Source: Candidatus Naiadarchaeum limnaeum
GTDB taxonomy: Archaea; Undinarchaeota; Undinarchaeia; Undinarchaeales; Naiadarchaeaceae
Assembly: GCA_014189685.1 (NCBI GenBank)
Contig: DVAB01000017.1
Location: 1 to 40,748, forward strand
Direction: 5' to 3'
DNA: 40,748 nucleotides
Program-made: the position numbers and the translations under genes
Notes under the pieces: generated by a model
Database searches by the model: none
The model's input: the letters and a program-made list of their open reading frames with translations, nothing else
What the model was told of the DNA's origin: nothing
Shown: in pieces, positions 1-40,748 of the stretch
Layout: each line of letters opens with the position of its first letter
Numbering within the stretch: position 1 is the stretch's first letter

Positions 1-411
1 AGGTCCCCCAGACTCTTTTATAATCTGCTCTGCCTTTAGCTTAGAGCCCCCATACATGCCTTTGGGATTGAGAACAACATCATATGTACTGATGTAAATA
101 ATTTTTTGTACAGAATTAGTTTTTGCTGCGTTTACTATATTTTGAGTTCCATAGACATTGACTTTTTCAAAGTCTTCTTTTTTTGTACTATTTATAACAG
201 CAGCAGCATGGACTATAATGTCTATTCCCTCCGTAGCATGGACCAAAGAACTGCTATCTAAAAGATCTCCTAAAACATTGATAACTCCTTTACTAAAATA
301 ATAGGTTGGAACCTTTCTAACTAGCGCCTTTATATTATGACCCTGGGCGACTAAGCTTTTGGTTAAGTGTTTTCCAAGAAAGCCGCTAGCACCAGTAACT
401 AGGAATGCCAT
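1..411 (-). CDS. NAD-dependent epimerase/dehydratase family protein (N-terminal 137 aa; C-terminus lies beyond the window edge)
   Basis: Not in the ORF track because it runs off the window. Reverse translation from ATG (411-409) reads MAFLVTGASGFLGKHLTKSLVAQGHNIKALVRK..., the GxxGxxG Rossmann start of extended-SDR epimerases. The frame is open to position 1. Its ATG overlaps the TGA of the upstream gene (ATGA). Confidence 0.8.
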   Translation of the reverse strand, partial: MAFLVTGASGFLGKHLTKSLVAQGHNIKALVRKVPTYYFSKGVINVLGDLLDSSSLVHATEGIDIIVHAAAVINSTKKEDFEKVNVYGTQNIVNAAKTNSVQKIIYISTYDVVLNPKGMYGGSKLKAEQIIKESGGP

Positions 412-1715
412 CATGATGACCAAAATAAGCGACGAAAATATGCCAAAATATAACGAGACCGCAAATAATATTGGGTAAACATTTTATCGTTATAGTGTTC
501 AATTTCATACTTGCTTAAATTTTTATGTTCGAAAACAGAGTGAAAAGAATCCCATTTATCAAGATTATCTTCAAAAATATTGTCTTTTAGATTTTCGTAA
601 AAAAGTGTGCCTGGGAACGGTGTTGCAACAGTAAAATTGGCAACTGGCGTGTTCAAGCGCTTAGCATATTTAAGTGTTTGGGCAATTGTTTCGTGATTGT
701 CATCAGGAAGTCCTATAATATAAAAGGCACATACTTTAATGTGTTTTTTATCACAATAGCTAATAATTTCCTCCTGATGTTTAATCGCAATTGGGATTCT
801 GTTAGCTAGCTTAATAATTTCTTCATTAGCAGACTCTATTCCAACTTTGATAGTTCTCATGCCTGCCTCATAAAATAAGTCAATAGTTTCTTTGTCGAGG
901 TGGTCCAATCTGGTTTCACACATCCATGGGATTTTTAATCCTCGTTTAATGATCTCTTCCGCAATAGCTTTTGCATTCTTTTTATGACCAGTGAATAGTG
1001 GGTCCCTGAACGTAATCGCCTTGGCATCATAGTTTTTTATTAAATACTCAATTTCGTCCACAACTTTTTGAGGCGATCTAATGCTATGCTTGTCGCCAAT
1101 GACCAAATAAGGGCAATAATTACAATGGTAAAAGCAGCCACGACTTCCCTGAACAAAAAGAGTTGGCCTTCCTTCAAGCAAGATAGAATTGCCAAACTTG
1201 TGATAATCGAAAAGGTCCCATGCAGGGTAGGGTAATTCGTCTAAAACCACTGGCCTTATTTGCACTTGGCCTTCTGGGATGTTGCCAGTTTTAGCTATGT
1301 CTATTAAAATACTTTCAGGATCACCTAGGGCAATAAAGTCCACATATGGCTCAAAGAGATGGGGCATTGCTTTAGGAAAAGGGCCCATAACGCCGATTTT
1401 AGCCTTGGTTTCCTTGCGAATGCGCCTAATGTACTGAATTTCATTGCTATAGTCTGCCATTGATGGCTGAATTAGATATAGATCGGCATCTATAATTTCA
1501 TTAGTTATTGCTTTAACTTCGTGGCCCTCCTTTCTGAATATGGCACCAGCATAGGCATAGGAGATTAAGGGCCAGATTTCGTTTCTTTTTCTGATACTTC
1601 TAAATATTTTTGAGAAAATAGAATTCCCTGTAGTAAAACCACCGCCAAAACCACCCGCATAGTCTTTATTCAAGACTAAATTTGGATTTTCTAATGTTAG
1701 TAGAGCAACTTTCAT
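411..1715 (-). CDS. B12-binding-domain radical SAM protein
   Basis: CxxxCxxC cluster motif in GCFYHCNYCPY, preceded by a Rossmann-like N-terminal domain (MKVALLTLENP...). I chose Met-49 of the tracked ORF (ATG at 1715); the 48 upstream codons look non-coding and overlap the divergent promoter. Confidence 0.85.
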   Translation of the reverse strand: MKVALLTLENPNLVLNKDYAGGFGGGFTTGNSIFSKIFRSIRKRNEIWPLISYAYAGAIFRKEGHEVKAITNEIIDADLYLIQPSMADYSNEIQYIRRIRKETKAKIGVMGPFPKAMPHLFEPYVDFIALGDPESILIDIAKTGNIPEGQVQIRPVVLDELPYPAWDLFDYHKFGNSILLEGRPTLFVQGSRGCFYHCNYCPYLVIGDKHSIRSPQKVVDEIEYLIKNYDAKAITFRDPLFTGHKKNAKAIAEEIIKRGLKIPWMCETRLDHLDKETIDLFYEAGMRTIKVGIESANEEIIKLANRIPIAIKHQEEIISYCDKKHIKVCAFYIIGLPDDNHETIAQTLKYAKRLNTPVANFTVATPFPGTLFYENLKDNIFEDNLDKWDSFHSVFEHKNLSKYEIEHYNDKMFTQYYLRSRYILAYFRRLFWSS

Positions 1716-1846
1716 GACTGTTCTGTATAATACTAACCCCCCTATATAAATTTCTATATAAAGGTTGTGATTAAAAAGTGTAGCACATGTAAATCTTTTT
1801 AAATGAGTTAAGCATAAAGAACCAAAGTGGAAAATAGTGAGGTAAG

Positions 1847-2335
1847 ATGCTAACTCCAAAACAAATTGGTATAATTAATTTCGGATTGAGTATTTTGCTT
1901 GCAGTGATAGTCATTTCAAGCTATTTTACGATTCAGGATTTAGTTAGAAAGGAAGGCGGCGAATGCCCGCTTGGAAAAGAGTGCCCTGTTCATGAGGCTT
2001 TTCCAATTCAAACAATTATTGGTTTACTAGTTGTTTCAGCTCTTGCAATTACGGGATTAATGCTAATTGTGCAGCCTGAAACAAAATTCAGAATTCCACA
2101 ATTTGGAGAAAGAAGAAAATCTGAATTCGATATAATGCTATCTGCGCTTAGCAGTGATGAACAGAAAGTCCTAAGGATTTTAAAAGAGCAACCTGGAACT
2201 CCGCAAAATACTCTCCGCCTGAAAACCGATTTCTCAAAATCAAAGTTAAGCATGCTATTGAAAGATTTGGAAACGCGAGGATTGGTAAAGAAAGAGGCAG
2301 AGGGGAAGACTTTTAGAGTTTATTTGAAAAAGTAA
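1847..2335 (+). CDS. Membrane-anchored winged-helix (MarR/TrmB-like) transcriptional regulator
   Basis: Two N-terminal hydrophobic helices flank a loop with a Cys pair (GGECPLGKECPVHE). The C-terminus is wHTH-like (EQKVLRILKEQPGTPQNTLRLKTDFSKSKLSMLLKDLETRGLVKK). GAGGT lies 4 nt upstream of the ATG. Confidence 0.65.
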   Translation: MLTPKQIGIINFGLSILLAVIVISSYFTIQDLVRKEGGECPLGKECPVHEAFPIQTIIGLLVVSALAITGLMLIVQPETKFRIPQFGERRKSEFDIMLSALSSDEQKVLRILKEQPGTPQNTLRLKTDFSKSKLSMLLKDLETRGLVKKEAEGKTFRVYLKK

Positions 2336-2447
2336 TTTAAAATCGATTTGAACGATTTTGAACAATAATTAGACGATTTAGCTGATTTTAAGCTTTTTTG
2401 GAGGACTGTTTAGACCTTAACATATATCGCATTACTATTTCATAGAT

Positions 2448-2969
2448 TTGCACATGGAAGGAGAAAAGAAAAGCAATTATGCTGTAATTGCAGTCGCGAT
2501 TGTTTTTGTAATAGGATTGGCAGTTTATACACAGTACAGGATCAGCGCCACAAACACAGAGCTCGATAGAGTTGCAATAACAATGGCAACAGCAGCGCAA
2601 AGTGGAACTCAGCAAGCAGAGCCTCGGGGAATAAGCCAGCAGATGGAGATAAACTACAATACAGATGGATACAACACTTTGCTCAAATATTACAAATCTA
2701 TAAATCTAGATGCAGAGCAGAGCAAAAAAGTTGCAGGCTTAGATGTTGAGCTTCCTTGTTGCGGATTCCAGAAAATTGTAACAAAGACTGATGGAACTGC
2801 TGATTTTCCTGGAAGCTGTCATTGCGGCCACCACGATGCAATGTACGGATTGGCAAAGTACATGGTGCAAAAGGGATACAGCAGAGAGGAAATGCAAAAG
2901 GAGCTCGATGTTTGGAAAGAGGTTTTCTTCCCAACACAGGGCGGAGGCAACTTAGGAGGCTGCGCATAA
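2448..2969 (+). CDS. Exported/membrane-anchored Cys-rich protein, PCC...CHCGHH domain, GGC C-terminal tail (P1)
   Basis: Single N-terminal TM (YAVIAVAIVFVIGLAVY). The C-terminal ~80 aa align by eye with the protein at 7043-7996 (INLDAEQSKKV..LPCC..FPGSCHCGHHDAMYGLAKYMVQKG...W..FFP). Ends GGGNLGGCA. TATA-like aacatatat about 25 nt upstream. Confidence 0.7.
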   Translation: MHMEGEKKSNYAVIAVAIVFVIGLAVYTQYRISATNTELDRVAITMATAAQSGTQQAEPRGISQQMEINYNTDGYNTLLKYYKSINLDAEQSKKVAGLDVELPCCGFQKIVTKTDGTADFPGSCHCGHHDAMYGLAKYMVQKGYSREEMQKELDVWKEVFFPTQGGGNLGGCA

Positions 2970-2971
2970 TA

Positions 2972-3208
2972 ATGAAAAAAAGCGAATTTGTTTTGGTTGT
3001 GCTTGTAATTCTGCTGTTAGCAGTAACAGTGGTGCAGGCATATCAAATCACAAGCCTAAATTCAAAAGCAACTGCGCTTGCTACCGGCAACTTCAAAGTA
3101 GGTGGGGGGGCAGAATTCTCATCATATGATGAGATGATGGCTGAACACCACGGCGGCGAAGCACAAGCACCAACAGCACCTGCACAGGGAATTGGTGGAT
3201 GCGGCTAG
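2972..3208 (+). CDS. Small exported Met/His-motif protein with GGCG C-terminus (78 aa)
   Basis: Internal Met-51 of tracked ORF 2822-3208. AGGAGG at 2954-2959 lies 12 nt upstream of ATG 2972. Signal-anchor MKKSEFVLVVLVILLLAVTVVQA, a DEMMAEHHGGE motif, and an ending of GIGGCG. The start is 2 nt after the P1 stop. Confidence 0.6.
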   Translation: MKKSEFVLVVLVILLLAVTVVQAYQITSLNSKATALATGNFKVGGGAEFSSYDEMMAEHHGGEAQAPTAPAQGIGGCG

Positions 3209-3214
3209 AAACAG

Positions 3215-3793
3215 ATGAGCAAAGTAATATCAGATACAAAAATTTGCTTAGCCGCGCTACTTATTTTGGCTATCCTAATTGGGGGAAATTTCTTTATAAA
3301 AGGATTTTCTTCTCCCATAAATTTCAATAACGCAGTTGGAAAAGCAGCCCCTGAATTTAGTTTAGAAGATATTAATGCCAAAACAATAAAACTTAGTGAC
3401 TTGCGTGGAAAAAATGTTATCTTATTTTTCAATGAGGGCGCAATGTGCTATCCCTCTTGCTGGAATCAAATGCTTGAGCTGGCAAAAGATAGCAGGCTTA
3501 ACAATGAGAAAACAGCTTCTTTTTCAATTGTCATTGATACAAAGGAAGAGTGGGAAAGAATAACTAAGCAAATGCCAGAATTTTCTCAGACAAAGATCCT
3601 TTTTGATACGACAAAAAAAGTATCAACTGACTATGGAGTTCTTACGCTGCCTTCTTCAATGCATGTGGGCTCAATGCCTGGACATAGCTATGTCATTATC
3701 GACAAAAACGGAATACTCAGATATGTTTTTGATGATCCTAATATGGGGATAAGAAACGATATGCTATCCGCTGAAGTTACAAAGCTAATATAA
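3215..3793 (+). CDS. Thioredoxin-fold protein (AhpC/TSA-redoxin/TlpA-like), membrane-anchored
   Basis: N-terminal TM, then a redoxin pattern (APEFSLEDINAKTIKLSDLRGKNVILFFNEGAMCYPSCWNQ) with a CxxC (CYPSC). Sits directly upstream of a CcdA-like gene. Confidence 0.8.
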   Translation: MSKVISDTKICLAALLILAILIGGNFFIKGFSSPINFNNAVGKAAPEFSLEDINAKTIKLSDLRGKNVILFFNEGAMCYPSCWNQMLELAKDSRLNNEKTASFSIVIDTKEEWERITKQMPEFSQTKILFDTTKKVSTDYGVLTLPSSMHVGSMPGHSYVIIDKNGILRYVFDDPNMGIRNDMLSAEVTKLI

Positions 3794-3803
3794 GTTATAG
3801 GAA

Positions 3804-4676
3804 ATGGAACTACTGATTGGAACATCGCTCATAAGCGCTTTCATCGCGGGAATAGCTTCGCTTTTTGCGCCCTGCTGCATAACTGTTTTGTTGCCAACTT
3901 ATCTTGCATCAGTATTTAGAGAGCGAAAAACAGTTTTCTTAATGACTTTTATCTTTTTGCTTGGATTGCTTGCAGTTTTCCTTCCTCTTGGGCTTGGATT
4001 CGCAGGATTGGGGCAGCTATTTTCACAATACCATAATCTCATTTTTGCCATAGGAAGTTTATTCCTCGTATCCCTTGGAATTTCTTTACTAGTTGGAAAG
4101 CATTTTTCGCTTCCATTTTCTATGCAGGTTAATATGCCAACTCAAAGCACAACTTCGGTATTTGGCTTGGGGATATTTTCAGGATTTGCAACACTCTGCT
4201 GCGCGCCTGTTTTAGCAGGTGTGCTGGCACTCTCAATACTGCCTGGCTCAATATTTTGGGGTGGAATGTACTCATTGGCATATGTAATTGGAATGACACT
4301 GCCGCTTTTCTTTTTGGCATCTTTTTTGGATAAAACAAAAATAATGAGCAAACTTGGAATCTTGAAAAAGAGATTTTCGTATATGATTGCGGGGAATAAA
4401 ATAAATCTTTCAGTGGCAGATATGATTGCAGGCATTACTTTCCTTACAATGGGGGCAATCATTTTCTATCTTGCCCAAACAAACCAACTTATTTCGCATT
4501 CCTCAACACAGCTCTCAATCAATATATTCATGGCTAAACTCAACATTGCAGTTGGAAGTTTTGCTGAAAGCATCCCACTATTTGTATGGGTTTTGATATT
4601 TGCGGCTATTCTCGGTGTTATTGTGAAAATAGCACTTCAAAAAATAAAACAAACAAGGGGCAAGAAAAAATGGTAA
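3804..4676 (+). CDS. ccdA: CcdA/DsbD-family transmembrane thiol-disulfide electron transporter
   Basis: Polytopic membrane protein with the two intramembrane Cys motifs typical of the family (FAPCCITVLLP and TLCCAPVLAG). Paired with a thioredoxin-fold gene. Confidence 0.75.
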   Translation: MELLIGTSLISAFIAGIASLFAPCCITVLLPTYLASVFRERKTVFLMTFIFLLGLLAVFLPLGLGFAGLGQLFSQYHNLIFAIGSLFLVSLGISLLVGKHFSLPFSMQVNMPTQSTTSVFGLGIFSGFATLCCAPVLAGVLALSILPGSIFWGGMYSLAYVIGMTLPLFFLASFLDKTKIMSKLGILKKRFSYMIAGNKINLSVADMIAGITFLTMGAIIFYLAQTNQLISHSSTQLSINIFMAKLNIAVGSFAESIPLFVWVLIFAAILGVIVKIALQKIKQTRGKKKW

Positions 4677-5176
4677 TCTGCATAGTTGCACTATTGGTAT
4701 TTGGAATAGCAGGGATTTTCAGCGCCACCCACAGGAAAATGTTTTATCAGGCGCTTCATTGCTTAAAGAGAAATATTATGCTGCGCCCCTGTGAAACAGG
4801 ATTTGACAGAAAATTAAAATATTCGATTGCGCGCCGAGTTTACAAATTCCCAAGATTGCATGATTTTGTTTACAGGCATTTTAATCTTTTTTCATGGCTT
4901 CTAGTCATTTTACTATTTGGAAGTTTATTCGTTAGCGCGCGCGGGCTTTATTATTTAGCCACTGAAAAAACCTGCGACCCCAATAATCCTGAGGGATGCC
5001 CATTGAGCAAAATAGCGGGCTATAATAAAACACAAGGCAATTGCGAAGTAAATATAGCTGCGGAGATAAAATCAAATCTATGTGAAGTCCCGCCCGGCTA
5101 TACCAACGAAAGCTGGTATGAGCACATGAGTCATCATCCAGATAGATATAAGGAATGTTTAAAAAATGAAACATAA
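4670..5176 (+). CDS. Hypothetical membrane protein with Cys-rich extracytoplasmic C-terminal domain
   Basis: Start taken at MVICIVALLVFG (ATG 4670, 7-nt overlap with the ccdA end). Two TM segments, then EKTCDPNNPEGCPLS...GNCEV...NLCEV...HMSHHPDRYKEC. No family recognised. Confidence 0.55.
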   Translation: MVICIVALLVFGIAGIFSATHRKMFYQALHCLKRNIMLRPCETGFDRKLKYSIARRVYKFPRLHDFVYRHFNLFSWLLVILLFGSLFVSARGLYYLATEKTCDPNNPEGCPLSKIAGYNKTQGNCEVNIAAEIKSNLCEVPPGYTNESWYEHMSHHPDRYKECLKNET

Positions 5177-5582
5177 GAAACAAGGAAAATTTACGAGCAT
5201 AGGAACAACTGCTTTTACAACCCTAGGAATCACTGCGCACAATTTCTGCCACTATTTATGTTTAGGCGTGGTGGCGCTTCTAAGTGTTGCCGGAGTAAGT
5301 GTAATTGGAATGCCTTTGATGTTCCTTGAAAGCTATGCAATTTATTTCTGGGCAATGGGACTGATTTTCTTAGCAGCTAGTTTCTATTTGCTCTATACAA
5401 GGCCGCTCTGCATTTCCAAAAACGCAATACTTGCAAATAGTGGGCTACTCATAATCGCAGTCCCGATAAAAGTAGGGAGTTTAAATTATGGATTTTGGGC
5501 AGGCGGGGGTTTGGTGGTTGCAACTGCCATATATTTATACTTAAAACCTAAATTCATAATTACAAGAGGAGGCAAAAAATGA
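5166..5582 (+). CDS. Hypothetical polytopic membrane protein with intramembrane CxxxC
   Basis: Four predicted hydrophobic helices. The first carries HNFCHYLCLGV. Overlaps both neighbours (11 nt and ATGA). Confidence 0.55.
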   Translation: MKHKKQGKFTSIGTTAFTTLGITAHNFCHYLCLGVVALLSVAGVSVIGMPLMFLESYAIYFWAMGLIFLAASFYLLYTRPLCISKNAILANSGLLIIAVPIKVGSLNYGFWAGGGLVVATAIYLYLKPKFIITRGGKK

Positions 5583-5830
5583 CAGTACAAAAACACGAGC
5601 TTGATACAAAAAGCCTTGCCATAACAGGAGGGATTATTGGATTTATTTCAGGAATTTTGGCAGCGATTATACACGGCGGAATTGGGGTTCAATCCTACAT
5701 GGGAATGGACAGAATGATGTGGGGGAGTCCGATGTTCGCAGGATGGGGGATTGTTTGGTTTACAATAATTGGCCTGTTTTATGGATGGCTTTTGGCAGTT
5801 GTGTATAATTATGTTGTAAAGAATTTCTAA
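5579..5830 (+). CDS. Small Gly-rich two-TM membrane protein
   Basis: 83 aa with helices GGIIGFISGILAAIIHGG and WGIVWFTIIGLFYGWLLAVVY. ATGA overlap with the upstream gene. Confidence 0.5.
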   Translation: MTVQKHELDTKSLAITGGIIGFISGILAAIIHGGIGVQSYMGMDRMMWGSPMFAGWGIVWFTIIGLFYGWLLAVVYNYVVKNF

Positions 5831-5844
5831 AAGGGGTGATAAGC

Positions 5845-6600
5845 ATGAAATTGAAAGGAAAAGTAGCAATTGTTACAGGCTCTACTCGTGGAATTGGAAA
5901 AGCAATTGCAATAAGGTTTGCAAAAGAGGGCGCTAGGGTTGTGGTAAACGGTGTTTCTGATATAAAAAAGTGCGATGATGTTGTAAAAGAAATTAAAAAG
6001 TTTAGCGGAGAAGCAATTTCTATTCTTGCCGATGTCTCAAAAAAGGCAGATGTTGAAAAGATGATTTCTGAAACAGTGAAAAAATTCGGCCGCATTGATA
6101 TAATAGTTAACAACGCAGGAATTCTTGATATGAGCGATTTCCTCAGTTTAACAGAGGAGCACTGGGACCGCATTTTAGCTGTTGATTTAAAAGGAACATT
6201 TCTTTGCATGCAAGCTGCAGCAAAACAAATGATAAAACAGGGGAAAAATGGAAAAATAGTGAACATTTCAAGCATTGCAGGATTTGTCGGATTTACAAGG
6301 CTTGCTCATTACTGCGCAGCTAAGGCAGGAGTTATTGAATTAACAAAAGAGGTTGCGATTGAACTTGCGCCGCACAAAATAAATGTAAATGCAATCGCCC
6401 CGGGAGCAATTGAAACTGATATGACAAAAGATATTCTTGCAGACCCGCAGGCACTTAAAGGATTCCTTGGATTAATACCACTCGGAAGAATTGGAAAGCC
6501 AGAAGATATTGCAAGCGCAGCTTTGTTTTTGGCAAGTGATGATGCGAATTATGTTACAGGTGCAACTTTAATAGTAGATGGGGGATGGACGATACAATAA
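5845..6600 (+). CDS. Short-chain dehydrogenase/reductase (FabG / glucose-1-dehydrogenase-like)
   Basis: TGSTRGIGKAIA cofactor motif, NNAG, and catalytic YCAAK. ATG 5845 is preferred over GTG 5836 because GGGGTG lies 6-12 nt upstream of it. Confidence 0.9.
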   Translation: MKLKGKVAIVTGSTRGIGKAIAIRFAKEGARVVVNGVSDIKKCDDVVKEIKKFSGEAISILADVSKKADVEKMISETVKKFGRIDIIVNNAGILDMSDFLSLTEEHWDRILAVDLKGTFLCMQAAAKQMIKQGKNGKIVNISSIAGFVGFTRLAHYCAAKAGVIELTKEVAIELAPHKINVNAIAPGAIETDMTKDILADPQALKGFLGLIPLGRIGKPEDIASAALFLASDDANYVTGATLIVDGGWTIQ

Positions 6601-6643
6601 GCGTTGTAGAAAGAATAAATAGTATGAATTAATAAAGCGTGCT

Positions 6644-6787
6644 ATGGCAACCGACCCAGTATGCAAAATGGAAGTTCCTGAAAAGGAAATGGATTCAATT
6701 AGAACAAAGTATGGCACAAAAATACTTTTCTTTTGCAGCGATTCGTGCAAGAAAAATTTTGAGAAAGACCCTTCGAAATACACTTAA
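6644..6787 (+). CDS. Stand-alone YHS/TRASH-domain metal-binding protein (47 aa)
   Basis: Below the ORF-track length cut-off and found by hand. Reads MATDPVCKMEVPEKEMDSIRTKYGTKILFFCSDSCKKNFEKDPSKYT, matching the YHS pattern DPVC-x-M-x-V ... Y-x-FCS-x-x-C-x-x-x-F. Confidence 0.75.
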   Translation: MATDPVCKMEVPEKEMDSIRTKYGTKILFFCSDSCKKNFEKDPSKYT

Positions 6788-6805
6788 ATTGAGAGGAGGT
6801 GAAAA

Positions 6806-6997
6806 ATGACTTTAAATGAAATCGCATTATTCCTGGCCGGTGGATTCACGTGGGATGTTGTATTGCATCTTGCACTTGCAGCTTCAAGAACTAAAGTAAA
6901 AATGTTCGGCATTACATTTACGGGGGGACACAATAAAACTCTGGCCATAACCAATGCAATTATAGCAGTATTGCTGCTGTGGTACGCGCTTGCCTAA
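6806..6997 (+). CDS. Small two-TM membrane protein
   Basis: 63 aa with two hydrophobic helices. GAGGAGGTGA lies just upstream of the ATG. Confidence 0.5.
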   Translation: MTLNEIALFLAGGFTWDVVLHLALAASRTKVKMFGITFTGGHNKTLAITNAIIAVLLLWYALA

Positions 6998-7042
6998 GAT
7001 AGGTATTTGAGTGGCCTTCTAACTATATTTAATTTTTAAAAA

Positions 7043-7996
7043 ATGGCTAAGCAAAAAAAAGGGCTAAAAACAAGCTCTAAATCTAAAAAGTATTTGGGAA
7101 TTGATAGAAAACGTCTCCTCATAGGCAGTGTGATTGTAATAGTTTCTATATTGAGCATGATTATCTTGGCACAGAAACAGCAAAACAAAGAAATTAAAAC
7201 TACTGAGAACGAAACTCTTGACTTTGCTGCTCTTGCAAATGAAGTTATTCCTCAGAATGGATTTGAAACAAATGCAAAATGGGGCTGTACAGGGAAAAAA
7301 CTTGTTGAAAGCGGTGCAATAAACCTTGAAAAATTTAAATTGCTCTATGAGAGAGGAGGCAGGCCGCTAACAGAGACGCAGTTAAGCATACTGACAAAAT
7401 GCACAGATGAAACCCTGAAAATAGACAACGGAAATGCTCATTTTATGCTAAATGTTCTCTGGGCACTTGGGCTTTCAAACAAAAATGCGCTTTTGGACAA
7501 AATAGCAAAAGAGGCTGATTTTGACATAGGAAATCTCGCAAGCACAGGAGGCTGGCCACTTGGAAATATCAGTGGCGGAGAATTGTGGGGAAAATACGAA
7601 ATTATAAAGTTAAATGCAGGGCAACAGAAAATTGTTGAAAAAGTTGCGCTAAATACATACCGGCCGTGCTGCAACAATCCAACAGCTTTTCCAGACTGCA
7701 ACCACGGAGCAGCTGCGCTTGGACTGATTGAGCTAATGGCATCGCAAGGGGCAACAGAAGATGATATTTTTGAGGCTTTGAAAATCTATAATGCATATTG
7801 GTTTCCGCAGCAGTACTATGAGAATGCAATTTATTTTAAACTTGCCGAGGGAAAAGAATGGAAGGACGTTGATCCGAAAGTTGTTTTAGGCTTTAATTAT
7901 TCAAGCGCCTCAGGATGGACGCAGGTTAGCAATTACTTACGAGCCCAAGGCATCTTTAAACAAGTAGAAGGGAGCGGAGGGCAGTGCGGGGTTTAA
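7043..7996 (+). CDS. Exported/membrane-anchored protein, PCC...DCNHG domain, GQCGV C-terminal tail (P2)
   Basis: Lys-rich N-terminus plus one TM (LLIGSVIVIVSILSMIIL). Its C-terminal region is paralogous to P1 (IKLNAGQQKIV..RPCCNNPTAFPDCNHGAAALGLIELMASQG...W.FP). Ends GSGGQCGV. Stops 13 nt before copA. Confidence 0.7.
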   Translation: MAKQKKGLKTSSKSKKYLGIDRKRLLIGSVIVIVSILSMIILAQKQQNKEIKTTENETLDFAALANEVIPQNGFETNAKWGCTGKKLVESGAINLEKFKLLYERGGRPLTETQLSILTKCTDETLKIDNGNAHFMLNVLWALGLSNKNALLDKIAKEADFDIGNLASTGGWPLGNISGGELWGKYEIIKLNAGQQKIVEKVALNTYRPCCNNPTAFPDCNHGAAALGLIELMASQGATEDDIFEALKIYNAYWFPQQYYENAIYFKLAEGKEWKDVDPKVVLGFNYSSASGWTQVSNYLRAQGIFKQVEGSGGQCGV

Positions 7997-8009
7997 GCGT
8001 TTCATAGAT

Positions 8010-8216
8010 ATGGCCCATGATATAATCTGCGGAATGTATGTTGACGAGAATGCAACTCCATTTAAAGCTGAACAAGAGGGCGTGAAATATTATTTTTGCA
8101 GCAAAAACTGCCTTGAGGATTTTTTGCAGCCGCAGCAAGAGCTTAGCAAGTTGATGCTCGTTTCAATTTTTAGCATTTCACTTGGAATAACAACTGCAGT
8201 TTTTGAATCCATTTAG
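8010..8216 (+). CDS. copA: Cu(I) P1B-type ATPase, N-terminal fragment (YHS metal-binding domain plus first TM helix), ended by an in-frame TAG
   Basis: DIICGMYVDENATPFKAEQEGVKYYFCSKNCLEDF is a YHS/TRASH domain, followed by helix LMLVSIFSISLGITTAVF. The TAG at 8214-8216 is in the same frame as the ATPase core downstream. Confidence 0.8.
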   Translation: MAHDIICGMYVDENATPFKAEQEGVKYYFCSKNCLEDFLQPQQELSKLMLVSIFSISLGITTAVFESI

Positions 8217-8342
8217 AGGGTAGCTCCATTTGGCTTAACAAATGAACTGCTTCTGTTCCTGCTAGCAACTCCGATTCAATTCATAGGAGGCTACAGATTT
8301 TATCGCGGAACAATAGATGCAATTAGAGCAAGACAAGCAAAC

Positions 8343-10109
8343 ATGGATTCTTTAATTGCAGTTGGGACAACAGCTGCGTGGCTTTACAGCACAATTGTAA
8401 CTTTCTTCCCATGGGTTTTTCCGCCAGCCGCTGGAAGCATAACTCAAGTTTATTTTACTGAAAGCGGATTGATAATTGGATTTATTTTGCTCGGGAAATA
8501 TATGGAATATCGCGTAAAGGGAAAAGCAGGCGAAGCAATCCGCAAACTTCTGGACTTGCAGCCGAAACTAGCAACTGTTCTTAGGGATGGAAACGAAATT
8601 GAGATTCCAGCAGAGCAGGTTAAAGTTAATGATGTTTTAATTGTAAAGCCAGGGCAAAAAATTCCTGTTGATGGAGTTGTTATTGATGGGCACAGCTCTG
8701 TTGATGAATCAATGATAACCGGAGAATCAATTCCAGTTGAGAAATCAATAAAAGATAAAGTAATTGGAGCCACAATTAATAAGCACGGAGTTTTGAAAAT
8801 TAAAGCAACGCAAGTTGGAAGTGAAACAACTTTACAGCAAATTGTTAAAATGGTGCAATCTGCTATTGTTTCAAAAGTTCCGATGCAAAGGCTCGCTGAT
8901 TTAGTTTCAAGCTATTTTGTGCCTGCGGTTATTTTAATTGCACTCGGAGCTTTTGCGTTTTGGTATTTTGTTTATGGGATGAGCTTTCCGCTCTCATTGG
9001 CAATTTTGATTTCTGTTCTAATTATCGCATGCCCTTGCGCATTAGGAATTGCAACTCCGGCAGCAATTATGATCGGAGCCGGTAAGGGGGCGCAAAATGG
9101 AATTTTGATTAAAAGTGGAGAGGTTTTGGAAAAAGCAAAAAAAATAAACACAATTATTTTTGACAAAACAGGAACCTTAACAAAAGGAGAGCCTTCTGTA
9201 ACTGATATTTTTGTTATTGGAAAAGGAAAAGAGAAAGAGCTTTTAGAATATGCAGCCGCTGTTGAGAAAGGAAGCGAGCATCCTCTGGGGGATGCAATTG
9301 TAAAAGCTGCTGAAAACAGGGGAATAACATTGTACGATGCAAAAAGTTTTGAAGCAATTTCTGGCATGGGAGTAAAAGCAACTTACAAAGGAAGGCAGGT
9401 TTTGCTTGGAAACAGAAAGCTAATGCAGGAATTTAAAATTCCAATTGAGGAAAAAGTAGAGCAAAAAATCTCTGCGCTTGAGGAAGATGGAAAAACAGTT
9501 ATGTTTGTGGTGATTCAAGGAAAATTAATTGGAATAATTGCAGCTGCTGATACTCTTAAAGAAAATTCCGCTCCAGCTGTTCAAAAATTACAAGCAATGA
9601 GCATTGATGTTTATATGCTCACAGGAGACAATCAGAGAACTGCAAATGCAATCGCTCGAAAATTAGGAATAAAAAATGTTTTAGCAGAGGTTTTGCCAAA
9701 GGACAAAGCAAATGTAATTTCAAGCTTGCAAAAACAGGGAAAATTTGTTGCAATGGTGGGCGATGGAATTAATGATGCGCCAGCTTTAGCGCAGGCAGAT
9801 GTTGGAATTGCAATAGGAAGCGGCACAGACATTGCAAAGGAAACAGGGGGAATTGTTCTTATTAAAAATGATTTGCGAGATGTTATTGCTGCAATTGATT
9901 TGAGCAAAAAAACTGTTTCAAAAATGAAGCAAAATTTGTTCTGGGCGTTCTTTTACAATGTTGCATTAATTCCAATTGCAGCAGGCATTTTATTTATTCC
10001 ACTTGGATTAAGGCTTAATCCGATCTTGGCAGCCATTGCAATGGCTTTAAGTTCAATAACTGTTGTGAGCAATTCAATGCTTTTGAATTTCTATAAACCC
10101 AAACTTTAG
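8343..10109 (+). CDS. copA: Cu(I)-translocating P1B-type ATPase core (frame already open from 8217)
   Basis: CPC ion-path motif ([13 protein letters not shown]), DKTGTLT phosphorylation site, TGES-like actuator TGESIPVEK, and [10 protein letters not shown] hinge. Codons 8217-8342 encode the expected second helix ([19 protein letters not shown]) but contain no canonical start. Confidence 0.9.
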
Positions 10110-10113
10110 TAAG

Positions 10114-10123
10114 CTTTATAAAT
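10114..10123 (+). promoter_or_regulatory. TATA box for the cupredoxin gene
   Basis: ctttataaat lies 26-35 nt upstream of ATG 10149. This is the spacing seen repeatedly in the window and implies a leaderless or near-leaderless transcript. Confidence 0.5.
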
Positions 10124-10148
10124 ATGAATTTGTTATGTGCGCCTAACC

Positions 10149-10610
10149 ATGAAAACTAAAGTTAGTATTGTGCCAATACTTGCAATAATTGCGGCACTCC
10201 TTATTGCAGGGTGTACATATTCTCAAGCCTCTAACGGAGCTGGAAATACAACAACTGCGACACCACCACCAACGACTCCACCAACCCCGCCAAGCCCACC
10301 AGCACCCCCGGGACCTACTGGAACTATAACAGCTCAAATAAAGGAATTCACAGTTGAAGGAAGCGAGTTCAAGTTTACCCCAAATTCAATTTCGGTTTCA
10401 AAAGGGGACAAAGTAAGCATAACTTTCAAAAATACTGGAAAATTCCCGCACAACCTTATCATTGATGAGCTGAATGTTGCAACAAAGACAATCAGCCCAG
10501 GGCAAACAGACACTGTTGAGTTCACAGCAAGCAAGAGCGGAACATTCGCAACCTATTGCAGTGTAGGCAACCACAGAGCACAAGGAATGGAAGGCTGGAT
10601 AGAGATTTAG
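10149..10610 (+). CDS. Cupredoxin (plastocyanin/azurin-like blue copper protein), probable lipoprotein
   Basis: Lipobox-like LLIAGC and a Thr/Pro-rich linker. Type-1 Cu ligand pattern: FPHNL ... YCSVGNHRAQGM (His, Cys, His, Met). ATG 10149 preferred over GTG 10137. Confidence 0.85.
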   Translation: MKTKVSIVPILAIIAALLIAGCTYSQASNGAGNTTTATPPPTTPPTPPSPPAPPGPTGTITAQIKEFTVEGSEFKFTPNSISVSKGDKVSITFKNTGKFPHNLIIDELNVATKTISPGQTDTVEFTASKSGTFATYCSVGNHRAQGMEGWIEI

Positions 10611-10656
10611 TGCAAAGTTTTAATTAATTGGTTGTTTTATTTGAGTAGCGATAGCA

Positions 10657-11730
10657 ATGCTAGAAAAAAGAATTATTATGCACATCGATTTAGATGCCTT
10701 TTTTGCATCTGTTGAGGAGCGGGAGCACCCTGAGTACAGGGGAAAACCTTTGATTGTTGGGGCAGGTCCTATTGAAGGACTAAAAAGAGGAGTTGTAAGC
10801 ACTGCTAATTATGAGGCGCGCAAATTTGGGATTCATTCTGCAATGCCGATTTCTATTGCACACAAAAAATGCCCTGAAGGAATTTTTATTCCGGCAAACC
10901 ACGAACTTTATGAAAAAGTTTCGCAGAGCATTATGCTAAGATTAAAAAAATATGCTGATAAAACAGAACAGTATAGCATAGATGAAATGTTTTTGGATGT
11001 TTCTGACAAGACAAAAAACTTCAAACAGGCAGAAGAGATTGCAAAGAAAATTAAAAATGAAATAAAGGAAAATGAACAGCTTACCTGCTCAATCGGGATT
11101 TCCTCAAATAAATTAGTGGCGAAAATTGCTTCGGATTTTAAAAAACCAGCTGGATTAACAATTGTGCCACAAAACAAAATTCAGGAATTTTTAGACCCTT
11201 TAAGCCCGCGCAAATTAATTGGAGTTGGGCCAAAAACTGAAACGCGATTAAAAGATATGGGAATTGAAACCATAAAAAAACTTCGCGCCGCAAGCAAAGA
11301 AAAGCTGGTTGATGCATTTGGTGTGCATGGAGAGGAGATGTATTCCATGGCGCGCGGGATTGACAACAGCCCTGTTGAGGAGTACACTGAAATAAAATCG
11401 CACAATAGAAATTACACTTTTCAGGAGGACACGAAGGAAAAGGAACTTTTAATGAAAACGCTTGCGATTATGGCATCTGAAATTGAAAATGAACTGAAAA
11501 AAGAAAAAATGTTTTACAAAACAATTACTGTTCGCTGCCGCTATTCGAATTTTGATACGCATATTAAGAGTAAAACAATCAAGCTTCCTGTAAGTGATAC
11601 AGAAACAATGTTAAAAGTTGCTGAGGAGCTTTTGGATGAATTTTTGAAGGATGAAAGAAAGATAAGACAGATTGGGTTAAGAGTTTCAAATTTGACTAAC
11701 AAGAAAATAGAACAACAAAAATTGACTTAA
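10657..11730 (+). CDS. dinB: Y-family DNA polymerase IV (DinB/Dpo4-like)
   Basis: HIDLDAFFASVEE catalytic start, SIDEMFLDV, and SIGISSNKLVAKIASD motifs. Typical length of 357 aa. Confidence 0.92.
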   Translation: MLEKRIIMHIDLDAFFASVEEREHPEYRGKPLIVGAGPIEGLKRGVVSTANYEARKFGIHSAMPISIAHKKCPEGIFIPANHELYEKVSQSIMLRLKKYADKTEQYSIDEMFLDVSDKTKNFKQAEEIAKKIKNEIKENEQLTCSIGISSNKLVAKIASDFKKPAGLTIVPQNKIQEFLDPLSPRKLIGVGPKTETRLKDMGIETIKKLRAASKEKLVDAFGVHGEEMYSMARGIDNSPVEEYTEIKSHNRNYTFQEDTKEKELLMKTLAIMASEIENELKKEKMFYKTITVRCRYSNFDTHIKSKTIKLPVSDTETMLKVAEELLDEFLKDERKIRQIGLRVSNLTNKKIEQQKLT

Positions 11731-12776
11731 TAATTGTAAGTTATGACGGTTAGTGTATTGCTATCTTTTATAATCATAGGACCAAACGCAGTATCCAAAA
11801 TTGCAGATACCTTTACATCATACTGCGTGTTTTTTTGAAGTCCAGGAATTCCATCTGCAGCAGTTATTGAATGATAGAGGTATGGGGTGTAATCAACATG
11901 TTTCCACGCAGTAGCTCCTGATGGTTTAATCTGAACTTTGTAATAGGATGCGCCAGAATATTTAGTCCAGCTAACTGCTATTGATTCGTTTGTTTTCACA
12001 TCTAAATTTGGTGTTATTTGCTGGCTGGAGGTCAGGTTTGTTCCCATGGTTATTGTATTGCTTGTTGCAAGTGTTTGGTGGTTAGTTACATTTCCCTTCA
12101 TACCAATTACTTGGATATCATAAGATGTTCCGGGTTGCAAAAGAGTATTCACATTTGACACCATATAAGAGCTAATTATGAAAGGTGCCTCCAATATATC
12201 GCCAGCATATTGCCACTGTGTTGTGCCAGTTGGCTTGATATTTATTCTAAAGAAATCTGCTGCCACCTCATTATTATACCACCCTAGGGGGATTGAATGC
12301 TCTGTAGTTGTGCCTGAAAATAGAATTAGTTGTGGAGTAATCACTGGCGGCGGAGTTGTTCTCCCAGCAGTCCACACTGTAAGCTCGTTGCTCGTCGTGA
12401 GAACTGTAGTGCCAGACATTGCAAGCACTCTAGTATCATAAGTATTACCTTTCTTTACAATAGGAACACTGGCTATTGTGTGACTCGTAGTAGTCACGTC
12501 TGCAACGTTTGTCCAGGAAGTGCTGTTACTCGGCTTTATTTGAACCCTATAAAATCCAGTCCCTGAATATGAGTTCCAGTTAATTGGGATGGAAGTTTCT
12601 CCTGGGTTGCTAGATAGTAAAACTGTGAATGGCTGGGTAGAAGTTTGGCCTGTTTGTAATCCTGTTGGAAACCTGCCTGTTGAAAAGATAAGGATTCCTG
12701 CAACTACTGCAATTAGCAAAATGGCTAAGTAGCCTTTTCCTTTCATTATTGTTTTTAGGGATGATTCAATGGTCAT
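11727..12776 (-). CDS. Surface protein with three fibronectin-III-like repeats
   Basis: N-terminal anchor GYLAILLIAVVAGILIF, then three ~95-aa modules sharing W..Y.G...Y.v.IKP.g.T.W. Start taken at ATG 12776, 1 nt after the upstream TAG; ATG 12746 is an alternative. Confidence 0.7.
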   Translation of the reverse strand: MTIESSLKTIMKGKGYLAILLIAVVAGILIFSTGRFPTGLQTGQTSTQPFTVLLSSNPGETSIPINWNSYSGTGFYRVQIKPSNSTSWTNVADVTTTSHTIASVPIVKKGNTYDTRVLAMSGTTVLTTSNELTVWTAGRTTPPPVITPQLILFSGTTTEHSIPLGWYNNEVAADFFRINIKPTGTTQWQYAGDILEAPFIISSYMVSNVNTLLQPGTSYDIQVIGMKGNVTNHQTLATSNTITMGTNLTSSQQITPNLDVKTNESIAVSWTKYSGASYYKVQIKPSGATAWKHVDYTPYLYHSITAADGIPGLQKNTQYDVKVSAILDTAFGPMIIKDSNTLTVITYNY

Positions 12777-12777
12777 A

Positions 12778-15700
12778 CTAGTAGACTCCTGTTGAGTTGT
12801 TGCAGAATTTTGCGAGAGCTGGCGGAGGGTTGACGCAAAAAGTGGCTGAAATTGGTTTGCGCGTTGATGCTGTTGCACCCCCATTATCAGTAACTATTAA
12901 GCGAACAGAATAGCTTCCTACTTCAGTGTAAGTATGCGATACTGAGTTTCCAGTGCCTGTTGTGTAATCGCCAAAGTCCCAGTAATAGCTTGCTATTGTC
13001 CCATCTGAATCAGTTGAAGTAGATGAAAATGTGACTGTTAAAGGCGCATCTCCAGAGGTAGCGTTTACAGTAAATGCTGCTATTGGTGGCGTATCTCCTG
13101 TTGGTGCAGTAACTGTGATTGTCCGAACTGCAGAGCCAGAACGAGTGCCATTATTGTCCGCCACAGTGAGCTGTGCAATAAAACTTCCTACATCATAATA
13201 GGTGTAACTAACTGCTTGCCCATATCTACGAGTTGTAGTATCCCCAAAATACCACTCGTGAGAGGTTATTGTTCCATCTAGATCTGATGAGGTTGAGGTA
13301 AACGCAACTGTTAATGGAACTGTTCCTGAAGTTTTGTCAACTGTAAAAGTAGAAGATGGAGGAATGTTTGCAACTGAGAAAGTAGCAGTTACTGAATGTG
13401 CAGTAGCCATATAAACAATGCAGCTTCTCCCTCTTTTATAGTCGCAGTTGCCGCTCCAGCTTGAAAAAGTTGAGTTGCTAGCAGGAGTTGCGGTTAAGTT
13501 CACATTATATGCAGCGTCGAAAAATCTAGTAGGTGGTTCTACGAAGTCTGCAGAGCAGGTTGTGCCACAAACAATTCCTGCCGGGCTTGATGTGATTGTT
13601 CCTGAGCCTGTTCCTGATTTAGACACTGTTAAAGTCCTTTTTCCCCTTATTGTAAATTGTCCAGCAGCTGCTGCGCTATTCCCTGCATTGTCTTTGGCAG
13701 TGGCATAATAAGTGTGAGTTCCTGCTGCAGTGTATGAAGTATTAAAAATGCAGATTGGGACTGAGTTTGCATTGTAAGTAAACGGTGGCGCGCAGGTTTT
13801 TCTTAGTGTGCTGTCAATGTAAATTTTTGTTTCGCTCAGTCCGCTATTCGCATCATAAGCTGTTGCTGTAATAGTAATTGTCTGGCCTGTTGTTGGGTTT
13901 GCTGGAGTGAGCGAAGTTGAAATAGTTGGGTTTATAGGGTCTGGAGTTCGAGTTGGAGTTGTACTTGAGCCAGTGGTTTTGACTGTTATGGTGTTGCTAT
14001 CTGCCAATAAATATTTAGGTAAGTTTGTTCTGTAAAAACTTCCCGGAGTTCCGGACTCTGCAAGCACTTTAATCTTATAAGAAGTACCGCCCTTTAAATT
14101 TTTAATACTTCCTAAACCCCCTTCCTTATAACTTTTTATTTCATGTGAAGTACCAGTTATAGTATCAGAGACTAAGTAATATGCATAGGAGGGTGCGCCT
14201 GGTGGTTGAATTAAAAGTGCGTAAAATTCAGCTCCTGGAAAAGCATTCCACCTTACTTTAATTGATTTATCGCTAACACTATCGTAGGCAAGCAAAAATT
14301 CTGGAACTTTCTCAGTGCCACCAGCTGTTGTGACTGTTACTATATTGCTCTCCTTAACAGGAGTACTTCCTGAAAGTGCAACTGCTCTTATCTCATAAGT
14401 TGTGCCTTTGCTTAGGTTTGGTATACGATAAGAATGATAAAATTGGGGGTCTTTTGGACTCATAATGCCAGCATTTATCCATTGTGTTGCGCCAACAGGC
14501 TTGACTTCAAGGCGTATGAGGTCCACAACAGAATAGTATCTGTCCCAAGCAACAGGAATTGAATTTTCAGTTGGATAGCCTGCGGTTAGATTAAGGGGCG
14601 GAAGGTACTGCGCAACTGAAATACTGCCGGTGTGTATTTTTATATTGCCATCCATATCAACAGCTGCGAGTTCAATGCTGCGCGTGCCTGAATCTTTTGG
14701 AGCAATGAAATCAAGGTCGCATGATAAAGTTTTGCTATTTGCACTTCCTGTGGGTGGGCAAACAGCAGTGTATTTACCATCTATACCCAAATGTATACTA
14801 TCTAGTTTATTGTTGTCACTTGCTGAAACTCTGATTACGGCTGGCTCCAATGCTCTTGGTATTGAGGGAATAACAAGTATAGAATTAAACAGGGGTTGTG
14901 TTGTATCAGGAGGAGGAACATCGGCATAAGTTAAGGTAACTTTTAAATTATCGAGGTACTTGCACTTATTGTAAGCAATAGCTATATCCACTCCAGGAAT
15001 AGTGCCTAGGGAAGTGCTCAATAAACCTTTTCCCTCAACCGCACCTTCAATACCTTGGACAGAACCAGATACTACATATAAAACTACAGCAGCCTGACCG
15101 GCAGCTCTTCCTATTTGACCTGCTCCCTTAGAAATTGTTGCGGCATATTGGGATGATGATTTCTCAGCAACTCTTGCAATAACTTTGCCAGCGAATTTTG
15201 TATTAGCAGCTATACCACCTGGGCCTGTTGGGTCGGCAACATTTGGGATGCCAATCTTTCCAGTATATGTGTAGGCAGTTGCCCTATCTAATAGCCTTAT
15301 TATACCTTGTCCTTCTCTTGCGTAGAAAGGTGAAGCTTTGTCTGATCCGCCTATTGGAAATGCTTTTACACTCTTAATATCTGAATATGGCAAAGTTGCA
15401 GCGAATTTTATAGTTTGATGATCGTAAACTGCATTTGGAGTGGAAGCACTAAAAACTAGCTGCCCGCCGCTATCATAGGCTTCTACTCCGAGCCTTGCAT
15501 TACAAAGCTCATAACCCATTTTTCCTTCAACTGAAATTGTTCTAACTAAATTGTATTGTGGATTAAAGTAAGCAGTAAGATCTTCAGAAGATGTTCCCGT
15601 TGCTCCTGAGACAACTGTTCTAAAAAGCGGTTGTGTGTCACTATGCTCAACCCTTGCGATAAAGGAATCAATAAAAGGGCAATCAGGAGTAAAAAAATCA

Positions 15701-16095
15701 TCATCAGGCACTGGTGTTGCTACAAATTTAACAACATTTCTGCCTGAAAGTGGAATCTGCCCCTGAATGCTCGTATGCGGTCCCACTCTATTGCCTGTTT
15801 GATGTGCAACTAATTCATTATTCCCATCATAAACTTCCACGCGCACCGCTGCTCCACAGAGTTCGCCGCCAAGCATTACATCATAGTTAACTTTTGATGC
15901 ACCCACAAACTCAGAACCAGATACCAGCTCGGCTTCCTTAAGCCCGCGCCAGCTGCCTGACATAGATGTGATAATAGTAGCCGCACTTGCAGGAGGGGGG
16001 AAAGTTAAAAGAATTGCAAAAGCTGAAATAAAAACAATTACTAAAATTGGTATAAATAAGCGGCGCTTCTTTAACCGGAACATTTTTTGAAACAT
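12778..16095 (-). CDS. Giant multi-domain surface protein (duplicated novel N-terminal module, FN3-like repeats, divergent InlB-B-repeat-like module, two PKD domains)
   Basis: Signal/anchor MFRLKKRRLFIPILVIVFISAFAILL. Two PKD domains (FTVDKTSGTVPLTVAFTSTSSDLDGTITSHEWYFGD... and FTVNATSGDAPLTVTFSSTSTDSDGTIASYYWDFGD...). A GTGSGTITSSPAGIVCGTTCSADF...SSWSGNC module. FN3-like modules (EVKPVGATQW). Confidence 0.85.
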   Translation of the reverse strand: MFQKMFRLKKRRLFIPILVIVFISAFAILLTFPPPASAATIITSMSGSWRGLKEAELVSGSEFVGASKVNYDVMLGGELCGAAVRVEVYDGNNELVAHQTGNRVGPHTSIQGQIPLSGRNVVKFVATPVPDDDFFTPDCPFIDSFIARVEHSDTQPLFRTVVSGATGTSSEDLTAYFNPQYNLVRTISVEGKMGYELCNARLGVEAYDSGGQLVFSASTPNAVYDHQTIKFAATLPYSDIKSVKAFPIGGSDKASPFYAREGQGIIRLLDRATAYTYTGKIGIPNVADPTGPGGIAANTKFAGKVIARVAEKSSSQYAATISKGAGQIGRAAGQAAVVLYVVSGSVQGIEGAVEGKGLLSTSLGTIPGVDIAIAYNKCKYLDNLKVTLTYADVPPPDTTQPLFNSILVIPSIPRALEPAVIRVSASDNNKLDSIHLGIDGKYTAVCPPTGSANSKTLSCDLDFIAPKDSGTRSIELAAVDMDGNIKIHTGSISVAQYLPPLNLTAGYPTENSIPVAWDRYYSVVDLIRLEVKPVGATQWINAGIMSPKDPQFYHSYRIPNLSKGTTYEIRAVALSGSTPVKESNIVTVTTAGGTEKVPEFLLAYDSVSDKSIKVRWNAFPGAEFYALLIQPPGAPSYAYYLVSDTITGTSHEIKSYKEGGLGSIKNLKGGTSYKIKVLAESGTPGSFYRTNLPKYLLADSNTITVKTTGSSTTPTRTPDPINPTISTSLTPANPTTGQTITITATAYDANSGLSETKIYIDSTLRKTCAPPFTYNANSVPICIFNTSYTAAGTHTYYATAKDNAGNSAAAAGQFTIRGKRTLTVSKSGTGSGTITSSPAGIVCGTTCSADFVEPPTRFFDAAYNVNLTATPASNSTFSSWSGNCDYKRGRSCIVYMATAHSVTATFSVANIPPSSTFTVDKTSGTVPLTVAFTSTSSDLDGTITSHEWYFGDTTTRRYGQAVSYTYYDVGSFIAQLTVADNNGTRSGSAVRTITVTAPTGDTPPIAAFTVNATSGDAPLTVTFSSTSTDSDGTIASYYWDFGDYTTGTGNSVSHTYTEVGSYSVRLIVTDNGGATASTRKPISATFCVNPPPALAKFCNNSTGVY

Positions 16096-16159
16096 CTTAA
16101 TCTATAGATGGTTTAAATTATATATAAATTTATATAATACACCAACCAAAACAATAGCA

Positions 16160-16915
16160 ATGGCAAAGATTCCTGACTTACCGCCCGCTTTAAAGAAAAA
16201 GCTACAAGAGTTAAACGCGCCGAACGCAAAAAAGCTTTATAAATTATATCTGGATGGAAATTTTGAGGGCATATTAGCCCTAATTTATTCGAGTGCAAAA
16301 GATTCTAGAAACGAAAAAATTGTAAGAATAACAGAAACTTTTCACAAATATTTTGAAAGAATTTCAGAGCTTTCTGCCGAGGCAGAGGAGGAATCGCTTT
16401 CTGGAATCAATTCTGTTCTTGATGATATAAAAAATTTGAACATCTCAAGAGAGATTAAGCCAAGTTTCGACAGAACATTATTAGCAATAAAGGGGTTGAC
16501 ACAAAAAAGCAAATGGCAAATCTGGAAAAAACCACATTATAGAAAAGAGTTGAAAAATGCTCTGGAAGAAATTTTCAAGCAGGCTGGAAAAAGCCCTTAC
16601 GCGGCTGAAATTGTTAATGGAATAAAACCAGTGGTTTTTGCTGAGATAGATAGCCCTGCGTTTGCGGAAATTATCCCAATAATCCTTTTGCTAATTGCAA
16701 GCATTGCAACAGGGATGCCGCTGTTTTTATTGGTAGCAGCAAAATGGAAGGTGGTTGCAGGAGTTGCCTTTGCAATAATATCACTTATTCTTGGAGTTAT
16801 AGGAATGATAAGCGCAACCTTGGGGGAAGCCTTGCAATCATTGGGCTTCATAATTTTTGGTATTTTAGCATTGTTTTATTATGGAAGAAGCGCATATCAG
16901 GGATGGGAGAAATAA
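16160..16915 (+). CDS. Hypothetical protein, helical N-terminal domain plus three C-terminal TM helices
   Basis: Long ORF with normal codon composition, divergent from the surface-protein gene across a 64-nt TATA-rich spacer. No family recognised. Confidence 0.6.
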   Translation: MAKIPDLPPALKKKLQELNAPNAKKLYKLYLDGNFEGILALIYSSAKDSRNEKIVRITETFHKYFERISELSAEAEEESLSGINSVLDDIKNLNISREIKPSFDRTLLAIKGLTQKSKWQIWKKPHYRKELKNALEEIFKQAGKSPYAAEIVNGIKPVVFAEIDSPAFAEIIPIILLLIASIATGMPLFLLVAAKWKVVAGVAFAIISLILGVIGMISATLGEALQSLGFIIFGILALFYYGRSAYQGWEK

Positions 16916-16960
16916 TTATTTTATTTAACTAATTGATCAAAACTTATTTAAGCCTAATTT

Positions 16961-17061
16961 TCAAAGCATCTTTGAGCGGAAGCGAGACAACGCGAAACGG
17001 AAGGTTTCGCGTGTGCAAAGGAATTTGATTCCTTTGCGAGATGCAAGGAAGCGAAGCTTCC
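16961..17061 (+). other. Array of four perfect hairpins in the leader of the ZIP/UPF0016 genes
   Basis: Four perfect hairpins: TCAAAG-CAT-CTTTGA (16961-16975); CGCGAAAC-GGAAG-GTTTCGCG (16991-17011); GCAAAGGAAT-TTG-ATTCCTTTGC (17015-17037); GGAAGC-GAA-GCTTCC (17047-17061). The array ends 13 nt before ATG 17075 and is locally GC-rich in an AT-rich genome. Confidence 0.6.
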
Positions 17062-17074
17062 GAAGCAGCATACT

Positions 17075-17833
17075 ATGACATTGGGGTTAATATTGCTCTC
17101 TGTATTGATTGTGAGCTTGGTTTCTTTAGTTGGAATTCTCACAATTTCAATGAGTGGCAGAAAGCTAAAAAACATAATTTTTATTCTTATAAGTTTCGCA
17201 GCAGGAACAATGCTGGGCGGAGCATTTTTTGATTTACTCCCGGAGGCTGCAGAAATTGAAGGTATTTTAATCGCAGACATATTTCTTTACACTCTCATAG
17301 GCGTGATAGTTTTTTTCCTGATTGAAAGTTTCATTCACTTGTATCACTGCCACGTTGGCTACCACAAGCCGCACGAATATAGACATAAGCCAATTGCCTA
17401 TCTAAGCTTAATCGCAGATGGACTGCACAATTTTTTAGATGGGATTGCAATTGCGATTAGTTTTCTTGTAGGGATCGAAGTTGGGGTTGCTGTAACAATT
17501 GCAGTTATTTTGCATGAAATCCCGCAGGAGATAAATGATTTCAGCATTTTGATATACGGAGGATTTAGTAATTTGAAAGCACTGGGCTTTAATTTTCTCT
17601 CTGCACTAACAGCTTTTATTGGGGCGCTTTTTGCATACTTTTTTTCAGCAAGCATGGGGGGCGGACTTACCGCATTCCTGTTAGCTTTTAGCGGTGGCGG
17701 ATTCATTTACATGTCAGCTGCAAACTTAATTCCCGAGATGCATAGGGAAGCACATTTTGATAAATCAGTACTGCAGCTTATTGTACTATTATTAGGAATC
17801 GCAATTATTTTTGTGATAACAAATTTTGCTTAG
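17075..17833 (+). CDS. zupT: ZIP-family zinc/iron permease (ZupT-like)
   Basis: Signature motifs LHNFLDGIAIAISF and LHEIPQEINDFSIL, in a polytopic membrane protein. Confidence 0.88.
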   Translation: MTLGLILLSVLIVSLVSLVGILTISMSGRKLKNIIFILISFAAGTMLGGAFFDLLPEAAEIEGILIADIFLYTLIGVIVFFLIESFIHLYHCHVGYHKPHEYRHKPIAYLSLIADGLHNFLDGIAIAISFLVGIEVGVAVTIAVILHEIPQEINDFSILIYGGFSNLKALGFNFLSALTAFIGALFAYFFSASMGGGLTAFLLAFSGGGFIYMSAANLIPEMHREAHFDKSVLQLIVLLLGIAIIFVITNFA

Positions 17834-17839
17834 AAAAAA

Positions 17840-18394
17840 ATGATAATAGAACTCCTAGCAACAATTGTAATAATTTTTCTCGCAGAACTTGCAGATAAAA
17901 CGCAGTTAGTCATTTTTTCATTGGGAATAAAATATAGAAAGCCATTGCAAGTTTTTTCTGGGGCACTTCTTGCCCATGGAATAATGGATGGGATAGCAAT
18001 AGTTGCAGGAAGTTTAGTTGCAAGTTTCTTTAAAATTGCTTTCTTAAAGGTAGGGATAGCGGCGCTCTTTATTCTCATTGGAATTTATATGATCTTTAAA
18101 GAGAAAAAAACAAAAAAAGTTCCGCCGCTTATAAAAAATGTCTTTCTTGCAGCTTTTGCACTTATATTTCTAAGCGAATTTGGGGACAAGTCACAAATCG
18201 CTGCCGGGCTTCTTGGGGCAAAATACAATTTGCCTTTAATTGTTTTTGCAGGAACAATGTTGGGATTGGCACTTGCAATAGGACTTAATTTGTTATTAGG
18301 CAAAAGAATTGCAAAATTCATTGGCTATGAAAAAGCTGAAAAAATTGCTGCGGGATTATTTATAGTCTACGGAATAATATTCCTTTTGTTATAA
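17840..18394 (+). CDS. UPF0016 (GDT1/TMEM165) family cation (Mn2+/Ca2+) transporter
   Basis: Two copies of the E-x-G-D-K-[ST] family motif (ELADKTQ and EFGDKSQ) in a six-TM protein. Confidence 0.85.
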   Translation: MIIELLATIVIIFLAELADKTQLVIFSLGIKYRKPLQVFSGALLAHGIMDGIAIVAGSLVASFFKIAFLKVGIAALFILIGIYMIFKEKKTKKVPPLIKNVFLAAFALIFLSEFGDKSQIAAGLLGAKYNLPLIVFAGTMLGLALAIGLNLLLGKRIAKFIGYEKAEKIAAGLFIVYGIIFLLL

Positions 18395-18819
18395 TGGAAA
18401 ACATTGTAGAAATTTTGCAGAGTTCAAAAACAATTGCGGTTGTGGGCTGCAGCAAAAATCCGGGAAAGGACGCGCACGATATTCCTGCATTAATGCAATC
18501 AAAAGGTTATGGAATTATCCCAATAAATCCAACTGCGGATGAAATTTTAGGAGAAAAAGCGTATCCAAATTTATTGTATCTTCCTTTAGATTTAAAAAAG
18601 CAAATTGACATTATTGATGTTTTCCGGCCTTCAAACGAAGTTGCTGGAATTGTAGAACAAGCTTTGCAATTGCAAAAAGAAACTGGGAAAAAATATGTAA
18701 TCTGGACTCAGCTTGGAATTCAAGATGATACAGCAGCGGCAAAAGCGCGAGCCGCAGGATTAAAAGTTATTCAAAATCACTGCTTAAAAATAGAGTACAA
18801 TAAATTATTTCCTTTTTGA
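18394..18819 (+). CDS. CoA-binding domain protein (YccU/YneT-like)
   Basis: IAVVGCSKNPGKDAHDIPALMQSKGYGIIPINP... is the typical CoA-binding Rossmann-like start. TAATG overlap with the upstream gene. Confidence 0.8.
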   Translation: MENIVEILQSSKTIAVVGCSKNPGKDAHDIPALMQSKGYGIIPINPTADEILGEKAYPNLLYLPLDLKKQIDIIDVFRPSNEVAGIVEQALQLQKETGKKYVIWTQLGIQDDTAAAKARAAGLKVIQNHCLKIEYNKLFPF

Positions 18820-19095
18820 TTTCTTTTTTGGCTTTATTTGTGTAACAGCATGCGAGCCTATTCCTAAAACCTCATCAAGCGCGCTTTTATTCCAGCCAAT
18901 TATTACGTGTTCCTCTGAATCCGTAATAACAATAACCGGAACTCCGCGCTGGCCACTCTTATTAACCATTACATCGCGCGCCTTCAGATCAGAAACAACA
19001 TCTTTTTCAGTATATTTTATATTGTTCTGTTTAAAGTACTCTTTAGTTGCTCTGCAATAAACGCAAGTTGGGGTTGTATAAATTATTACTTTCAT
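18805..19095 (-). CDS. Glutaredoxin-like protein (NrdH/Grx family)
   Basis: MKVIIYTTPTCVYCRATKEYF...RGVPVIVI with a CVYC active site. I use Met-91 of the tracked 186-aa ORF (ATG at 19095). A TATA box lies 20-30 nt upstream. Confidence 0.85.
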   Translation of the reverse strand: MKVIIYTTPTCVYCRATKEYFKQNNIKYTEKDVVSDLKARDVMVNKSGQRGVPVIVITDSEEHVIIGWNKSALDEVLGIGSHAVTQIKPKKKSKRK

Positions 19096-19114
19096 AATTT
19101 GAGTTAATCCCAAT

Positions 19115-19125
19115 AAATTTATAAG
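19115..19125. promoter_or_regulatory. Single central TATA element between divergent leaderless genes (grx-like and zinc-ribbon)
   Basis: aaatttataag sits 20-30 nt from ATG 19095 (minus strand) and 23-33 nt from ATG 19148 (plus strand). The whole spacer is 52 nt. Confidence 0.45.
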
Positions 19126-19147
19126 TGTTGCGTAATTAAATATATAC

Positions 19148-19381
19148 ATGGCCCAAGTTCCAGTTATGATGGTAGAAGTTGAATTGACTTGCAAGAAATG
19201 CACTCGGAAAGAAAGAGTTGATGTTCCAATCGCCTGTGATGTTAGTACTGAAGTAAAAGGCGGTGCACTGGCTTGCAGTTTTATTGGGGATGTAAAACAA
19301 TATCTCAAAGAGTGCAAGGAGTGCGGCTCAAAACAGTTTAAGGTAGAGCAGAAAAAGATTCGCATGGGAACTGGCGCGTAA
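19148..19381 (+). CDS. Small four-Cys zinc-ribbon protein
   Basis: 77 aa with CKKC ... CKEC pairs. TATA at the correct distance. Lies opposite the spurious N-terminal extension of the grx ORF. Confidence 0.55.
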   Translation: MAQVPVMMVEVELTCKKCTRKERVDVPIACDVSTEVKGGALACSFIGDVKQYLKECKECGSKQFKVEQKKIRMGTGA

Positions 19382-19411
19382 ATTTCTATTTTTAAAGTAG
19401 GTAAGGCAAAC

Positions 19412-19438
19412 CTTATATATCCAGTTAGGCATCCTAAC
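19412..19438 (+). promoter_or_regulatory. TATA box plus palindromic operator upstream of the DtxR-family gene
   Basis: cttatatat (19412-19420), then GTTAGG-CAT-CCTAAC (19424-19438), 5 nt before ATG 19444. The same ~30-nt block recurs at 19831-19858. Confidence 0.65.
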
Positions 19439-19443
19439 TTTGT

Positions 19444-19827
19444 ATGAGAAAATCTGAAATCGAATCAAGAGAGATGTATTTGAAAGCTATTTACAATATT
19501 CAGAGATATGAGCATAGAAATGCACGGCCAGTAGATGTCTCAAAATATTTGGAGGTCAGCAAGGCGAGTGTTTCTGAAATGGTTAAAAAAATGCGAAAAC
19601 AGAAATTGTTAGTTTACAAGCAGGGAACTGCAATTAGATTAACAAAGCAGGGTTTGATTGGTGCAAGAAAAGTAACTCATCATTACAAGGTACTTGAAGA
19701 TTTTTTTAAAAGAGTATTGAAACTTTCAGAAGAGCGCGCCGCAAAAGAGGCCTGTGATTTGGAGCATTTTTTCGCCGATGATACCATTACAAGATTAAAA
19801 AGATTAACAGATACTTATTCTAAGTAA
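19444..19827 (+). CDS. DtxR/MntR-family metal-dependent transcriptional repressor
   Basis: REMYLKAIYNIQ...ARPVDVSKYLEVSKASVSEMVKKM (wHTH), then the helical metal-binding/dimerisation region (HHYKVLEDFF...CDLEH). Confidence 0.85.
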   Translation: MRKSEIESREMYLKAIYNIQRYEHRNARPVDVSKYLEVSKASVSEMVKKMRKQKLLVYKQGTAIRLTKQGLIGARKVTHHYKVLEDFFKRVLKLSEERAAKEACDLEHFFADDTITRLKRLTDTYSK

Positions 19828-19830
19828 AAA

Positions 19831-19858
19831 CTTATATATAGGGTTAGGCATACCTAAC
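19831..19858 (+). promoter_or_regulatory. TATA box plus palindromic operator upstream of the FTR1 iron permease gene
   Basis: cttatatata (19831-19840), then GTTAGG-CATA-CCTAAC (19843-19858), 13 nt before GTG 19872. Confidence 0.65.
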
Positions 19859-19871
19859 TCCGTGATATAAT

Positions 19872-20705
19872 GTGGGCTTACCTACATTTGTAATAACATT
19901 CAGGGAAACTTTAGAAGCTGCACTAGTTGTTGGAATTATTTTAGTTTATTTAATAAAAACAGAAAATACAAAGTATAACAAATTTGTCTGGGGCGGGACT
20001 TTTTCTGCAATTGTCGGAAGCGGAGTAGCAGCTTTTTTGTTCAGCAGATTCGCAGGCGGCTTCACAGGAGCTACTGAGCAAATTTTTGAGGGCGCAACAA
20101 TGTTTGCTGCTGCTCTCTTACTTACTACAATGATATTCTGGATGCTAAAGCAAAAACATCTAATTGCAGAGCACATAAGGGCGCAGCTCTCAAAGCACAT
20201 AGAGATGGAATATGAGATTGGAATTTTTGCTCTTGCTTTTGTAATGGTTTTGAGGGAAGGAGTTGAAACTGTTATATTTTTAAATGCAACTGCATTTATT
20301 GGACAATTTGATTTCCTAAGCGGAATTTTAGGAATTATAGTTGCAGTTGGGCTGGGATTTGTAATTTTTGCAGGAATAAAAAGAATTGATTTGAAAAACT
20401 TTTTCTCAGTTACAAGTGTGCTTTTAATTTTATTTGCAGCTGGACTAGTTGCCCATGGTGTTCATGAATTTGAAGAGGCGGGAGTTGTAAATCCGATAAA
20501 AACTCCAGTGTACAATATAAATCATATTTTGGATGAAAAAGGAGTTGTGGGAAGTTTCTTGAAAGCCTTGTTCGGATATAACGGAAATCCAAGTTTGATG
20601 GAAGTGCTAAGCTATCTGGGGTATATAGGATTGATAGCAATTGTCTATTATAATTTTGATAAAATTTTTAAAATACAGCAGCCAATTGCAACAACTAGTT
20701 CTTGA
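19872..20705 (+). CDS. FTR1/EfeU-family high-affinity iron permease
   Basis: Two RExxE motifs (FRETLEAAL and LREGVETVIFL) in a seven-TM protein. GTG start. Confidence 0.85.
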   Translation: MGLPTFVITFRETLEAALVVGIILVYLIKTENTKYNKFVWGGTFSAIVGSGVAAFLFSRFAGGFTGATEQIFEGATMFAAALLLTTMIFWMLKQKHLIAEHIRAQLSKHIEMEYEIGIFALAFVMVLREGVETVIFLNATAFIGQFDFLSGILGIIVAVGLGFVIFAGIKRIDLKNFFSVTSVLLILFAAGLVAHGVHEFEEAGVVNPIKTPVYNINHILDEKGVVGSFLKALFGYNGNPSLMEVLSYLGYIGLIAIVYYNFDKIFKIQQPIATTSS

Positions 20706-20762
20706 CACAAAGGGTAGCATCAGAGAGCAATTAATTTATCTGCTAATCAACTACCCTTTGTG
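20706..20762. terminator. 12-bp perfect inverted repeat between convergent genes (candidate bidirectional terminator hairpin)
   Basis: CACAAAGGGTAG (20706-20717, starting right after the FTR1 TGA) pairs with CTACCCTTTGTG (20751-20762, the last codons of the minus-strand gene). The loop is 33 nt. Confidence 0.35.
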
Positions 20763-21181
20763 AACGCGCCAAGCAAATAGAGTGAAACAAACATAAGTAC
20801 AAGCCCAATTAGCATAAGCGGAGTCCTGTATGCTGAAAGGAATATTACAGTATTAAATCCAAGTGCTTGTGCAAGTATTGGAATGCAGGCAGGGCATTGA
20901 AATGCAAAAATTCCTAAAATCGAGCCTGCCTGGCTTGAAGCGCTTTTTAATTCGCAGGCCTGAATTTTTTGCCTGAATGAATGGTATTGTATTGACATTG
21001 TTATTCCAAAAAGAATTGAAAAAATCATGTAAAGCACAAAGTTCAACGGGCTGATAAAGGTAAACCATATATCTAGATTTCCAAGTGATTGAAAAGTCGG
21101 AAAAATTAGAAGCATAACGAATGTAGCTGCCACTGCGGTTGCCAAATAACGCTTCTCGGAAAGAATTTTAAAAAGTTTCAT
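20747..21181 (-). CDS. Small polytopic membrane protein with intramembrane CPAC (candidate redox partner of the adjacent DsbA-like protein)
   Basis: Start at MKLFKILSEK (ATG 21181, 10 nt after the upstream stop). Hydrophobic helices. FAFQCPACIPILAQALGF plus one more Cys (QACELK). No family recognised. Confidence 0.6.
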   Translation of the reverse strand: MKLFKILSEKRYLATAVAATFVMLLIFPTFQSLGNLDIWFTFISPLNFVLYMIFSILFGITMSIQYHSFRQKIQACELKSASSQAGSILGIFAFQCPACIPILAQALGFNTVIFLSAYRTPLMLIGLVLMFVSLYLLGAFTKGS

Positions 21182-21191
21182 CTCACGAGCT

Positions 21192-21944
21192 TTACCGCGC
21201 CCATTCAATTTGTTTTGCAAATAAAGTATCGTGGTATTCCCAGTATTTTCCTTGTTCCCCTGCACAGAGAGCAGTCTCGGCAGCTTTCTGAGCAAGTGGA
21301 TGAATGCTTCTCAGTGGGAAATCTTTGTAAACAAAGAGAACTTTTCCAGTATCAACATAATCTTTCTTAATCTGCGGCAATGTATCTTTCCAGAATTTCC
21401 CACAGAACGGGCACTGAAAATCAGAAAATTCGAGCATTATAATTGGAGCGTCTTTTTTGCCAAGTGTTTGATCTTTTGAATTGACAAGGCTTAATGCCAT
21501 GGAGCGATTTGACGGAGTTGCTAGTTCTTTATCCAATATTGATTTAAATTCCTCGTAAGGAGCTGCACCTATTGGAACAAGCTGCCCATTTATAACAAAA
21601 GTTGGTGTTCCTGTTGCACCTAGTGCTAATGCAAGTTTGTAATCAGAATTTACATCTTCTGTGTATTCCCCATCATCAACACAGGATTCAAATTGTTGCT
21701 TGTTCAACTTTAGATCAGTTGCATATTTTGTAAATAGCGCATCTCGTGTCACTGTTATTCCTTGCGAGCTGCCCTCGCTACCATCTCCAGTAAATGATGT
21801 CTGTATGCCAGTGGAAGTTGTTCCAAAGCTCTGCTGAATTCCAAAATAATAGCCTGCAAACGCTCCTACAACCAAGCCAAAAACAAACAACAATATAGAT
21901 AGATGGGAACTTTTCACCTGGACGTGTTCGCTTTTTTGTTCCAT
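21192..21944 (-). CDS. DsbA-like thioredoxin-domain oxidoreductase, membrane-anchored
   Basis: N-terminal TM, then a DsbA/Thioredoxin_4-type pattern (PIIMLEFSDFQCPFCGKFW...VLFVYKDFPL...HP.A..AAE...CAGEQGKYWEYHD). Confidence 0.85.
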   Translation of the reverse strand: MEQKSEHVQVKSSHLSILLFVFGLVVGAFAGYYFGIQQSFGTTSTGIQTSFTGDGSEGSSQGITVTRDALFTKYATDLKLNKQQFESCVDDGEYTEDVNSDYKLALALGATGTPTFVINGQLVPIGAAPYEEFKSILDKELATPSNRSMALSLVNSKDQTLGKKDAPIIMLEFSDFQCPFCGKFWKDTLPQIKKDYVDTGKVLFVYKDFPLRSIHPLAQKAAETALCAGEQGKYWEYHDTLFAKQIEWAR

Positions 21945-22075
21945 TTTCTTGATTTATTTCCCCCGAGAGAAAATATGAGGAACGTATAGTTCCGAAATAT
22001 GCTTTCAGAGTGCTTGTTTTAGATTATATTTATATATTATTATAAGTTCAAACTGATAGCTCTCTAGCCTACTAT

Positions 22076-22246
22076 TTATTTTCCAGCAGCGCGTTTCTTC
22101 TGTCTCAAGCGATTGTGACCGCATTCCCTGCATTTTGCTTTCCCAAGCCTAACTTTTCTTGGGTCAACGCGATTGCGAGCATTGCACTTCATGCAAATAT
22201 ACATATTCTTGAACAGTCTTGCTTCTGCTTCTGGAAATCGGGCCAT
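22076..22246 (-). CDS. rpl40e: 50S ribosomal protein L40e
   Basis: Below the ORF-track cut-off and found by hand. Reads [56 protein letters not shown]: the [10 protein letters not shown] start and the CxxC...CxxC zinc ribbon are diagnostic. Confidence 0.9.
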
Positions 22247-22259
22247 GAATCCTTTGAAA

Positions 22260-23096
22260 CTACACTTTTATGCTTTTAAGCCTTTCTATCCGCTTTTCAA
22301 GAGGCGGATGTGTTAAAAATAAATGGATTAAAGATTCTCCTGCAAAGGGATTTACAATAAATAAGTGCGAAGTTGCAGGGCTTCCGCTCTTGAGTGGATG
22401 ATGTTTAACCCCGGCTGAGATTTTCTGCAATGCACTGGCAAGTGCTAATGGTTTTTCGCTCAGAATTGCTCCTGAATAATCAGCCCCATATTCTCTTTGC
22501 CTGGAAATTGCCATTCTTACTAAAGCTGCTGCAAGCGGTGCAACAATTATGAAAATTAAAAACATTAAAGCGTTTCCCCCCCTGTCTCTAGATGAGCCAG
22601 CAAAATATGCAAATCTTCCGATTAATGCAATCGCGCCTGCTATAGTTGCTGCAACTGTTCCAACTAAAATATCCTTGTTTGTTATATGGCTGATCTCATG
22701 TGCAAAAACTCCCTCAAGCTCATTCTCATTTAATAAATTTAAAATCCCAGTAGTTGCGCAAACAACTGCATTTTTTGGATTTCTTCCAGTAGCGAAAGCA
22801 TTAGGAGTTGCGCTTTGCATAACTGCAACCTTTGGCTTAGGGATTTTTGCTTTTTTTGCAAGCCGCTCAACAACGTGGTGCAGTTTTGGATAATCATGGG
22901 CAGAAACTTCTTTTGCTCCATACATCGCTAGAACAATTTTATCTGAGTAAAAGTATGAAACCACATTTATCAAGGCTGCAAAGATTAGGGCTGTTATAAT
23001 TCCATAAGTTCCAAAGAAACTCCCAACTAGCATAAATATGCCAATGAGCAATCCAAACAATAAAACAATTCTTGTGCTTCCCATTTTTATTTTCAA
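22260..23096 (-). CDS. htpX: HtpX-like M48 membrane zinc protease
   Basis: HEISHI (HExxH) between TM helices, a typical C-terminal PPLEKRI, and 278 aa. Confidence 0.9.
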
Positions 23097-24712
23097 GATT
23101 TTCTTTTTGTCTTTTTATAATTAATGCAGGCTTTTATAAATTCCGCATAAATCGGACTTGGTTTTTCTGGCCGAGATTTAAATTCGGGGTGATACTGGGT
23201 TCCAATAAAGAAAGGATGATTTGAAAGCTCTGCAATTTCCATTAATGGTCGTTCAGGATGTTTTCCTGAAAAAACAAGCCCCTTAGATTCAATTTTTTCA
23301 ATGTAATCCGGATTTACTTCATATCTATGTCTGTGCCTTTCATGAATTAAATTTGATTTGTAAATTTTTTCTGCAAGTGTTCCCTTCTTTATTTTGCACG
23401 GCCAGCTTCCCAATCTTAAAGTCCCGCCCATTTGCTTAATTTGATATTTCTCTGGCAAAATATGGAGAACGGGGTGTTTTGTTCGCGGAGCGCACTCGGT
23501 TGTATGCGCGCCTTTCATTCCACAAACATTTCGTGCAAACTCAATCGTTGCCATTTGCATTCCATAGCACAAACCTAAGTATGGAATTTTATGCGTGCGC
23601 GCATAACCCACTGCTAAAATTTTCCCTTCAACTCCGCGCGGCCCAAAACCCCCAGGAACTATTAAGCCATCAACAGTATCCAGAACTTCTAATTTGCTTT
23701 TATCCTTTTCAAAATCCTCTGTTTCAATCCAAGAAATTTCAACTTTTGCATTATTAGCCAATGCTCCGTGTTTAACTGCTTCTAAAATGCTAACATAAGA
23801 ATCGCCTAGAGCCGTGTATTTGCCTGCCATCGCAATCCGTACATTATTTTTTGGATTGAGCATTCTGTTGACCATATACCTCCACTTTCTCAAATCAGTG
23901 CCAACTTTCAAATTTAATTTTTTAGCAATTTTTTTGCCCAGGCCTTCTTTTTCCAGAATAAGCGGGACTTCATATGAAATTCTTGCATCCGGATCTGAAA
24001 TTACGTTTTCCTCTGGAACATTGCAAAAATTTGATATCTTTCTGCGCGCCTTTTCTTCTAAGGGCTTTTTGCTTCTTGCTACGACAAAATCAGGCTGGAT
24101 TCCACTTTCTAATAAGCGCTGAACTGAATGCTGCGTGGGCTTGGTTTTTTGTTCCCCAACAACATCCAGAACAGGAACTAAAGTAACATGAACAAAAACA
24201 ACATTTTCAGGGCCTTCTTCCATGCGCATCTGTCTTAAAGCCTCAAGAAATGGCATGCTCTCTATGTCTCCGACTGTCCCTCCGACCTCAATTACACAAA
24301 TATCATGGCCCCTTGCAACTTTTCTTATCTCATGCTTAATCTCATCGGTTACGTGCGGAATAATCTGGACTGTTTTTCCCAGATAATCACCTTCGCGCTC
24401 CTTATCAATAACAGCTTTGTAAACTTTCCCTGTTGTTATGTTGTGATCCTTTGTTAAGTCAATATTTAGAAATCGCTCGTAATTTCCAAGGTCCATATCA
24501 ACTTCGCCGCCATCTTCCAGTACAAAAACTTCTCCGTGCTCAAAAGGATTCATTGTCCCTGCATCGACATTTATGTAGGGATCAATCTTAACCATTGTAA
24601 CATCGTACCCATAACTCTGAAGAATTTTGCCAATAGAACTCGAAACTAACCCTTTTCCCAATCCGGAAATAACTCCGCCTGTTGTTGCGATATATTTTGT
24701 TTTAGAAGGCAT
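23093..24712 (-). CDS. pyrG: CTP synthase
   Basis: [16 protein letters not shown] start, GLCYGMQ glutaminase nucleophile, and the HRHRYE motif. ATG 24712 (MPSKTKY) chosen over the 6-codon extension. ATGA-type overlap with htpX. Confidence 0.95.
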
Positions 24713-24746
24713 ATTGAACAAAAGGCGCATAGGTATAAAAAGTTTT

Positions 24747-25535
24747 CTATTTTTTAAAGAGCATAAGGCGCTCAGTTGAAAGAAAAGCTAAATACTTGCT
24801 TAAAAAGTCAAAAGGCGCGGAGATTAAGAAAATAAATGAAAGCCCTGCTTTAATTAATGGCAAAAAGCTGCTTTTTTCAAGTTTTTTGAAAAAAGCTATT
24901 GTATCTCGCACATCTCTGTATTTTGGACTAAAGCCATAGATTTTTTTAAGCAGTGTAAGATAAGCAAAATAAAGGTAAGGAAATCTAATTCCGCGTCCGC
25001 AGAGGAATCTTGCCCCAAAGTTTTCGAATGCACGCTTGTATTCTTTTACACTTCTACAAACAATATAATTTGAGCGCGTTTGCTTTGTCTGCCTTATTGT
25101 TTCAAAAATTGCAATCCTTCCTGGTTTTTTTGTAACTCTAATTAATTCGCTCACGGCTTTTTGAAAATCATTTTCATTTACAATGTGCTGCAGCGTAATA
25201 CAAGTATAAGTTAAATCAAAAGTATTGTTTTTAAACGGCAGTTTTGTAAGCGTACCAATTTTAAATTGGGTATTTGAAAATTTATTTGCGCTCCGCGCAT
25301 TTTGAATTGCAGTTTTTGAGCTATCAATTCCAAAAACTTTCTTCACGCGAGGAGCAAAAAAGAAACTCCACCGTCCTGATCCACAGCCTGCATCTAGAAC
25401 AACAAGCTTTTTATTGAGCTTGAGCCCATCTGAAAGAACTCGCTCAGTGTTTGAATTAAACTTTTTTGAAATATACGAACGCAGTGGGCTTGCTCTTTTC
25501 TCGGCAAACTCTTCCCAAATTTTATCAGCAGCCAT
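24747..25535 (-). CDS. Class I SAM-dependent methyltransferase
   Basis: Motif [13 protein letters not shown] and downstream [12 protein letters not shown]. The C-terminal ~60 aa are hydrophobic. Confidence 0.8.
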
Positions 25536-25558
25536 AGAACTCCGTAGTTTGTTTTAAA

Positions 25559-26248
25559 TTAATAAAACTTGCGCCGCCTTTTCTGCTTTTTTCCCTCTTC
25601 TGATTGCCGGTATTGAAAGCCAAGAAAAACAACAATTATTATAACAAGTACTATCCCAACAAGCGCATTCGGCTGAAGTTTTTTCGGAGTTGCCTTAGAA
25701 GGTGCTGTTTGAGTCGGAGCAATTACAGAAGGGAGCGAGGGCAGGGGAGGAACAGCTTCTGCAATGCTAGGAGTTGGAGGAGGGGGCATAATTGCGGTGT
25801 CAGTTGTCTTTGCAGCTGCTGCAAGATAATCTATTTTAAACCTAGCTGATGATGCAGTTAATATTTCAAGAACTGTAACTATTATATCGTTATCTCCGTC
25901 CGTATCAACATCTAGATAGGTTGGATTATTTATTCTAAGCTCAACATCAAATGGTGTTGAAGCAACAGTGATTACAACAACGCCTCCTGCAAGGCTTTTT
26001 AACATAATCGTATGAGCCGAGCCGCCAACAAAAAATGTAACAGTATCGCCGATATTTAGCGTAGGGCTGGAAGTTGGTTTTTCCTCTGAGACTACTACAT
26101 TAGCATTGGTAATTTCAATATCTTGAGAGGATTGAGTATTATCAATTATAACTGTGCCTGCCGCTCGAGCAACGTCTGCAGTAGGAGCAGCATTCGTTAA
26201 GCTTACACTTATAGCCAAAACTATTATGAGCAAAATATACTTTTTCAT
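25559..26248 (-). CDS. Secreted protein with C-terminal Pro-rich stalk, TM anchor and basic tail
   Basis: Signal peptide MKKYILLIIVLAISVSLTNA, a beta-rich domain, PPPPTPSIAEAVPPLPSLPSVIAPTQTAP, helix LVGIVLVIIIVVFLGF, then KKQKRRRKFY. Confidence 0.65.
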   Translation of the reverse strand: MKKYILLIIVLAISVSLTNAAPTADVARAAGTVIIDNTQSSQDIEITNANVVVSEEKPTSSPTLNIGDTVTFFVGGSAHTIMLKSLAGGVVVITVASTPFDVELRINNPTYLDVDTDGDNDIIVTVLEILTASSARFKIDYLAAAAKTTDTAIMPPPPTPSIAEAVPPLPSLPSVIAPTQTAPSKATPKKLQPNALVGIVLVIIIVVFLGFQYRQSEEGKKQKRRRKFY

Positions 26249-26315
26249 AGCTTAAAGCCATGAAAAGATAAACCTGAACATTTTATAAAGCTTGCGCTTC
26301 AAGAATTGAACAAAA

Positions 26316-28142
26316 TTATTCAACAGTTACTGACTTTGCAAGATGTCTTGGTTTGTCCGGGCTCAACCCACGCGCAACCGTTGTGTAATAGGCCAAAAGT
26401 TGCAGTGGCAAAATTTGTAAAAGTGGATACATGAGTGGATTTTCGACTTCAGGAACTTTTATTGCAATATTTGCGTGCTCTTTTACAGAAGTATCCTTCT
26501 CATTTGTAATCGCAATAATAAAACCGCTGCGGGCTTTTACTTCCTGCATGTTGCTAATTGTTTTTTCATGAGATTCAGGAGTTAAAGAGAAAATAACAGG
26601 CACATTTTCCTCAATTAAACTCAGAGTCCCATGCTTTAATTCGCCTGCCGGCATACCTTCTGCATGGATATAAGATATTTCCTTTAGCTTAAGTGCACCC
26701 TCCAAAATTAATGGATAAGAAATTCCGCGGCCTAAAAAGTAAATGTCCTTTGCGCTTTTTATTTTCTCTGCAGTTTCCTTTATTATATTAGTTATGAGAG
26801 AGAGAGTTTTCGCCTGCAATGCAGGAATTTTCTTAAGAGGAGCCGGATTTTTTCCTGCTAAATAAAAAGCAAGGGCATACAAAACAATTAGCTGTGTTAC
26901 AAAAGTTTTTGTTGCAATAACTGCTATTTCTGGGCCGGCGTTTGTGTGAACATTAAAATCAGCTTCTCTTGTTATTGAGCTTCCAATTACATTTGAAATT
27001 GCTAAAACTTTTGCCCCGCGCAATTTTGCATCTTCAAGCGCAAGCAAAGTATCAGCAGTTTCGCCGCTCTGCGAAATTGCAATTATTAAAGTGTTTTTAT
27101 CTACAATATTTGCAAGGCTCCAAGAGAATTCAGAAGCCAAAACAGCTTCGCATTGGATTTTGCATAAATTTTCAAACAAATATTTTCCGATTAAAGCTGC
27201 GTGGTATGAAGTTCCTGCAGCGACAAAAATTATTTTCTTAACCGCAAACTTTGTTTGCGGGTAGCGAAACCTTGGGTTTCGCATGAATTTCTTTACTTTA
27301 TGCGCGATTTTTTCAATTTCAGGCAGAGCTGCTAACGTGTCCTCTGTTGCACGCGGGATCTCATTTATTTCTTTTAGCGCAAAGTACTCATAGCCACCTT
27401 TTTCAGCAGCTTCGGCACTCCACTTTATGTTTTGAATTTGCTTTTTAACAACGCGGCTGGATTTTATTTCTTTCACAACTGCGCTTTCTTTTGCAATCAC
27501 TGCATACTCCCCATTCTCTAAAATTACCGCGCGCCTTGTTTCACTCAAAAATGCAGGAATGTCGCTTGCCACAAAATTCTCCCCATCCCCCAAACCGATT
27601 ATTAAAGGAGCATTATTTCGAGCCACAATTATTTTGTCAGGCTCATCTGCGTTCAAAACAACAAATGCAAAAGCGCCATGAATTTTTTTCAGCGAGTCGG
27701 AAACAGCGCTTTCAAAATTCTTTTTTTTCTTAAAATTTTCTTCAATTAAATGAGCAAAAACTTCTGTATCTGTTTCGGATTTGAATTTGTGCCCTTTTTC
27801 AAGTAAATCATTTTTAAGGTCCAGATAATTTTCAATAATTCCGTTGTGAATTACTGCGATTTTTTCATCGCAGGAAGTATGTGGATGCGCATTCCTCATG
27901 CTCGGAACTCCATGTGTTGCCCATCTTGTATGCCCGATTCCAATTTGCCCGGGAAGGGAGGGAAGGTCTGTGTGCAAAATAACATCATTTATGAAACCCT
28001 TGTCTTTTTTCAAAAATAATTTGCCGCCATTAATTGTTGCGATTCCAGCTGAATCATAACCGCGATATTCTAAACGCTTTAAGCATTCAAGTATAATTGG
28101 CGCAGCGCGCTTTTTCCCAACATATCCTATAATTCCGCACAT
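26316..28142 (-). CDS. glmS: Glutamine--fructose-6-phosphate aminotransferase (isomerising)
   Basis: MCGIIGY N-terminal nucleophile (ATG 28142), two SIS domains (AAGTSYHAAL; GRGISYPLILEGALKLKEISY), and C-terminal AKSVTVE. Confidence 0.95.
   Translation of the reverse strand: MCGIIGYVGKKRAAPIILECLKRLEYRGYDSAGIATINGGKLFLKKDKGFINDVILHTDLPSLPGQIGIGHTRWATHGVPSMRNAHPHTSCDEKIAVIHNGIIENYLDLKNDLLEKGHKFKSETDTEVFAHLIEENFKKKKNFESAVSDSLKKIHGAFAFVVLNADEPDKIIVARNNAPLIIGLGDGENFVASDIPAFLSETRRAVILENGEYAVIAKESAVVKEIKSSRVVKKQIQNIKWSAEAAEKGGYEYFALKEINEIPRATEDTLAALPEIEKIAHKVKKFMRNPRFRYPQTKFAVKKIIFVAAGTSYHAALIGKYLFENLCKIQCEAVLASEFSWSLANIVDKNTLIIAISQSGETADTLLALEDAKLRGAKVLAISNVIGSSITREADFNVHTNAGPEIAVIATKTFVTQLIVLYALAFYLAGKNPAPLKKIPALQAKTLSLITNIIKETAEKIKSAKDIYFLGRGISYPLILEGALKLKEISYIHAEGMPAGELKHGTLSLIEENVPVIFSLTPESHEKTISNMQEVKARSGFIIAITNEKDTSVKEHANIAIKVPEVENPLMYPLLQILPLQLLAYYTTVARGLSPDKPRHLAKSVTVE
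27242..27282. repeat. Tandem-hairpin palindromic element inside the glmS coding sequence
   Basis: CCGCAAAC-TTT-GTTTGCGG (27242-27260), gta, then GCGAAAC-CTTGG-GTTTCGC (27264-27282). It has the same GCGAAAC/GTTTCGC stem, 5-nt loop, 3-nt spacer and second 3-nt-loop hairpin as 16991-17037. Confidence 0.55.
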
Positions 28143-28163
28143 AGAATTCCAGTTTGCCGGCAT

Positions 28164-28174
28164 TATATATAAGC
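28164..28174 (-). promoter_or_regulatory. TATA box for glmS
   Basis: The reverse complement reads cttatatataa, 22-32 nt upstream of ATG 28142. Confidence 0.5.
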
Positions 28175-28206
28175 CCTATTAAAATTTTTTTAATACTACC
28201 AAAAAG

Positions 28207-28217
28207 TATTTATAAAG
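28207..28217 (+). promoter_or_regulatory. TATA box preceding an unusually long (~90 nt) structured leader
   Basis: tatttataaag. The next convincing start codon (28332) is about 115 nt downstream, unlike the 25-35 nt seen for other genes here. Confidence 0.4.
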
Positions 28218-28331
28218 GCTTTCCAATTTGAATTGTGCCATGCGGGCTTCGCGAAGCGAATGCCCTCAATGGAGGTATCGGAACCGGGTAAGGTTTAAAA
28301 AAAATTGCCTGGTTTCGAAGCAGGTTCCGAT

Positions 28332-29255
28332 ATGTATATAGTTGAAAAACAATCGCAAAAGTTGCTTACACTTCCTGCAAAGGAAGTAAAAGGGAAGAGC
28401 TTGTCTGTTTTTGGAAGCGAATTAGCAAATAGAATTTTAAAATTTCTTCCCGAAGGCCCCGCCTATCCAAAGGAAATTGCACAAAAACTAAATGTGCACG
28501 AGCAAAAAGTTTATTATCATATTAAAAATTTTGAGCGCAACGGATTAGTGAGAGTTGCGCGCACGGAAAACCGCCAGGGCGCGGTTGCAAAATATTATGA
28601 ATTAACAGAACCTGCATTTGTAGTACGATTTTCCGATTTACGAGAGACAACAAAAATCAGCGCTACAAATGAGAATGCACAAAAGTTTTTAGATCCATTT
28701 GTAAAAGATGGAAAATTAAACTGCACAATTATTATTGGCAGCCCGCAATCTCACGGCCCAGAAAGGGCGCGCTCAAACGATGGATATTACGCGATTGATA
28801 TTGCCCTTTTTCTTGGAAGCTACTTAAGCTATTATTCACCAGAACCTGTTGTAAAGCTTGACACTGAATTAAGAAACGGAGATTTAAAACAAAATATAAT
28901 TTCTCTTGGAGGGCCGATCGTGAATAAAATAACCGAACGCATGAATGCAAAAATGCCTGTGCGATTTGATTATAAAACAAAAAACATTATTTCAAAAGTT
29001 TCAGGAAAAACTTACAACGCAGATGAAACAGGATTAGTTGTTAAGATGCCAAATCCATATTCAAAAGGGCATTGGATAATTATTGTTGCAGGAAAAAGGT
29101 ATTCTGGAACTCGCGCTGCAACAATAGCTCTAACTAAACATACCGAAGAGCTTGCAAAAGGGAATAAAAAGGACAAAAAAGTTTTTGCAAAAGTTGTTGA
29201 GGGATTGGATTTAAATTCTGATGGAATTGTGGATGAGATTGAGTTTTTGGAATAA
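28332..29255 (+). CDS. ArsR/TrmB-like winged-helix protein with an uncharacterised C-terminal domain
   Basis: ELANRILKFLPEGPAYPKEIAQKLNVHEQKVYYHIKNFERNGLVRV (wHTH), followed by about 200 aa of unknown fold. ATG 28332 preferred over the tracked TTG 28305. Confidence 0.7.
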   Translation: MYIVEKQSQKLLTLPAKEVKGKSLSVFGSELANRILKFLPEGPAYPKEIAQKLNVHEQKVYYHIKNFERNGLVRVARTENRQGAVAKYYELTEPAFVVRFSDLRETTKISATNENAQKFLDPFVKDGKLNCTIIIGSPQSHGPERARSNDGYYAIDIALFLGSYLSYYSPEPVVKLDTELRNGDLKQNIISLGGPIVNKITERMNAKMPVRFDYKTKNIISKVSGKTYNADETGLVVKMPNPYSKGHWIIIVAGKRYSGTRAATIALTKHTEELAKGNKKDKKVFAKVVEGLDLNSDGIVDEIEFLE

Positions 29256-29285
29256 GTTTAAATTGGTATTGCCTAATTCTATCTT

Positions 29286-30047
29286 ATGGAACTAATCGAC
29301 TGCCACTCCCACATTAATTTAGAAGATTTTGATTCTGATAGAGCAGAAGTTTTGCGCTCTGCGGAAAAATCTGGAATAACTGCAATTTTAGATTCCGGCG
29401 GCACCTATTCTGAGTGCGAAAAAGTTTTGCAATTAGCAGAAAAATTTAAAATTTTAAAGCCTTCTTTGGGATGGCATCCTGCAAATATTAATTTGGAAGA
29501 GGCAAAAAGAACCACAGATTTTATCCGCACAGCCGCAAGTGAAAATAAAATTTATGCAATCGGAGAAATTGGGCTGGATTATTGGATTGTTAAAGAAGAA
29601 ACGCAGCGCGAAACACAGAAAGAGATTTTTAAAATTTATATTGATTTGGCAAAAGAACTTAATCTTCCAATTGTCACACACTCGCGCAGCGCAGGAAAAT
29701 ATGTTATTGAAATTTTAGAACAAGAAAAAGCAGAAAAAGTTTGTATGCACGCATTTGATGGAAAATTTGGAAGCGCAAAAAAAGGAATTGAGCTTGGATA
29801 TTGTTTTTCAATCCCGCCTTCGATTGTTCGAAGCGAGCAGAAACAAAAATTAGTAAAAAATTTGCCACTGGAAAATTTATTATTGGAAAGCGATGCACCT
29901 GTTCTGGGTCCAAATCCAAAAGAAAGAAATGTCCCTTCAAATATTAAAGTCGCAGTGCAGAAAATTGCAGAGATTAAAAAAGTAGATATAAGCGAAGCAA
30001 TTAAAACAACAACAAGAAACGCAAAAAAACTGTTCGCCTTAGAATGA
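29286..30047 (+). CDS. tatD: TatD-family metal-dependent hydrolase/DNase
   Basis: IDCHSHI start (HxH), GEIGLDY, HSR, and ESDAP motifs. Confidence 0.9.
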   Translation: MELIDCHSHINLEDFDSDRAEVLRSAEKSGITAILDSGGTYSECEKVLQLAEKFKILKPSLGWHPANINLEEAKRTTDFIRTAASENKIYAIGEIGLDYWIVKEETQRETQKEIFKIYIDLAKELNLPIVTHSRSAGKYVIEILEQEKAEKVCMHAFDGKFGSAKKGIELGYCFSIPPSIVRSEQKQKLVKNLPLENLLLESDAPVLGPNPKERNVPSNIKVAVQKIAEIKKVDISEAIKTTTRNAKKLFALE

Positions 30048-31378
30048 AAAAAATATTTCACAAATGGAAGGAGCTTGCCCTAATTATAGCAGTAATTCTT
30101 GCAGGGCTTGTTTTTCTTGCGCCTATTGAGATTGGAGCAAGGATTGTCGCTTCGATAATGGTTTTTGTTGCAGTCCTGTGGTTTACAGAGGCGCTTCCTC
30201 TTTGGATAACGGCTTTAATTGTGCCGGTGCTTTTGGTTGTGCTTGCGCGCATAAAACCGGTCAATGCATTCGCACCGTTTTTTGATCCGATAATTGCGCT
30301 TCTTCTGGGCGGCTGCGTGCTCGGGCAGGCAATACAGGTGCATAATTTTGACAAAAGGATTATTGAGAAGCTTATTTCATTTTTCGGAAAAAATTCCAAG
30401 ATTTTTCTTTTGGGACTTATGATAGTCACTGCACTTATCTCATTCTGGATATCAAACACGGCAACAGCAGCGCTTATGATGCCAATCGGGGTGGCAGTCC
30501 TGCTGGCAAGCCGCTTGAAGCCAGGCTCAAATTACGGAAGGGCGGTTGTTCTGGGAGTTGCATACGCAACAACGATAGGCGGGCTTGGAACGCCGGTTGG
30601 AACACCGCCAAACTTAATTGCAATCCGCTGGCTCGCTGAACACGGCATACACCTAAGCTTTTTGGGATGGACTATAAGGGCGCTTCCGCTTGTGGTAATC
30701 ATGATTCCGCTTGCATGGTTTGTACTAATAACATTTTACAAGCCTGAAATCCCTGTAATAAAATTTGCAGAAAAAGAAAAAAAGCCAATGAGCAGGGAGC
30801 AGAAAACTGTCTTCTGGGTTTTTGCTATAACTGTTTTGCTCTGGCTCACTGAAACTTTGCACGGGATTCACAATTCTGTGATTGCAATGCTCCCGGTTAT
30901 TACACTGTTTGGATTGAACCTGCTTGGAAAAAAAGATTTGTTTAAGATAGAATGGGATGTTCTCTTGCTGGTGGGAGGGGGGCTCAGCCTTGGAAACGCA
31001 ATTGTTCTCACTGGACTTGACAAGATTTTAGCCACAGGACTCGCAGGCGTGCTTGGCGGGCAGAGCGCTTTCATACTTTTCTTTGTACTGGCTTTGTTTG
31101 CAGTAGGATTTACTGCGTTTGTCGCAAACACTGGTGCTGCTGCGATCCTGATACCTGTAATGATACCACTGGCAAGCATACTGGGCGTAAGCCCGCTGGC
31201 AGTCGGGCTTGTTGTAGGCATGGTTGTTTCGTTTGACTTTATTGTTCCTGTTGGAACTCCTCCAAATGCAATGGCATATGGGACTGGATATGCAAAAGTC
31301 ATTGACATGGTAAAAGCAGGCTTGCTGCTTTCAATTTTAGGCTCGCTTGCTATTGAACTGATGGCATTTTTGTGGTGA
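30044..31378 (+). CDS. DASS/SLC13-type anion (sulfate/di-tricarboxylate) symporter
   Basis: Polytopic protein with two hairpin signature motifs (SNTATAALMMPI and VGTPPNA). ATGA overlap with tatD. Confidence 0.8.
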   Translation: MKKIFHKWKELALIIAVILAGLVFLAPIEIGARIVASIMVFVAVLWFTEALPLWITALIVPVLLVVLARIKPVNAFAPFFDPIIALLLGGCVLGQAIQVHNFDKRIIEKLISFFGKNSKIFLLGLMIVTALISFWISNTATAALMMPIGVAVLLASRLKPGSNYGRAVVLGVAYATTIGGLGTPVGTPPNLIAIRWLAEHGIHLSFLGWTIRALPLVVIMIPLAWFVLITFYKPEIPVIKFAEKEKKPMSREQKTVFWVFAITVLLWLTETLHGIHNSVIAMLPVITLFGLNLLGKKDLFKIEWDVLLLVGGGLSLGNAIVLTGLDKILATGLAGVLGGQSAFILFFVLALFAVGFTAFVANTGAAAILIPVMIPLASILGVSPLAVGLVVGMVVSFDFIVPVGTPPNAMAYGTGYAKVIDMVKAGLLLSILGSLAIELMAFLW

Positions 31379-31383
31379 ATGAG

Positions 31384-31518
31384 ATGAGCGCAGTAGGTTA
31401 CGAAGGACACATCTGGGAAGAGCTCTTTGGAAAGATAAGCTTTAAAAAGGTCGCGCTATACTTATTTGCAATAATATTAATAGTGGGGATTGCTATAGCA
31501 TATTTAGTGCTCAAATAA
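31384..31518 (+). CDS. Possible 44-aa tail-anchored membrane peptide
   Basis: Hand-found ORF MSAVGYEGHIWEELFGKISFKKVALYLFAIILIVGIAIAYLVLK, filling an otherwise empty 175-nt gap. There is no other support. Confidence 0.3.
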   Translation: MSAVGYEGHIWEELFGKISFKKVALYLFAIILIVGIAIAYLVLK

Positions 31519-31553
31519 TCCCCAGCGAAAAAAATGTTAGTGTGGTGGCATAG

Positions 31554-32216
31554 GTGAGGGGAAAAATATTAATCGCAATTGTATTTGCAATTATTTTGTT
31601 TTCTGCATACCAAATATTTGGACATTCCGCTAATGTTGAGAAGGCAAACACTGAAATTATTTCAGCGGGCGCACAAATTTCTAATACGAACTGGGAGGAA
31701 AGCATTAATTCTTACAGCTCGACTTTTGAAAATTCTTTAAAAAATTGTAATCCAGTTCGTAGCCCGCAGAAAAATTATGTGCAGATTTCAAATCCAACTG
31801 CAAAAGAACTTGCTTTTTCATTAACTAGAGATAGCAAAACAGATTTGGAAAAAGCAAATGCGTTTTTTGAATATGCTTCAGATGAAATAAAATATAATCG
31901 GTATGATAACTGGCGTACAACTTCTGAGGTTTTAGAGACAAAAGATGGTGACTGCACAGACAAATCAATTGTGCTTGTCTCTATGCTGAAAAATGTTGGC
32001 ATTGATTCTTACATTGTTTATGGAAATGAAATTGATGATTATTCGCATGCATGGGTTTCAGCTAAAATTGAGGGGAGATGGATGCAAATTGACCCAACAG
32101 CAAAAGAATTTTATTATATTTATTCATGCTTAGCGGATGAGAGCTGTGAATATAATAATTATTATTTGCCAATTGCTGGGATTTTTGATGAGAATGAAGT
32201 TTTGAAGTGTAATTAA
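31554..32216 (+). CDS. Transglutaminase-like cysteine protease-fold protein, membrane-anchored
   Basis: N-terminal TM and a catalytic-triad context: GDCTDKSIVLVSMLKNVGI ... HAWV ... IDPT. GTG start. Confidence 0.8.
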   Translation: MRGKILIAIVFAIILFSAYQIFGHSANVEKANTEIISAGAQISNTNWEESINSYSSTFENSLKNCNPVRSPQKNYVQISNPTAKELAFSLTRDSKTDLEKANAFFEYASDEIKYNRYDNWRTTSEVLETKDGDCTDKSIVLVSMLKNVGIDSYIVYGNEIDDYSHAWVSAKIEGRWMQIDPTAKEFYYIYSCLADESCEYNNYYLPIAGIFDENEVLKCN

Positions 32217-32758
32217 TCTGTTGGATGCCAGCCATCTTCCTTTAGCAATTGCAAAATACTATTATCCGCATAGTCAGAAGAGACACTATCTGGGATTCTA
32301 ATCTTTACTGAAAAATCATGATCAACTAGAAGAAACTTTATGTTACTTTCAGATTTTTCAATATTAAACCTGAGGCGCTCTGCGATTTCAGATAGTAAAG
32401 AATGTGGCTCAAGAAGAGGAACAAATACACGTTTTCTTGATTTGAGCATTCGCAAAAGGACAAAGGCAGAATATATCTTGAGGCCTCTAAAGTTATGCAG
32501 AACTGCTGCCCTTACATAATAACGCGCTTCATCTTTATCATAGTATATAGCAAAACCTATTATTTCGCCATTAAAAACCGCAACATATACCTGCTTTTTA
32601 TTTATATAATCTGAAAGATGCGTATCTATTAACGGAAACCATTTATTTGCTTTGCTTACCAAGTTATCTATATCTATAATTGCAGCAAAATCTTCTTTAG
32701 CAGCAAGCCTCATTGTTACTGGGCCCTTTGGAGACCTCTTAACCCAAACTTCGCTCAT
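32213..32758 (-). CDS. GNAT-like acetyltransferase domain protein
   Basis: MRLAAKEDFAAIIDID...VYVAVFNGEIIGFAIY...VLHNFRGLKIYSAFV resembles the GNAT beta4-alpha3 core. The assignment is weak. Confidence 0.45.
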   Translation of the reverse strand: MSEVWVKRSPKGPVTMRLAAKEDFAAIIDIDNLVSKANKWFPLIDTHLSDYINKKQVYVAVFNGEIIGFAIYYDKDEARYYVRAAVLHNFRGLKIYSAFVLLRMLKSRKRVFVPLLEPHSLLSEIAERLRFNIEKSESNIKFLLVDHDFSVKIRIPDSVSSDYADNSILQLLKEDGWHPTD

Positions 32759-32759
32759 A

Positions 32760-33377
32760 CTACCAATTTAGATAATCGAATATAAAAGCTCCGCTATAAT
32801 GCGCAAAAAATCCTGGCAAAAATGATTTTGCTTTTAAGCAAACATATCCTAAAACAATTCCTGCGAAAAAACTATAGTATAATTCTCCGGCCGGCTTTCC
32901 GTAGTGTATAAAGAAGTATGGGATATTTTGCAGCAAAATCGCAAGATAATCATTTTTAACAGATTTTCTGAACAATTGAAGCGCGAATCCCCTGTAAAAA
33001 AATTCTAAAAAGAAAAATCCAGGCAAAGCTAAAAATTCAAACTTTAAAAATTCAGGAAAATTTCGCGCGAAAAACTGCGGATAAAAAGCATTAAACTCGG
33101 GGAGGCGCGCCGCATAGAGCATGATTGGAATTGAAATTAAAATAAGCGCGGCTGAATAAAAGAAAATTTCTTTTTTGCGTTCAATAGAAACTCCGATTTC
33201 TGAAAATCTTTGTTTGTATACAAACGAAAGCGCAAGAGGAACTAAAAGTAAAATTGCCCCTTGAAATGCTATACTAGCAAAAATTTCATTTGGGGAAAAT
33301 TTCCACAAAACGAATGAAATAATTGACACAAAAGCAAAAATCAAAATTGCTTTGAAATAATTATTTTCCATATCCAA
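32760..33377 (-). CDS. CPBP-family (CAAX-type) intramembrane protease
   Basis: EFFYRG (EExxxR-like) motif, FxxxH motifs (FFIHY, FFAHY), and a multi-TM architecture. Confidence 0.8.
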   Translation of the reverse strand: MDMENNYFKAILIFAFVSIISFVLWKFSPNEIFASIAFQGAILLLVPLALSFVYKQRFSEIGVSIERKKEIFFYSAALILISIPIMLYAARLPEFNAFYPQFFARNFPEFLKFEFLALPGFFFLEFFYRGFALQLFRKSVKNDYLAILLQNIPYFFIHYGKPAGELYYSFFAGIVLGYVCLKAKSFLPGFFAHYSGAFIFDYLNW

Positions 33378-35232
33378 GCTTCTTTTGCAGAATTTCCATT
33401 ATTAACTTTCCATCTGTGCGACCGCGGACCTCTTTCATTATATCGCCCATAAGAGGTTGCAAAGCGCTTTCGCCTTTTTCTTGAATTAATTTTGTGTTTT
33501 CTGAAACAATTTTATCAATTATTTTTTCCAAATCCGCGTAGGATAACTTCTCTAATCCTAAATCTGAGATTATCGCATCCAAATTTTTACCCAAATTGTT
33601 TAGCCACGCTTCCAAAACTTGAGGAATTGCCTCCTTGCTAAACTTTCCACCCTTGAGGGCATTAAATAAATCTAAAAAGTGCTTTGCGCTTAGTTCAACT
33701 TCTGGATTTAGAGAATTCCATGTGTTTGTAAGCGTATTTGCAATAATAGTTGGTTCAATTTTTGTTAAATCGAAAAGCTTTTCGAACAATTGAACTTTAT
33801 TTTCGTTGTAAAGTTCTGTTGCTAATTCATTTGATAATTTGTATTTTTTCTCAATCTGTTTAATCTGCTCCCAGGGGGGCTTTGGAAGTTTTTTCTTCAG
33901 CTCAGAAAGTTTTCTTGACTGGACAACTATTGGCATTAAATCAGTCTCTGGATACATCCTTGCGCCGCCAGGAAGCGGTCTTATATAAGAAGTTGTTCCG
34001 TCTGAATTTGCTTTTCTTGTTTCTCCAGGCAATTTTTCAAAGGCTAAATTTATTCTGTCAACAACTGCGTTTAATGCTTTTTCACTAACTTCTTTCAAAT
34101 CCACAATTAAAATAAAAGCATCTTTGTCTGTTAATGAAAGCGCTGCGCGCACTCGCATAACCTCATCAAAAGTAACTCCATAAGCTGGAAGCTCGTCTGA
34201 GTGAAATATTCCAGAAGTGCCCATTGATTTTGCATAATCCGCAAGTTCTGTTCCAAATCTTCGCCCAGGGGAAACTTCTTTTTTCAAAAGTCCTGCAAAC
34301 TTTGGAAGTTTAAGTGCATAAACTAATTTTCCAAATTCAATCGCACTTTTAATTATTTTTGATTGCGAAGTTGTAAAAATTTGTGAAATATCGTAAAATT
34401 TTTTCTCGGGATAAGGAGCATTCCTTAATCTTAAATCATCGCGCAAACTTAAAAGTGCAACTTGCCTTATAACTTCGTTTTCAACAGCTTTCGCAATCAG
34501 ATTTAATTCCTGAACTCCTTTTATCTCAACTCTTGCACCATGTGCAATTGAAACATTGAGGTCCTGCCTTATTGTCCCAATCCCGCGCTTTACTTTCCCT
34601 GTTGAGCGTAGCAAAAGACCAAGAGTTAAAGCAACCTCGCGCGCCATTTCAGGGGAAGTTATTTGTGGCGCAGTTGCAATTTCAATCAGAGGAACTCCCA
34701 ATCTATCGAGATTGTATACAACCTCGTCTGGCTTCGCACTTATTATTCGAGCAGCATCTTCTTCCACGCAAATTGTTTGTATTCCAATTTTATCCCCTGT
34801 GCGCAGTTTTAATTCTCCGTTTGTGGAAATTAAAGCTGTTCTTTGAAACCCAGAAGTGTTTGAGCCATCAATCACAGTTTTTCGCATAATATGGATTTCA
34901 TCAACAGGCTTAGCACGCAATAATGCAGAGAGCAAAATCGCAGTATCAAGCACATCGTAATTAATTTCATGCGGCGGCTCCTCATCCAATTCAACTAAAC
35001 AATTTGAATCATTGTAAAATTGATAAACATAACTCGCGCCGCGCAGAGCTGCTTGCATTGCTGCTGGATCAACTTCTCCTAATTCTCCGGCAACAGCGTG
35101 CAATTTCCTTTTTATTAAGATATCAGGTTCGCGCTCCTGTAAAATACTTGGGCAGTCGCAAAATAATTTTTCAGTGTCTAACTGCTGGTGGATTTCTAAT
35201 CCACATTTTAGGCCAAGGGATTTGTAGTCCAT
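33361..35232 (-). CDS. gatE: Glutamyl-tRNA(Gln) amidotransferase subunit E
   Basis: LKCGLEIHQQL start and GatB/E core motifs, 623 aa. Sits immediately downstream of gatD. Confidence 0.95.
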   Translation of the reverse strand: MDYKSLGLKCGLEIHQQLDTEKLFCDCPSILQEREPDILIKRKLHAVAGELGEVDPAAMQAALRGASYVYQFYNDSNCLVELDEEPPHEINYDVLDTAILLSALLRAKPVDEIHIMRKTVIDGSNTSGFQRTALISTNGELKLRTGDKIGIQTICVEEDAARIISAKPDEVVYNLDRLGVPLIEIATAPQITSPEMAREVALTLGLLLRSTGKVKRGIGTIRQDLNVSIAHGARVEIKGVQELNLIAKAVENEVIRQVALLSLRDDLRLRNAPYPEKKFYDISQIFTTSQSKIIKSAIEFGKLVYALKLPKFAGLLKKEVSPGRRFGTELADYAKSMGTSGIFHSDELPAYGVTFDEVMRVRAALSLTDKDAFILIVDLKEVSEKALNAVVDRINLAFEKLPGETRKANSDGTTSYIRPLPGGARMYPETDLMPIVVQSRKLSELKKKLPKPPWEQIKQIEKKYKLSNELATELYNENKVQLFEKLFDLTKIEPTIIANTLTNTWNSLNPEVELSAKHFLDLFNALKGGKFSKEAIPQVLEAWLNNLGKNLDAIISDLGLEKLSYADLEKIIDKIVSENTKLIQEKGESALQPLMGDIMKEVRGRTDGKLIMEILQKKLGYGK

Positions 35233-35234
35233 AA

Positions 35235-36542
35235 TCAGTAAAGGAAAGTCTCAGGTTCAATTCTTTCTGCAAATTCATTCGCAATGTTTGTGAGCATTAA
35301 TTCTTTTATTTTTGAAAGAGCTTTTGTCTTTCCGAGAACTAATCCCAATTTCACATACGCAACTTCTGGGAGCAAATCTTTTAAATAAACAGCACCAGCT
35401 TCTTGTATTAATCTTCCAGCTGAATAAACTAAGGGATCAGTTCCTCCATAGAGAGTTTGCGTTGTTATTCCAACAAAAACTTTTCCCTCAATCGCTTTTT
35501 TGATTGAATTCAACCATTTGTTCTCCTCTTTAAGCGGATTTGTCGAAACATGCCCAAATCCTGTTCCTGCAATTATTATTCCTTTGTAATCTTTTGAAAC
35601 ATAATAATCCAAAATTTCTGGAAGGGCGCCTGGATAATAATAAATCAACGCAACTTTTTCATCAAATTTTGCATCTGCCTCTACTTTTGAATTAGAGCGA
35701 GTTTTGTGCTTTGGATTTATAATTACAATATTCCCATCAGGGAAAATTTTCGCAAGCGGAAATTCATTTATTGGGCGGAATGTATCTCTGCGCGAGGAAT
35801 GCATTTTGCGAACTTTTGTCCCGCGCGAGGCAATGCAATATTCATCATCTGTTTTTCCGTGCATAACAACTGCAACCTCTGCAATTTCGCTTAAACAATA
35901 ATGCGCTGCGCAAACTAAATTCATGTTCCCATCAAAGCTTCCCCTATCAACAGAGCGCTGCGCCCCGACTAAAGCAACTGGCTTGTTCAAATTTTTCAGC
36001 ATAAAAGAAAGCGCGGCTGCGGTGTAATGCAATGTATCTGTGCCATGAGTTACTATGACTCCGTGCACTTGTGGATCATTTAGTTCCTTTGCAACCTCTT
36101 TTGCAATAACAGTCCATTCATTTGGAGTCATGTCCTCGCTCCATAGTGTAAATGGCTTCAAAATGTGTTTAACATTAACAATTTTTGCCAGATCAGGCAC
36201 ACCTTCTAAAAGTTCTTCAGGAGTTGTAAAAGGAAAAACCCCGCCTGTCCTATAATCAACTTTGCTTGTTATTGTTCCGCCTGTGGCAATTACAGAAATT
36301 TTTGGCTTTTCTTGGTCAAAACTTAGTGGCGATGAGCCATGAGCGGTTGGCTTTGGACCGGATAATTTTTCTACATTTTTAATTGCGCTGATAAGAATTC
36401 CTATGTTATAGCCATTATCAAGTTTCAAAACTATGTGCTCCTTATCCGCAAGCTCTGGCCGGGGCATAACTATGCCTTCATATGTATTTTGCTTAGCAGT
36501 AATTCGAACTCGATCCCCTGTGCCAAAATTGAATTTTTCCAT
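35235..36542 (-). CDS. gatD: Glutamyl-tRNA(Gln) amidotransferase subunit D
   Basis: Asparaginase-type motifs IATGGTITSKVDYRTGG and THGTDTL, with an N-terminal AD domain. Confidence 0.95.
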   Translation of the reverse strand: MEKFNFGTGDRVRITAKQNTYEGIVMPRPELADKEHIVLKLDNGYNIGILISAIKNVEKLSGPKPTAHGSSPLSFDQEKPKISVIATGGTITSKVDYRTGGVFPFTTPEELLEGVPDLAKIVNVKHILKPFTLWSEDMTPNEWTVIAKEVAKELNDPQVHGVIVTHGTDTLHYTAAALSFMLKNLNKPVALVGAQRSVDRGSFDGNMNLVCAAHYCLSEIAEVAVVMHGKTDDEYCIASRGTKVRKMHSSRRDTFRPINEFPLAKIFPDGNIVIINPKHKTRSNSKVEADAKFDEKVALIYYYPGALPEILDYYVSKDYKGIIIAGTGFGHVSTNPLKEENKWLNSIKKAIEGKVFVGITTQTLYGGTDPLVYSAGRLIQEAGAVYLKDLLPEVAYVKLGLVLGKTKALSKIKELMLTNIANEFAERIEPETFLY

Positions 36543-36563
36543 ACTGAGTATTAAATTGAGAAT

Positions 36564-36574
36564 CTATTTATAAT
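36564..36574. promoter_or_regulatory. Single central TATA element between divergent genes gatD and 36602
   Basis: ctatttataat lies 22-32 nt from ATG 36542 (minus strand) and 28-38 nt from ATG 36602 (plus strand). The spacer is 59 nt. Confidence 0.45.
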
Positions 36575-36601
36575 TTAGGCACCTTAGGGACAAATAGCAA
36601 T

Positions 36602-36955
36602 ATGCCACAAATTAAGAAGTTCACAAAAGCAGAATTTAGAAGAACAGTGCAAAAAACACTTGGTGATGGATGGTTTGGGGAGAGAATACTTAATTCTGCA
36701 TACAGAAAATACGAGGAATTGTTCACTCATATTCGCAATTTAAGTAAAAAAGAACCTCATGAGTTACTTATACTTCTGCAAGATTTTGGGGGTTTAAGAG
36801 ATCAGCATTTTGAGAAATTTATGATTCACGCACCAACAGAGGGCGTACAAATAGAGAAAGAACTAGCTGCCTATCTGGCATTTAAAGTAATCTGCGACGA
36901 GATAATGAGATTTGCATTTGCAAGAGTATATTCTTCTTCTTTTGCAAAGAGATAA
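36602..36955 (+). CDS. Hypothetical cytoplasmic protein (117 aa)
   Basis: ORF with a TATA box at the correct distance. No motif recognised. Confidence 0.5.
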   Translation: MPQIKKFTKAEFRRTVQKTLGDGWFGERILNSAYRKYEELFTHIRNLSKKEPHELLILLQDFGGLRDQHFEKFMIHAPTEGVQIEKELAAYLAFKVICDEIMRFAFARVYSSSFAKR

Positions 36956-37006
36956 AATCGAAAATTAATAACTTATTTATAATTAGATATTAAATCACTA
37001 TCCTCT

Positions 37007-37984
37007 ATGAATATTGAGCGGGAGTTGGCAAGGCATGGCAAATTAGTTGACCGCGAAATCAATAGAGTGATTTCTGAAAATTTTCCGAAAAACCTTTATG
37101 AGCCGATAAAATACCATCTGGGTGCAGGCGGAAAAAGAATTCGCCCTGCTCTCTGTCTTTTGAGCTGCGAGGCTGTTGGAGGAAAAGTAAAAAATGTTCT
37201 ACCAATTGCAACCGCGATTGAAATGATACACGGCTTCAGTTTGATTCATGATGATATTGAAGACAGGGATGAGTTGAGAAGAGGAAACCCAACAGTTTGG
37301 AAAGTTTGGGGCGAAGCACTTGCTATAAATGCAGGCGATGGATTGTTTACAAAAGCATTTGAAAGCGCAGCGAATTTAAAGGGAAAAAATTCAAATGAGG
37401 CTTTGAAAATTTTTGCTCGCGCAGTTTTGGAGGTTTGTGAGGGACAGGCGTTGGATATAAGTTTTGAAAAAAGTGATGCTGTAACTGAAAAAGATTATTT
37501 GGAAATGACTTCTAGAAAAACTGGCGCACTTATGGAGGCTGCTTGCAAAACAGGGGCTTTAATTGGGGGTGGCTCGAAAAAAGAAGTTAATGCGCTTGCG
37601 AACTATGGAAGAAAAATCGGAATTGCTTTTCAGATTTGGGATGACTATATTGATTTTGCCTCAGAAAAAACCGGAAAAACTTTTGGGCTTGATATAAAGA
37701 AGGGAAAGAAAACTTTTATTGTGTGCCACGCGCTCGCAAGAATAAAAGGAGAGGATAGAGCAAGATTGTTTGAAATTTTAAAAGCTCCTGTATATGAAAC
37801 AACGGATGAGATGGTTAGAGAAGCTGTAGAAATTTTGAATAATAGTGGCTCGATTGATTATGCAAATGAGTATGCGCAAAAACTTGTGAATGAGGCAAAA
37901 GCTGAATTAAAAGTTTTGAAAAATACAAAGGCAAAACAAACCCTTTTGGAGTTTGCGGATTTTGTGGTTAGAAGGGAATATTAG
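37007..37984 (+). CDS. idsA: Polyprenyl (geranylgeranyl) diphosphate synthase
   Basis: First Asp-rich motif LIHDDIEDRDELRRG and second motif IWDDYID. Confidence 0.9.
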   Translation: MNIERELARHGKLVDREINRVISENFPKNLYEPIKYHLGAGGKRIRPALCLLSCEAVGGKVKNVLPIATAIEMIHGFSLIHDDIEDRDELRRGNPTVWKVWGEALAINAGDGLFTKAFESAANLKGKNSNEALKIFARAVLEVCEGQALDISFEKSDAVTEKDYLEMTSRKTGALMEAACKTGALIGGGSKKEVNALANYGRKIGIAFQIWDDYIDFASEKTGKTFGLDIKKGKKTFIVCHALARIKGEDRARLFEILKAPVYETTDEMVREAVEILNNSGSIDYANEYAQKLVNEAKAELKVLKNTKAKQTLLEFADFVVRREY

Positions 37985-38030
37985 AGGGTAGATTTATAAA
38001 GAATGCTTACTTATTCTCACTAGTGCTGCG

Positions 38031-40721
38031 ATGGTGAATAATAACCGCTTAGCTGTGTTAACATTTCTAATAATTTTTTCTACAGCAATTGCTCCTGTTC
38101 TTGCTGATGGAACTGGACTATCGGTAACACAAGTTCAAACTCCGTTTAATTTTAGGGACGTTGGGAATTCCACGCCAGCAGTCTACACTATCTGGGCTAA
38201 TGTGGAAAACACTGGCGGAGGGACAGTTAGTTTTGTAAATGTTACTTTTATCTACCCATTTGGAATTAATCCACAAACTGCTGGAAATTGCTTTAATTCA
38301 GAGAGAACTTTTAACCTAACTCATGAAAGCTGCACTGTTGGATATTATAACTTGTCAGCAGGCGGGGGTTCGAATGCAACTCTAAATGTTATAGCAAATA
38401 TTTCAGCTCTTACAATGAGCTATGCGGGCCACAATGTTACTCGGCCAGAATACATTTATGCAACCTCCAATGCCTCAAATGGCTCAAGTGTGGTTTCATC
38501 AGCAACGCAGCATAATCAGACTCCTTTTTGGATAAACCCAAGGCCGTATGCTCATGTAGCGCTGTTTAATAACACTTCTGAAACAAATTACACCATAGAC
38601 TCAGCGAACTCAAATGGAACTGTTTATATAACAAACTGGAACCAGACAAGAAATGGCTATATTGCAATGACTCCGCTAGTGCAATACAACAGCACTTTGG
38701 GCTATCCGCTCCCGGTTTATAACACGTATGCACAAATCTTCTATATGGATAGAACACCAATGGAAGCTGCAGCTGATTCTAGTAGCCCTATTTATATGGA
38801 GCCGCTCAGCTATAACCTGACTTTTAGGATAGTCATTCCTTTTGTAAATAACAGCAGTGCAATAAATCAAACATACAATATACACTCTCCTGTAGCAGAG
38901 GGCAATTCAAACCAGAGGTTAGTACCGTTGCTAATAGAACAATTCACCCAGCCCGGCATGATGGGAGAGAATATTACATTTATATTCGCGCGCCCTGTAT
39001 CACTTAATGGACTGACTGGAGTGGCAAACGGTCCATTTTCTGTTTGGTATGCGGTAAACAACTCATCCAACCCATCAATAAAAAACGAAACCGGGGGCAT
39101 AAACAGAACAATTTACACAACTACTAATCTTTCAACAGAGAGGGGCATAGATATTGTTTATGCTATCTATAGTACAACTTACAATCCACAATCAGGGTAT
39201 TCTACACTAACAATTCGGGCAAGAAATGCTTCGCATTTGAACAACACAGATATAAGCATATTATTTACACTCCTTGACTGGCAAGCTGGTGTCCAAAGTT
39301 CCCCTATTACAATTAGAGTCCAAAACATAAGCGGATTTAATCATACACACCCCCCTAAATCTGGCGATAATATTACAACAACTTATCTAATAAATATTAC
39401 AAACCAGCTTGGTAATCATACTTTAAGCAATTTAAGCATACGATTTATAACGCCCGGCAACGTTTCTATTTTGAATGGCTCAAACGCAGGATTAACGCAT
39501 GTAATAACAGATCTCAACAATGCCAGCTTTAAGTATTCAACTAATAATTTGACTTATGCTTATGCTGCTCCGTGGGAAGGTGCTATTAATTTTACAAAAT
39601 CAGTAAATATGACAGACAGAACAGGACCAATGCAAGGCTCAGTGATAACCATGAACTTTACAATTGTAGATGTATTGCTTGGAAGCCATTTTAATAATTG
39701 GATACCAGGTGCGCCAGGAAATGTATCAAACCACAGCCGTGCTACATTAAACTTTACAATGTACATGAGCACTCCTGTTATGAACTTTACAAATAATACA
39801 CCAGGAACAGGTGGCAGTAGGAATTCTTACAACGCAACAATACAAATGCCAATTACTGGAAGAATGAATTTGAGCGATAAACTCCCTGGATTTGCTTCAA
39901 ACGTAACTGACTACAATATAACAATAGACGGAAAAACCTACAGCAACACCACAGATGGAAATATTTCTATTAGCAGTTTAATTATAAACAATTTAGAAGC
40001 CGGCGCTCATTCAATCTCTGTGAGCTATGTTGTTCCATCTGCTGGCGGAGGAGGGGGAGACAGTGGCTCCTCGGGTGGAGGAGGCGGTGGCGGAGGAGGG
40101 GTAGGAGGAGTTGCACTTCCGAGCGAGAGCAAAGCACTTGGAATGATTCCTGCCGGCACTACAGCCCTAGCAGTATTTGAAAAAGCAGAGGACTTGTATG
40201 TGAGCCAAATTGCTATAACTCCAAAAAGTGAAATTGCGAATGCAGTTGTAAAAATAACTAAATATTTCGAGAGGCCTGCTGCTGTTCCAGATCCGACAAA
40301 GGCTCAAATAAACCCAGTTGGGTTAATCGCAACTGGAATGGCCATTCTGGTTAGAGGAGAAAGTTTAAGCCTGCAGGCAGCTGAGCCGCGCAAAGCTGTA
40401 TTTGCGTACTTGAATATTGAAACGATTAATTTCAAGAGCGAAAGTTTAGAAAGAGCAGAGATACAGTTTTTAGTTAACAAGAGCTGGCTTACTAAGAATG
40501 GATTTGCAGAGAACGATGTTTCTCTGCTGAGATATTCCAAGAATTGGCAAAAATTAAAGACTGAAAGAGTTGGAAGCGTTGGGGATAAATTAACCTATAA
40601 AGCTGTTAGCTCAGGATTGTCAACATTTGCTATTTATGCAGAAGGAAAAGTATTGGCTGCAGAGGAAGTTGAAAAAGCTCCGGAAGTTGTAACTGAAGAA
40701 GAGCGTCACAGCCCCATTTAA
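38031..40721 (+). CDS. Large secreted surface (S-layer-like) glycoprotein with a poly-Gly linker and a PGF-pre-PGF-like C-terminal domain
   Basis: Signal peptide LAVLTFLIIFSTAIAPVLADG. By hand count there are roughly 50 N-x-S/T sequons in the first ~660 aa. Linker SAGGGGGDSGSSGGGGGGGGGVGG. The C-terminal segment VFAYLNIET...AEIQFLVNKSWLTKNGFAENDVSLLRYSKNWQKLKTE...YKAVSSGLSTFAIYAEG matches my recollection of the archaeal PGF-pre-PGF domain. Confidence 0.85.
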   Translation: MVNNNRLAVLTFLIIFSTAIAPVLADGTGLSVTQVQTPFNFRDVGNSTPAVYTIWANVENTGGGTVSFVNVTFIYPFGINPQTAGNCFNSERTFNLTHESCTVGYYNLSAGGGSNATLNVIANISALTMSYAGHNVTRPEYIYATSNASNGSSVVSSATQHNQTPFWINPRPYAHVALFNNTSETNYTIDSANSNGTVYITNWNQTRNGYIAMTPLVQYNSTLGYPLPVYNTYAQIFYMDRTPMEAAADSSSPIYMEPLSYNLTFRIVIPFVNNSSAINQTYNIHSPVAEGNSNQRLVPLLIEQFTQPGMMGENITFIFARPVSLNGLTGVANGPFSVWYAVNNSSNPSIKNETGGINRTIYTTTNLSTERGIDIVYAIYSTTYNPQSGYSTLTIRARNASHLNNTDISILFTLLDWQAGVQSSPITIRVQNISGFNHTHPPKSGDNITTTYLINITNQLGNHTLSNLSIRFITPGNVSILNGSNAGLTHVITDLNNASFKYSTNNLTYAYAAPWEGAINFTKSVNMTDRTGPMQGSVITMNFTIVDVLLGSHFNNWIPGAPGNVSNHSRATLNFTMYMSTPVMNFTNNTPGTGGSRNSYNATIQMPITGRMNLSDKLPGFASNVTDYNITIDGKTYSNTTDGNISISSLIINNLEAGAHSISVSYVVPSAGGGGGDSGSSGGGGGGGGGVGGVALPSESKALGMIPAGTTALAVFEKAEDLYVSQIAITPKSEIANAVVKITKYFERPAAVPDPTKAQINPVGLIATGMAILVRGESLSLQAAEPRKAVFAYLNIETINFKSESLERAEIQFLVNKSWLTKNGFAENDVSLLRYSKNWQKLKTERVGSVGDKLTYKAVSSGLSTFAIYAEGKVLAAEEVEKAPEVVTEEERHSPI

Positions 40722-40748
40722 AAAAAAAAGAATAATAAAAAACAAAAA

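What the first reader, a model, noticed from the sequence alone, without database searches (positions are those of the whole stretch)
2937..3208. Three exported proteins of the thiol/copper array end in the same Gly-Gly-(x)-Cys-Gly/Ala tail
P1 (2448-2969) ends ...FFPTQGGGNLGGCA. The 78-aa protein (2972-3208) ends ...APAQGIGGCG. P2 (7043-7996, tail at 7964-7996) ends ...QVEGSGGQCGV. Each has a single N-terminal hydrophobic anchor or signal, so each tail is predicted to be outside the cell. The tail is a glycine-rich, presumably flexible arm carrying one thiol 1-2 residues from the carboxy terminus. No other protein in the window ends this way. All three genes sit in one co-directional array with a thioredoxin-fold protein, CcdA, YHS proteins, CopA and a cupredoxin. 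I know of no named C-terminal motif of this type. It has no TM helix, so it is unlike the PGF-CTERM/archaeosortase signals, and it is not a CaaX box. A terminal thiol on a swinging arm could be a redox or Cu(I) hand-off tail. The closest established analogy is the Gly-Cys-Sec-Gly tail of mammalian thioredoxin reductase. It could instead be a site of covalent modification or attachment. All functional ideas here are inference.
Basis: partly seen in the sequence, partly recalled or inferred. Interest (0 to 1): 0.72.

Follow-up and report, generated by a model that had tools for sequence, protein, structure and literature searches.

The report
Conserved C-terminal Gly-Gly-Cys thiol tail
Three membrane-anchored proteins in this archaeal copper and thiol gene cluster end in a flexible glycine-rich tail carrying one cysteine, and this unnamed tail is conserved across thousands of uncharacterised proteins from copper-handling operons of archaea and bacteria, where it most likely passes copper or electrons outside the cell.

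Summary
P1 (2448-2969), the 78-aa protein (2972-3208) and P2 (7043-7996) are the only window ORFs ending GG-x0-1-C-[GA]-x0-1. About 0.0014 matches are expected by chance.

P1 and P2 are paralogues sharing a CC...C-x-H module (hhalign 95.7%), so these are not three independent events.

- **P2 family:** at least 6,680 clusters and at least 588 species genomes, with no Pfam, NCBIfam or PDB match. Of 258 complete members, 250 keep a Cys in the last 8 residues, mostly ...GG(G/S)-C-G-V.
- **P1-like proteins:** 74 of 78 end in Cys, usually an invariant M-V-G-G-C.
- **Small proteins:** in 60 of 66 loci a small membrane-anchored protein with the same tail follows directly.

Neighbours are CcdA/DsbD, thioredoxin-like proteins, DUF1573, CopA, CsoR, cupredoxins, YHS, CopG/DUF411 and PCYCGC. 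No recurrent peptidase or transferase appears.

My best reading (about 0.45, inferred) is a mobile extracytoplasmic thiol that captures and hands over Cu(I), working with the CC...C-x-H pocket and re-reduced by CcdA/Trx where those are present. The rivals are a pure redox shuttle, a recognition or modification signal, and a disulfide staple. I found no published description.

The parts
2448..2969 (+). P1: N-terminal anchor, CCG...C-x-C-x-H module (Cys104/105, Cys124, Cys126, His128; about 2757-2834) and tail GGGNLGGCA (2940-2966)
   Evidence: all 10 full-length orthologues keep GGxNLGGC[AV] (the eleventh, P0012, is cut short of the tail); homologous to the P2 core; wider P1-like family ends in Cys in 74 of 78 cases
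2972..3208 (+). 78-aa protein: N-terminal hydrophobic segment (…AVTVVQA/YQI), low-complexity tether with MMAEHHGG, tail QGIGGCG (3185-3205); single Cys
   Evidence: orthologues end GGCG, GGCN or GGC; the same build ending MVGGC lies directly downstream of P1-like genes in 60 of 66 loci
7043..7996 (+). P2: N-in anchor, about 260-aa novel-fold domain with invariant R-P-C209-C210-x-N...D-C219-N-H221-G (7661-7708) and tail GSGGQCGV (7970-7993)
3215..3793 (+). Membrane-anchored thioredoxin-fold protein (AhpC-TSA/Redoxin, C-Y-P-S-C)
   Evidence: the same position in L085 and L086
3804..4676 (+). CcdA/DsbD-type transmembrane electron conduit
   Evidence: DsbD_TM; a CcdA/DsbD gene lies within 8 kb of P2 homologues in 38 of 78 loci, adjacent in 22, always on the same strand
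1847..2335 (+). Membrane-bound winged-helix regulator (DUF7343/MarR) with a Cys-pair loop (GGECPLGKECPVHE) between two helices
   Evidence: upstream of 49 of 78 P1-like loci
4667..5176 (+). Anchored Cys/His-rich protein (…W-x-EH-x-S-HH-x-D-x-x-x-EC), conserved partner of P1-type operons
5166..5582 (+). Polytopic membrane protein with C-H-Y-L-C in a helix (weak MerT-like hit, E 0.012)
5579..5830 (+). 2-TM protein, DUF5676-like
6644..6787 (+). 47-aa YHS-domain protein
8010..10109 (+). YHS-CopA Cu(I) P-type ATPase, 14 nt after P2; in-frame TAG at 8214-8216 in this assembly
10137..10610 (+). Exported cupredoxin

Best explanation
The Gly-Gly-Cys tail is a mobile, extracytoplasmic thiol ligand. In P2 and P1 it sits on a disordered Gly/Ser linker attached to a module with an invariant CC...C-x-H pocket. 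In the small proteins it sits at the end of a 26-70-residue tether anchored in the membrane. I propose that the tail thiolate captures Cu(I), or another thiophilic metal, at the cell surface, for instance as it leaves CopA. It then exchanges the metal with the Cys/His pocket of P1 or P2 and with the neighbouring cupredoxins, CopG/DUF411 and PCYCGC proteins. Where CcdA plus a thioredoxin-like or DUF1573 protein is encoded alongside, that pathway returns copper-oxidised thiols to the reduced, metal-binding state. Shown here: conservation, disorder, extracytoplasmic placement of P2, and genomic linkage. Inferred: metal binding, the direction of transfer, and re-reduction.
For: Conservation across deep divergence: 250 of 258 P2-family members keep the Cys and 139 of 258 have exactly four Cys, namely CC, C and the tail Cys. 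All 10 full-length P1 orthologues keep it, as do 74 of 78 P1-like proteins and 72 of 76 small proteins ending MVGGC. The tail is disordered in the AF2 model and is Gly/Ser-rich. The tail unit is tandemly repeated in P0024 (2 copies) and P0045 (3 copies), which fits more ligands rather than a terminal signal or staple. The small proteins conserve little beyond the anchor and the tail, and 54 of 76 have a single Cys, so that thiol is the functional group. 34 of 76 also carry a Met/His motif typical of copper sites. Context: 57 of 78 P2 loci hold a copper gene (CopA 36, CsoR 19, Cupredoxin_1 19, YHS 17, cupredoxin 17) and 49 of 78 a thiol-redox gene. A typical operon is CsoR-DUF1573-CcdA-P2-Cupredoxin_1-CopA. 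P2 is 14 nt upstream of copA in the window. P1-like loci hold CopG/DUF411 (19), cupredoxin (18), PCYCGC (14) and membrane proteins with CPxC or CC motifs, but CcdA in only 3 of 78, so metal genes rather than the reductase are the common denominator. Unbiased clustering finds no recurrent peptidase or transferase. Precedents: CueP receives Cu(I) from CopA/GolT and works with the DsbD-like Scs reductase system (PMC10907172); copG/DUF411 is copper-induced (PMC12341060).
Against: There are no metal-binding data. P2 tails contain no Met or His. The near-invariant M-V-G-G-C in two different families is more constrained than a free ligand needs and resembles a recognition tag. AF2 does not dock the tail on the pocket, although it cannot model metals. 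Tight CcdA adjacency in P2 operons fits a purely redox role equally well. A small P2 subclade lacks the tail yet keeps CC...C-x-H. The topology of P1 and the small protein is only weakly predicted.
Confidence: 0.45

Rival explanations
1. Redox shuttle. The tail Cys is a resolving or shuttle thiol that carries reducing equivalents from CcdA and the Trx-like or DUF1573 protein to a disulfide in the CC...C-x-H site. This would work like the C-terminal Cys tails of ribonucleotide reductase or thioredoxin reductase, making P1 and P2 end-point oxidoreductases such as a Cu(II) reductase or a repair enzyme for copper-damaged proteins.
For: CcdA is immediately upstream of P2 in 22 of 78 loci and on the same strand in all 38. 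Trx-CcdA follows P1 and the small protein in the window, L085 and L086. An even Cys count (4) in most P2 proteins permits two disulfides. Many invariant polar residues (R207, N212, D218, N220, W140, ASTGGW) look like an active site. Precedent for tail-mediated electron delivery: PMC4078304 and PMC5704485.
Against: P1-like operons almost never encode CcdA or Trx (3 and 2 of 78). Single-Cys small proteins cannot cycle alone. Tandem tail copies are hard to explain this way. There is no thioredoxin, flavin or other redox fold: no PDB match at E below 0.001.
Confidence: 0.2
2. Recognition, sorting or modification signal. The Phi-G-G-C ending is read by a dedicated membrane partner and the Cys is covalently modified or attached, for example S-lipidation at a lipobox-like V-G-G-C, or a mixed disulfide or cross-link.
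For: The invariant M-V-G-G-C is shared by two different families encoded side by side, often with 2-3 small genes per locus. V/L/I-G-G-C loosely resembles a lipobox (my knowledge of the lipobox consensus). A conserved polytopic membrane protein with invariant A-H-C-P-L-C-T follows the small genes in 36 loci.
Against: No peptidase, transferase or sortase-type enzyme recurs in 160 loci. The position of the Cys varies from last residue to seventh from the end, and internal tandem copies exist. There is no TM helix or basic cluster after the motif. The proteins already have an N-terminal anchor. P2 tails (GGGCGV) lack the aliphatic residue before GGC.
Confidence: 0.15
3. Structural or oligomerisation disulfide. 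The tail Cys simply staples the tail to the core, or links P1 to the small protein, with no catalytic or carrier role.
For: P1 has 5 Cys and the small protein 1, an even total. Tails of P1-like and small proteins match within a genome: QVGGC/QVGGC in L014 and MVGGC/MVGGC in L021.
Against: A staple would not need a long disordered Gly/Ser linker of variable length, tandem repeats, or conservation across phyla on proteins that share nothing else. These operons carry reductase rather than oxidase partners in many lineages.
Confidence: 0.1
4. Chance low-complexity ending with no function.
For: Gly-rich C-termini are common and the motif is short.
Against: Expectation is 0.0014 in the window. The tail is conserved in hundreds of sequences below 50% identity. 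Only 5 of 1174 unrelated neighbouring genes carry it.
Confidence: 0.01

Closest known systems
Salmonella CueP with the Scs (ScsB/ScsC) or DsbD reductase system; likewise TlpA-ScoI
   Same: An extracytoplasmic Cys-based Cu(I) protein fed by a CopA-type ATPase, working beside a DsbD/CcdA-family electron conduit and a thioredoxin-fold partner in copper-induced operons (PMC10907172).
   Different: No sequence or fold relationship (no Pfam hit). CueP has no C-terminal thiol arm. The proteins here are membrane-anchored and occur in archaea, Patescibacteria and Chloroflexota.
Mercuric reductase MerA C-terminal Cys-Cys tail and the MerP-MerT thiol relay
   Same: A flexible C-terminal thiol tail picks up a thiophilic metal and hands it to buried Cys ligands, with membrane proteins carrying Cys pairs in helices (my knowledge of the mer system). 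The window's 5166-5582 protein gives a weak MerT hit.
   Different: MerA is a cytoplasmic flavoenzyme with a Cys pair. Here there is a single Cys, outside the cell, no flavoprotein domain, and copper rather than mercury genes.
Redox-active C-terminal tails: thioredoxin reductase G-C-U-G, ribonucleotide reductase C-terminal Cys pair
   Same: A Gly-flanked redox residue on a disordered C-terminal arm shuttles between a partner and a buried site (PMC10840350, PMC4078304).
   Different: Those tails carry two redox residues and belong to cytoplasmic enzymes of known fold. No Sec variant was seen here.
C-terminal sorting signals (PGF-CTERM/archaeosortase, GlyGly-CTERM, MYXO-CTERM) and the CaaX box
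   Same: A short conserved C-terminal signature shared by unrelated proteins of one genome, some with an invariant Cys.
   Different: No TM helix or basic cluster follows the motif, Cys spacing to the terminus varies, no cognate sortase or protease is nearby, and no NCBIfam model hits.
PCYCGC (PF13798) and CopG/DUF411 (PF04214) envelope Cys-motif proteins
   Same: Anchored extracytoplasmic proteins with clustered Cys/His motifs, encoded in the same operons.
   Different: P1 and P2 do not match either model. hhalign of PCYCGC against P1 or P2 gives about 1% probability. Neither known family has the GGC tail.

Membership tests
P2 family (unnamed): anchored domain with RPCC...DCNHG and a GG(G/S)CG(V/A) tail | Invariant C209, C210, C219 and near-invariant H221 in the motif R-P-C-C-x-N-x-T-x-F-P-D-C-N-H-G | tested here: met
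   150 of 150 representatives keep the three Cys and 149 of 150 the His; the window protein has all
P2 family (unnamed) | Cys within the last 8 residues after a Gly/Ser-rich linker | tested here: met
   250 of 258 members; window P2 ends GSGGQCGV
P1-like family (unnamed): CCG...C-x-C-x-H module with a Phi-G-G-C tail | Invariant C104, C105, G106, C124, C126, H128 and a terminal Cys; a small tail-bearing gene immediately downstream | tested here: met
   the window has P1 at 2448-2969 followed 3 nt later by the 78-aa gene
PGF-CTERM / other archaeosortase-exosortase type C-terminal signals | Signature motif followed by a hydrophobic TM helix and a basic cluster; cognate sortase | tested here: not met
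   The sequence ends 0-2 residues after the Cys; no NCBIfam CTERM model hit; no sortase-type gene recurs
CaaX box | Cys exactly four residues from the C-terminus followed by two aliphatic residues; cytosolic substrate | tested here: not met
   The Cys is third from the end in most P2 proteins, second or last in P1 and small proteins, and varies from last residue to seventh from the end; P2 topology places it outside
Bacterial lipobox | [LVI][ASTVI][GAS]C at the end of an N-terminal signal peptide | tested here: not met
   V/L/I-G-G-C resembles the consensus, but it lies at the extreme C-terminus after a hydrophilic linker, and P2 tails lack the aliphatic residue. Whether any lipid is attached is not testable here
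Thioredoxin reductase-type G-C-U-G tail | Pyridine-nucleotide disulfide oxidoreductase domain; adjacent Cys-Sec or Cys-Cys pair | tested here: not met
   No Pfam domain in P1, P2 or the small protein; single Cys; no in-frame TGA variants
PCYCGC (PF13798) | Match to the Pfam model or a profile of family members | tested here: not met
   No hit at E up to 0.1; hhalign probability about 1%
CcmH/NrfF three-helix thiol oxidoreductase | L-R-C-x-x-C motif on a three-helix bundle | tested here: not met
   Only a weak local Foldseek match for P2 (2hl7, E 3.9, probability 0.44), not reproduced with P1; the motif is absent
CopG/DUF411, CueP, HMA/CopZ copper proteins | Match to the respective Pfam models | tested here: not met
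   No such hits for P1, P2 or the small protein. DUF411 is a separate gene in related loci

The most novel reading that the evidence does not exclude
The GGC tail may define a previously unrecognised envelope system of DPANN archaea, Patescibacteria, Chloroflexota and some Euryarchaeota. In it, several families, including membrane-tethered single-Cys mini-proteins ('a thiol on a rope'), act as protein-borne substitutes for low-molecular-weight thiols. Together they would form a multi-step surface relay for Cu(I) or reducing equivalents, with the near-invariant M-V-G-G-C read by dedicated CPxC membrane partners.
Probability: 0.22. Interest if true: 0.85.

Novelty: new variant of a known kind. 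Interest (0 to 1): 0.72.

Why it matters
Copper handling outside the cytoplasmic membrane is understood mainly from proteobacteria and a few Firmicutes. This finding points to large, unannotated protein families with a fold unmatched in the PDB and a shared C-terminal thiol signature. They sit in the copper operons of lineages with very small genomes (CPR, DPANN) and of Chloroflexota. There are at least 6,680 P2 clusters and at least 488 P1-like metagenomic loci, none with a Pfam or NCBIfam match.

If the tail is a metal or electron hand-off arm, it would be a new design for extracytoplasmic metallochaperones, and the tethered single-thiol mini-proteins would be a minimal form of it. Either way the motif gives an immediate annotation handle and a set of directly testable Cys-to-Ser experiments. 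Some carriers, such as Anaerolineae, belong to groups with cultured relatives.

Tried and rejected
- Pfam and NCBIfam scans of P1, P2, the small protein and their DPANN/CPR counterparts gave no family.
- Profile searches of PDB sequences with the P2, P1-like and PCYCGC alignments gave nothing below E 0.05.
- Foldseek against the PDB gave no match at E below 0.001 for P2 (pLDDT 90.6) or P1 (pLDDT 76.4). A weak CcmH-like local hit for P2 was not reproduced with P1 and was dropped.
- I suspected homology of P1/P2 to PCYCGC from eyeballed similarity around the second Cys cluster. hhalign gives about 1%.
- I suspected homology between the window's 5166-5582 membrane protein and the N-terminal CPxC domain of long-form P2. 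hhalign gives 1%.
- I looked for selenocysteine (TGA) variants of the tail in homologues that seemed to lack the Cys. None exist; the Cys is simply 5-7 residues from the end.
- A weak NCBIfam hit of the AHCPLCT membrane protein to isoprenylcysteine methyltransferase (E 0.016, 15 bits against a cutoff of 160, N-terminal 60 residues only) was judged to be chance.
- Literature searches for the motif, for DUF1573 plus copper, for CPR copper resistance and for PCYCGC found no description.
- Co-loss of the FASTGGW loop and the tail in one P2 subclade is suggestive, but it is probably a single evolutionary event.
Full report
**1. The observation**

- P1 (2448-2969, 173 aa) ends FFPTQGGGNLGGCA.
- The 78-aa protein (2972-3208) ends APAQGIGGCG.
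- P2 (7043-7996, 317 aa) ends QVEGSGGQCGV.

The pattern GG-x0-1-C-[GA]-x0-1-COOH matches these and no other of 157 ORFs of at least 50 aa. A scan down to 20 aa adds nothing credible. From the window's amino-acid composition about 0.0014 matches are expected among 43 non-overlapping ORFs (P about 5e-10).

The window is archaeal: it encodes GatD/GatE, a PGF-pre-PGF protein and a methanogen-type IdsA.

**2. P1 and P2 are paralogues**

BLASTP (E 9e-8) and profile-profile comparison of the two families (hhalign 95.7%, E 9e-9, 75 columns) align P1 residues 78-164 with P2 residues 181-257. The shared module has a Cys-Cys pair, a C-x-H about ten or twenty residues later, and two helices ending in (W/F)FP. 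The tail is therefore probably ancestral to this module, and the three tails are not three independent inventions.

**3. The P2 family**

An exhaustive HMMER search finds 527 representatives at 50% clustering. The word-indexed search finds at least 6,680 90%-identity clusters, all labelled hypothetical and without Pfam domains. A genome scan finds relatives in at least 588 species genomes, mostly Patescibacteria/Microgenomates and Chloroflexota (Anaerolineae), plus Micrarchaeota and Methanoperedens.

The motif R-P-C-C-x-N-x-T-x-F-P-D-C-N-H-G is essentially invariant: C209, C210 and C219 in 150 of 150 representatives, H221 in 149 of 150.

Tail statistics come from 258 C-terminally complete members.
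- 250 have a Cys in the last eight residues.
- 226 have exactly two residues after it (CGV 147, CGA 28, CSV 12).
- The six residues before it are 43% Gly, 21% Ser and 9% Pro.
- 139 proteins have exactly four Cys: the three core Cys plus the tail Cys.

AlphaFold2 gives a confident model (mean pLDDT 90.6) in which residues 310-317 fall below pLDDT 50. Foldseek finds no PDB match below E 0.001. Two members carry the tail unit in tandem, P0024 twice and P0045 three times. One small subclade lacks both the tail and the FASTGGW loop while keeping the core Cys. No selenocysteine variant was seen.

**4. The P1-like family and the small proteins**

All 10 full-length close P1 orthologues keep GGxNLGGC[AV]; the eleventh, P0012, is a partial sequence cut short of the tail. 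In L001, L085 and L086 the P1 gene is followed directly by a small-protein orthologue ending GGCG, GGCN or GGC.

In two Micrarchaeota loci a more distant P1-like protein and the next small gene end identically: QVGGC and QVGGC in L014, MVGGC and MVGGC in L021. The alignment gives invariant C104, C105, G106, C124, C126 and H128.

A metagenome scan with this alignment finds at least 488 relatives. In the 80 loci fetched:
- 74 of 78 P1-like proteins end in Cys, 62 of 72 unique sequences with M-V-G-G-C.
- In 60 of 66 loci with enough downstream sequence, a small ORF of 50-117 aa follows that has one hydrophobic segment, a low-complexity tether (median 45 residues, range 26-70) and the same ending.
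- Of 76 unique small proteins, 72 end MVGGC and 54 have a single Cys.
- 34 carry a Met/His motif (for example GWTENEKMNYEMHG, ETYEEMMARMHP, or SSYDEMMAEHHGG in the window).
- 14 begin with M-D-C-C.
- 17 loci have two or more such genes.

A further set of roughly 50-aa anchored mini-proteins ends GGGCG[RI]. The tail is thus a signature shared by at least three, probably four, families.

**5. Genomic context**

Counts below are within 8 kb of 78 P2 homologues.

| Neighbour | Loci | Note |
|---|---|---|
| CcdA/DsbD | 38 | adjacent in 22, always same strand |
| CopA | 36 | |
| DUF1573 | 30 | |
| Response regulator | 27 | |
| Histidine kinase | 18 | |
| CsoR | 19 | |
| Cupredoxin_1 | 19 | |
| YHS | 17 | |
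| Cupredoxin | 17 | |
| Thioredoxin-like | 13 | |

In total 66 of 78 loci hold a copper or thiol-redox gene. The typical CPR operon is CsoR-DUF1573-CcdA-P2-Cupredoxin_1-CopA-(HMA-DsbD_2-Cupredoxin_1). In the window and in near-identical contigs, P2 lies 14 nt upstream of copA.

P1-like loci are led by a membrane-bound DUF7343/MarR regulator with a Cys-pair loop (49 of 78). Downstream they carry several recurrent genes.
- A membrane protein with invariant AHCPLCT.
- A soluble protein ending CC-x-E.
- PCYCGC (PF13798).
- CopG/DUF411 (PF04214).
- A membrane protein with a CC pair.
- DUF5676.
- Cupredoxins.

CcdA and Trx are rare there (3 and 2 of 78). Unbiased clustering of all genes in both sets of loci shows no recurrent peptidase, transferase or sortase. 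Outside the tail families, 5 of 1174 neighbouring genes end in a similar motif, and three of those five are further small-protein family members.

**6. Mechanism**

*Shown.* The tail is an ancient, strongly conserved and disordered Gly-rich ending with one Cys. In P2 it lies outside the membrane (10 K/R before the anchor). It is coupled in evolution to a CC...C-x-H module and is embedded in copper-regulated, copper-exporting and thiol-reducing operons.

*Inferred.* The thiolate is a mobile ligand that captures Cu(I) and exchanges it with the Cys/His pocket and neighbouring copper proteins. CcdA plus a Trx-like protein or DUF1573 re-reduces the thiols after copper-catalysed oxidation.

The features that favour metal over pure redox are:
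- tandem tails;
- single-Cys tethered mini-proteins, many with Met/His motifs;
- metal genes rather than CcdA as the common denominator;
- related cytoplasmic YHS/TRASH mini-proteins that end G-C-C-G.

The precedent is CueP, which takes Cu(I) from CopA/GolT and cooperates with the DsbD-like Scs system (PMC10907172).

The redox-shuttle rival rests on the tight CcdA adjacency and on known tail-mediated electron delivery in ribonucleotide reductase (PMC4078304). The recognition or modification rival rests on the invariance of M-V-G-G-C across two families and on its loose resemblance to a lipobox. It is weakened by the absence of any cognate enzyme, the variable Cys position and the internal repeats.

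**7. Comparison with known systems, and novelty**

The tail fails the defining features of PGF-CTERM-type signals, the CaaX box, the lipobox and the thioredoxin-reductase tail. P1 and P2 are not members of the PCYCGC, CopG/DUF411, CueP, HMA or CcmH families (see the membership table).

Functionally the closest analogues are CueP/Scs, TlpA-ScoI, the MerA C-terminal Cys pair with the MerP-MerT relay, and the redox-active C-terminal tails. I found no paper describing the motif or the families. I classify it as a new variant of a known kind of system, envelope copper and thiol homeostasis, built from uncharacterised families with a new shared signature.

**8. Verdict**

Interest 0.72.

Noticed in passing
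window 8214-8216 (within copA 8010-10109): copA carries an in-frame TAG. Two near-identical contigs (L082, L083) read TAT (Tyr) there and TAC instead of TCC two codons upstream, so this assembly has a nonsense variant, an error or a pseudogene. TAG is otherwise a normal stop here (9 of 43 ORFs).
   Followed up: partly
L060 1747-1971; L085 4037-4192; L001 11937-12038: Small, apparently cytoplasmic YHS/TRASH-like proteins in related copper loci end in G-C-C-G-COOH (…KKKKGGGCCG, …GHGCCG, …CHGCCG). This may be a cytoplasmic counterpart of the exported GGC tail. No equivalent ORF exists in the window.
   Followed up: partly
window 1847-2335; 49 of 78 P1-like loci in L088-L167: The DUF7343/MarR winged-helix regulator has two N-terminal helices flanking a loop with a conserved Cys pair (GGECPLGKECPVHE in the window). 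This suggests a membrane-bound one-component sensor of extracytoplasmic metal or redox state.
   Followed up: partly
L005 7401-8822; P0018-P0074 long forms; L116 2995-3621: About a third of P2 homologues are 450-510 aa, with an N-terminal polytopic domain carrying a near-invariant G-C-P-x-C-G…FPLxGLE motif. The same domain also occurs as a free-standing gene. It has no Pfam match.
   Followed up: partly
P0024, P0045 (P2 family): The tail unit is duplicated (…GGGGCGV…GGGGCGV) or triplicated (…SCGV…SCGV…SCGV) in tandem.
   Followed up: yes
P0136, P0138, P0140, P0150, P0154: A P2 subclade (core D-C-S-H-G) has lost both the terminal Cys and the FASTGGW loop. Loop and tail presence are associated (233/17/2/6), but this is probably one evolutionary event.
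   Followed up: partly
L110 4282-4431; L115 6578-6733; L117 5481-5624; L134 305-457; L141 8403-8555: Roughly 50-aa anchored mini-proteins end …Y-P-x-Q-Y-x-G-G-G-C-G-[RI]. Where neighbours were inspected (L115, L117, L141) each is followed by a 150-aa protein with a C2H2 zinc finger, one TM helix and a weakly thioredoxin-like ectodomain.
   Followed up: no
L116 6318-6905, 6887-7396, 7381-7845, 8192-8686, 8686-8952 and homologues: P1-like operons carry a membrane protein with invariant A-H-C-P-L-C-T (36 loci) and a soluble protein ending C-C-x-E-COOH (28 loci). They also carry PCYCGC, a membrane protein with a CC pair, and an anchored protein with W-x-EH-x-x-HH…C that matches the C-terminal part of window 4667-5176.
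   Followed up: partly
L013 6476-6979 with 6969-7817, and 30 of 78 P2 loci: An Ig-like DUF1573 protein with a C-x-C motif is paired with CcdA. This is reminiscent of the DsbD alpha (Ig-fold) plus beta (membrane) arrangement as separate genes.
   Followed up: no
L020, L022, L023, L049 and others: Several TPA MAG contigs titled 'uncultured Gammaproteobacteria' carry the same DUF1573-CcdA-P2-RR-HK order as Woesebacteria/Roizmanbacteria contigs, so the taxonomic labels look doubtful.
   Followed up: no
window 5836-6600: A cytoplasmic short-chain dehydrogenase (adh_short_C2) sits co-directionally in the middle of the copper/thiol array. It is absent from the equivalent position in L001 and is probably unrelated.
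   Followed up: no
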